Source: Carcharhinus longimanus | Lineage: Eukaryota | DNA length: 64,000 nucleotides | Direction of reading: 5' to 3' | Assembly (NCBI GenBank): GCA_030264375.1 | Contig: JASCQW010000190.1 | Coordinates: forward strand, 105,915,700-105,979,699 | Part shown: positions 1-64,000 of the stretch, in pieces | How positions within the stretch are numbered: position 1 is the first letter of the stretch | Layout of the letters: each line of letters begins with the position of its first letter | Program-made: the position numbers and the translations under genes | The notes under the pieces: generated by a model | Told to the model about the DNA's origin: nothing | What the model saw: the letters and a program-made list of their open reading frames with translations, nothing else | Database searches by the model: none

Positions 1-384
1 TTCCCCACCACCAACAGTCGACAGGTAATTAACATTTCTTCATTATTGTGTCATCTAACGCTCAAGATTCTCTCTCCAGGTTCAACCCAAGTTTGGAACA
101 TCAAAACGTATAAAAATTAAATGTACATCATTACCAAGCGACCTGCACAAATGAGAACAGTGCAAAAATATTCACAAACATTTCATTTTACTGTCTTCTT
201 TCAAACCAGGATTCCTGATTCAAAGTATCTCATAAATTATTAGATATCTGAACTTTCTCCTTTGATTGAATGATTACTTTTATTTTGCTGAGTGCTATGG
301 CTCAGAAATCCTGCTCTTTCCTCTGAAATACAGGTTGCTGAGGGGGTGGGGGATCGGTACTTTAACCTCTAACTTAGGCTGCCA

Positions 385-568
385 CTCTCAGTGCAGTACT
401 AAAGTAGGCATCAAAACAAGTTTCCCGCTCTTTCGATGAAGGCAAAATACCTCCTAGTGCCACACAATGAACAGCAGCCTATTGTCCTTGGTGTGTTGGC
501 CAATATTTATGCTTCAACTAACGTCACAAGAGCAGATTATCTGCTCATTATCTCATTGCTGGTTGTGG
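385..568 (+). mobile_element. SacSINE1/Deu-SINE-like element, cut by a gap
   Basis: GGTGTGTTGGCCAATATTTAT...CAGATTATCTGCTCATTATC. Confidence 0.7.
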
Positions 569-1577
569 NNNNNNNNNNNNNNNNNNNNNNNNNNNNNNNN
601 NNNNNNNNNNNNNNNNNNNNNNNNNNNNNNNNNNNNNNNNNNNNNNNNNNNNNNNNNNNNNNNNNNNNNNNNNNNNNNNNNNNNNNNNNNNNNNNNNNNN
701 NNNNNNNNNNNNNNNNNNNNNNNNNNNNNNNNNNNNNNNNNNNNNNNNNNNNNNNNNNNNNNNNNNNNNNNNNNNNNNNNNNNNNNNNNNNNNNNNNNNN
801 NNNNNNNNNNNNNNNNNNNNNNNNNNNNNNNNNNNNNNNNNNNNNNNNNNNNNNNNNNNNNNNNNNNNNNNNNNNNNNNNNNNNNNNNNNNNNNNNNNNN
901 NNNNNNNNNNNNNNNNNNNNNNNNNNNNNNNNNNNNNNNNNNNNNNNNNNNNNNNNNNNNNNNNNNNNNNNNNNNNNNNNNNNNNNNNNNNNNNNNNNNN
1001 NNNNNNNNNNNNNNNNNNNNNNNNNNNNNNNNNNNNNNNNNNNNNNNNNNNNNNNNNNNNNNNNNNNNNNNNNNNNNNNNNCCAAAGCCTACGGTAAAGA
1101 GAGCACAGATCATTAACCCTTCATTTCATCATCACACAAATTGGGAGTGACTTGCAGCCCTGGCCAGACTGCTTGCAATGAGTAACAAAGCACAGCAACA
1201 TTATTATAGCTCGCACTTTAGTGATTACAATTGAGGACACTGTATAACTGCAATAAACTACTCAAGCATGACTGTTTCAATTTGTCATTTGAGCTCAATT
1301 ATATTCGTGTCTTGAAATTATCCCCATGTATTCTCTATTCCCCAGTTTCACAATTCAATTTGAAAATGTATCCCCCGCCCCCAACTTTCAAAAAGATGTA
1401 GCTCCTGTTGGTAACGGTTCGTCAGGCAGCAGTTTCCTTCCAGTACACTGGAAAGTGCCAGTTCTTCATTGGCAGCCTTGACAGAACAGTGGTGTTTACC
1501 ATGATATTGAAAGCCATAAGAACCTGGGCTACCCCTGTCCTCACTCCATGTTCAAACCAAAGTACTTCAAGCAAAGG

Positions 1578-1882
1578 ACAACACAGTGGTGCAATGGTTA
1601 GCACTGCTGCTTCAGTGCCAGGGACTGGGGTTCAATTCCAGCCTTTGGTGATTGTGTGGAGTTTGCATGTTCTACCTGTGTCTGCATGGGCTTCCTCTGG
1701 GTGCTCTGGTTTCTCCCACATTCCAAAGATGTGCAGATTATGGGGATTAGCAGGATAAATACATGGGGTTATGAGAATAGGATGAGGGATGGGCTTGGGT
1801 AAGATGCTCTGTCAGAGAGCTAGTGCAGGCTCAATGGGCCAAATTGCCGCCTTCTGCACTGTAGGGGTTCTATGATTCAATG
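1578..1882 (+). mobile_element. HE1-like tRNA-derived SINE, tail A
   Basis: A/B-box head TGGTTAGCACTGCTGC...GGTTCAATTCC and tail CTTCTGCACTGTAGGGGTTCTATG. Confidence 0.85.
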
Positions 1883-3024
1883 AAGGCCAACAGCGATCAG
1901 CCGTGGGAATCCAGCTTGATTTCACCCTCTCCAGTCTGGGGAACAAATATTGTACCTCTGCATGAAAAAACACAGCAGGGATCAAAACCAGGATTGATCT
2001 GCATGACTCAGTTCCACACTAAGTAACGCACCTACAAACTGAACTAAGGTGGAATAACGGTTACGAACATATCATCACCTATATTTTGCCGACATGAACC
2101 TGGGGGGTCCAGCCCATTGGATTGATAGGTGAGTTAAACACAATAAACTCAATCCTTGACTGCAATTTCCTATATTTGTTATCTCCATCGAAGGCAAGGG
2201 CATATTGCGCCACCACCGACTTCATTTGGCTAAATGATGGGGACTCTGAGTTTTAATAATCCATCCTACACTGCAAGATTAGCAATATTGGTGAAGTAAA
2301 CTACAGATGGTAAAATGAAAATCCTGTCACAATACCATTAAGTGCAATCCTGCAGTATTGCCTCGTCAGCAAGTCTGCCAACTAGACAGGCTGCCTTTTG
2401 GATTATCCAACATCATAAGCTGCATATACTGCCCTTTGTGCTTTTCGATAAATGGACTCTTCAAATCATGTCACATTTACTGCTCCCGCCACTGCCACTG
2501 TGGTGAAGAGCCATAGAAACCTTGCTACACTCTGTACACTAAAATGCTGTTCGCGGGCATTGAAAAGGCCTTTTTGTTGAGATTCTCAATGGTGTATCCT
2601 TCATAACGCAGCAATAGCAAATGGAAATATTCTCAACAGCTGACAGTGAGAAGTAATCCTTTCCAACAGCTCTNNNNNNNNNNNNNNNNNNNNNNNNNNN
2701 NNNNNNNNNNNNNNNNNNNNNNNNNNNNNNNNNNNNNNNNNNNNNNNNNNNNNNNNNNNNNNNNNNNNNNNNNGTGCTGCATAATGAATCACTAAATCGG
2801 GCATTCATGTACACAGCAAGTCTCGCATAAATAACATTTACAAACAAATTGATGAACTTGTTGTGCAAGTTTCCCACAAAAGCAGATGGGTAAAGGCACT
2901 ACCTGGTGTAGACTGAGGCACGCTGACAAAGGTCCCCAGTACTATTTTCTGTCCTACAACAGCAGATTGCACTGTGGGGAAATTATAGGAGGTGCTGCAT
3001 TTGGGGTCTAGGATTGATTAGTAT

Positions 3025-3412
3025 TTCAGCCTCAACTCAGTTGTAGCACTCTTGCCTCTGAAACAGGAGGTTCAAGGTTTAATTCTAGTAGCAAACCTAG
3101 GCTGACCCTTCAGTGCCGTAATGAGGGAAGTGGTGTACCACCAGAGTTGCAATCTTTTGGATTAAGTATTGAATCAACGTGCTGTTCTGAAGAAGAACAG
3201 GGGAGTTTTAGCCCAGTGCCTTGGCCAATATTTACCCTTCCACCACCAACATTTTGAATTGATTTGAAATCACCTAAACGAAAAGGCTATTTATTAATTA
3301 TTATTTCTAGAATGTTGTTGTGTGTAAATTGGCTGCTGTGTTTTCTACATTTCTACAATGACTTCAAAAAAATCTTCATTGGCTGTAAAGGATGAGATAA
3401 ATGTGAGTCTTT
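3025..3412 (+). mobile_element. SacSINE1/Deu-SINE-like element
   Basis: Deu-domain text GAAGAAGAACAGGGGAGTT...TGGCCAATATTTACCC...AAATTGGCTGCTGTG...CTTCATTGGCTGTAAAG. Confidence 0.75.
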
Positions 3413-3651
3413 CTGGTGAGTTGGAGCAAAATCAAATTTTCCTTTCCTGATCATTGTTGGCAATTGTTTGAACGCGTGGGCAGGAATAGAACAGTGATGC
3501 TTTCCACAGTCAAACAACTACTCAAGTGTATAATGAAAAATGGAGTCTGAGGTTAGTCATCAGTGGGGAGCAAGCTCACTTCCAAACCATCATACCTTAG
3601 CCCTCCTGGTGGGAAAAATGAGCAAAGCATGGGGGGGTGGGCAGCAGCGGG

Positions 3652-3968
3652 TAAAGTCCAGAACCAGGAGTCTCAGACTGAGGTTTCAGGGTAATCCATT
3701 TAGAACGTTAGGTGAGGAGACATTTCTTCACCCAAAGAGTGATGAGCCTGTGGAATTCATTATCACTGAAAGTAGTTGATGCCAAAACATTGAATGTATT
3801 CAAGAGGCGGCTGGATAAAGCACTTGAGGAGAATGGGATCAAAGATTATGGAGAAAAAGCAGGATTAGGCTATTGAGTTGGATGATCGGCCATTATCTTA
3901 ATGAATGGCAGGGCAGTCTCAAAGGCCAAATGGCCTCCTCCTGTTCCTATCTTCTATGTTTCTATGTA
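3652..3968 (+). mobile_element. CR1 LINE 3' end
   Basis: Remnant resembling SRTR..LR..G.PFRT..RRHFFTQRV..LWNSL, followed by a GGCCAAATGGCCTCCTCCTGTTCCTAT...TTCTATG tail. Confidence 0.85.
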
Positions 3969-5416
3969 TTGCAGGGATAACATTATAACAACAAAATGCC
4001 TTTTCTAAAAAAACTATAAATTACATGCTACTCAGATGGGATTTTGATTTCACGTGATCTGGGCTAGTTTCGACTGCTTGAATGGTATCGGAGAGGAATT
4101 TTACCCCTTATTTGCCCCTAGGTTTATATGATTGCGAGTGGGGTGGGCAGGTGACAACTGTTTGACCCTGATGCTTCAGCCATCAGGCGTGTGGGGCAGT
4201 ATTGATGGACCAGCTGCTCTTTCTCTGCGGATCACTTTTGCACGTTGGTATGAATTAAACAGTAGCATTATCTTACAAAACACTGCCCAACAGTCACGGA
4301 GCCTGTGAATTTTTTTTCAACAATCTCTATTCAAAGGCATGGCTGCCACATTGGGTAATCCTGAAAAAAAATAGTTTTGATGCAGAGATTACAATGCCAA
4401 TGAGAGCAGTGGGATGTAACAACGTGTACACCCCTCTAGACTGACTGTTCCAGCAGACTAAATCACAAAAAGGCAATGTCCAAAAGGCAAGACATGAAGC
4501 CCATTTAGAACCTATTGCTTTAAACTGTTGAAGCAATTAGTATGAGGTTTAACAGAATTACTTTATATCAATTACCGAGTCACCACATATCAAGAGAGAT
4601 GCTTGTGATTGAAGGCAAGTTCAACCTCATTTTCAAGCCCCATCACTAGCTGTGTGCTAATATCTAAATCAGCTTGCTGTGCTCAGCAGACACTTCTCAG
4701 ATTAAATAAGAGACATGTCCTCATTCAACAGGGAAATTCATTGTGTAAGGAAGGCAACATACATCATAAAGGCCAAGTTTACTCTTCCCAGGGACATCAA
4801 AACATGATCCATTAATGAAAGTGGAACAGTCAATACTCCATTCTTCATGAACATGTGAAATTGCACATGATCAGTTTTCATCTTTTTAACAGTTTGGCTG
4901 CGAAGGCCGAGGATGAAGGTGATTAATGTGAGCCCGTGAGCTAACAAACTGAAACGGCTGCTGACTCTCTGTGCAGTACTCGCACTGTGAATTTGCCAAA
5001 CTGGACGAGAGAAAGAGAACTACAATTCAGGCCATCGTTAGTAAACTTGCACCTCTTCCCCCTTGTCAATCTCAGCACCAAAACATCTACAAGGGAGGGA
5101 ATATGTACCTACTTCCGTGTTTACAAGTCTGCCTGAAACTCCAAACCTGCCCCCCATCGCTAATTCGCCGGATTTAATTCCGTGTCAATTTCACACAGGG
5201 ACCAGTTGCCACTTTGTTACACGCCGTGCTGTTTCAGTCTGCTTCCTGCACAATTCAAAATCGCCATCCCACGACCTCCACCCTTCTCCACCTCCCCCAC
5301 CCCATTCCCAAGAAAAAGTTCCAACTTTAATAAACTTTTGGAAACTTTTGCAAAGTTGTCCTGAACTTTCTGAGCGACAGGATCGCCCCCACCCCCCTGC
5401 TCTTCCCCCAGCATAC

Positions 5417-5474
5417 CTGCCCGGATTAATAAATCCAAAGGGGTCCTGATCCCCTCGCAGACGGGAAAAGCCAT
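5417..5474 (-). CDS. ELF1: Alternative first coding exon of the ELF gene (MAFPVCEGIRTPLDLLIRA); an in-frame upstream ATG at 5552 is possible
   Basis: ATG at 5474, 19 codons plus 1 nt, donor GCAG|GTATGC (phase 1, same as the 23362 donor). The peptide resembles the recalled ELF2/NERF-1 N-terminus MATSLHEGPTNQLDLLIRA|VEAS. Lies just downstream of a CpG-rich promoter. Confidence 0.8.
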
Positions 5475-5479
5475 GGGGA

Positions 5480-5780
5480 AATCCGCTAGCTCTCCCTCCC
5501 TCCCTCCCTGTGCCACGTCTGGTTTCAGATGGGACACAGGAGCCGCTTCCATGGAGGTTACGTGGCGCCCTCTGGGCTCAGCCCGCCCAGTATCAGCTTT
5601 CCAGGCGAGATTTTCCCCCTTCGCTCTCTATCTTTCCCCGTTTTCCCAGACCGGAAGTGTTCGATCAAAGTGGGATATCAAACTCCATCCCAAACTTGGA
5701 GCTTCTTCCGGGATAGGACGGCAGAGCGCAGGCGCAGTGCTCACACCTCCACCTCCTCCCTGGGGCGGGACCTGATCCAG
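5480..5780 (-). promoter_or_regulatory. Internal CpG-rich TATA-less promoter with two ETS sites, an NRF1 site and a GC box
   Basis: ACCGGAAGTG at 5650-5659, CCCGGAAG on the minus strand at about 5705-5712, GCGCAGGCGCA at 5726-5736 and GGGGCGGGA at 5762-5770. CpG density at about 5000-5800 is visibly above the rest of the window. Confidence 0.8.
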
Positions 5781-6439
5781 CCGCTGCCAAACAGCCCTTA
5801 TGGTAGCAATGCCTCAATAGCCAAACTGGTGTTCTCTCCCACTCAGTCTCAGCGCAGCAAAATGCTGTAGAATTGCAAAGCATTTATCCACGGAAAAGCC
5901 CAGCTCCCAGGTTTTTTTTTTAAATTATGCTCCACGCCAGCCTTCCCCCCTATCCTACCTCATCTGACCCTATCAGCAATATTGTCCCCTCAACAGAAAA
6001 GGCCAGGGGCAACCAAATTCCCAGTACAATTGCAAATTCTCTCAGGCATGGGTTAAGCGGCAGCATGACAGATGCAGAAACAAGACTGCAGGAGGGGCTA
6101 ATCCACCATGCCCTGCTCCAAAGAAGATGATCGTGTTACACTGGTTACTTCAATCAGGACTAGCTCCAATAAAAAATAGGAAATGTTGGAAATACTCAGC
6201 AGGCCAGGCAGCATAAGGAGGTAGGGGGTTGGGGTTGGGGTTGGGGTGGGGGGAGGTAGGGGAGCAGGATTTTCTGGTCCTGTCAGCAGTGAGCATCATT
6301 GTGGATGGGACAGAAAAGTTTGGGAGAGCCTTTTGACCACGCCAAGTATCCCATCTTGCCCGTGACACTGCATGTCACAGGTGAGACTGGATGATACTTC
6401 CCAGAGTTAATGTACCCGGCTCAATGATCTATAAACTAA

Positions 6440-6745
6440 GGGTGGCATGGCAATGCAGTTGTTGGCGCTGCTGTCTCTCAGCCCCAGGGACCCAGGATCA
6501 ATTCCAGTCTTGGATGACTGTGTGGAGTTTGCATGTTCTCCCCGTATCTACGTGGGTTTCCTCCCACAGTCCAATGATGAACAAGTTACGTAGATAGGTC
6601 ATGCCAATTTATCCCTTAGTGTCCCAAGATGTGAAAGTTAGGGGGAGTAGCAGAGCGATCGGGCTTGTGTAAAATACTCTGTTGAAGAGTTGGTGCTGAC
6701 TCGATGGGCTGAGTGGCCTCCTTCTGCACTGCAGGGATTCAATGA
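6440..6745 (+). mobile_element. HE1-like SINE, tail A
   Basis: Same head, body and tail as the other copies. Confidence 0.8.
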
Positions 6746-8349
6746 TTGCCTGGCTTGCTGAATATTTCCAGCATTTTCTGGCTTTATCACATATTTGCAG
6801 TGTCCACAATATTTTGCCCTTGCGCCAGCTCCCCACACACTTATCCTCAAGGTAACGGCATCACATGGCAAGTTTGTTGCAGGTATTTTTGCATAAAGCT
6901 GGCACCCAAGTATCACTCTTCTGTAATCTGAGTCAAACAAAAATAACGTACTCACAAATAGTCACATTGTAGCTGACCATGTCCATCTGGCCCAGATTAA
7001 AATAGCCTCAATAAAGCCTTAGATATTCAACCGGTGACATTAACATATTTTCCCTGCTGCAGTGTAATAGGCATTGAGCATCACAGTACTACACTACCAT
7101 TATCATTGACATAAGTATAACGCTTTGACCTTTGTAGCAATTCTAATAAAAGTGACATGATGATATTTCTCTAATGAAAAGGAACCAGAGGCAGGATTCT
7201 TTCAAGATGCCCTTGTTATAACACACTGTTTGAGTAGCACACTATGCATTGTAATGAGGTGCACCATATGACAGTGGAAGAGGGAGAACTGGCTGGCCCA
7301 CTGGAAACAATAATCTTCGAGTTTTGTGTGTTTCTTCATGCATCTCAGGTTTCTCTCATTACAATAATTCCGAATCCCACAGATAAAGCAGGCGTGGGAC
7401 TGACCTCTCCACACAGTAAAAAGCATTACAACAGATTTAGGCTGCTTGTTTCTCCTGCCCACAAATTGTTTGTTAACCATCAATTCCAGAGAGGTAGGGG
7501 GAAGGGAGGTAAAGAGAAGGCAATAACGGACAATTCCCATTATAATACTGAGTGCAAATAATGTCTACAGTTGAAAGATTCCTGTCCTTTTTATCCATGA
7601 AGACTGCAAAGTGCAAATTTATCCAAAGCTTCCAGCAGCATTCATCAACAATTTGAACTGATAACTGCTCACTAATCATAAACATTTGATCCACAGTATT
7701 CCTCCATGAACGCAACCAATTATATTCAAGATATCTTTGATTTGTTTCTGGAGACAGGGAGAATGGTCTTTCCGTGCAAAGTCAGAAAGGCAAATAAACT
7801 TCAGACAGATACAGGTATCTATTACTGCTTGGTGTACGCTTTTGTTTCCTCGAGGGCCTTTTCTTGTCTTGGACCTTTATTTACATAGTAAAAATCAATT
7901 CATCACACATCCTTGACATGGATGCAGGGCTGCTTTAGTAGCACAATTGTGTTATATATTTAAAAAGGTTGCATGAATGCTCAAAGAGCTGAATGCATGA
8001 TTTGATGGTGATGTCATTAGGGTGTTGGCATTTGTACTCTCTCCTAGAATAAATCTGTTGTTGTTGTTAAGTTTGAATCTGTGTGTGCAAACCATGTTCC
8101 TTTCTTTTTGTTAGCACCTAACATAGTTTGGACATCACATCATGTCTCTCTACAGGAAGGCATAGTCTCGAATGTAAGACGAAAAGAGTGAAAAGACCAT
8201 TTAGGTTTTACTATTTTGTGTAATGGGTGGTGAATACAGAATGCAAGAGGATTGACAGCATCAGCAAATTCATGGAAGTACTGATATCGAACTGATGAAA
8301 CATTTGATACACGAGTAAAAATATGCATTTATACTGTTCATCTGATGCT

Positions 8350-8680
8350 CAGAGGAAATCCTAAAGCCCTTTGTAGCTCAGGGATTACTCTTGAAGGGTT
8401 GGTAGAGAAATTTGGCAGCCAATTTAGTACACAGCAAGGGTTGCACTGAAACAGTGCTGTGAATGCCTACTTAATCTTTCAGGTTGTCTTGGGTATGAAA
8501 TTACTGTTGGCTGGGAAAACGCCTGCCATTCTTTAAAAAAAATACGGTGGGATCTTTTCATCCACCCCAGCAGATGATGCCTCAGTTTGATTCACTTAAA
8601 AGGCAGAACATTTAACAAAGCGTAACTCCTTTAGTAGCACACCAAAGTGTTCAGCTATTTTATACTATAAGCCTTAGGGC
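8350..8680 (-). mobile_element. Deu-SINE-like element, old
   Basis: Reverse complement GGCAGCCAATTT...CACAGCAAG...GTGGGATCTTTT. Confidence 0.6.
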
Positions 8681-9459
8681 TGACGGAAGGCACTTTCAGT
8701 GCCTGGAACCGGGCGCCCTGTGGCCGAGTACCTGCAGCCAGACCACAGACTCTGCCTGTCTGTCTACATGGGGCTGCAACTAAAGGCCTCTCCTGTAGAC
8801 CACTGCTCACAACCTCCTACAGTGGTGAAACTGTGCTTTATTTAAAGCTTTAATGAAGTTTGTGAGAGGTTGCCTCTATGTTGAAACACCCTCTCAGTCA
8901 TTTACCCTGTATTGCAGAGTCTCCTGCTCCTTTCAAGCTGGGAGGCCTCGGATTGGCCTTCCAGCTTTGAGGGTTGACTGGTTATCCTGAGTTGCAAAGG
9001 GAACCGGTCTCCGTGCTGGTTAAAGGAATCCCATTTAAAGTTTCAAAGAGTGACTGCTTCCCAGAGGGGTGGTTTTCAGACCTGGAAACAGTCTTGATTT
9101 CAGTTTTTGCTTTGGACTGGAAAATTCAGCCCTTAACATAGTCTTTGAGCCTACATTTTCTCATTCAGGTGGCTATGCAATGAATCTTGTGATAGGGGAT
9201 TGTCTGCACACTGGGCCCAGTCAGATGGGGCCAAGGTGTTCTTTTCTAATCCAGTACATTCTGATATTGCTTCATGATAAGCAACATTTGTTCAACAATT
9301 GAATGTATTTAAGCTTACATCACCCCTCCCTACCCACATTGGCTGTTGGATTCCTGCCATTGCCCACAAATGGCCATGCTTGAAATTCTGATCCACATGG
9401 GCATATTCATCCCTTCTGTGACACAGGTTCGAGCTGAGCAGAAGGGTATAGGGGAGCTT

Positions 9460-9788
9460 TGGGGTAGCACAGTGATCAGCTGCTGCCTCACAACTGCAGG
9501 GACCCACGCTCAATTCTGGGTGACCGTGTGTATAGAGTTTGCACGTCCTCCCTGTGTCCACATTGGGGTTCTTCTGGGTGCTCCAGTTTCTTCCCACAGT
9601 CCAAAGATGTGCGAGTTGGGTGGATTGGCCAGACTAAATTGCCTCTCAGCATCCCAAGACATGTAGGTTAGACAAATTAGTCATCAGAAATGTGAGAGGT
9701 TGGGACAGGGAGAGGACCTGGTTAAGATGGTTAAGGTGCAGACTTAATGGGGCCAAATAGTCTCTTCTGCGCTGTAGGGTTTTTATAA
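9460..9788 (+). mobile_element. HE1-like SINE, tail A
   Basis: Same family by direct comparison. Confidence 0.8.
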
Positions 9789-9878
9789 GGTGTTAGATCC
9801 CAACAATAATAAAATAATAATAATAATAATAATGTGTTAGATCCCAATAATAATCTAAGGTGTTAGATCCCAATAATC
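9788..9878 (+). repeat. Triplicated GTGTTAGATCCCAA unit separated by (AAT)n
   Basis: Three copies directly visible at the 3' end of a SINE. Confidence 0.85.
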
Positions 9879-10029
9879 CCAGATGGAGTGGGATGATAGT
9901 TGACTAATAACTTGTCAATCAAATCACAAACAACCAAAGTACCTTACCCATTACACAATGTATACACAACCTATAACAGCCTAGCCTACTAAACCACACT
10001 TCCAACCAGAGAATAGTCAACATTCAAAG

Positions 10030-10300
10030 AAAAGAACTGGCATTTATGCAGCACCCTTTGGGATCTCATCACATCCCAGAGAAAGTTACAGCCAATTTAG
10101 CAGTTTTTACGTGTAGCCATTGTTGCAACGTAAGGAAAAGGAGCAGAGTATGTAGCCAGCCCGCACTAACAGACATAAGGGATAGGTGCCCGAATTGTGT
10201 GTATTAGTGATGTCGGCCTATGCTAGGAGACCTCCCTGGCTCTTTTTCAAATAGTGCCATCGGATTTTTTACATCCTCCCGAGAGGATGGAGATGGTGAG
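10030..10300 (-). mobile_element. Deu-SINE-like element, old
   Basis: Reverse complement TTACAGCCAAT...TAGTGCCATCGGATTTTTTAC. Confidence 0.65.
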
Positions 10301-10368
10301 ATGCATCTTCAGAGGGAGAGAGGAGTGAGTCAGGTGGAGGGTGGGGAAGGAACAAGACAGTGAGCAGG

Positions 10369-10415
10369 GATACTGTTTTTATTGTTAGTAAGATACTGTT
10401 TTTATTGTTAGTAAG
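10369..10415 (+). repeat. 23-bp tandem duplication GATACTGTTTTTATTGTTAGTAA
   Basis: Two exact adjacent copies. Confidence 0.9.
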
Positions 10416-11344
10416 TGTACCATTTAAAGAAAAAGAATGAATTTTTCCAGCCTGTTAGTGCTGACACTTTACAATTCTTCTCTTTCTTCACTGGCTCTTG
10501 AAAACATGGGTTATCTCAATAAGCTGCACTTTGTCTTCATCAACCTGTGCAGTCAGCTGTGGTAAGGGAGCAGCAGCCAAAACACTTCTCCTGATTGATT
10601 ATATGACAGTGCACTAAGGCTGATCTTTGTATGATTTGATGTGAACCAAGGGTTGAATCGGTTGTATTTAACACGCTGTAATGATTTTGCTGCACTTTTT
10701 CATCAAATGTTATTAAATACTCGACCAACCCCGTGCACGCGCATAAACACACACACACGCAAACACATACAAACATGCAGACTGACAGGTCAGCATGTTA
10801 CTTCAATTAGAAATGTAGACAGTAGCCTCTCATCAACAGCGTCAGTGATCCGGGGTCACATTCCTTCCAGTTTTCTTTTCCCCCTTGTTGAAGACACCAT
10901 GACCTCTACCCCAAGCCTCTCCTCCTGACAGTGGATCAATACTGAAAATTCGCTGCATGAACAATCACTCATTCAAGTCTCAGAGTCCAGACATATCTGT
11001 GCTTTTCACAGGGATTCACAAATTCACAGAAATGATGGGACCAGTTATAAAAGGCAAGTTGATTACTGACATGTTTTCCTCCACAGTGCCCAAGACAAAG
11101 CAATAAAGGGGATTTATCTTTATTTTATGTTTATGTGACAAAAGCAGCAATACGTCCAACCTCGAAAACCTTTGATGAGAAGCATTTACCTTGACACTGA
11201 ATACAGCAACGCCACAGTTTGGCATTTGATTTTTACATTTTAAAAAAATTGCATTGCATTTGGAATTGCAGTGTAACTGGAACGTGGGAGCATCTGCACT
11301 ATACAAACTGCAGTGGTTCAAGAAACTGGTCCACCTCCCCCCTC

Positions 11345-11720
11345 TGGCAGCACAGTTTCCTCCCACATTCTGAAAGACAGGCTGGTTAGGTGCATTGACC
11401 TGAATAGGTGCCATAGTGTGGCGATTAGGGGAATTACACAGTAACTTCACTGCAGTGTTAATGTAAGCAAGTGGTTAGTACTGCTGCTTCACAGCGCCAG
11501 GGACCCAGGTTCGATTCCCTGTCTGTGGGTCACTGTCTGCGTGGAGTTTACACATTCTCCCCACATCTGCATGGGTTTCCCCCGGGTGCTCCGGTTTCCT
11601 CTCATATCCTGAAAGACGTGCTGGTTAGGTGCACTGACCTGAACAGCGACTAGGGGAATTACACAGTAACGTCATTGCAGTGTTAATGTAAGCCTTACTT
11701 GTGACTAATAAGTAAATTTT
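11345..11720 (+). mobile_element. HE1-like SINE, tail B: a 3' half followed in tandem by a near-full copy
   Basis: The segment TTTCCTC...GGGGAATTACACAGTAAC...GCAGTGTTAATGTAAGC occurs twice. Confidence 0.8.
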
Positions 11721-12319
11721 AATTCTCAAAGGCAACCAAGGATAGGCAACTAACTAATGCTGGTCTTGCCAATCACTAACATTCTGAGAATGATTCAAAA
11801 AAAAAGTTCCTACCAAACCAAAGTGATGGATGAAAAGCTAGCTTCAGGATCTCCGAAAAATTATGATCAGAGGTTTTGGAAGAAGTTGTACAAGTCAACG
11901 CACATTCTGAATGTAACACCACCAACCCCCACCCTCACCCCCACCAGTGAAACAGCACCTCTGCTTTCTCCCAGAGTGAGTTTTTCCAAAATACCCTCCC
12001 TATTAACACAACAGCAAAGACAAGAGCTTTAGGGCAGGACGGAAGATAAACCGTTCCGTGAATTATGACATGGGCAATAATCGCATTGCTTATCTCAATT
12101 TTCGGCCGAGGAGCCCAATTTCTTAAACAGTACATCACAATGATAGGCAATCACTTGATAACAATCCCTGTAACTCTTGAAAAGGTTTCTCAGATAAAAT
12201 AAAAACAGGCTCAACTTTAACCGGTTTTCAAAAGTGATCAACTGACAATCTCATCAAATTTCTGAAGCTGACTCAGTAATTGAATTGACACACTATAAAG
12301 GTTGAAGCCTCAGGCTGCA

Positions 12320-12700
12320 GTAAGCTGAGAAAGTAAGCACAAACCCGAGGTTGATACTTCAGTGCGGTACTGAGGAAGAGCTGCACTCAGGGGTCCCACC
12401 TTACACATCACAGTCAGGCCTGTCTGTCCACTCAGGTACATGTAAGAGCTCTCTGCATTTGAAGAAGAGCAAAGAAAATGCTCCCTAGTATCCTAGCTAA
12501 TAGTTATCCCTCAACCAGTATCTCCAAAAATCAGATTAACTGGTTATTTATTTCAGTGGAATTGGTGGGATGTGTGTGTGTGGAAATTGGTGCTGTCTTT
12601 ATTACATTACGATAGTGACTGTGCAAAAATACTTTGTGAGGCATTTTGCAGATATCCTGAGGTTGTGCTAGGCACTATATAAAGACAAGCTCTTTCTTTC
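12320..12700 (+). mobile_element. Deu-SINE-like element
   Basis: GAAGAAGAGCA...TTATCCCTCAACCA...CAGATTAACTGG...CACTATATAAA. Confidence 0.7.
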
Positions 12701-13279
12701 CTTCTTTTTAACATAGGTTCAACCTTTAAAATATGCAAAGATGTAATCCTATACTCAGCCATAGGATGCAATAACTCACGGTCAGGGAAGAAAACAGCTT
12801 TAAGTCTAACTTAACATTTCAAAGGGATTAAAATTCATACAAACCAGTGCAAATCTAATAAAAGACAACAGACAGCTTCATAAAAGCTGACATGCTGCAA
12901 AGAAAAGCTGACAACTCAAAAAAACAACCTTGGGCATATAGGCCTTAAAACAAGATGACATGGTGTTAGATGGAAAGTTTTTTTAGGACACATGTCTGTC
13001 ACTTCATCAGCTGTGGAATACCCACTTTGATCTCAGAACAAAAAACCTCAAGTACACAGGGCTGTTCAGCAAGTGAGGATGTAATAAATTACTGAGATAG
13101 ACGCAAGTGTTGAAGCCAAACCATTTATTATCTATGGGATCTGGGGCTTATTTATTCCTGTCCCCTGCCAGACCATTTCATTGTTCTTTTTCTCCCCACG
13201 TCACTCGTTGCATATTTTAAGTCTATTTTGTTTGCTCTTCAATCCAAAAATCATTTCTCTCGAAAAGGGGTAATCATAC

Positions 13280-16200
13280 TTTGAATAGGAAAAAGTAGAC
13301 TCAAGTTTTTCATTACACCTTTACATTAGTTAATTCCTGCAGGATCATCTCGTCTCACAGTGTTGGTACTCGTGTGTTCCTCTGTGACTAAAATAACTCT
13401 GTGTCTGAGTCATCGTCTGTCTGATCCATCTGTGGTTCAGTACACACGATGCAAAGGTGCTGATGGTTCCTTCCGAGGATCTGTCTGTTTGGTACCTCAA
13501 CCTAGTATGATCATGGCTGTGTGCACTTTCACAGCACCTCACCTTGTACTCATGTCTTCATATGGTGATCAGCTATACTCACGATATGACCTATATTTAA
13601 CTGTGTTGATGATTTTGTTCTCTCTTCATGCTGCTGGGATATCCTCTCCTGCCATTCTAATAAAATATCATGAGCTTCCGTCCGGATTGGGAGTAGACGG
13701 GACAGGGATCAGTGCGAACTTGCCCCCCAAAAAAAATCAAATTTGGTGGTTGAGGGTACACTACCTCTCTGTAGCATGGCATGAAGATTGAGCAGGGTAA
13801 CGCAGAAATCTTGCTTAGTTGCCTCACATTTGGTAAATGTTGCTTCAGCCATCTTGATGATCTATCCATTAACCCGTTGGACTGTGAGGGTAGTGCAGGA
13901 AAGATGTGACGTGTCTTACATCTCATTTGTTGCACGTGTCCCAGAAAAGTTATCCTCTTTGTTTGGGACCGTTGCCTGAGATGATGGTTTCAGGCAGAAC
14001 AAACATGTTGAAATCCATGCTGAGTGTATCAACAATCGTAAAGCGTCCCTGATCTGGTAAATGAAAGGGAATTTAGTCATTTAATCTGAACCAAGATTTA
14101 ATCTTCACCGTCCAGATTGAATAAATCAGTGGTTGTTTTCAATCATAGGGCAGAGAGGATTCCTTGTGGTTGCAACGATTCTCTGTTTTGCTGTGGTTGG
14201 TGCACCTGGCATATAGAATGTTCAATCTGTCAACATCCTTATTAATACCTGGCCAATAAACTGGCAAGGTCACGTGTTGGTTGTGTGCTCATGTGTCCGA
14301 TGTGTAGGTGACGTAGTGAGGTTTGCCTTTTGAATTGCTTGCTTTTGAATATAATGCTTCTGTAGATGCCCAGTTCATCTCTGTAATGCCAAAACGGTGG
14401 GATACTTTTGTAAACATCCTTGATGCAATTGTGCCAGACAGCAGTTTTCATTGGTGTAGCAGTGGGTTTTCTCAGGTGGCTTGTTATACCATTTTGACTT
14501 GACCCTGCCCAAAACGGGCCAAGTCAGTATAGGGATGGTCTTCCACCTCATATTTGATGATGCCTACGTCAAAATCTAGAGGCATATCTTTGTTGTTGGC
14601 TGGGTCAGTCAACCTAACTGTGGACTGAGTCAGTCTGACTGAGTCGACAGTGGCAGTTTAGCTGTAGGGCAGAAGTTTACAGGAAAAATTCTAAGTGCCT
14701 AGTTAGTGTGTACACGAAAATGTTTCAGATCTGTTTTTAGGGTGAGTCTTTACTCCGAATCTTCTGGACTTAGACACTAAAAAACTCAGCTAGGCCACAT
14801 CTAGCCACTGGATGGAGCAAGTGACGTTTAACGCATCTACAAAGTTGCCGCAGCAGCAGAGAGATCCATTGCGCAACTGCACACCCTTGGTTGCAAATGC
14901 GCAATGGTCACCAGCAGAGAGCTGACAGATGTGAAAATGCTTGCTAGTCACATGTTAATGCCGTTTTAAATACATTCAAGTAATTTATCCAGCCTCTTGC
15001 CAGTAATGGGCGNNNNNNNNNNNNNNNNNNNNNNNNNNNNNNNNNNNNNNNNNNNNNNNNNNNNNNNNNNNNNNNNNNNNNNNNNNNNNNNNNNNNNNNN
15101 NNNNNNNNNNNNNNNNNNNNNNNNNNNNNNNNNNNNNNNNNNNNNNNNNNNNNNNNNNNNNNNNCACTTCATTTGTATGATTACATTTAGTGGACAAGCC
15201 CTGGAACTGTCACTCGTGTTGGATTTGTGTGGAATCTTTCTTCGTGGTGAGTTTTGTACTTTGGCTATGTCAGGTTTGTTGCATTTGTGACACATTTTTG
15301 CCCAATGTCCTTTGATGAAGCACAGTTTGTAGATGCCAAAAAGTATGCTAGACATTGCTTGGGTTGTGTTTAAGACTGCACCACATGCAGGATTTGGGCA
15401 TCTTTGATGTTCTGGTTACTGTGGCAGTGGTAGATTTGTGATCAAGGGCTTGAAGGTGCTGTTTGCCAGCCACAAATGTTTCACTTTTTTCACCTTCATC
15501 CAGTAATGCAACTGGACATTATTGCATTAATGTAATAATGCAATAACCATTGGCTCTGTTTGGGTATTGAAGCGATGATATCTCCATCAATCTCTCCATA
15601 AGGCCATTGGTATCGTAGCTGCATTGCACCAATACTGGTTTATAAACTGATCAATGCTTTCACTTGGCTGTTGTCAGAACAACGTGAACTGTATCCCCTG
15701 AATTCTAAGTTGGCTCGGACCTTCAGTTGATCTTCGATGAGCTTGAAGATTTTGTCAGGTTTTCATCAGATAGACCAGCTGAGCTCACAAGCATTATCCC
15801 CTGGTTACCAAGAACAATTAGTGGCTTTTTCCTTTTGGCCCTCTACCTGCTAATGCTATAAAAAGTGAGTGGATCTTGCAGTTTAAAGAATTGAAATTCT
15901 GCAAAGAATCTCCTGCTTGCCAATTCATAGTCAAATCTCTTTTTGCCACTGTGATGTTCTTGGTTATTGGCTGCACTGGAGTTGCTGAGTGGTGTGTTTC
16001 TTTGTATGAGTCGTCGCACTTATGGCCTGTCTGATGTCCCTGTGCTTTTGCAACAACTATATCACTTTTGATTCATAACAGTGTTCTGTGGACGGAAAAG
16101 CTTGTCTCTCCTTTTGCTGTACATTTTAAAAATAGCACTCAAGATGCTTTGCTTCTGAGAGCCTTTTTGAAATAAAGAGCAAGAATTTAAAGCTGCAGAT

Positions 16201-17176
16201 CTTTAGATTGCAGAGACATTGCGTTCTATTGAAGCTGTTGGTATTTTATTGTACTGAGTTGCTGCCACACCTTGCTTGTCTGGGGTGAGCTGGGTTTGAT
16301 GTCAAAACTGAAAAGTAAAATGTGGAGCCAGCAGACAGTTGTGCGGAGCCTTGCTGAGATCCTTTGTAACTTGCCTCTCCCGGCCCCCTCAACCTGGGGT
16401 ACCTTTTATTTTTAAACAAACTTCATGCTCTGGCCTGCACTGTTAGAATGAGTGGTAATAATAGATGATCACAGATCCAGGTAAAGCAAAGCCTGCTGCC
16501 CATATCGCTGAGCTTGGAGTGAGGTCTTCGCTCACTGCTGAACTCCGATGTGTTTCAGAACTAGTCACTATTTTGAATTTTGGATCCCAATCTCTTGCAA
16601 CTGGACTTTTTCTTGGCTTTAAACTGAAGCAGGACAGAGGTTCCCTCTGAGTGACTTCCCGTTAAGTGCTGTAGCTACAGACTGTCCTTCCCTCAAGGAG
16701 TCTGGATTGGAGCCGGTAAGGTGGAATCTCTGCAGCTGATGTTGCTGCCGAAATAGTCCACAGCCTTGTGTTCTGGTATCTTTAGGAATTACCTCCGTGC
16801 CGTGAAATCTTTAGAAGTAACCACTGCTGCCAACCACATGTGGCCTCTTCCAATCTACTGCCAGTATGTACGTTGAGGGTCTCAATGTGAACCACAAGGT
16901 CTCTGTGCTACGTGCGCCAAGCATTCTGATGAGAAAGGGTTCTGGTTTAAATCAATTTCATTAAAGTTATTATGAGTAACAACTATACACAGCTCTGCAC
17001 AGGCTGGGTCCTAACACAGGCTGATTACCTGACGATATGCTTGACTCAAAGTATATATGAAATCTTACTGAAACAGAGTCACAGGCAGCACATCTAAACA
17101 TCTGAAATAGGAATGACAGCCAATAGTGAACATCTAATTTGGAGGCTGTACACATTCATTCTCCAGCCTTACCACA
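13280..17176 (-). mobile_element. Degenerate Ty3/Gypsy LTR retrotransposon (gag and integrase remnants, probable 5' LTR)
   Basis: Minus-strand remnants: gag-like text at about 15600-15950, zinc knuckle ...IKGHWAKMC at about 15290-15390, integrase HHCC region (LHIGHM...YWPGINKDV) at about 14200-14330, and a frameshifted core motif resembling HVTSSPHYPQSNG at about 13870-13920. PBS-like TGGCAGTAG at about 16855-16863 is adjacent to a putative LTR at about 16867-17176. Many stops and frameshifts. Confidence 0.8.
14666..15012. mobile_element. Probable non-autonomous DNA element inserted in the Gypsy copy, truncated by a gap
   Basis: Begins GGGCAGAAGTTTAC, like the termini of the palindromic MITEs elsewhere in the window, and interrupts the Gypsy-like coding remnants. 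Confidence 0.4.
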
Positions 17177-17399
17177 CAGTGCAGCATTGGGTTGTCGCAA
17201 GGTACATGTCATTGTCTGCATATTGATTCTATGGAACCTCCTTCTGTTTATCCACTGTAACATTGGCAAAAGTGCTGTGAAAACCACAAAATCCACAAAG
17301 TTGCATGTGAACATGGCCTTCAAAGGATCATGGGCTGTTCTCCCATCAGCTAAATGAAGATAGAGATACTCCAACAACCAGCACTAAATTCTGATTAAA

Positions 17400-17745
17400 G
17401 TTTCAATGAGGCAAATCCAGAGAAACTGCTTCCAATAGCTAAATGGTTGATAACCAGATTTACATGGTTGGCAAAATAAAAATTGCAGGAAACATGAATG
17501 AAAATTTCTTTATGCAACGAGTGATAAGGATTTGGAATCAACTTTCTATTAGGGTGGTGGAAATAGATTCGATATTGCCTTTCAAAAAGGGAATTGGATT
17601 AAAAAAAATTGTGGGAGAAAATTTGCAGTGATATGGGGAAGAAGCCAGGAAGTGTGACTAATTGGATTGCTCTTCAAGAGCCAGTACAGAATCGATGGGC
17701 CGATTAGCCTTCTTCTGCGCTGTACTACTTTATGATTCTAATGAT
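17400..17745 (+). mobile_element. CR1 LINE 3' end, old
   Basis: NFFMQRVIRIWNQL motif and a CR1-like tail. Confidence 0.75.
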
Positions 17746-18097
17746 ACAATTTGGTTTACAGAGTTGATGTTGAACCACAATGAACATTTTGTTATCTTAG
17801 TGCTGTCCTTAACTATAGCCACCCCACACACATTCGAAAAGTTGCGTCTTGACATGGTTTTGAAAATTACCCAAATATTATATTGGTGGCATATTGTGTA
17901 CATGATCACTGGAATTTTCACGTCCCGTCACAACGGGAATTGCAGTGGGCAGGACACGGACCATGCAAAGGTCTGTTAACATCGGTGGGATTTTACGGAC
18001 TTGCGGTGAGCACAGCCGGAAAATCCCACCCGATAAATCTTTTCGCTTTGTGTGACCTATTGTATCTCAGTTCTTTTATGAACTGGTGTTGCTTCAG

Positions 18098-18320
18098 GAG
18101 GTTGGTTTAGCTCAGTTGGCCGGACAGCTGGTTTGTGATGCAAAGCAACGCCAACAGCGTGGGTTCAATTGCTGTATCTGCTGAGATTATTCATGAAGGC
18201 CTCACCTTTGAAACCTTGCCCCTTGCCCAAGATGTGGTGATCCTCAGCTTAGATCACCACCAATCAATTCTCTCTCAAAAGGGGGGAGCAGCCGATGGTC
18301 ATCTCAGGCAACATTTCATT
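18098..18320 (+). mobile_element. tRNA-derived SINE (third family)
   Basis: A box TAGCTCAGTTGG and B box GGGTTCAATT, followed by a non-tRNA body. Confidence 0.65.
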
Positions 18321-18544
18321 CTGTTCCATTCATTATAGAGGCAACTCCTGAACCAAAATCACAATTTCATTACGAAATAAAAAGAATTCTTAAATGTGAA
18401 TTTTAAATCAGACTTTTCATGGACACAAAGAGAACAGTTTCAATGACGGAGCCAATCTAAATGAATTGGGATAAGGGAAAAACTTACATTCATCTGGAAT
18501 TCACGTACAGTCTCAACCGGGCATAACAGCTTTAAAACAGCTTT

Positions 18545-20150
18545 TAAGAACATAAGAAATAGGAGCAGGAGTAGGCCATCTAGCCCTTCGAGCCTGCCCC
18601 GCCATTCAATAAGATNNNNNNNNNNNNNNNNNNNNNNNNNNNNNNNNNNNNNNNNNNNNNNNNNNNNNNNNNNNNNNNNNNNNNNNNNNNNNNNNNNNNN
18701 NNNNNNNNNNNNNNNNNNNNNNNNNNNNNNNNNNNNNNNNNNNNNNNNNNNNNNNNNNNNNNNNNNNNNNNNNNNNNNNNNNNNNNNNNNNNNNNNNNNN
18801 NNNNNNNNNNNNNNNNNNNNNNNNNNNNNNNNNNNNNNNNGGACGCCAAAGCTGCACACAATCCTCCATGTGTGGCCTCATCAATGCCCTATACAATTGC
18901 AGCAAAACATCCCTAACCCGATACTCAAATCCCCTTGCTCTGAAGGCCAACATATTATTTGCCTTCTTTACTGCCAGCTGTACCTGCACATTTACTTTCA
19001 GTGACTGATGCAGGAGGACTCCAAGGTCTCACTGAGTATCCACTTCTCTCAATTCAAACCAAGTAATAACTCGTCTTCCTATTATTGCTACTGAAGTGGA
19101 TAGCTTCATATTTATCCACATTATACTGCATCTGCCATGCAGATGCCCACATATTCAGCCTGTCCAAATCACACTGATCTCTGCATCCTCCTCACAGCTC
19201 ACCCTCCCACCCAACTTTGCACTGTCTGCAAATTTGGAGATAATACATTCAGTTCCCTTTTCCAAATCATTAATATATGTGAACAGTTGGGGTCCTAACA
19301 CAGACTGCAATGGAACCCAATAGTCACTGACTGCCAATTGGAAAAAGACTCATTTATGCCAACTCTTTGCTTCCTACCTGCTAACCAACTTTCTATCCAT
19401 CACAAGACAATATGTGCAATCCCATGTGCTTTAACTTTAAATAATAGTCTGTTATGTGAGACCTTGTCAAAAGCCTTCTGAAAGTCTAAATAAGCCACAT
19501 CCACTAGTTCTCCTCGGTCAGCTGTACTAGTCACATCCTCAAAAAATTTCCAATCGATTCATCGAGCATAATTTCCCTTCTGTAAATTCATGCTGCCTTT
19601 GTCTGATATACCATTGCCTTCCAAATGCCAAGTTGATAATAGAGTCTAGTAATTTCCCGAGTTAGGGTCACTGGTCTATCATTCCGCTTTCTCTCAATTT
19701 CCATTTTTGGATAGCAAGATTCCATTAGCTGTCTTCCGATCTGTAGGAACTATTCCAGAGTCCAAAGAATTTTGAAAAATAACCACTAGTGGATCTACTA
19801 TTTCCAGGGTTACTTCCTTATGTACTCTGGAAGGAAGATTATCAGGACCTGGAGATTAATCCACCATCAATTTCCCTAAAACCATTTCTCTACTAAAGCT
19901 GATTTTCTTCAGCTCCGCACTAAACCATGTTTCTCTCAGCACTTCTGGTACATTATTCATGTCTTCCTTTGTGAAGACTCAAGCAAAGTATAAATTTAAT
20001 TCCTCAATCATTTCTTTGTTCCCCATTATGAATTCTCCCGCTTCTGATTATAAGAGGCCTACATCAGTTTTTGTCAATCTTTTTCTTTTTACATATCTAT
20101 AAAAAAAATTACAGTCAGTTTATATGTTCGCCACTACCTCACTTTCATAC
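18545..20150 (-). mobile_element. CR1-type LINE, 5'-truncated and degenerate (RT region to 3' tail, spans a gap)
   Basis: ORF remnants VPLQSVLGPQLFTYINDL...ISKFAD and QVQLAVKKANNMLAF...LLQLYRALMRPH, with a (TTCTTATG)-type 3' tail at about 18545. Confidence 0.9.
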
Positions 20151-20714
20151 TGATGTGCAGTATGTAATCAGAAACTAAGCACTGACTACTGGAATATAAA
20201 AATTGTTCTATATTTCTAAAAATACACTGCTCTGGGAAAAGCATCTCACAATAATCATCATAGGTACAGAGCAGGTCCACTCGAGTATATTCACCAAAGG
20301 AAAACCATCACACATCCAATTTGTCTCTTACTTGACCTCAAGGCTTTGGCTTTTACTTGCCTATCAAAAAATTTATTCTTAGGGCCAGATATTCACTACA
20401 AGCCAACAGAAGTGGGAAGCGTCCCCAATTTGCCTTAGTCTGAAGTGCCTGGTTGCGCACAATGGAGGGAGGGGGGGCGGGGGCAGGAAGAGATGATAGA
20501 ACTGAGCCTGCTAGCCCTGCAAGCATATCCTGGCACCCACAGAGACAATTGCGTGTCAAAGTGTGCTGGGTAAAATGTGCATCCTCACAGTACAAGGCTA
20601 CAACCTTTTGACAAGGTCTCACATAACAGACTACTAGAGGTAGGGGAATTTCATGGTAACTTCATTGCAGTGTTAATGTAAGCCTTACTTGTGACGAATG
20701 AATAAAATTTGAAC

Positions 20715-21012
20715 TTTACATAAAGTTAAAGCACACGGGATTGCAGGTAATGCCTTGGAGATGGATAGAAAGCTGGTTAGCAGATAGGAAGCAAAGACTT
20801 GGCATAATGGGTCTTTTTCTGATTGGCAGTCAGTGGCTAATGGGGTTCTACAGAGATCTGTGCTAGGACCCCAACTGTTCACATTATATATTAATGATTT
20901 AGAAGAGGGAACTGAATGTATTATCTCCAAATTTGCAGGTGATATAAAATTGGGTGGTAGGGCGAGCTGTGAGGAGGATGCAGAGATGCTTCAGCATGGT
21001 TTGGACAGGCTG
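20715..21012 (+). mobile_element. CR1 LINE RT fragment
   Basis: NGVLQRSVLGPQLFTLYINDLEEGTECIISKFAGDIKLGG. It is an inverted homolog of 19155-19440. Confidence 0.9.
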
Positions 21013-21880
21013 GAGGCAAGACCAATAAATTCATTGGCTCAGCAGGGAATCTATTTTGACAAGTGAAGCGAATTGCTGACTTTGCTTGATCGCCATTTTT
21101 AAATGGTTACAAAAATCTATTTTTTCTGTGATTATTTTGTCAATGTCTCAGTATTTACTTGGACAAGATTAAGAGGTGTGAAGTATTTGAAGTCTTTGTT
21201 ATTGTTGCTTTAATGCTTTGTTTGTTGACATTTTTGTCAGATTGTAGGAATAGCAGTTTTTCCCACTTGGAGCGTATCTGAATAGGTGGTTGTTTCCTCT
21301 CACAATTTCATTAGTATTAAATGACGCATTAGTAACATACATAGTACATAATGGGTGAATGAACATAAGTTGGCATTGAGCTGGCATGGAGACTAGAGGG
21401 TCACAGGGAGTGACTACTGGCATGGAGGGTATGGGTGGCCACTGGGAGCATGAATTGGCATTGTCTTGGCATGGAAGGCATAAGGGACTGTAGGGACTCA
21501 ATGGTTCAAAAGGTGTTAACTAAACATTGTTAGCACCTTTTGAACTTGCCTTTCTAAGGGTTCCCGAATCTAGACCGCAATTCACAATGCTTCTGAGAAA
21601 CCATGAATCACATCATTAAGAAGTTACCCAACTCCACGCAAATTTTGAGGGAATGGGGAGTTGGGAGCTGACTTCTCTTGCAATGGATCCAACTAGGTCA
21701 GGAGTGCAGATACTGAGTCCACACACTTATCCCTCAATGGCTAAAATGGAGGTGAGAATCCCAGAATTGGATTCCATCTGCCATTTTCAAATGGCTTTGG
21801 GCTCTGCGAAAATCCAGCTCCAAATGTTAACACACATTGCACAAAAAGATCATCTTCATATAAATCTTGAATTTCCTTTG

Positions 21881-22779
21881 CCCCAATCTTATGCACCATC
21901 ATATATTCTCTCAGTTTCATCCAAGGTTCAGAGCTCAAATGATTTTGGGCATTCCTTGTACAATAGTTTATCGCAGATGGCTTGGCATTACAACAATTTG
22001 ACCATGATTGGCAATGGATATTATAAGAATGGCAGAATGGTTTCAGGTTGCAGGTCTGCATTTGCCCTCCTCCAGACTTCAACCTTACGACCATTAAGAA
22101 TTTGCTCTAGTAGAGTTACAGCTGCATTTGACTGCATGGAAGCAAAAAAAACATGCAACACATTGAAAGCAAGCAAGATGAAGTGACCTAGTCTTTGTGG
22201 ATGAGTCAGTGTGTTTCATGCATTTCAAGCAATACCTTTGTAGTCAAGCTTAATAAAAATAACTGACAGACAGTCATTTGAGTGATGTCATTGGCTGACA
22301 AATATGGACGGTGTAAATGGAATTATGCTGCAGTTTGTCAATTCCAAAGGAAGACTCTTACACACAAGGGTGGTGGAGCTGGGCAGGAGATGCACGTCAT
22401 GGGCAGAAGGTGGTTGGCAGGGGTTGGTGGTGAGATTCAGGTTAGTCTGTAGGCCATGGGAATACAGAGGTTTAGGTTTATATTTTGAAGAATCTTAACT
22501 CCATCCTGCATGTATTTTATCACTAACAGATTTCCCACCCAGAAGCCAGCCACAATGGTAAGCTTAGCTGAATTGTTGGGGAGCAGAATGATATCACTCC
22601 AGAGGAGTTTGCAGGACCAGGTAGGTCAAATACCTAACACTGGGTTTTTGGGTCATGGTCAAATTATCATAATGCCAAGCCATCTGCGATAAACTATTAT
22701 ATGAGGAATATCCAAAATCATTTGAGCTCTGAATCTTGGACAAAACTGTGAGAATATACGATGGTGCATAAGATTGGGG
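21881..22779. repeat. Long inverted repeat (127-bp arms at 21881-22007 and 22653-22779), probably an old TIR DNA transposon
   Basis: The arms align without gaps in reverse complement, with about a dozen mismatches, mostly transitions at CA/TG. Confidence 0.85.
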
Positions 22780-22819
22780 ATCTCTACATTGAGCTGGCCA
22801 CAGAAGCTGGCCTTAGTAG

Positions 22820-23210
22820 AAAAGAAATTAAACTGTGCCTTTCCCAGCCACAGGACATCCCAGAGGGCATTACAGCTAATGAAATATTTCTTCACTGTAG
22901 ACTCAATACAGGAAAGGAGGCCACCAAATTTCTACCAGCAAGTTTCCACAATCAGTAATGAGATAATGAATAGGTGATCTGTTTATTCACTCAAATGGAA
23001 AGGTAATTATCGACCAGGGTACCAGGAAGATCTCCCCTGTTCTTCCTAAACAATATAATGGCATGAAATCTTGTACACTCAACTTCCAACAACGCAGTAC
23101 TGCCTCAGTTTGGCATTGGAGTGTCAGTTTGGATTATAGCATACGGTGATTTTCATGTGTGAGCGTCAGACTTGAAGCCACAAGCTGAGTGCTAGCACGG
23201 GAGTTGAAGC
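22820..23210 (-). mobile_element. Deu-SINE-like element, 150 bp downstream of the 23.4 kb exon
   Basis: Reverse complement of the Deu domain and head. Confidence 0.65.
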
Positions 23211-23361
23211 TAACACACAAAAGTGAAACAGGCTGGAATTAAAGACTCGCCTTCTCGAACTGACTGGATATTGTCATAAATGACGCCCTGTATATGCACT
23301 CCGACCCATCCTCAACGTTACACAAACTCTTACTCTTGGACTGTCACATCAAGATACACAC

Positions 23362-23527
23362 CTGAAAGACCAATGTTATCCTCTATTATCTGTTCTTCAA
23401 CAACATCCAACGATGTATCGTCCATCATCCTGGTGGAGACCTCATCGCAATCCAGGCTAGAATAGAACAAGTCTGTGTTTGGCACTTGTTCTACGATCAC
23501 TGCAGGAAACGACAGAGGGTCTTCAAG
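23362..23527 (-). CDS. ELF1: ELF1/ELF4-subfamily coding exon, acidic transactivation region (LEDPLSFPAVIVEQVPNTDLFYSSLDCDEVSTRMMDDTSLDVVEEQIIEDNIGLS)
   Basis: Acceptor CTTTTCTTTATACCCTAG|CTT and donor TCAG|GTGTGT. The 166 nt are open and in frame with the 36369-36440 exon. FPAVIVEQVP and SLDVxEEQII are Elf-1 N-terminal domain motifs. Ends in phase 1. Confidence 0.95.
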
Positions 23528-24246
23528 CTAGGGTATAAAGAAAAGACATTCAACAGGCTTAAAGAAAAGGAGATGGAAAAAAAAAGAGTTCAGAATGCAT
23601 CCAAAATCAAGTACATCAGTATGTTATTCTTAATACTTTACCCTGCTGAAATCAGGTTTTAAAATACATCAACAGGTGTCCAACCGGAAAAGTTAGTTTG
23701 AATTCCGCTCCACCCTTTACCAAACAACTTTGTTTTAATAAAACGTTCATGACTATTAAAAGCGATTACCTAATCGTCAGGGGCAGCATCGAAACATGTC
23801 ACTCAGCACTGATGCAAAGATGCTTTCTTTATCCACAGGGTAATGAAAGGGCAGCTGTAGAATTGACTGCAATGTACCAAGTCGCCCCCACACAATTGGC
23901 GGTTCTCAAAATATCTGCAGTGTGTTGATTCCAGAAGGTGTCACCTCACGTCATTTTAAACAGGTTGTGGGGTTAGTGGTAGAGAAGTTTAAAAAAAAAC
24001 CTGCAAGTATTTGCTCTCAAAACAAACCCACAGCACTTTACTCAGAATATCTTAGCTGGCTGTGACTCACTGACCAATGCTTTAACTCCTATATAGCAAT
24101 GCTTTTTTGACTGTTCTGAGACATTCATTGTTGACCTTCCAGAATGGCAATGATATAAACGTCTGCTGTAATAAAAGCTGGTATCTTAAAAAATAAGAAA
24201 GTCAGACTTTCATTCACATAACTTTCATAACCATGGGATATTCCAA

Positions 24247-24430
24247 AGTGGCACAGTGGTTACTTCTGCTGCCTCATAGTGCCAGGTATCCGGGTTCGAT
24301 TCCTTGCGTGGGTCACTGTTTGTGTGGAGTCTGCACATTTCCACCCCCAACAGGTGCCAGAGTGTGGCGACTAGGGGATCTTCACAGTAACTTCATTGCA
24401 GTGTTAAGGTAAGCCTACTTGTGAGTACTA
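24247..24430 (+). mobile_element. HE1-like SINE, tail B, internally deleted
   Basis: The head is joined directly to the GTGGCGACTAGGGG...CTACTTGTGA tail. Confidence 0.8.
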
Positions 24431-24899
24431 CACTTTAATGCTTTGAGTCCGTGTGACTCTTCTTCAGAGCAAAAGAGAAGGAGAAATGTGATGGCTTTTT
24501 GTTCCCTGGAGTGTGGGAGGAATGATGTGGGTNNNNNNNNNNNNNNNNNNNNNNNNNNNNNNNNNNNNNNNNNNNNNNNNNNNNNNNNNNNNNNNNNNNN
24601 NNNNNNNNNNNNNNNNNNNNNNNNNNNNNNNNNNNNNNNNNNNNNNNNNNNNNNNNNNNNNNNNNNNNNNNNNNNNNNNNNNNNNNNNNNNNNNNNNNNN
24701 NNNNNNNNNNNNNNNNNNNNNNNNNNNNNNNNNNNNNNNNNNNNNNNNNNNNNNNNNNNNNNNNNNNNNNNNNNNNNNNNNNNNNNNNNNNNNNNNNNNN
24801 NNNNNNNNNNNNNNNNNNNNNNNNNNNNNNNNNNNNNNNNNNNNNNNNNNNNNNNNNNNNNNNNNNNNNNNNNNNNNNNNNNNNNNNNNNNNNNNNNNN

Positions 24900-25212
24900 G
24901 AGAGAATACTTCTCCTTGTGTAGAACTAAGGGGCACTGTTTCAACATAAGGGATCTCCCATTTGAGATGGAGCTGAAGAACTTCTTCTCTCAGAGGGCCA
25001 TTAATTTTTGGAATTCACGACCCCAGACAGTAGTGGCAGCTGAGTCGTTGAACGTATTCAAGTTAGACAGATTTTTGATCTGCAAGCAAGTCAATGGGTT
25101 AATGGGTTGTGGCTGGGGTGGGAATTAAGATACAGTAATATCAGCTACGAGTTTATTCAATGACGGGGCAGGCTTGAGTGACCAAATTATCAACTCCTAT
25201 TTCCTGTGTTCT
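24900..25212 (+). mobile_element. CR1 LINE 3' end
   Basis: RTKGHCFNIR...KNFFSQRAINFWNS motif. Confidence 0.8.
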
Positions 25213-25344
25213 TTTTGTACATAAAGTGAAATAAGCTGCACCCATCGCACTCATTCTGCTGAAATATTTCCCATCTTCCTCTATTTCACCAGACCACTCC
25301 TTCTAAACTGCTGAACATACAGCTCATCCTCCCCTTGATAAGCA

Positions 25345-25610
25345 GCCCGGTGGCACAAATGGTTAGCAGTGCTGCCTCTAAGCGCCAGGGATCCAGGTTT
25401 GATTCCTGGCTTGGGTCGCTGTCTGCACATCCTCCTTGTCTGCATGGGTTTCCTCCGGGTGCTCCGGTTTCCTCCCACGGACCGAAAGATGTGCTGGCTA
25501 GGTACACTGACCCAAACAGGTGCCACTGCGTGGCGACTTGGGGAACTTCACAGTAGCTTCATTGCAATGTTAATGCAAGCCTTACTTGTGACCAATAAAT
25601 AAACTTTTAC
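25345..25610 (+). mobile_element. HE1-like SINE, tail B
   Basis: Head, body and an AATAAATAAAC end. Confidence 0.85.
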
Positions 25611-26957
25611 TTACAAATCAAAAAGTCTCGACAGTCTCTCCACTACCAACACCCATCCCAAAACTGTACTCTTCAATCGTTTAAAATACAAGCTCTATGT
25701 TACTGGATTCATCTCATCATTTTTTTTTTAAGTAAAATCACTTCCCTGCACAATGGGGTTTCCCTTGATTGCTCAATAATAATTTTAATGAATAAGGCTC
25801 CCCTCTGGGCGAGTCTGATGTGGAGCAAAAAAATAAGGCCTCCAAGAACTTTACTGTCTAATATTTACTCATTAAAAATACAAACTATTCCTACCTTCTG
25901 AAATCAGAACATTAAAACATTTCTATTAGGCATGAATAAATGAAAAAATTATAATTAGAAACCGTTTAGTGCCAAGAACAGGGCACAGCTAAGGTGGTGT
26001 GGGGGAGGGGTTCAGGTGTTGTGCAGGGGCTTATGNNNNNNNNNNNNNNNNNNNNNNNNNNNNNNNNNNNNNNNNNNNNNNNNNNNNNNNNNNNNNNNNN
26101 NNNNNNNNNNNNNNNNNNNNNNNNNNNNNNAGGAAGCAATTTGAAAACTGGACTCCTGTCACACACAAATTAACTACCTGAAAGTAACAGGCAGTGAAAG
26201 GAAAGCTATTTGGATGCTTTTGAGGCTCTCCCTAGGACAGGAGTTTAAATCCAGGTTGACAGTGCTTTACTTTCTGATGCCTCTGGGGGCCCAATGTGAA
26301 ATTGGTTTCTAGGTGCCCAAAGCACAAAGTTGCTCTTAATTTGGTAGTAAATTGGCAATCTCATCCTGAGTGGCCATTGGATGGTTATGAGGGCAGTGAG
26401 AATGTTTGCACTGATGCTCTTTTGTAGCTCGGATAGACTAGAGGCCACTTAAGTACAAAGCTACTTAACCTGGAACTATTCCTTGCTCATCCAGGTTGCC
26501 CTTGACATGGAAAATGTTCTATTCCCCAGCACCTTGCTTGATGAAGTGAAAAAGATAAAAATTAAAGTGCAGGAATTTCAGTGGCCCATTAACTTTTGAT
26601 TTTGTTCCTGTGGAATGGGCTCATTCAAAGATTGGACAGTGACGTACTTAAAGGATTAGAAAGAAATCTTGTTACAGGATTCAGCTCATAGGTTTTAATG
26701 GAAGCTGGCATGTTTTACCAAACAATGATGACTTGCTGATAAGTTCTAGGTTACATTGACTTTTCCTGTGAACAGGCTCCTTAACTGCTGCCAATTTAGG
26801 TACTTTAATGTTTATAGCTCCTGCATTTTCAGTCAGGACAAAACTGACATCATTGCACAAGATGCCCACATTTACTCTCCCGATCCCAGGGGTAGATTGG
26901 TAAATCACAGACACCCTAAACAGAAAGGTGCCTTTCATTCTGGTTTAGTGGGGAGGA

Positions 26958-27285
26958 AGGTGACACGGTGGCACAGTGATTAGCACTGTTGCCTCAGTGC
27001 CAGGGTTCAATTCCCAACTTGGTCACTGTCTGTGTGGAGTTTGCACATTTCCCCCCCACCCCGCCGTGTCCACGTGGGCTTTCTCTGGGTGCTCCGGTTT
27101 CCTCCCACAGTCTAAAGATGTGTGGATTAGGTGGCTCGGCCATGTTAAATTGCCCCTTACTGTCAGGGGAACAAGCTAGGATAAATGCTTGGGGCTAAGG
27201 CGAAAGTATCTGGTTGGGATTGTGGTCGGTGAAGACTCGATGGGCCAAATGGCCTTCTCCTGTACTGTTGGATTCTATGAATCTG
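26958..27285 (+). mobile_element. HE1-like SINE, tail A
   Basis: Full-length copy. Confidence 0.85.
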
Positions 27286-27949
27286 TGAGGGGTGGGGGTG
27301 CAGAGGAACAGATTGCCAGGAGGGGGCAGCAGACATCTGTCAATCTCAGACACAGTCTGAGCACAAGTTTCAATCAACTTTATTAACATATTGGACTGCT
27401 GTTCTTCATGGTTCTCACCTTCAGGTATGGGTCGGCTCACGTGGTGCTGTAATTTAGTCTTCTCAAACTTATTGTAAGCAAACTGACAAATGTAACTTTA
27501 TTCATTTTTCCCCCCCCAAATGAAACACAACAAGTACAACCGTTTTAGATCTCTAAAGATACCACGGAGATATTTAAGTGCACATTTTCGCACTTTCACA
27601 TTCAGTATTTCAGAGCAGTCTCCTCTCAAGTGGTTGCAGCCAGCAGAGTGAGTGGGCGTTGTTGGTCAAACCATGACAACATATCATTAGAAGCTATCCC
27701 ATCAATGTGTTTATATGTGTTGAACTGCAGCAACTCAGTATTCTAGTGCCACAGTGCCCCAGTCTGGCCCATTCACAGTAAAGAATTGTTCTTTTATTTA
27801 TCAATTCATTTCCCCAGTTGATGGCAAATTTAGAAGCTATAATTTTACTGTCATATTAGTTTTTGCGGTAGGATTAAAGTACTGAGGAGTTTATCTTGCA
27901 ATTGCTAAAGGCTAACCATTCTTATTGCTTTATTAGTCAACATTTCTGT

Positions 27950-28862
27950 TTGATTTTGATTTATTGTCACATGTATTAACATACAGAGAAAAGTATTGTT
28001 CCTTGCGTGCTATACAGACAAAGCATACCATTCGTAGAGAAGGAAGCAAAGAGCAAAGAAAATTACAGCACAGCAACAGTCCCTTTGGCCCTCCAAGCCT
28101 GCACCAACCATGCTGCCCGACTGAACTAAAACTCCCTACCCTTCCAGGGACCATATCCTTTCATTCCCATCCTATTCAATGCATTTGTCAAGACACCCCT
28201 TAAAACTCACTATTGTTTTTGCTTCCACCACCTCCCCCAGCAGCGAGTTCCAGGTACCTACTACCCTTTGTGTAAAAAAACTTGCCTCATACATCTCCTT
28301 TAAACCTTGCCCCTCGCACCTTAACTAGGGGACTGTTTGTGCCACCTAGTAATTGACTCTTCCACCCTGGAAAAATGCTTCTGACTATCCATTCTGTACA
28401 TGCCCCTCATAATCTTGTAGCCTTGTATCAGGTCACCCCTCAACCTCTGTTGTTCCAATGAGAACAAACCAAGTTACTTCAATCTCTCCTCATCGCTAAT
28501 GCCCTCCATACCAAGCAACATCCTGGCAAATGTTTTCTGTACCTTCTCCAAAGTCTCCATATTCTAATAGTGTGGTGACCAGAATTGAACACTATATTCC
28601 ATGTGTGGCCTAACTGAAACGGGAGTGTGCAGAATGTAGTGTTACAGTCACAGCTAAGGTGTAGAGAAAGATCAACTTACTGCAAGGTAGGTCCATTCAA
28701 AAGTCTGACAGCAGCAGGGAAGAAGCTGTTCTCGAGTTGGTTGGTACATGACCACAGACTTTTGTATCTTTTTCCCGACGGAAAAAGGTGGAAGAGAGAG
28801 TGTCCAGGGTCCGTGGGGTCCTTAATTATGCTGGCTGCTTTGCCAAGGCAGCGTGAAGTATA
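27950..28862 (-). mobile_element. Rex1/Babar-like LINE 3' end, split by the CR1 insertion
   Basis: KAASIIKDPTDPGHSLFHLFPSGKRYKSL...NSFFPAAVRLLN, with its 3' tail continuing at 27950-28045. Confidence 0.8.
28046..28615 (-). mobile_element. CR1 LINE 3' fragment nested in a Rex1/Babar-like fragment
   Basis: Minus-strand remnants of the CR1 ORF2 C-terminus and a CTTTGCTCTTTG tail. The same subfamily occurs at 59756-60520. Confidence 0.8.
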
Positions 28863-29299
28863 GAGAGTGTATTCTAATGTATTTGCAAGTGTGGATACTG
28901 GACCAGGAGGCTGTAACCAAGACTGAACCAACAGCCTGGCTCTGAATTAAAGCAATAATTGAGAGCAAGGATGACATAGGCCACGAGATCTCACCTTCAG
29001 TTTTTTTTTTAAACACACCAATTCTGTAGTTATTTTCTCCATTCATCAATTCTCTTCTCTGCAATAACATACAATTTCCTTTGCTTATTTGACAGACCAG
29101 CCAAATAACTAACAGCCAATACTTCAATATTGCTTGGAAGAGATTCATGCTGCACAGGATCGCCTGGCTGTTCCTGCCAGCGGGATCTTCTTGAACAGCC
29201 ATAGCTCCCCACGCCCTTCCACCCCACTCCCTATCCCACCTCTCCTTCACGCAAGTTCCCTGGCTTTGGAATGGGTGAGCCTTGCAAAATGCTGTCGAA

Positions 29300-29642
29300 C
29301 CGTAGAATCCCTACAGTGCAGGACGTGGCTGTTCAGCCCATCAAGTCTGCATCAACTCTCCAACAGAGCATCTTTCCCAGGCCCACTCCCTGCCCTATCC
29401 CCATAACCCCACACATTTACCCTGTATGTCCCCTTAAACTATTCATCTTGGGACACTAAGGGACAAATTAGCAAGGCCAATGATCCACCTAATCCGCACA
29501 CCTTTGGACTGTGGGAAGAAATCGAAGCACCTAAAGGAAACCCAAGCAGACACAGAGGGAACATGCAAAGTCCACACAGACAGTCACCCGGGTCCCTGGC
29601 ACTGAGAGGCTGCAGTGCTAATTACCGTGTCAACATGTCGCC
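29300..29642 (-). mobile_element. HE1-like SINE, tail A
   Basis: Reverse-complement copy. Confidence 0.8.
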
Positions 29643-30274
29643 CTGTCGACATCAATGCCTGCCATCTAAGCTTTTTGTCCTGCACTCATCAGAACAAACA
29701 CAACAATACAATTCCAAAGGAAACAACAGTTTATACTGGATGAGAAAAGGGCTGCTAATTGGTTGGCAAGTCAACTCTTGATTGGTCAAGACATTGCCAT
29801 AGTGAATGCTTCTGGGAACTATCGTTTCCCTCTTGATTTTGTTTACTCAAAAAAAAAATTGCCAGTCACTAGCGGTTACTCAAGAGTGGACAAATTTAAC
29901 TATACCTTTAGCAATACAAGAACAGGAACAAAATCTTCCATCATTCTCCAGGTGACAAGTTCCTATTGCACCCACTGTTGCTGTCTTTACAAATGATAGT
30001 ACTCCAGGTCTGAGAACTGCTGTCACATTGCTGCTGCACATTTTGGAGCTAGTGCACATATTGCAGCCAAAGCACACACAGTAGACATTCAGTCTAACGG
30101 ATGAGGTGCCAACAGTTAGACTTCTTTGTCCTGAACAATGGGTGAGCTTCCCAGAATGCAGCTATACCTGTCCTCACCCAGACACGTGAGGTGTGCAGCT
30201 TAGGGGAGTTAGGAGGTGAGGTGAACTAAACTGGATTCATTGTGATTTATATTCACAATTCCGGAACACTCTTC

Positions 30275-30762
30275 TCCTGTCTAGCAAACAACACAACTCT
30301 TACAGATGCATCTTAGAAAGCATCCTTTCCAGACGTATCACAGCTTGGCAAGGCTCTTGCTCTGACTAAGACCACAAGAAACTACAAAGGGTTGTGAATG
30401 TAGCCCTCCCATCCATTGACTGTCTACACTTCCCACTGCCTCAGAAAAGAAGCTAGCATAATCAAAAGACCCCACACACCCTGGACATACGTTCTTCTGC
30501 CTTCTTCTATCGGGAAAGAGATACAAAAGTCTGAGGTCACGTATCAACCGACTCAAGAACAGTTATTTCCCTGCTGCCATCAGACTTTTGAAAGGACCTA
30601 TCTTGCATTAAATTGATCTAGCTCTACATCCTAGCTATGACTGTAACATTACACCCTGCACCCAATCCTTTTCTTCTCCCTATGCACTCTATGCTTTGTT
30701 TGTGTAATGCGCAAGAAACAATACTTTACACTGTATCCCAATAAGTGACGATAATAAATTTA
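30275..30762 (+). mobile_element. Rex1/Babar-like LINE 3' end
   Basis: Same family as 28616-28862 (CCAACCGACTCAAGAACAG-type text...CCATCAGACTTTTGA). Confidence 0.8.
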
Positions 30763-31212
30763 ATTTTCAACTTTATCTGATATTTCCCACCTCTGCTGCA
30801 CAATGTCCCCTGATATTTAAGTGCACTGAGACATTTCCAGTATTTTACAAATGCTACATAAATCCAATTTGTTGTTGTTGACAACTGCTATGACAAAAGA
30901 GGAAGAGAACAAGGAACCAAGTCTAACTAGCGCAAAATACAGTTCAATTTCTCATCTCAGATGCCAAGGTTACAGTCAGCTGAAAGTGATAGGACCTGTA
31001 TACGAGTAATTGCACAGTTAAATCATGCATTTATCCCAAATTAAAATCCCAGCTAATCATTGTGGAATTGTTGAGACAGATGAGTTGAGGGTGGTTCATA
31101 GAAAATACCTGCATATTCACTCTCAACTTGCCCATTTGCTTGTTTCTATGTGTTTCACCCACATGTTGAGAAGAAATATCAACTCAACCCAACCATTTCA
31201 CAGATCATAATG

Positions 31213-31708
31213 TGGAGATGCCAGTGTTGGACTGGGGTAGGCACAGTAAGAAGTCTCACAACATCAGGTTAAATCACAGTACAAAGTCTCACAACACCAA
31301 CCTTCAAGACGTAAGACAACACAGAATCGCTCAGCAGAAACTGATAGCCAAGTTCCGCACACACGAGGACAGCCTCAACCTACATCTTGGGTTCATGTCA
31401 CACTATCTGTAACCCCCACGACTTGCCTGGGCTTGCAAAACCTCACTAACTGTCCTGGCTTGAGACAATTCACATCTCTTTAAACTGTACTTAACCCTCT
31501 CTCCACTCGCATCGTCTGTACCTGTAAAGACTTGATTACCTGTTAAGACTCGCATTCCAATGTTATCTTATTGGAATATATAGAATTTGTGTCTATGTAT
31601 GCTGTTTATGAACCAAATACTGAACTCCCCTGATGAAGGGGCAGGGTTCAGAAAGCCTGTGCTAGTAAATAAACCTGTTGGACTTTAAATGATGTTGTGA
31701 GACTTCTT
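31213..31708 (+). mobile_element. Penelope-like element remnant with inverted 5' piece and a 13-bp target-site duplication
   Basis: ORF end HRIAQQKLIAKFRTHEDSLNLHLGFMSHYL* resembles a GIY-YIG C-terminus. Near-terminal GTAAGAAGTCTCACAACATC and GATGTTGTGAGACTTCTTAC are inverted. ACAGATCATAATG occurs at 31200-31212 and 31709-31721. Confidence 0.85.
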
Positions 31709-31779
31709 ACAGATCATAATGCCACCATTTCCTGCCCTTTTCAGGAAGTTAGTCAATCAAGCTGGACAAAAATAAAACA

Positions 31780-32990
31780 CAGAGGAGCTCTGGAAAGGCA
31801 AATAAGAGAGGGAAAGCTAACATGTGAGAACTGATCAGTGAGCAACATAAAAGGAACTGTAAATCTTTTCAAAAACCCATAAATAGTAAGAGAGTAGGCA
31901 AAGAAAAGGTGGAGTCGGTTAGAATTCATAGAATCCTTACAGACCAGATAGAGGCCATTCAGCCCATTGAGACTGCACCAAATAACAATTCCACCAAGGC
32001 CCTATCCCATAATCCCACCTATTTATCCTTCTAATCTCCCCACCCAGCCTCCAAGGGTACTAAGGGTCAATTTAGCATGGCCAATCCACCTAGCCTGCAC
32101 ATCTTTGGGACTGTGAGAAGAAACCAGAGCACCCAAAGGAAACCCACGCAGACACAAGAAGAATGTGCAGTCTCCACACAGGCAGCTACTCGAGACCAGA
32201 ACTGAACCTGGGTCACTGGCACTGTGAGGCAACAGTGCTATCTACTGTGCCACCATGCCGCCACAAGGCATCAAAAAGTGCAGAGGCAGAGATATTAAAT
32301 GATGAGCACTGTGCATCTGTCTTCACTAAAAGAGAAGGTAGCAGAGAAGTTGGATCAGATAAAAATACATAAAGGGGAGATAATTAGAAGTTTGCCCAAC
32401 TTTAAAATACAAAAATCAGCTGATCTGGATGGGCACATCAAAGGTTGCATCTTTAAAAGTAAGGGTGCAATTTATGCAAGTTCCAGCCACAAACTTGCAA
32501 CCCTCCCCAAATATGGGATTGTGCAGAAGGACTGGACAATTGCAAAGATTTCAACTGTTTTAAAAAAAAAGAGGACGATAAGCCTACTGACAATGGGCGA
32601 GTCAGCCTAAGGCCAGTGGTGCGAAACTTAAATACAGTAATCCAGGACAAATTGAACAGCAACTTGGAAAAACGTAGGTGAATAATTGAAAGCTAGCACA
32701 GAATTGTTAAAGATAAATCATGCTTGGCTAACTTGATTTGAGCATTACTGATGTCCTGATGGGTGTAAGATGAAAAACTCCCAGGAATCCTCAGGTTCTA
32801 TGCTACCAAACTTGACTAAGCGCGTTGACAACCTAAGGTCGAGTGTTGACAAGGGCAATGAGGTTGATGTTGTGCATATGGACATTCAAAAGATATTTTG
32901 ATAAAATACCACAAATTGAAGCCCAAGGGATTAACAGTACAGTGGATACAAATTGGCCAAGGTTCAAGAAGCCAATCCACCAGATGCAGA
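31780..32990 (+). mobile_element. Old CR1 LINE ORF2 fragment, interrupted by a SINE
   Basis: Degenerate pre-RT and RT motifs (AEILN...SVFT; DWTIA.IS.V.KK; GNEVDVVHMDIQK.FDK). Confidence 0.75.
31920..32262 (-). mobile_element. HE1-like SINE, tail A, inserted in a CR1 fragment
   Basis: Reverse-complement full-length copy. Confidence 0.85.
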
Positions 32991-33107
32991 GCAGAGGAAA
33001 AGTTCCTCTAATATTCAATATGTCTGGATAATAATTTTGTTCTTTCATGCTGTGGGATTTAGAATTACTCTGGCAGGTTTAGTCATGGAATGACAACTGT
33101 TCACTTG

Positions 33108-33408
33108 GGAGGCACGGTGGCACAGTGGTTAGCATTGCTGCCTCACAGCGCCAGGGACCCGGGTTCAATTCCGGCCTCAGGTGACTGTGTGGAGTTTCTA
33201 CATTCTTCCTGCGTCTGTGTAGATTTCCTCCGGGTGCTCCAGTTTCCTCCGCGGGTTAGGTGGATTGGCCATGTTAAGTTATCCCTTAGTGTCAGAGGGA
33301 TTAACAGGGTAAATATGTGAGATGACTGGGATAGGGCCTGGGTGGAATTGTGGTCGGTGCAGACTCGATGGGCCAAATGGCCTCCTCCTGCATTTAGAGA
33401 TTCTGTGT
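33108..33408 (+). mobile_element. HE1-like SINE, tail A
   Basis: Near-consensus head GGCACGGTGGCACAGTGGTTAGC. Confidence 0.85.
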
Positions 33409-35636
33409 ATCCAAGCCCAATTTTCCCCCTGCAGTTGAAAGGAGTCCTCACTGTGTTCAGTAAAAATCCAATACCACAACCAGGAACCACAAGAAACTCA
33501 TCTATACAGCGATAGCATGAATATGTTAATGTGATCAGAAAACATGAGGCAGTGAATAAGTTGTACATTCTCTTTCAGAAGAAGGATAAACATTGCACCA
33601 AATAATTTCAGTTTGGTTCAGTTGAGAGCGCTCTCGCGTCAGAGTGAAAACTGTGGGATCAAACCCGACTATAGATTGGACCCCAACATTTAACCCAAAC
33701 CATTCAGTGCAATGCTGAGGGAGTGCTTTATTATCGGAGGATGAGGAGATGTTAAAGAGGGTCTATGCACTCATAAAAGTCAGTCTTGTCCAATACTTTA
33801 ATCACTAGCTTTTTTTGTGGCTAATCAGAAATTGAGATGTGGTTCAGAGCATTTCTGATCAGCAAGCAACAGGTACTGTCACTGGGCATGTGAACTAAAA
33901 GCTTTTCATGCATCTGTTGGTAAAATGTTAAGGTGAAAAAAAACAAAGGCTACAAGTGTTTTTTGATTATTATGAGTTCTTTACTTCCTTGATTACTAAA
34001 TACCAGTGCAGGTTTGTTAAATAAACATAGACATGAATTACTTTTAACTGGATTTGAGAGTATGCATTAGGCATTTGTGACTAAAACTAGTTTGTGATGA
34101 GAATGGTGTTATAGGATCACCTATGGCTAGCCAGTGATTCCTATTGGCAACATGGCATTAAAATGGACATGATGTGGAGATGTGGAGAAAATGGAACCCA
34201 TGGTACTATTTCAAGAGGAGCAAGGTGTCCTGGTCAACATTCATTTTTAACGAATACCACCAGAGACCAATAAACCAGTCTTCCATCTTATTTACTTTTT
34301 TCCCCCTCATGCTATAGTCTATTTGGAGATAAGATTGTTTAATATGAATAAGGCAACCAAAAGGTGAGACGAGTGTTATGTCCACTGAAGCACCCCAAAT
34401 GGAACTTTACACCTGGAGATTTATGTTGCTAGTTTGCACTAACGAGCTACACTGCAATGTGTGGGCAGGAGCAAGAAGGTCGATCAACCTGTCACCTTAT
34501 GAAGGATATCCAGTCAAGCTGATGGTGTCAGGTTCAACACTCGGGACGGAGGTAAGGAGCGCATTAATAACACAAACAATAATTCCAACTATGAATCAGA
34601 ATGAAAATCCAAATCTAATGGATGAATACTGGATGGTGTTAAGAGGGTTGTAAAACTTTTATCATGAAGTTCAGCTAAATCCCATCAGTGAAAGTGAAAG
34701 ATTAAAGTCCTCATCACCACCCCTTCCTCCTCCAGTGCTGTTTTTCCAATCAGTGTGGTATTGACAGCTGCTACACAGCCAGTTAAAGTCTCCAGGTCTA
34801 CGTAAGTGGTATTTACCATGGTCCTATAGCGTCCTTCCTTCAGGCCTAGAGTGATAGAAACTCACTTTTATTAGCCAGCTGCTTCAGGGCTCAATCGCTT
34901 AGCCTAATCCATCTGCATGACATTCACTGAGGTGCCTGGGGACTTCCAATTCAAGCAGGTGCACAGACCTGAAGCGAGGAGCATACATCACTGGGGATTT
35001 TGATTAGATGTCACGCCCATGGGCTTTGGAGAGTGAGCATCTATTTTGTTGATGCAAACATCTATTTAACTTGGAAACAGTGCAGTGCTATGTCAGTGGA
35101 TTGACATTGCTGAAGGACACCAGGAGACACTAATGTACTGAAACTGCGATATTCAGATGTTCACGACACACACTTGTGCCACTGCTGCCCCACATAGTGA
35201 ATTTACAACCACAGACAGACTATTAAGGATGGAGGGATAGAGTGCAGGGAAAACCAAGTATCTTCATTGAGAGGCAGGAAAAAGCAAGAGCTGGCAAGAT
35301 CCTGCTGAACCTTTTAGAAGCAGAATGGGATTGTACTGCAATAGAACTATCACCATTTCAAATGGAACTAAGTCTATCCAACTGCATCACCAGGGTAACA
35401 GTCTGCAGTTTGCCAGGCTCAGTCACTTACTCTGCAACCCTACCCTCCCCTCCCCCCCGGACAACATTCACTGCTCATTTGTAAACAGAATCGATAAAAT
35501 TGCAGTAAGGTCAACAATGAATATTAAAAGTAGGTTTTAATCAGACTTCCAGTTCGTTGGTTTTTCATCAGTTTTGCAATATAAAATAAATGACTTCCAC
35601 ATCAGAATCTCCACTTTTGAAAGTTACTTGAGGAGG

Positions 35637-35648
35637 GAAAGTGAAACT
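35637..35648 (+). promoter_or_regulatory. Consensus ISRE/IRF site GAAAGTGAAACT in the intron after the first coding exon
   Basis: Exact match to GAAANNGAAACT. Function is not shown. Confidence 0.4.
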
Positions 35649-35974
35649 TGTTTATGATATAGTGAAGGAATGATTTTTAAATTACAGAACCTTTTGCGTT
35701 TGAATTAGCATATTGCCAATCCTTGATCGGAAACCAGTATCTGTCAAAAAAAATTGCAGTAATTTGGTTCAAATCTAATGAAGTTGCTTTGAAAGCCATT
35801 GCTAAAGGATCAGTAATGGAATGGACAGACAGCAACATAACAAACATAGCTTTAACCCTTACTTCTGTAGTGCAGGGACAGTTCAAACCTCTCGGCAGCA
35901 ATATTCTCACCTAAATTTTATTTTGATAAAGTCTTAAATCATGAACTTTATCATAACATTATCATAGCATACGA

Positions 35975-36260
35975 TGGCACATTGGCACAGTGGTTAGCAC
36001 TGCTGCGTCAGTGCCAGGGACCAAGGTTCGATTCACGGTTTGGGTCACTGTCTGTGTGGAGCCTGTACGTTCTCCCTGTGTCTGTGTGGGTTTCCTCCTA
36101 CTGTCCGAAAGACGTGCTGGTCAGGTGCATTGGCCATGCTTAAATTCTCCCTCAGTGTACCCAAACGGGCAATGGAGTGTGGCAACTAGGGGGATTTTCA
36201 CAGTGACTTTGTTGCAGTGTGAAGGTAAGCCCCTTGTAACACGAATAAACATTAAACTTC
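35975..36260 (+). mobile_element. HE1-like SINE, tail B
   Basis: Lies about 110 bp from the donor of the first coding exon, antisense to the gene. Confidence 0.85.
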
Positions 36261-36368
36261 AGTTGCAATTAACTAATCTAATAAATGAGTATTCTGCTAA
36301 AAATTGCTCTTCTGCAATGTATCTTCCTGTCTAGTGGATTAAGCTGTACATTAGCATGCGAGACCTAC

Positions 36369-36440
36369 CTGGTGTCCGTCATCCATTCCGTTGCTAGCAA
36401 ATTCAAACACCAGCTCGGACTGTTGGACCGCAGCAGCCAT
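36369..36440 (-). CDS. ELF1: ELF1/ELF4-subfamily ETS transcription factor, first coding exon of the long isoform ([24 protein letters not shown])
   Basis: Manual translation of the minus strand from ATG at 36440 gives 24 codons ending at donor CAG|GTAGGT (phase 0). It matches the recalled human ELF1 [24 protein letters not shown] and ELF4 [25 protein letters not shown]. ELF1 versus ELF4 orthology is not resolved. Confidence 0.93.
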
Positions 36441-36684
36441 GACTCTGAGATCAAGGGCTCCAGCACCTGTCCAGAACCAGGATAAAAGAGACTTTCTACC
36501 AGTTTGTCTCAGCGAAGGCCGCTTTGAGCTTCAGGAGATAGTCCGTGTGGTGAAATAAATCAGTCAGTCTCGTTAGCCTTAATGACTTTGATGCGAAGAG
36601 GAATGCGCCAAAGACTTCAGATCAGAGCTGCATGCACTTCACACGGTGTGGTGGTGCTGAGGCACTGGAGAACCTTCTTCAGTC
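36441..36684 (-). other. Probable 5' UTR portion of the first coding exon
   Basis: Non-repetitive sequence upstream of the ATG, with acceptor-like TCTCATCTCCAG|GACTG at 36684. An alternative acceptor TTTTATCCTGGTTCTGGACAG|G lies near 36466. Confidence 0.5.
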
Positions 36685-36902
36685 CTGGAGATGAGATTAC
36701 AATCTCACAGAGAAGGGAAGTTCTTGAAACATTATGAATTCGATCTGAAAGAGTAAAGCAGAAAGACAATGTTAACCTAGGAGTGGCCACATCATTACTC
36801 AAAGTAAGGACTTGGAAGCCAAAGTGCATATTTATCCCAAACATTAGGAAGCCTGCGGTCCTGGTACCAACAGGTCAGGCAGCTGAATGACTCATACGAT
36901 AA

Positions 36903-37200
36903 CACAGTAAAAAGTCTGACAACACCAGGTTTTAGTCCAACCTATTTATTTGATAATATTCTCACAAGCTTTCGGNNNNNNNNNNNNNNNNNNNNNNNNN
37001 NNNNNNNNNNNNNNNNNNNNNNNNNNNNNNNNNNNNNNNNNNNNNNNNNNNNNNNNNNNNNNNNNNNNNNNNNNNNNNNNNNNNNNNNNNNNNNTCACAA
37101 GCTTTCGGGTTAGACCCTTCGTCAGGTGAATGGAGAGCTCTGATACGAGACAGGGCATTTTCAGTAAGGAAACCCACAGGGACACAGATAATCAACAAAG
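36903..37200 (-). mobile_element. Penelope-like pLTR remnant (second subfamily, spans a gap)
   Basis: The end text resembles the reverse complement of GGACTTTAACCTGGTGTTGTGAGACTT. A hammerhead core lies at 37095-37128. Confidence 0.7.
37095..37128 (-). ncRNA. Minimal hammerhead-ribozyme-like motif, sense to the ELF pre-mRNA
   Basis: The minus strand reads CACCTGACGAAGGGTCTAACCCGAAAGCTTGTGA (CUGACGA, stem II GGGU/ACCC, GAAA). Confidence 0.6.
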
Positions 37201-37585
37201 ATGGTAGCATAACGTAATTGTCATTGAACTAGTAATTCCGAGGCCCAAGTAACTCAAGGGTCCTCATTATTGACATGAATTCAAACCCCACCATGGCAGC
37301 TAGTGGAATTTAAATTCATCTAATAAAATCTGGAATTGAAGGCTAGTCTCAGTAATGGTGACCATGAAACACTCAGATTGTCACAAAAACCCATCTGGTC
37401 TACTAATGCCCATTAGGGAAGGAAATCTGCCATCCTTATCCTGTCTGGCCTATGTTTGACTCCAGATCCACAGTAATGTGGGTTGGCTCTTAATTGCCTG
37501 TGAAATTGGCCAGCAAGCCACTCAGTTCAAAGGCAATTAAGAATGGGCAACAATGCTGGCCTCATAGTCAAACCCATATCCAATG
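37200..37585 (+). mobile_element. tRNA-derived SINE (fourth family)
   Basis: tRNA-like head ...TTCAAACCCCACC and body GGAAGGAAATCTGCCATCCTT...GGGCAACAATGCTGGCC. A tail piece also occurs at about 11725-11800. Confidence 0.65.
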
Positions 37586-38734
37586 AAATAATATATTTGA
37601 AGTGTCATGATCCAAAATCAGAATGGCTTAACATGTGCAGAATTTTACCTGATTTGCTACTCAGGTCTTCTACAGTTTTTTTGCACCCTAACAAGCATTT
37701 TGTTTTAGGTAAGTGCTTGAGCACTAATCTGACTATTTTCAAAGGAAGTCTCATTTTGGCTAGGCCCATTGGCATGATGGACAGGTTAAATACAGCACTG
37801 TGCTGGGGAGAGGTAGGATGTGGACTTGTACCAATGATTCCACCTGTGGGCAGATGCTAAACATGCCCAACAGATGGGGGAGAAATGTGCAAAGCACAGG
37901 CCTTGCACTTTTACAGGAGAGGTAAAAGGACTTTGAGAATGTCACTGGTATTCTGATGCACTTCCTCAAGGATGTAGTATCATTCGCCTGGCAAAAGAAT
38001 GGCCTTCCTAGCTTGTCTATGGTGAGTAATTTGGAGGTCAAAAAATAATAGAAAACAGTAAATAAAACAAAAAGTGCCAATTTACACAGGAAGAAATCTT
38101 ATGAAGAAACCCAGTGGAGTACAGATTTGGGAACTGAAATCTTGCAAGCGCTAACAAGCCCTACGTCTTGTGTTTATTAAAGCTGAAAGATGATTTTGTA
38201 TTAAGCACAGAGAATTTATTAATTTAGAGATCAAAACTTGTGAAAAATTGTTACCATGACTCCTCCAGAATCTGAAGCAGGAGTGTGCTTGCAGCCGGTG
38301 TAGTTAGATGAGACATTTGAAGTTACATGAACTACACTGGAGGACATTTCAGTTCAAGGCAAGGCTAAAAGGTCCTTGAGACCATAAAAGGTGGAGTTTA
38401 CTGCAATTGTTTCAAGCGGGTTAACACCCCTACTGAAACTGCAGGCAATGAAAACTCCCACGAACATGTTGAGTGTTGGCCCACTGAAATTTAGCAACTC
38501 TGAGGCCAAGACTGCCCACAGATTGAAGTCTTTTGTTTCAGAATTGAAATTGATTTCATATTCCCACCTGGGATTTCTGACAGGAAATCAGAACCTCCAA
38601 CAGATATGAAAAAGCTTTGGCAGAGTAACGTTCACCATTAAATTGAAAGGTATACATATTTGTGAAAAAACAGGGAAGTAAGAACATGGGATGAAGTGTT
38701 GAGCTCTCTCTGGAATAGGCTGATAGGCCTAAAA

Positions 38735-40030
38735 AATATAAACATACGAATGAGGAACAAAAATAGGCCACTCGGCCCCTCAAGCCTGTTCCACCATTCA
38801 ATAAGATCATGGCCGACCTGATTGTAACTTCAACGCCAGGTTCTTGCCTACCTTCCATAACCTTGCACTCCCTTCTTAATCAAGAACCTACCTAGCTCTG
38901 CTCTTTAAATATTCAAAGACTCCACTATATTTGGAGGAAGAGAGTTCCAGAGACTTATAACCCACAGGAAAATAATTCTCCTCATCTGTTTTAAATGAAT
39001 GGCCCCTTACTTTTAAACAGCGTCTCCTAGTTTTATATTCTCCATAAAGAGGAGTCATCATCTCTCCATTCACCCTGTCAATATCCCTCAGGATCTTAAA
39101 GGTTTTGACCAAGTTGCCTCTTACACTTCTCAACTCCAGTGGATACAAACCTAATTTCTCCAACCTTTCCTCATAAGACAGCCCATTCTTGCTATTAATC
39201 CAGTTAACCTTCTCTCAACTGTTTCTAATGTGCAGACGAGTGAGATTCGCCAGCCTCCCAACCACGTTTCCTAATAGTAGGAGGCGGCACGCTGTTCACT
39301 AGTGGTGGGCTTTTCTACCCTGCTGCTACCAATGGGATTTCCCATTGATATTACCCCAGGCCACCACGAAATCTGGGCTGCTAGCTGGACCAGAAAATCT
39401 TGCTGGCGTGAATGGCCAGAGAATTCCAGCCTACATCTTTCCTTAAATAAGACGACCAATGCTGTACAAAAACTCCAGATGTGATTGACTAATGCCTTGT
39501 AAAACTGAAACAACCTCTCTATAATCAATTCACCCCACAATAACCAATAACACTATTAGCTTTCCTAATTACTTGCTGTACTTGTATATTAGCCTTTTGT
39601 GATTTATGCACTAAGATACCCAGATCCCTCTGGGTCTCACATCTTTGCAATCTCTCACCATTAAGGTTATAAACTTTTTTTTATCCTTACTACCAAAATT
39701 GACAGTTTCACGTTTGCCCATTTTACAATCAATTTGCCAGATCTTTGCCCACTCACTTAGTTTATGTCCCTTTGTAGCCTCCTAATGTCCTCTTCACAAT
39801 TTACTTTCCTACCAACCTTTACCATCAGTAAATTTCATAACCATATCTTCAATCCCTTCATCCAAGTAACTTATATAAATTGCAAAAAGTTGAGATGCCA
39901 GCACAACCCTGTGGCAGAACCAGAAAAAGACTCATTTATGCCAATTCTGTTTCCTGTGAGTGAGCCAATCACCAATCCATGCCAATATATTACTCCCTAC
40001 ACAATGAGCTTTTATTTCACATTATAACCT
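38735..40030 (-). mobile_element. CR1 LINE 3' portion, with a MITE at about 39230-39430
   Basis: EKLGLYPLELRSVRGNLVKTFKILR and LFQFYKALV motifs, with a CR1 tail. Confidence 0.85.
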
Positions 40031-40864
40031 TTGATGGTCTATTCATGTCCAAATGTGCTGCAAAGTTCTAATGTTTTTAATTCTACATTTCACTTTAGAA
40101 TCTTCCAGTGAAATATATGCAATCAGATTCTTCTGTTGCTGACTACTTCAAAATAAAGGTGCAAAAGTGGCTAACCCAACTCATAAAAACTCATCCAAAA
40201 TGCCTCCCCTCCCCCGAGTAATTCTAGCCGCCCTGATATACAATTGGTAGGCCAGGTTATTGCGTGAAAATTCCTTTCTAATCCCCTCAACCCACCAAAA
40301 AAAATTGAAAATAAATCAATTGCTAATGGATTTCTGAGCAGATTTGTTCTACCTTATGTTCTCCAGTGATATCCATGCTCAATAATGAGGGCCCTCAGGT
40401 TATCGAAAGATGGAGAAAAAGTAAAAAAAATGCCTCTCTGATGATCCACAGTGCATGGAAAAACATCCTTTCAATATTTTCAACATGTATAATGTGCGGG
40501 CACATGGGAGAAAACTAACAATATTTGCAGTCAAAACATATACGCAATCATGGTGAATTGTAAAGTGGCTTTCAATATTTACATTCTGAGAGTATGGAGA
40601 GTCCTAGGAAACCTGTGTGCATGCACCAAAACTCCAAACATCTGTAGGTAAAAACATCACCCGGAAATTTAAAAAACGGACACGATTNNNNNNNNNNNNN
40701 NNNNNNNNNNNNNNNNNNNNNNNNNNNNNNNNNNNNNNNNNNNNNNNNNNNNNNNNNNNNNNNNNNNNNNNNNNNNNNNNNNNNNNNAAATTTAAAAAAA
40801 CGGACACGATTAACACTGCAAGGTGTTTTAACATAGCAGAGTCTAATCGAATACTTTCTCAGAT

Positions 40865-41138
40865 ATAGAATCATTGAAGGAGGCCATTCAGCCCATCGGT
40901 CTGCACTGACTCTCTGACAGAGCATTGTAACTAAGCCCAAGCCGCACCCTAATAACTGTCACCCATGCACTTATCGCATTAATCCACCTAACCTGCATAT
41001 TGCTGTGCTAGGGGAGAAAGCCACAGCACCTGGAAGACACCCATGCAGATATGGCGACAGTCACCCGAGGCTGGAATTGAGCCCGGGTCCCAGGTGTTGA
41101 GAGATAACAGTGCTGACTACTGCGCCACCGTGCTGCCG
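40865..41138 (-). mobile_element. HE1-like SINE, tail A
   Basis: Reverse-complement copy. Confidence 0.8.
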
Positions 41139-42359
41139 TGTGTGAGCTCATCAGAAAGGAAAGTGCTTCGCTTAAGTGCAGTGGCCACACTGGTGAAGTA
41201 ACGCCCAAAAGAATCATTTTTCTCTTATCTGACGCAGGAACCCATCTATACAACTTTGGTTATAATCAATTGTCAAGCTTAGCTGCTGCAAAGCAACAAG
41301 GTATATACTGTAAATCGCAGCATACAAGTCAAACTAATCTAGAATACAACCTAATTATTCCAGCCCCAAAGATTATGCAAGGAATCTTCCCAAGTCCCCA
41401 CATTGGCAGGTTTGATGGCAGGCTTGGTGTGTGGGGGGGAGCAAAATACATCAGAAGGCCCAGATATTAGTTTCAAGCCAATGTGCATTTCCTGTCATAT
41501 CTTCCACTGGTGCCCACCATGGCGGGACAGAAAACCCACTGGAAGCCAGTGTGAAATTAATTTGTACCCCACTGACAGGATGCCGTGAAGGTCTGAGCAG
41601 AATCCTCCACCCACATCCAATTCTCTGCATCCACCCTGAAAACACGCCAATGTGAAACACATTTTGAACAACATGGCCTTCATATGTCAGGACTCATCTG
41701 AACAATGTCCTGAGCTGCCTTTGGAGTTCAAGATGGAGGCCGTCAGTAATCCTGGATCTGGAAACACCATGTCAGTGGTTCAGGGGAGCGTCTGCAAGGG
41801 GAACCTTCTAAATTCACTGTCCTGAAAAGAATCCAGCTACCAGTCTCAGAATGTTCCTGGAGATCCATCTTCTTTTTCAGGAGGTTTACCTTCTTCCTTC
41901 AACAGTTGGTCAATGATGTTAGGTGTCTTTTCAGTATGGGACCCAGATACAATGGCAGACTATGCACCATCAGACCTGCCCTGCCACGGAATATGGCACA
42001 AAACACCTGGTTGTATAATTAACAAGGTAAGCGTCAAAAGATTTGGTGCATTTTGTTGCCAGCCACCAAGGTGGCGAACATCCACCTTTCCATCCCAACA
42101 TGGGACTTAGTCCTAGAAAGGGAGAACTCTGCCTCATGTTTTTGCATGTACTCAGCGTATAATTCAACCTCCTTTTTTTTTAAGTCAGACTCAACTTTTC
42201 TCCCCTTGTTTTGCTCATGGTAGCTTATAATTTAAAGAGACCGAGCAGGTGATCTAAGCTGTATATTGAAGAAATGCTGGAGTTTAGGATATGTACACTC
42301 TTCATAGAGGAAGCAGACAACATTTCAAAACGGCTCTCTCACACACTGGTGTTTCACTG

Positions 42360-42670
42360 GGGTGGCAATGGTAGCACAGTGGTTAGCATTACTGCCTCAC
42401 AGCGCCAATGACCTAAGTTCAATTCTCATCTTGGGTCACTGTCTGTGTGGAGCCTGCACATTCTCCCCGTGTCTGCATGGGTTTCCTCCAGGTGTCCTGT
42501 TTACCTCCCACAATCTGAAAGACGTGCTGGTTAGATGCACTGCCCATGCTAAAGTTCTCCCTCAGTGTACCCGAAGAGGCGCCGGGGTGTGGTGGCTAGG
42601 AGATTTTCACAGCAACTTCATTGCAGTGTTAATGTAAGCCTACTTGTGACAATAATAAATAAACTTTAAG
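42360..42670 (+). mobile_element. HE1-like SINE, tail B
   Basis: Full-length copy. Confidence 0.85.
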
Positions 42671-43584
42671 CTTGGTCTACAAATCAACCCCTGTTTTTGG
42701 AAAGATTTTGAGGGAATTCAATGATCAACTTATACGCCAATATCTGCAGTACTTGTAAATTCTGGATTATGTTTTTTTTAAATACGCATTTGACATGCAA
42801 AAGATACTAACAGAAGCAAGACAAAATGATTTTGGCTTCTCTGCTGGTAGATCAAAGTCCCTGAAGACAATCATACTCTGACATGTTATTGCTAAATCCG
42901 TGAACTGTTCAACACAGGCATGAAGAATGATGATAAAACTGACTGCTTACTTCCTTTCTAATCTGAAGATGGACCATCATTATCATTACAAAAACTCAAA
43001 GGAAATGACTTGTATAAATGATGCTGGTAATAGCCTGCTATGTTTTCCTGTCACTGAAATACAGCAGAGTCTCGGAGGTGGGACCACCATACCAATGGGT
43101 TTTTCCTTGTAATGATGATGCAAGTAATTTTGTATACTCTAATTAACTCCACCATTATCCACACTGATTTTTCTGCCAATTGCACATTGCCCTGCATTAA
43201 TCCAACAGTGTAGCTGTTAGAAAGGTTATCTCTTTTCTCTGTTCACTGTGAAATTGGACATGCAAGGTTCACTACCAATCGTAAACAGGGGAGAAAGAAA
43301 ATCTTTCCTACGACCGTCAAACAGCCACACAGTTCCACTAAATAGTTATCAGCAGCGCCTGACTGACAGATGGGCTCTGTGTTTGCAACGCAGAACTGAG
43401 GGAAAATGAGAACTCTGCATCTTATGGAACACGGCCGTGTTGTGTGAATTTTTATTTGGATTGACACGAGCTGACACGCAGCTCGGTAGTGTCTATCCGA
43501 GGAAATTTCTGACACAAGAAATCGCATCTCAAAGAAGCTATTCGCAGGTTTTCCGTTAGTCCAGCTTCCAATTATTCAGTCTTG

Positions 43585-44042
43585 TGGCGGCTTCAGCAGA
43601 CAGCACTGTGACTTCTGAGCCAAAGGTCGTGGGTCCAAATCCCATTCCAAGGGCTTGACGTAATCCAGGCTGACACTTTTAGGCCGGTACTGAGAGAGTG
43701 CTGTAATGTCAGAGGCACTGTTTCTGAGCTCTGACATTAAACCAGGCCTTCGCTGCCCTCTTGTGTGAGCTTAATGAGATACCACAGCAGTATTTTCAAG
43801 GGAAACAGTGGAATCTCCTTGTCATACCGGCCAGTATTTATTTCTCAATTCGTGGTACTAAAAAATATCACTTGATCATTATCACATCGCTATACGTGAG
43901 AATCTTGTCATTGTGCTGACAGGTTGAATTGTTTCCTGCATCAAAACATCAAAACACATCAAAAGGTGCTCAGAGGCTTTGGGTCACATGCTTTGGGTCA
44001 TCCTGAGGTCATGAAGGGCGCTGGAAAAGTGCAAATCTTTAT
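43585..44042 (+). mobile_element. Deu-SINE-like element, near full length
   Basis: tRNA-like head, Deu domain and a GGTCATGAAGGGCGC tail. Confidence 0.7.
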
Positions 44043-44247
44043 TGACTGTTTTACCCCTCTGGAATCACGAGATAATTAGGGAGATGGCAAATCTTTTAAC
44101 CACAGCTCAGTCAGTTTGCCCAATGAGGTGCCCAGCGATTACACAAGGAAGTTCCCAGATTTGAGGGAGGTTAAACCAGATCATCACTTCTGCATTCAAT
44201 GAAAAGTCTCGGCTGAGGAGTAGAATTGGGCTTAGTTATGATAGCCA

Positions 44248-44476
44248 TGGTTTGGGTCACTGTCTGTGCTGAGTCTGCAGTGTTTGCGTGGGTTTCCTCC
44301 GGGTGCTCCGGTTTCCTCCCACAGTCCAAAAGACATGCTGGTTAGGGGCATTCGTCATGCTGAATTCTCCCTCTGTGTGCCCAAACAGGCACCAGAGTGT
44401 GGCGACGAGAGGATTTTCACAGCAACTCCATTGCAGTATTAATGTAAGCCTACTTGTGACACTAATAAATAAACTA
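44248..44476 (+). mobile_element. HE1-like SINE, tail B, 5'-truncated
   Basis: Body plus tail B. Confidence 0.8.
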
Positions 44477-44502
44477 TGAAATTCCCCTCCCCTGAGTCTG
44501 AA

Positions 44503-44985
44503 TCATAGAAACACAGAAAAAAGGAGCAGGCCATTCGACCCTTCTCCACCATTCAATATGATCATTGCAGATCCTCTATCTCAACGTCATACTCCCACAC
44601 TCTCCCCATAACCCTTGACATGTTTAGAATCTAGAAATCTAAGTCCTTAGAGCATTCCGTAGATTCACCACCCTCAGTGAACAGATTTCTCCTCAGCTCA
44701 GTCCTAAATGGCCTAGCCCATACCCCGAGACCGTGACCCCGAGACCGTGACCCCTTGTTCCAGGAGAGACATTAAGCTTGCATCCATTCTGTCCATCTCT
44801 GTCAGGATTTTATATGCTTTAATGAGATTCCCTCTCATTCTTCTAAATTCCAGCTAATACAGGCCCATTCTACTCGATCCCTCCTCATACAACAAACCTG
44901 CCATTCCAGGAATCAGTTTGGTGAACCTTTGCAACACTCCCTTTGTGACAAGTATATCTTTTCTTAGATAAGCAGGCCAAAAGTG
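44503..44985 (-). mobile_element. CR1 LINE 3' end
   Basis: Reverse complement of a CR1 tail (CATAGAAA...GGAGCAGGCCATTCGACCC) and of the ORF2 end. Confidence 0.8.
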
Positions 44986-47122
44986 CCAGGTCCCTCACTT
45001 AAAGACAAAGGGCTGAAGCCTTTGAGGAGGTAAACGGTGCCTGCAAAACCGAAAAGGAGTGAAACATCTTTGCCAACTGGCAAGGAAGAACAAATGGCCT
45101 GAGGTAGCAATACAAAACACTAAAATCAACAACCCTGAAAAAAAGAATTGTTCCTGAGAAATAAAAGTATCAAGATGTCCTGCAGTCACTATGGCATTGT
45201 GAAAGAGAGCATTGCACAAGAGGGTCATCTGATCTTAATTATGACTCATCGTGAGAATTGAAATTTGTTACTGACTTCCACGTTGCTACACTCATCCTGT
45301 GGTTGATCTGCAGCTTCAGCTCAGGAAAATAATAATCAAGCTTAGGCCTTCTTCAAAATATTTGGCCACAGTTTTCAGATAGGCATTTTAAAAAAAAAAC
45401 GATTATAAAGTTTACACGTCACCGTCATGTCCCCCCACCCCACCCCTCACTCTCGCATTGATATAGTTAACTAGCTTGTCAAGACTTTTAAAAAAAACCT
45501 CAGTTTAGATTCCTGCTCTGCATCACATTGGGGGTGAGTACCTTTCGTATCCCTGGGTACATGGGTTCCAACTCTTCTGTGTAAAACCAGTTAAATTAAA
45601 CAAAATGAGGGACAACGTAACAGGGGTGGCCCCTTAAAGGGATACTGCCTTCAACAAAAACAAGTGAGCTACCGTCCACTGCCCTCTACTGCGAAGTGTA
45701 CACATCAATAGTAGATGTGGTCAGTGATGCCCCACACAGTACAGTAGACTGAGATTGCCATGTGACAAATGGCTGAGGTAGCAGGAGACTTCCAGTCTGT
45801 TCCAACACGAGTCGCTGCCCTCAGGAGTAGATCAGAGAGTAAATCGGGCAAGTGGTGGAAGGAAATGATTAAATGGAGATTGGTTTGCTGATTTTAAGAT
45901 ATGATGAAAGAACAGAGACAGACATACATTACTGGATAACTGCTCCTTGTGGCTTGTTACACTCAGGAGGAAAATATCAACACTGGGCCCTTCCCTCCAA
46001 ATCGTTATTTCCCTGTTAATCAGTCCATCATCGCCGTGATCAGTCTGAAGCAATCTTCCCTCAGCAATGAATTATTTTAGTTTGCAAAGGAGAGTTTTGC
46101 TTTCAAACCAATCTAATTACGCAACCAAAGTCTTAATGCAAGTCATCACCATCTCCCCCACCCAGAATATATCCAGTGAGTGAGTGAGCCATACAAACTG
46201 GGTGATTACAGGATTCCATATCCATTCTGTGCTAAATTACCCCGGTTCGAGTGGGCCAGCATTACAGCTGCAACCACAGGGCTTTGGTTTGCCAGGGGTA
46301 GGGAGGGGAAAACTGGAGCTATAGTAAAAAGTAAAAGTAAAAGTTTATTTATTAGTCACAAGTAGACTTACTTTTACTGTGAAAATTTCACAGTCAGATT
46401 GATTCAGACCTGGTCAAAGAACAAGGGAGATATAACAGTGCTGGAAGGATTGCGAACAGCCAAGATGCTAATTCCCAACACGGACTTAAAGTAGGCCGAG
46501 AGGGAGTCGAAATTTGCAGATGGTATCAAAGTACTACAGGAAGGATATTGCGACTACAGAGATGTCCTGGGATGCTGCTTGGCAATGGGAAATAAAAACA
46601 TGGAAAATAATTTGAAAAATGTGAATCTTCTAATGCAAAATTATGTAAATGATATTACAACATAATAAAAGTGCGTAAAATTGTAAGCCAGGGCAGAGTA
46701 GAGAGGACCAGAATGTTTGGGTTAAAAGGGTAACAATGAGAGGCTTTAGATACAAGATCAAATACCATATATATCTAGAAAGCAGAACAAGAGAAATTTC
46801 TTGACAAGAGTTGTGAGCAGATTTAATGATTGAATCAAGAGGCTATTTCTATGCCGAATATTAGATTGGATGGGGCAGAAGAAAACTGGATTGAAGGAAG
46901 GGACATGAGGAGATGGTGAGTAAATATCACTGGGACCATTAGCTCATGTAAATAGTAGACACCAATGAGAATCTTATGATCATCTAGGGATGCGGCTTTG
47001 ACTGCTTAAATCAACCTCTTTTGTGAAAGTTCGTGCGTCGGCATTGGGACAGGACAAGATTGCATTCAGTTGATGGCCCCCACAGCCAAATAGCTTTCCG
47101 GCTCTCACTTTTAAGACCCAAT

Positions 47123-47249
47123 GGCCTGAACTTTACCGGCACGCCCGCCCAAGTTCCAGAGGCAGGCGAGGCTCAGAGAACAGCATTCTTCATTGGCGTC
47201 AGGCGGGACTGTACGAACATCAGGCGGACACGCCGGTAAAATTCTGCCC
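47123..47249. mobile_element. Palindromic MITE (Harbinger-like termini)
   Basis: GGCCTGAACTTTACCGGCACGCCCGCC pairs with GGCGGACACGCCGGTAAAATTCTGCCC. Similar elements at about 17908-18030, 39230-39430, 58700-58853 and 60510-60762. Confidence 0.7.
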
Positions 47250-47824
47250 AACATAAGAAGAATGGTCAATCAGCAGAAGAAACCTGGAGCTAGAAGCTTT
47301 GGTGCTGTTTCATAGAAAAGAATCAATTCCTTCGGGGATTGGCAGGAAGGGCCAAATAAACAGGATTCTTTTATGCAAACGTGTTTCTTTACTGTATAAA
47401 CATTAGTCTACGCTAGGAAACCATTCTGTGCCAATTAACTGCTTAACTCTTTCAAAACTCAATTTACATTATCACCTAGGTGTGGCCCATGAAGTATAAT
47501 GTACAAATCTTGGTGTTGGTGAAAGCCCTTTTGCAGACCGTGCACTGTTGCCGAGGCAACTGTGATATCCTTGACTGGGCAAACTCAAGAATAAACCAAA
47601 TTCCCTCACCCAGACTCAACATTGCAGTCATTTTCAGCATTACTTCCCTTGGAACACATTCAAACATGTTAATGCCATAGAGTAGGTCAGAACCACCAAA
47701 CATACCTCAAAATAACAAGAATGATGCAGAAAGCACCTCATTATATTTAACACACCAGCAACACATTGGATTATAATTGGTGCTGGGTCTGCACCAGTAA
47801 CTCAGATGTCAAACTATTACCAAG

Positions 47825-48050
47825 ATTAAAACAGAAAATTTCAGAAAGAGTCACCAAGTCTGACAGTGTCTGTAGACAGAGAAACAAAGTTAAGGGTTTC
47901 CAGTCCATATTACTCTCTTGAGCAACATGTGGACTTAAAACATCAACTCTGTTCCTTTTCCACAGATGCTATCAGACCTACTGAGTCCTTTGAACATTTT
48001 CTGCTTTTATTTCAGATTTCCAGTATCTGCAGTATTTTGCTTTTTTTTTT
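47825..48050. mobile_element. Palindromic head-to-head copy of the same short repeat family
   Basis: AAAACAGAAAATTTCAG...TCTGTAGACAGAGAAAC is mirrored by TTCCACAGATGCT...TTTTCTGCTTTTATTTCAG. Confidence 0.55.
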
Positions 48051-48157
48051 AAACCAAGATTATTCTTGTTCATTGTGGCAAAATAGTCATTGGGGTGAGT
48101 AAAAGGTGGGCTAGACACTACTAATGTACGTTATATTAGATGGATTTTGGAATATGT

Positions 48158-48475
48158 TGGTGGCACAGTGATTAGCATTGCTGCCTCACAGTGCCAGAGA
48201 CATGGGTTCAATTCTGGCCTCAGGTCACTGTCCGTGTGGAGTTTGCACAATTCTCCCCGAGTCTGAATGTGTTTCCTTTGGGTGCTCCAGTTTCATCCCA
48301 CACTCCAAAGATGTGCGGGTTAGGCTGACTGGCCACGCTGAATTGCCCCTTAATGTCGGGAGATTAGCAGGGTAAATATGTGAAGTGACGAAGATAGGAC
48401 CTAAGTGGGACTGTTGTTGATGCAGGCTCGACGGGCTGAATGGCCTCCTTCTGCACTGTAGGGTTCTATGATTCT
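48158..48475 (+). mobile_element. HE1-like SINE, tail A
   Basis: Full-length copy. Confidence 0.85.
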
Positions 48476-48514
48476 GTAAAATATTTCAATAGGATTTAAG
48501 TAGAAATGGATTAG

Positions 48515-48800
48515 AAAGTAAAGTTTATTTACTAGTCACAAGTAAGGCTTGCATTAACATTGCAATGCAGTTACTATGAAATTCCCCAAGTCGCCACATT
48601 CCGGCACCTATTTGAGCCAATGCACTTAACCAGCATGTCTCTCAGAATGTGGGAGGAAACCAGAGCACCCAGAGAAAACCCGTACAGACACAGGGAGAAC
48701 GTGCCAACTCCACACAGACAGTGACCCAAGCCAGTAATTGAACCTGGGTCCCCAGCACTGTAAAGCAGCAGTGCTAACCACTGTGCTACCGTGCCACCCC
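48515..48800 (-). mobile_element. HE1-like SINE, tail B
   Basis: Reverse-complement copy, tail-to-tail with the previous SINE. Confidence 0.85.
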
Positions 48801-49619
48801 AATTATGGTACTGCTTTGCTCTCAAATAGAATAATGGCAAATCTCTTGCCCAATTATTGACCACAGTGTGTTTTCAGAGCCTGTCATGGTGAAGACAAGA
48901 TGCTAATGGTTATTGTGAAACCAGAATGTTCCGGGTTAGAGCAGGACTGAAGCGCCAAGGAAATTGCTGGGATGCCTTCAACAACCTGTCTCAGATTGCA
49001 CACCTACACTTTCAGCACACTTAAGTTGGTTCCACTCCAAAGCTCACAGACCTGCTGCCAGTTTTGGGGAAGTAATGGCTCGCTGCCAAGTCATGTCCAT
49101 TACAAAGCAGAACGAGTGCCAACTTATAAAAATTTTTAGACCTTAACCCCACTGAGGACAACGCCGCCATCTATGGCATCAAAATTCCGCGCTATAAAAA
49201 GACATGGTCAGTTAATGTTCAATCAGGAAAAGTACGTGTTGCTTTCTGATGTATTTCCCACCAAATCCTTTCAAAGGAATACTTTTACTTACATGTTGTA
49301 CTGTTATTACCCACCCCCCGCCCCCCCAAACCCCATCCCCACATTCAATTGGGAGAGGAGGGAAAGGTGTTCAAAGCTCAAGGTGAGCGAATCCTGGGAT
49401 CAGCTCTTGCCCCATCAGCCATGACTTGGCCAGCATCACAGAGGAATCCCAATCTGAGTGCAAACAGGGTTTCCGCTGAACTTTCACCCAAGGAATTCCG
49501 GAGGAGCTGGGACAGACTTCCTGTCACATGATGCTGGCTTTGTCAGGCATACAAGGGATGGTGGGGGGGCGGAGGTGGTGCAGATTGTCAAGGATGGTGA
49601 ATGAGAAACAATAGTTCAC

Positions 49620-49948
49620 TGGGCGGTACTGGTGGCACACTGGTTAACACTGCTGCCTCTCAGCTCCAGGTACCCAAGTTCGATTCCGGCCTCGGGTCAC
49701 TGACTGTGTGGAGCTTGCATGTTCTCTGTGTCTGCATGGGTTTCCTCCCGGTGCTCCATTTTCCCCCCCACAGTCCAAAGATGTGCATGTTGGGAAGATT
49801 GACCATGCTAAATTGCCCCTTAGTGTCAGGGGGATTAGGTGGATAAATATGCTATGTTATGGGGATAGGAACTGGGTAGCATTGTGGTCGGTGCAGGCTC
49901 AATGAGCCAAATGGCCTCCTTTTGCACTGTAGATTCTTTGATTCTATA
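49620..49948 (+). mobile_element. HE1-like SINE, tail A
   Basis: Full-length copy. Confidence 0.85.
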
Positions 49949-50261
49949 GTGCAGCCACCTGTCTTCCTCCTGAACTAAAATACAATATCATCTATAGTTC
50001 AGCTCAGTTGAAAGCTCCCTGTTTCCCCATTCATAGCAGAAGTCAGACCATTTTGGTTCCACCTCTGAAAATCTTTCTTCTCCTTTAAGAATCCCAATTA
50101 AAAATGCTGTTGATTATGCTGCAGGAATATCTGTTGGTATTTGCATACAAAGGAAACAGGCTTTCCATTATTTGAAATGAATTCTCAAATGACACATTAG
50201 AAACAAGCCACACTAAGGCACTGACCATGCAGTAGCTTTATATTTGAAATCAATAGAACTT

Positions 50262-50615
50262 TAGGCTGCCAACCCTCCAGGATTGGCCTGGAGTCCCCGG
50301 CAACTGGAAATCAATCTCCAGAACATTGCTGCGCGCAACCCTGGGGAAAGATCACAAGGAAATTCAAAAGGATTTTTTCCCTTCATTTTCTTTGAACATT
50401 TCTCTTTTAAAGCATTTGAAATGGTCTGTTGGGGGTGGGGGGGCTGTTTACTGATATTCATCATCCAACGGATAATGAATCTTTCTGCTTTCCAATCAGT
50501 GTATGATGACGATACATCACAGGGGTTGATGTGTTGGCCAACTAATGGCTAGAGCAAGGGACCATTCATGTGATGAATCCTCCAGGAAAACATTTAATCG
50601 TGGTTGGCAACTCTA
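50262..50615. mobile_element. hAT-like non-autonomous element
   Basis: Termini TAGGCTGCCAAC and GTTGGCAACTCTA (TAGGGTTGCCA-type TIR). No intact 8-bp TSD. Confidence 0.65.
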
Positions 50616-51074
50616 ACACAACGCAGGACTATATTTTTACTTTGCAGATGGGAAACAGAAGCTGGCCTGTTCCCAGGTCCCAACACTGATCAGCATTTTC
50701 TGACTGGGGCATTCCCTCAATTGGCAAGGGGACAGGTTTCCTGTCATTGAGGGCCTGAGACCTTCCAGTGTCAGGGCAACAGCCAACTGCAATAACAATG
50801 CATGTAACTGCAGCTTCAACTAGACGGTGCCCTCTCAAATTGAAAATCAACCATTGTGGGTGGGACCTTTGGCTGTATTCCCACCCAGGCAGGCAGGCTC
50901 AGTAGGTGTATCCGGAACACTGGTAAGCTAGCACAGCCACTGGACTTCTGCCCCAAGGAAGCTAATCTGCACCCACCTCCCCCCAACCAACCATTTGCAT
51001 CTCAAAATGAATAACAGCTGGAAAATCTCAAATCCTTCTCCTTAATTCCAGCCTAACAAGTCTCTTAATAGGAC

Positions 51075-51215
51075 CATGATAAAAAGCAAATTATTGTGGA
51101 CACTGGAATCTGAAACAAAAACAGAAAACGCTGGACAATCTCAACAGGTCTGACAGCATCTGTGGAGAGAGAACAGAGCCAACGTTGAGAGTCTGGACGA
51201 CTCTTCGTCAGGCAG
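51075..51215 (-). mobile_element. Short Penelope-associated repeat with a degenerate hammerhead core
   Basis: Minus strand CTGACGAAGAGTCGTCCAGACTCTCAACGTTGGCTCTG...CCACAGATGCTGTCAGACCTG. Relatives at 24425-24530, 47825-48050 and 6165-6215/6745-6820. Confidence 0.6.
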
Positions 51216-52929
51216 CCATTCCCACCATCATCACAAAAGCAATTATTGTGCTAACTTTGTTCCATTCCAAATTCCAGGGATTATTGAAAGCTACACCATT
51301 ACTTTGGGAAAGATAATGGAACAGTAGGAAGAACTAAATCATTTGCCACGTACATAGAAAAGAAAATGTAAAATCCATTGCATATAACAAAATACTAAAA
51401 ACCCAAGGTGTTTTGGGCTGGAACATCATGTTTACTTAATGTAAAGAAGAGATTAACACTGATGGAAGTTGTGGAAAGAACTGAACAATTTCAAGCACAT
51501 TCCCTTCAGTAGAATTGAAACTGTGCAGTTGGGTAAAGCTTGTTGTTGAGAGCACTGCTGGTGTAATTGGAAGATGGTGACGAAGTTCCAAAGGCGATTT
51601 GTTATTCAGACTCCCTGCCTCAGTTTGATGAATCTCAGGGTGGGTAGGGGCTGAGGAAGATGTTTTGGGGGAGTGGGAGGGGGTTGTGTTGGTGGCCCTG
51701 CCATTCAGGCTTCATGTAGCTTTGGTAACTCTTTGCCAGGCCTCAGCTGTGCCAGATTCCTCCCCCATAAGACTGAAGCAAAGTGGGGTTTCTCCCCACT
51801 TCAATGAGTTTTTCCCTATATTTACATGTATTACTAAATATTTCATAACACCTGCATGGTTCACTGAGGAGAGGCTGACAAGGAATACATAATAATACTC
51901 CAAAAAAAAACCCATTCTTATTGCACAATTATTAAGCATTCCCTTCCTAGTCAAGAATATTTAAGTGTTAGGATATATGATTTGGGCAGAATTTTAAAGC
52001 ATTCATTTTGCCTTGACAAATAATTAAGATATTACAAGTAGGCTTCATCAATGCCTGAAAGGCATCAGCACATACCAGAAGGAGTTTTATTTTTTTAAAA
52101 AATCATTCAATAACTTGGGGGCATTTCAAATTGATTCAGGATTAATTCCGATTCTGCACATTGTGATTGCTTTATTTTTGGTGACCAGAAAATTGCAAGA
52201 TGAAACAAGCCAACTCCTATCCCCACCCACCTGAGCTAATAGACTGGACAGGAAAGCATGTTCTTTATAATGCATTCTGACACTCCAGTTTACTAACAAG
52301 TTTCAGATATGCCCTCGCTGCCAATTGTTTTCACTTTGGAGAAGCAGGTTCGAAAGTCTGTCTTCCAAACTAATTGGCAGAGATGTTGCTTCAACATCAG
52401 CACCACCCTCCATCCTTTAAGTTGAAATGAATACAAGATTCAAACATGCATAAATTCATTATCATTAACAGTGAAAAAAAGCACCTTGCAGGGCAACATA
52501 TCAAACAGTACAGACTGGTAAGTAGGTTTGGAACCTCTGGCACTCTGCTGAACCACCTTGTCACACACACTCCCTTAAGGTTAGGGCTCTTTGGTTGAAG
52601 CACTGAAACTAAGTTAATGATCTGCTCATCAGGATTTTTTTTAAAAAAAACATGCTGAGGCTCAACAAGTTTAAAATCTCATTTGCACCAATTCTAAAAT
52701 GAGCTTGTTTCTAGTAATTTGAAAAGTGCAAAGATGTTAGATTTCTCCAGCCCTCCTCCCCAGACATCTCTGCACCTGCTAATGGTTTTGTCCTCAGATC
52801 TACAATTGTGAGGCTGCGCAAGTGATTGCAAGTCAACCTTCAGTCCAACAGAGAAATCTGTTAATTACAAATCTAGTCCTAGAGTGATGATTGGTTATCC
52901 ACACCTAGCCTTGGAAGCAGAAATAGCTA

Positions 52930-53200
52930 ACTGTTCCACTTTCTTCCATCAGGAAAAAGATACAAACATCCGAGGTTACGTACCAACCGACTCAAGAACA
53001 GCTTCTTCCCTGCTGCCATCAGACTTTTGAATGGACCTATCGTGCACTAAGCTGATCTTTCCCTACACAATAGCTATGACTATAAGACTACATTCTGCAC
53101 TCTCTCCTTTCCTTCAATATGGGCAGTATGCTTTGTCTATACAAGAAACAATACTTTTTCTATATACTAATACATGTGGCAATAATAAATCAAAACAAAC
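52930..53200 (+). mobile_element. Rex1/Babar-like LINE 3' end
   Basis: CCAACCGACTCAAGAACAGCTTCTTCCCTGCTGCCATCAGAC, with tail ...AATAATAAATCAAA. Confidence 0.8.
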
Positions 53201-53219
53201 TCGCTTTTCTTTACTTTAG

Positions 53220-53388
53220 TTCTTGAATTCAAGAGGCAGCTAGATAGCACTTGGGGCAAAAGGGGTTGAAGCTTATGGGGAAAAAGCAGGATTAGGCAAC
53301 TGAGTTGGATGATCAACCATAATTGTAATGAATGGCAGAGCAGACTTGAAGGGCCGAATGGCCACCTCCTACTCCTATGTTTCTATGA
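53220..53388 (+). mobile_element. CR1 LINE 3' tail
   Basis: Closely similar to 3795-3965. Confidence 0.8.
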
Positions 53389-55699
53389 ACTCGAACAGTA
53401 TTCACCTGTGTAAACTCCAACAGGTACAGTGCTATTTGCATCTGAGTTTGGTAAGGTCAATCACTTTGGGAGAGTGGGGGAAGAGGAGGAAATCAGTCAG
53501 AAGGTAAAGTAGTGAAAAGCATCAAAACAATTTGCATTTATGTAGAATCTTTTAACAACATGACAAAAACATCCCAAGGCTTCAAGCAAAATTTGATACC
53601 AAGCCACTTGAGTTAAGATAGGTAACCCAGCACTTTGTTAGAGAGGAAGGTTATAAGGAACATCTTAAACAGAAGAAGAGGCAGCGAGGCAGAATTTGAG
53701 AGAAGAAATTCAAAGCTCAGGCTCTCACTACGGTCAATGCTGGAAGTATAACATTGCTCTCCATTTACACATCCTTCCTTCATCCCATCAAGGTACTCAG
53801 CAATAAACAACTGATAACCTCCGCAGCTAGGATACACAATTTGAACCCTGGGAATGTTTTGAACATTACCAAAGAAGTTCACTGTCAAGGGTTGCAATCT
53901 GTGGGATGGAGGGAATTCACACCTCTTCCCATAGACTTGTGTTTTCATTCATCACTTTGACCTGTTTCCAACTCCGCCGCCATCTGTACCTGACCTGCAA
54001 CCAATGGTATCATACCTGTGGGTTATTTCCTTTTAAATATCCTCTTCAGATGTAACATCTTAAAGTAGGAAATCAATAAACCCATTGTACCAGTGGGGGT
54101 TTGGCCACACACTAAACGGACATGGAATGAAAATCCAACATACTCACCATCACATTTTACTGACATCCCAGGGGGCCTGAACACTCCAAAGGTTATGCTC
54201 ACTTCTTTCCCATTTTGTTATCTGAATCACACCATAAAATTCTCTTTATGTCCTTCAAAATGTTTCTCAGTGTCAAGGCATTCACCTCTTTTCAGTGTCA
54301 ATAAAGCTTGAGCATCCTGTGTTACCCCGAGCCTTAGAATTAAAATGGTGGGTTACAGGAGCAATGCTTTGGAGCAATTGAATTAATGCCACTATGGCAA
54401 TATATGTTGGTCTCCACATCAATATCTGTTGGCCCAGCACATAAACCTGGGAAGTTCAGCAGTTTTCTTTGCTTTTAGAATCTTCCTCTGCTATTTTTTC
54501 GAACTGTGAGAACTCATCAGAATGGCCCGGAGTTTCGTATCCATGGTATTTTCCTTTGGAAAAAGCCAGGCCAAATTAAATCAAAGCCCACCAGGTAAAC
54601 CTTCACCTTGTGACCTTGTGATAAGTGACTTACCTGGATGTTGACATGAATGAATTACAGGTCAGCCTTCTGGGAGTCACTAGATTCCTATCAAAGCAAA
54701 GAGGCTGTCTTCTGCAGGAGCGCTGCAAGGGTTAAATATCCCCTTTGCCCTTCAAAGGAGGCAATCCACACTCAGCTGTGACATTAAAAGGCCTGGAATT
54801 AATAAAAATCAATCTTCTATAAAGCCAGCAGAAAAGCAACAAAAAAAAATGAAAGTTGAAAAGGTGAGCATCGAGACTCAGGCAAAGAAGCCAAAACTAA
54901 GAAAACAAAAGAGTGAAAAGGCAGATCGCAAACATGTAAAGACGGAGGTGTTGGGGAAACTGCTGAGAGACTGGGACTGAGATGTGTGCAGGTCAGAAGG
55001 AATAAAAGATGAACTCACAGGTTAGGAATGTCACACCTAGATTCAGCAAAGACATGGTTAAGGCTGCATTTCAGGTTTGACAACATGACTTACAGGAGTA
55101 CAGAACAGGACAAAGCAGACCCCATGACTGCAACTCACAAGAACAAAACAAGAGAAACCATATTTGCTCGTGATGAACGAACGTAGGCACAAAGTCTGTA
55201 AAGGAGATTAGTGGTGGATTTCAGGAGGTGGATCTGGGATATTACCCAACAGGGTGAATTCCACACCGCTGGGTGGGGAAGTACAATGAATCACAAACTG
55301 CACTCTTCTCAACTTGCTCAGCATACGGTCAGCTACAAGAGATGGCCACATTACTTCTGACGTAAGCACAGAGTCACTAGGGCTACTGATTTTTCCGAGA
55401 CGGAATATAGAAAAGCACCTTTGAACTGGAATTCAGCACCAGCTCAGCACCACCTTGTCAAGTGGAAGTTGCCAAACATAGCAGCTGTAGGAATAATGGA
55501 GCATTCAACATTTTTAGCAAATATTCACTGCCCATTCCTAACATATTATATATATTGCTCCATTCAGCAAACATGGCTAAGAAGTTAATTTAATTCCAAC
55601 CCTTTGACAATACCACTCTCAGGCTGCCTACCTTTTAGGAGGTACTGGGTTGCAACAACTGCTAACCAGGGATTAACAACAAGAGGTTTATTGATGATT

Positions 55700-55986
55700 G
55701 AGCACAGTGGTTAGCACTGCTACCTCACTGCGTCAAGGATCCGGGTTCAATTCCTGGCTTGGGTTACTATCTGTGCAGAGTCTGCCCACGTCTGCATGGG
55801 TTTCCTCCAGTGCTCTGGTTTTCTCCCACAGTCCAAAAGACATGCTGGTTAGATGCATTTTCATGCTGAATTCTCGCTCAGTGTACCCAAACAGGCACCG
55901 GAGTGTGGCGACTAGGGGATTTTCACAGTAATTTCATTACAGAGTTAATGTAGGCTTACTTGTGACAATAATAAATAAACTTTAAA
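55700..55986 (+). mobile_element. HE1-like SINE, tail B
   Basis: Near-full copy. Confidence 0.85.
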
Positions 55987-56231
55987 CATGCATGCAGTGT
56001 GCCTGCCCGCTGTCTGGGGAGAAAACCACACTCCCAACACGTGACCCCTTTTGTATCCAGTCATCTCAGTGTCCACATGACCACCCAGTCTACATACTTG
56101 ATACTCTCCATCTCTCATGATGAGGAAGCAAACTGGCTTCTACTCACATCTTTCTCCACCCTCAAGAGGCAAACCAAGTTTGCAACTGCACCTATGAGAA
56201 GATATCACCTTCCATTTTGACCAGTTTTATT

Positions 56232-56535
56232 AGAACATAACATAAGAACATAAGAAACAGGAGCAGGAGTAGGCCATCTAGCCCTTCGAGCCTGCCCCGC
56301 CATTCAATNNNNNNNNNNNNNNNNNNNNNNNNNNNNNNNNNNNNNNNNNNNNNNNNNNNNNNNNNNNNNNNNNNNNNNNNNNNNNNNNNNNNNNNNNNNN
56401 NNNNNNNNAATAGGAGCAGGAGTAGGCCATCTAGCCCTTCGAGCCTGCCCCGCCATTCAATAAGATCATGGCTGATCTGTCCTGGCTCAGTTCCACATTC
56501 CTGCCCTCTCCCCATAACCCTTAATCCCCTCGCTT
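56232..56535 (-). mobile_element. CR1 LINE 3' tail (young subfamily, spans a gap)
   Basis: Same tail text as 18545-18615. Confidence 0.8.
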
Positions 56536-56623
56536 ATCATTCAGATTAGAAATACTACATCCTTCTGCATGATTGCCAGAAAGAATCTTTCCTACGAACA
56601 TCTTGATTTTGCTTAAGTACTTT

Positions 56624-56918
56624 GGGCAGCATGGGGGTTCAGTGGTTAGCACTGCTGCATCTCAGTGCCAAGGATCCAGATGTGACTCCCGGCTTGGGTC
56701 ACTATCCATGCGGAGTCAACACATTCTCCCATGTCTGCGTAGGTTTCCTCCAGGTTTCCAGTCTTTTCCCACAGTTCAAAAGATGCGCTGGTCAGGTGTA
56801 TTGGCCACGCTAAATTCTCCCTCAATATACTCGGCGACTAGAGGATTTTCACAGTAACTTCACTGCAGTGTTAATATATGCCTATTTGTGACATCAACAA
56901 GTAAACTTTAAACTTTAA
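56624..56918 (+). mobile_element. HE1-like SINE, tail B
   Basis: Diverged full copy. Confidence 0.8.
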
Positions 56919-57895
56919 ATGCTAGAACATATTCTCCTCTGGCACTGGTGGCCCTGGGCTATAGTAATCATCAGAAACTAGCTGTCAATCTACAGCTCGT
57001 TCTGTGTAGCCTTGTCATCATACAGTGACTGCAATGTACAGACGGACACACAGCCTCTCACACGCAGCACACTAGACAGGCTTTGTTGTGTAATCAATCC
57101 GTGCACTGAAAGTCCTGCAGATAATGTAACTGCTGTATCCGCAAGTGTGGAAATTCTTTGCCTAAATAATGTCTTTGACTGTTCCTGGAGAAGGGAGCTT
57201 GGGATTTTCTACAATGCTGCCCTGACTTTTGCACTGGAAGTGTACCAATCTGCCAGGTTTTACTCAAATGTCTATTTACAATCGATATTACTCTCCGCAG
57301 AAGTACACACAGATGCACTGAAGGGGGTGGAGTGGATCATGCAGTTAATAGTGGGATTTTTTTTTCAATTACACATCACACAAATATTCATAGCTGCATG
57401 CAAATAAGACACAAAGCAAGCCTTTGAATCTCATTTTCAAGGGCCTTCGTAATGAAAACCAGTTTTGTTTATTACACTTGAATAAACAAAGAACATTCTG
57501 ATCTCCTGTACCAGTGTCAGGTCTTCACTGAGCCTAATGCTTCAATCCACATTGCCTACTCTTTCCCAGATCCCAGTTTAAAGTTTCCCTTTCCCAAGAA
57601 TTGATCCCTCTAAACTGCCTCGAAAGCCAACTGTGATCAGATTCCAAACTTCCTCCCGTGTGAAAAAATGTCCTCTAACTATTCATTTTGCTCTTCCAAT
57701 AATTGATTGTGATTTATCAAGTCACAGGAAAAAAAATTTTCACTCTACATTCACTGAAAACGTTTTTGAAAATGTTTATCAGAAATCGCCCTTAAACACT
57801 TATATTCCAATTGTGAATACTTTAGTTTCTTTCTCTAGCATATTTCTGTGCAAATTTTGCTGTTCTCTTACCTTTACTGTCATGGCCATGACAAA

Positions 57896-58200
57896 GGTAA
57901 CCCCCATCACTTGCCTCAGCTTGCAAAATCTCACTAACTATCCTGACTGGAGACATTACACATCTCTTTAACCTGTGCTTAATGCTCTCTCCGCTCACAT
58001 TGTCTGTGCCTTTAAGACTTGATTACCTGTAAAGACTCGCATTCCAACCATTATCTTGTAAACTGAGTTTGGGTCTTTATATGCCCTGTTTGTGAACACG
58101 ACTACTACTCACCTGATGAAGGAGCAGTGCTCTGAAAGCTTGTGGCTTGCGCTATCAAATAAATCTGTTGGACTTTAACCTGGTGTTGAGAGACTTCTTA
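57896..58200 (+). mobile_element. Penelope-like pLTR remnant with a 10-bp target-site duplication
   Basis: Homologous to 31410-31708. CCATGACAAA occurs at 57886-57895 and 58201-58210. Confidence 0.85.
58108..58146 (+). ncRNA. Minimal hammerhead-ribozyme-like motif in a Penelope pLTR
   Basis: CTGATGA-A-GGAGC-AGT-GCTCT-GAAA-GCTT: conserved core boxes, stem II and palindromic AAGCTT. Confidence 0.6.
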
Positions 58201-59755
58201 CCATGACAAAAGGCCCAGGAAGGCCAAATGCGGCCCAATGTCTTATCAAAAGTTTCTTTGCTGCTTTACTCAATACCCCAAAGTTAGAAGTCCCAAAGCT
58301 TGTGTCTTTCTAATCCACACTCCCTCCTTGCTCAATAACTTATTAAATAAGTTCTGTGATTCTTCACAACAATTCACTGGATGTTTGAATTGAATTATCC
58401 CACCTTCCTGACTCTTGTAAATTTCATTCTGTTTTCAGAGTTACAAAGCCAAAATGCAGAGTAGACAGAGCTAGTGCTTAATCCATTTCCTTGCTTGTTC
58501 CAAAAAGCAATTCAAATGGACTCCAATTCGTGGCCCCCACAAGAGAAATATACTCAATCCAAGCTGACACAAACTCTTTCACTGATGACACCAGGCAGGT
58601 GGAGAGCTAGGTTACTCACATCAGGAGATGCCCCACCACACACCATGGTGGGCAGTCCCCGGAAGGATCAAAATGATGGAGGCTAACACCACAGAGAAAG
58701 GGGTGGATTTCTCCCATTTTGAGACTTACTCTGGAACTCTACCACCTCACTGGCCACAGAATCGGAGCAGGCGAGGATCTGACTATGGAAATCTCTGTCG
58801 ACCTTGGGCAGGAATTTCTGATCTTGCTCAAGCGAAGCCATAAAATTCTACCCTCCGTGTGGTGGGGGGTGATAGTGCGTGGTATGCTCCAGGGACACTG
58901 ATTGTAGGACAGCCCTGTGAACCAAGTTATGAATTATTCCTTTGAGTCACACAGCCCTTGAACCCTTCCTGCAGCCGGGATACAGCATGCTTCCAATGGT
59001 TGCTCCTGCCGCATGCCTACTGCTTGTCTGTACTGTCTCCTATCTATTATTTCTAACTGAGATCCAGATATCCCCAGGACTGCCAGTCATTTATAGCTGT
59101 TCTCTATTTTGCAACAGGAATCTTTGCACCCTGTGACTCCTGTCCGCCAGCCCCTGAACTAGAAGCAGTTCAGGGCCTGTGCCGATAGAGGACTATGAAC
59201 AACAGTGATCATTACAAATCACCGCAGCCCCAAACTTTTTAGTGCCTGTGTGAACTGTCCCTAATGTGTCACATCAATAGGTTCCCACCCCATAATCTGC
59301 AGTCTGTGCGCAACCCTTAAACTCCAATGCTAGCTGTGTTTTGTGCAGCTTCCCTCCCCTCAGTCTTTTCTCTGCCTTCCATTGTTCATCATCCACCCCC
59401 TTAACTCCTCTGCCTGTCATTGTGAGCCTTTGGTGTTCCCCCGTCCCCTCTATGTTCAGCCCTCCTTTCCCACTGTTGTTCCAACACACCCCTTCCACGC
59501 TCATCTTGCTCCCCAACAACCCCCTGCCCCAAGTGGGTGAGAGGGACAGGGGAAAGGAAGAGACCCCAGCAGAGATGGTCTGTGACATGGGTCAAGCAAC
59601 ATGGTGTTGTCCATGAACACCAGCTCCACATGGAGATGGAGGGCAGGAACTGGTCTAACCTGGCAGAATTTTGAACAGTGCATCTGGAGCATCCACCCCA
59701 AAGTCTCGTCAACAGAGGACAGCCTTGTGCACACTACTCTTCATCAATCAAGTTT

Positions 59756-60520
59756 CAAAGAATAAAGAAAATTACAGCACAGAAATAGGCCCTTTGGCCC
59801 TCCAAGCCTGCACTGACCATGCTGCCCGACTGAACTAAAACCCCCTACCNNNNNNNNNNNNNNNNNNNNNNNNNNNNNNNNNNNNNNNNNNNNNNNNNNN
59901 NNNNNNNNNNNNNNNNNNNNNNNNNNNNNNNNNNNNNNNNNNNNNNNNNNNNNNNNNNNNNNNNNNNNNNNNNNNNNNNNNNNNNNNNNNNNNNNNNNNN
60001 NNNNNNNNNNNNNNNNNNNNNNNNNNNNNNNNNNNNNNNNNNNNNNNNNNNNNNNNNNNNNNNNNNNNNNNNNNNNNNNNNNNNNNNNNNNNNNNNNNNN
60101 NNNNNNNNNNNNNNNNNNNNNNNNNNNNNNNNNNNNNNNNNNNNNNNNNNNNNNNNNNNNNNNNNNNNNNNNNNNNNNNNNNNNNNNNNNNNNNNNNNNN
60201 NNNNNNNNNNNNNNNNNNNNNNNNNNNNNNNNNNNNNNNNNNNNNNNNNNNNNNNNNNNNNNNNNNNNNNNNNNNNNNNNNNNNNNNNNNNNNNNNNNNN
60301 NNNNNNNNNNNNNNNNNNNNNNNNNNNNNNNNNNNNNNNNNNNNNNNNNNNNNNNNNNNNNNNNNNNNNNNNNNNNNNNNNNNNNNNNNNNNNNNNNNNN
60401 NNNNNNNNNNNNNNNNNNNNNNNNNNNNNNNNNNNNNNNNNNCCCAGATCCCTCTGCCTGTCAATACTCTGAAAGGTTCTGCCATTTACTATATATTTCC
60501 TATCTAAAATAGGCCTACAT
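59756..60520 (-). mobile_element. CR1 LINE 3' part, mostly hidden by a gap
   Basis: The tail matches 28046-28140, and the right flank encodes YIVNGRTFQSIDRQRDL. Confidence 0.8.
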
Positions 60521-61804
60521 TTGATCTGTATTGGATTTCCCACTGGCATGACACAAGATTGGAAGGCCTGAAAGGACACCAACGGGCAGCCATTTTGATG
60601 AGCATTCAAGAGATGCAAATGACATTCATGCCACGGCCAGCAGGAAAACCAACCCGTCATTGGGCGAATTGCTATGTGATTTTACACTGGTGGATTTCTG
60701 ATATTTTAGCTCCATTCTGGCCCACCACCAAATCCACCGCAGGAGAGGTGGGAGAATTCTGCCTAATGCTTAACTGATCTGACTGTATAACACTATACTT
60801 TTTAACCGCATTCCTCTGTACATGCAAATAATAACTCTGTATTCTGATACACACACTAAATCCTTAGACATTTATTATAAGGAACTTGAAATGTTCAAGA
60901 AAACCAGAGTGGATTTTGTTAGATTGACAAAGGTTATCAAACCACTTTGGACACAGCAACAAAAGTGTTTAGTCTTAATCTAAAAAAAAATCCCTTAAAT
61001 TTAGGTTAGGTTTCAAATCCATCTTATAAAAGGGCAAGAAGACACAACCATTAATAAAAAAAATCCTGGTTCACCAATTCAATCTATAATTTTAAAAAAA
61101 CATTGTACAGTAAGGTCCATGTAATAGTCAATTGGAAAATGAACTTTGGTAAAGTGCTGGCATCTACCTAAAGTAAGTAGTTAAATGAGACAATCCATCA
61201 CAATGCCTGAGAAATAAATCACTATTACCTACCAATTATGTAGACCTCAGAGACATTTGTTCTAATTAAGTAGCCATTTTACCCCTCTCTTTATCTTTTG
61301 TTCAAGGGCAGCATGGGCCAGTACAGGAAGCATTTCTTCACTTCTGTTGTCTCGCAAATAAGAGCCAATTCTGATCTGTCGGAACTAGACTGTCCAGTTT
61401 ACACTCCAGTCAACTTTCCCTAGCTTGTGTGCTGACTTGTCAGACTGAGAGATCAGATTACAACCCATAGGAAACTCTGTGAGCGCCTTCCTACGCCATT
61501 AAACAGAGTTCTGATCGAGTCACAATAAATCTTCATAATTTCAGCTAAACCTTTTGTATCTCTAGGGGAAATGCAGTGAGTACCTGCAAAGCTGTTTAAT
61601 CCGTACGCATTAAACACAACATACCCTGGTATAGAGTCTGAACTATTATACAGGGCAATAATTAAACTTACCCCATTCATCAAATATAAACATCACTAAT
61701 TAAGTATTGTAAACATCACACAGTTCCCACAAGTGCCTTGACTTGCACCTTAATAATGGATTTATATTAATCCACATCGGAGGCAGCACCATTAACATGT
61801 AGTT

Positions 61805-62060
61805 CATATGCCTGACACCAGTCTCCCAAAGCAACTGCTCTTCATGGAGCTCAGTAGTGGCAAGAGGCTCCTAAGATGACAACAGTAAAGTTTTACAAAT
61901 GTCCACAAAGATTCCCTGAGGCGGTCAAACATCCATGCCGTCTCATGGGAGTCCCTGGCTTGTGACCAACCAAAATGGAGAAAATCCATCTCGAAAAGCA
62001 TCAAACAAATGTGAGAGATTTCTCGGGAGGCAAGGTCAAGGGAGTGCACAAACCTCCAAT
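61805..62060 (+). mobile_element. RTE-type LINE C-terminal fragment
   Basis: Translates to MPDTSLPKQLLFMELSSGKR...SWESLACDQPKWR, typical of the RTE ORF C-terminus. Confidence 0.75.
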
Positions 62061-62439
62061 CTTCAACGCTGTCACTTGTGGCAGTGTTTACAGATCACAC
62101 ACTGGAATTTTCAGATACCTCAGAACCCACTGAACTGGGGAAAAAGCAAGTCACCCTCAGTCCTGAAGGAATGCCTAAGAGCCCTCATGTCCAGCACAGT
62201 AATGCAAATCAGATGTTCCATATGCCATGGAGATGGCTACGTCAACAAGTACTCAAACATTTCTCCCATATAAGCCTACATTACAATAGTGACTACTCTT
62301 CAAAAATACATCATTGGTTATAAAGCATCGCAAGATTTGCAGTGGTCATGATAAGCATTATATAAATAAATATTTTGTTTTAAATTGCTAAAGACTGGTG
62401 TGTTACTTACACTTAACTAAAGAGAAGATAATCATTAAT

Positions 62440-62640
62440 ATATCCAATAAGGAATTCAGAAGAGGCTTCTTTACTCAAGAAATGGTATGAATGTGGAATT
62501 TGCTACCACGTGGCATGGTTGAAAAAAATAGCATAAATGTGTTTAAGGGAAAGTGAGATAAGTATGAAAGGAGGAAAAAAGAGAAGGATTAAGAGGGGAA
62601 GAAATTTATTGGTCTGAACATGTTAGCTATTTCTGTTATA
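62440..62640 (+). mobile_element. Old CR1 3' fragment
   Basis: Remnant resembling NKEFRRGFFTQEMV.MWNLLP. Confidence 0.6.
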
Positions 62641-63577
62641 ATATTATGTAAATCAGACATTAAAAGGTTCACAAAAGAATAGTCAACTTCAGTAACCACA
62701 CACACACAAAGTCATTCTATCGTTTCTATTAACTAATTGAGTTAATAAGGCCACATATTATCAAAATGTTCACATTACATCAGTGAAGAAAGTACAATGG
62801 ACCTTTGGATTTGGTGTTGTCTGTATGTGACTAGCTTCTAGGAGGGGGATGGTACTATATTCACCATCAACTGAAATTAATATTGCAAGAAGCCAAACGA
62901 TCAAATCAACATTGCTCAACTGATGGTTATGGTTTTCATTCTGTTGTGAGATGACCAAACAACTACACATGTAAATGTGATTAGAACCAACAGAAGTTTA
63001 CAAAGAGAGATCTAGTCATTGTTGAGGCACAAGAAACGTATCTAGGGATGGTGCAAGAATTTCTTTTATATATGTAGAAATTGCAGCTACAAGTGTACAA
63101 ATTTTAAACCTGGTGAAAGAACATTTCTAATCCACCAACTAGTCCACTCACGACTCAGGTTCGACTCAGCTGACAGAATGCTACAGCAGACTGGCAGAGA
63201 CACAAGATGGCATCGCTCTCCTCAAGCCAGTTACAGCAGCACATCCATAATTGTCAAGACACACTTAACCCCGAGTTACTTTCCCCACAGCATTAGCCCT
63301 GGCTTAGCAGTGTCATTTGCTGCTGTGCTGAAGAATTGCTGAACTGAAGGACCTGTCATCTTTTGAACAAGACACAAACTGAGAATCCTCCTTTCCTTCC
63401 AGGTGGATAATAAATTATCGTTTGGCACTATTCAAATGAGTAGGAAATGTGTTCACCAAAGGTCCTATTCAGTCTTTATACCTACACTAACTTTACATAC
63501 ACAGGTCTGGTTGGTTATCACATTGCTCTTTGTGGGACATCGGTTTTGTTTGGGGGGACTCTTGCAGTACACAACTC

Positions 63578-63870
63578 ATCATACAACCCCTGCACTGCAG
63601 AAAAAGGCCATTCAGCCCATCAAGTTTACAGCGACTCACCGAGAGAGATCTTATCCAGGCCCAGCCCTACTCCCAAGACGCTGCATATTTTCTGTGGCCA
63701 ATCCAGCTAACCTACACACCTTTGGAATGAGAGAAGAAACTGGAGCACCCGGAGGAAACCCACGCAGACATGGGGGTACGTGCAAATTCTACACAGACAG
63801 CCAAGGCCAGAAGTGGCCCAGGTCCCTGGCACTATGAGGCAACAGTCTTAACCACTGTACCAGCATGCTG
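63578..63870 (-). mobile_element. HE1-like SINE, tail A, inserted in an older Deu-SINE
   Basis: Reverse-complement copy. Deu-like text lies on both sides (63340-63545 and 63870-63940). Confidence 0.8.
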
Positions 63871-64000
63871 TAATGTTAGCATTTCTATGCTTTACAATCT
63901 ACTCTTTGATAGGTATTTTGTTGACTTTAAAGCGCTTTAAGTGGTCAGCAGGTAGCAATCGCGCCCCTCAAATCAGAAGATTGTCTGTTCAAGTTCCACC

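Follow-up and report, generated by a model that had tools for sequence, protein, structure and literature searches.

Human and mouse ELF2B starts from exon IB, which has its own promoter, P3, and supplies 19 unique residues (PMC5371273; published sources are cited here from the parts available). A first-pass annotation of a stretch of Carcharhinus longimanus DNA had pointed to a similar start inside an ELF1/ELF4 gene. The window analysed here is that whole stretch of 64,000 nucleotides, on contig JASCQW010000190.1 (C190 below). The locus raises the question of whether the shark start is a homologue of exon IB, in which paralogue it sits, how old it is and what its protein would do. In our assessment it is quite probably an alternative first exon of a likely ELF4 gene, homologous to the ELF2B exon, and would likely yield a short isoform that dampens ELF-driven transcription. 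This kind of isoform is already known from ELF2B, and the shark isoforms sit in RefSeq as unremarked predictions. What is new is that an ELF1-type paralogue has this exon too, in the corresponding intron, and that the ELF1-type genes of chimaera, sturgeon and bichirs share it.

Splice geometry of the alternative first exon

On the minus strand, an ATG at 5474 opens 19 codons (MAFPVCEGIRTPLDLLIRA) that are followed by one G and the donor GTATGC; the coding part is 58 nt long (5474-5417) and ends in phase 1. The acidic FPAVIVEQVP exon of the long isoform has its donor 17,887 nt from the alternative ATG (17.9 kb upstream). In 200 kb of flanking genome, the VEAS exon was located 13,843 nt past the donor of the alternative exon, and beyond it come further exons, two ETS exons among them. 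Because both donors are of phase 1 and the VEAS exon opens with TG GAA GCT, V-E-A-S is read in frame from either donor. The first-pass annotation had described the ATG, the peptide and its phase-1 donor after CAG, with an acidic exon of the same phase about 18 kb away, and both descriptions are accurate. Its proposal that the two starts splice interchangeably to one next exon agrees with the geometry, since the VEAS exon has been located and both donors restore the frame. The features are collected in Table 1.

Table 1. Features of the window gene around its alternative first exon (window positions unless a contig is named)
Feature	Position	Strand	Basis
Phase-1 splice donor GTATGC after CAG	5411..5416	-	Sequence; use inferred from annotated isoforms of relatives
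Alternative first exon, coding part (ELF2 exon IB type; 19 codons and one base)	5417..5474	-	Sequence; annotated shark proteins such as XP_078067821.1 carry this N-terminus ahead of VEAS
Likely internal promoter and 5' leader (local CpG maximum; ETS-like sites 5651, 5705; GC boxes 5583, 5763)	5475..5800	-	Sequence motifs; such short motifs are common by chance
Upstream in-frame ATG, 26 more residues possible	5550..5552	-	Sequence; comparable ATG in four carpet-shark models
Acidic exon of the long isoform (LEDPLSFPAVIVEQVP...), 166 nt, phase 0 to phase 1, absent from the short isoform	23362..23527	-	Sequence; Pfam Elf-1_N positions 25-76, E 3.3e-15
Start-codon exon of the long isoform (MAAAVQQSELVFEF...), phase 0	36369..36440	-	Sequence; Pfam Elf-1_N positions 1-23, E 3.9e-6
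Shared VEAS exon, outside the window	C190:105907165-105907272	-	Pyrimidine tract and CAG precede; opens TG GAA GCT

The four carpet-shark models start at the ATG comparable to 5552, and the extension is poorly conserved. An out-of-frame ATG at 5688 (minus strand) opens a 7-codon upstream frame. A Scyliorhinus torazame model (P0137) enters VEAS after reading the exon in a different frame, a sign of a possible second donor located a few bases upstream. A Pfam search gave no domain match for the alternative exon itself.

A CpG maximum at the putative internal promoter

The stretch 5401-5800 has a GC content of 0.59, a CpG observed/expected (o/e) ratio of 0.60 and 20 CpG, which makes it the highest 400-nt stretch of the window for CpG (median 5; window o/e 0.30). 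The CpG-rich promoter of the earlier reading is therefore CpG-rich, at the window maximum and as a borderline island, whereas its promoter role is putative. The exon site is a local CpG maximum or the only CpG island in all three paralogues of this genome (C190, C98 and C1, identified below). One 161-nt contig covers 5543-5701 and none covers the exon or its joint; the contig comes from a small share of a single sequencing run of guessed RNA origin, and this result is uninformative on expression.

A strong CpG island (o/e 1.04) near C190 105.873 Mb, some 43 kb past the first base of the window, is probably the promoter of the next gene. The window also contains about ten dispersed SINE-like repeat copies in both orientations (e.g. 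6452-6564, 11398-11730, 25360-25617, 42373-42676 and 48162-48802) and simple-repeat tracts near 485-710, 18523-18746 and 24443-24664, all of them ordinary intronic repeats.

Homology to human ELF2B

The shark exon occupies the place of exon IB, between the acidic and VEAS exons and with the same splice phase, and encodes an N-terminus of about 19 residues that ends in LDLLIRA. Against the 19-residue start of human ELF2B, as given by a clone sequence in the available part of the PMC11014633 supplement, it is identical at 11 of 19 residues, gapless, of equal length and compatible in junction phase. In the same supplement, clone ELF2-2 reads MATSLHEGPTNQLDLLIRA and then VEAS, and the long clone ELF2-1 joins at the same codon. 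The likeness to ELF2B/NERF-1 that had been proposed is thus confirmed by identity, length and phase, and the comparison argues that the shark exon is homologous to exon IB of human ELF2B.

As in ELF2B (NERF-1a/1b; PMC5371273, in part), the promoter, putative in the shark, is placed between the acidic and VEAS exons, the acidic region is lost and the ETS domain is kept. Unlike ELF2B, the shark exon sits in an ELF4-type paralogue, has only M, A, E and G in common with it over the first 12 residues, and has a possible 26-residue upstream extension. The ELF2B start was found in 6 of 42 matches of the representatives search, Tetraodon ELF2 among them; the spliced shark N-terminus as query gave 32 matches from 47 candidates, with no ELF2 among them. 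Insect E74A and E74B are promoter isoforms of an ELF orthologue. They likewise combine alternative promoters and different N-termini with a common ETS domain, and this likeness may be convergent.

Identity of the gene

Pfam PF12310 on three exons, together with PF00178, places the window gene in the ELF1/2/4 subfamily. Its ETS exon is identical at 61 of 63 residues to human ELF1 (chain 8bzm) and at 60 of 63 to ELF2 (chain 9igj). Three close loci were found with the ETS exon, namely the window gene on C190 and loci on C98 (97%) and C1 (94%), and the VEAS exon leads to the identical three. The ELF2-specific exons (YPAVIVEPVPSARL and VEASVH..CTDKT) match human ELF2 clones; they sit at C1 and are absent from the window gene. 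This rules out ELF2 for the window gene and, with the third locus C1 being ELF2, upholds the earlier assignment to ELF1/ELF4. A NatA family search of the genome found a single NatA-subunit locus, about 0.26 Mb from the C1 locus, and gave no locus near C98.

The window gene is most likely ELF4. The sole AIF_C (AIFM1-type) locus, at C190:106.21 Mb, is separated by about 0.26 Mb from the window gene's start-codon exon, and in the human genome ELF4 lies beside AIFM1. A BCOR/BCORL1-type match is on C190 too, but 15.7 Mb from the window gene. In a tree of 25 chosen rows, which has no mammalian ELF4 row and an ELF2 row 17% filled, the window gene is nested with Callorhinchus 'Elf-4-like' (95/100), and an ELF1 clade of mammals and C98 stands apart from it at 90/97. 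At this node C98 is joined to the ELF1 proteins of amphibians, reptiles, birds and mammals, and it has SRLWGK in common with human ELF1; its ELF1 synteny is only chromosome-level, because MRPS31 shares the C98 contig at a distance of 46 Mb. What counts against the ELF4 call is the make-up of this tree, whose ELF1/ELF4 split has a bootstrap of 90, and the RefSeq label, which is 'Elf-1' on most window-gene orthologues among the matches listed. RefSeq calls the ELF4-type proteins of cartilaginous fishes mostly 'Elf-1' and the ELF1-type ones 'Elf-1-like', and this naming hides the orthology.

The exon in the other paralogues and its age

The ELF1-type locus carries an intact exon at C98:37767891-37767945, which reads MATALYEGRNQLDLLIKA and one G before GTAAG and has a phase-1 donor. 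Its intron is the one that separates the acidic and VEAS exons, and the site is a local CpG maximum. At the ELF2 locus on C1, the acidic-VEAS intron holds the sole CpG island within 100 kb. Inside the island is a recognisable start; over its first ten codons, 7 of 10 residues agree with the ELF1 exon. Next comes a 111-nt insert that contains an in-frame stop, and after it the LDLL core with a donor that falls one base short of phase 1. The insert has GT/AG bounds and two small hairpin-like repeats. The ELF2 copy looks like a decayed exon, and its state could reflect decay, a gained intron or an assembly error; this reading comes from one assembly, in which the intron of 35,885 bases includes 4,382 N, with 3,872 of these directly upstream of the island.

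Because the ELF1-type copy lies in the same intron, while the ELF2 copy looks decayed, the exon is likely older than the paralogues, with uneven loss afterwards. The C98 exon gives strong new support to the earlier suggestion that the exon is older than the duplications behind ELF1, ELF2 and ELF4. The single ancestral ELF gene would have had the exon, and ELF1, ELF2 and ELF4 would have kept or lost their copies separately in each lineage. Alternatively, the exon was born in one paralogue and copied to the others by gene conversion after the duplications, which would make it not ancestral. The ELF1 and ELF2 versions (MAT..EG..NQ) are indeed nearer to each other than to ELF4. However, the N-terminal half is stable in each paralogue across species (MAFP.. 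in ELF4, MAT.. in ELF1), intron position and phase are identical while codon use is divergent, and two separate ancient events between chromosomes would be required. We therefore regard such copying as very improbable.

An ancestral, working exon has also to be weighed against a chance intronic match, or a relic that is silent in this species. The strict back-translated pattern with donor has one match in the 2.68-Gb genome. A looser pattern is expected 0.8 times genome-wide, so that location and not the motif alone bears the weight, and 5e-6 times per 32-kb intron; it matches once in the 264-kb region of the window gene, once in 100 kb of C98 and nowhere in 100 kb of C1. Since the pattern was composed after the match was seen, it is its return at the matching position of a second paralogue that counts as independent evidence. 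The genome-wide expectation is what chance has in its favour; against it stand the tiny expectation in this intron, the intact ATG, frame and donor, and an identical peptide annotated in Mustelus. DNA contigs of relatives also have no substitution in the exon among the differences listed, 58 nt alone being too short for significance. A chance match or silent relic is hardly credible on this evidence.

Distribution among vertebrates

Among the matches listed from RefSeq or UniRef, an ELF4-type isoform with the exon is present in 12 of 13 shark species, which fall into six orders in our grouping: Mustelus, Carcharodon, Cetorhinus, two Scyliorhinus, Chiloscyllium punctatum, Hemiscyllium, Stegostoma, Rhincodon, Heterodontus, Heptranchias and Pristiophorus. 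C. plagiosum is the one shark among these matches without an annotated ELF4-type exon. Among the annotated proteins of the same matches, the ELF4-type exon was found in none of nine ray species, none of three chimaera proteins and no bony fish. Conservation in other cartilaginous fishes, on which the earlier reading had staked itself, thus holds for sharks but not for rays or chimaera ELF4.

The annotated shark isoforms are XP_ predictions from automated models. The RefSeq/UniRef 'Elf-1 isoform X2-X4' entries (XP_078067821.1, XP_041051089.1 and XP_067852979.1) have the exon joined to VEAS as in the window gene, with the Mustelus peptide identical; they differ in that no ELF2B link is stated and that they are mostly called Elf-1, though synteny and tree point to ELF4. 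With the isoform in automated annotation of many sharks, an unannotated exon is ruled out. The second N-terminus is accordingly not hidden, as had been claimed, and the accompanying guess that it may already be annotated in non-mammalian genomes was right.

The set of 288 stored proteins, with the matches of the representatives search left out, was divided by a crude marker into 106 ELF4-type and 174 ELF1-type proteins, and the exon stands at the start of at least 13 of the former and at least 13 of the latter. The ELF1-type carriers are a chimaera, five sharks, the sterlet, two bichirs and one Logan protein that groups with amphibian ELF1. The Logan protein is encoded whole on a 2,981-nt contig, which is therefore likely a transcript. 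No named amphibian or amniote ELF1 with the exon is among the matches listed. The survey covered the best 120 of 177 matches and 30 clusters, with 15 of 308 and 15 of 44 members in large clusters; because they rest on annotation and on a partial listing of matches and clusters, the absences are weak. The 45-residue unspliced frame, when compared with longer proteins, gave 9 candidates and 0 matches, and this blank is a failure of sensitivity because such proteins exist. In Latimeria, an ELF4-type protein (P0182, XP_064422694.1) has a 20-residue alternative start with the same joining point and a faint likeness, perhaps a diverged homologue.

The short protein and its likely dampening effect

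The proposed mechanism is that the internal CpG-rich promoter drives a transcript in which 79 acidic N-terminal residues are swapped for 19 near-neutral ones. The long N-terminus has 18 D/E and 1 K/R in 79 residues, versus 2 and 2 in 19 for the short one (Mustelus pair). With its ETS domain kept, the short isoform would recognise the sites that full-length ELF proteins bind, compete with those proteins and be a weaker activator. The LDLLI-x-A core and the first residues of the shared exon may form an amphipathic helix that likely binds a cofactor. L-D-L-L-I is invariant in 16 of 16 distinct 12-residue ends that pass the motif filter, and its neighbours vary; outside the filter, Pristiophorus is the one shark exception, with the core LDFLIRA. 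In an AlphaFold model (mean pLDDT 36.5), a helix at residues 12-23 spans the splice junction with a pLDDT of about 55, and the highest hydrophobic moments coincide with it.

By analogy with human ELF2B, we infer an attenuator function in sharks. In one-hybrid data in the available part of the PMC11014633 supplement, the log2 activation is 6.03 for the long ELF2 clone and 3.23 for a short one, and about 2.75 for another short clone as derived from a listed difference. The short human forms are thus 7- to 10-fold weaker than the long one and still active. The term repressor is too strong because these clones still activate, and their residual activation rules out an outright repressor.

It may instead be that the internal promoter is what matters, that the product merely lacks the activation region, and that the peptide is a start-codon carrier or is bypassed through the methionine of METIEAAE. 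Several annotated isoforms start at METIEAAE (P0136, P0150, P0157 and P0166), the annotation of the nine ray species has no coding exon, and the ELF2 copy on C1 retains its CpG island while its frame looks broken. Against this, the LDLLI core is nearly invariant over three paralogues, whereas synonymous positions and neighbours differ. Furthermore, the antiproliferative effect of human ELF2B is gone without its 19 residues, and the inhibitory effect is gone in human ELF2 without either N-terminus (PMC5371273, in part). Because deletion of the 19 residues abolishes the human effect, the peptide does more than start translation. A promoter-only role is distinctly unlikely, and we retain the reading in which the peptide itself contributes.

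A possible SIN3-interaction helix

A sharper form of this reading, possible but doubtful at present, adds to a real and ancestral exon a Mad-type SIN3-interaction helix, which LDLLIRA and VEAS would form across the junction and which would recruit SIN3-HDAC. LLIRA conforms to LLXXA and partially to the Mad consensus phi-Z-Z-phi-phi-X-A-A-X-X-phi (PMC1557813, in part), and the LLXXA motif is absent from the long N-terminus. The predicted helix 12-23 crosses the junction and has the highest hydrophobic moments. In the part of PMC8828895 available, 3 of 102 BioID baits (ELF2, KLF9 and SP7) have SIN3B as prey, and ELF1 and ELF4 do not; SAP130 and SDS3 list ELF2, and ELF1 and ELF4 are not in the first five rows of each, in bait order. 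The inhibitory phenotype of ELF2B also needs the 19 residues (PMC5371273).

However, the full Mad consensus is not matched, since V replaces the second A and the last hydrophobic position is occupied by S, and AAEAL in the shared exon, a full match to A[AV]X[VA][LV], is common to both isoforms. The BioID bait is ELF2 of unspecified isoform, proximity is not binding, and PHF12 and EMSY are preys of ELF1 and ELF4 as well (PMC8828895). Activation by the short ELF2 clones persists in the one-hybrid assay (PMC11014633). The shark helix, as predicted, resembles the Mad/Mxi1- and KLF-type SIN3-interaction helices (PMC1557813) as a short amphipathic helix with LLXXA, but its core fits the consensus only in part. 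The segment TIEAAEALL of the shared VEAS exon hardly varies, if at all, between paralogues and is predicted to be helical at 31-41. The genome has three PAH-domain matches, each a single-exon piece.

Implications for the ELF family

In the parts of the literature covered, which include PMC9691287, PMC11942252 and 10.1101/2024.06.07.596542 and leave most subscription papers, the original NERF papers among them, outside, a homologous exon in ELF1/ELF4 or its ancestry was not found in print. Two zebrafish papers (PMC9691287 and PMC11942252) do not mention the isoforms in the parts available, and 'elf2b' is a gene name there. ELF2B has been treated as a peculiarity of ELF2, and the available text of PMC5371273 only speculates on a partner of its 19-residue N-terminus. 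Three paralogous versions, separate since early jawed vertebrates, narrow the functional core to L-D-L-L-I-x-A, which is a direct target for mutagenesis, with SIN3 as a candidate partner.

A bolder scenario, which we rate as unlikely, is that the ancestral vertebrate ELF gene had an activator/repressor switch with a SIN3-binding helix made only by the exon IB-VEAS splice. This switch would have been shared out reciprocally after genome duplication, with mammals keeping it in ELF2 alone and sharks in ELF1 and ELF4, their ELF2 copy having decayed. The exon itself would offer a clean case of an isoform switch that is older than the duplication of its family and was unevenly lost later. Such an uneven loss may help explain why mammalian ELF1, ELF2 and ELF4 differ over an inhibitory form.
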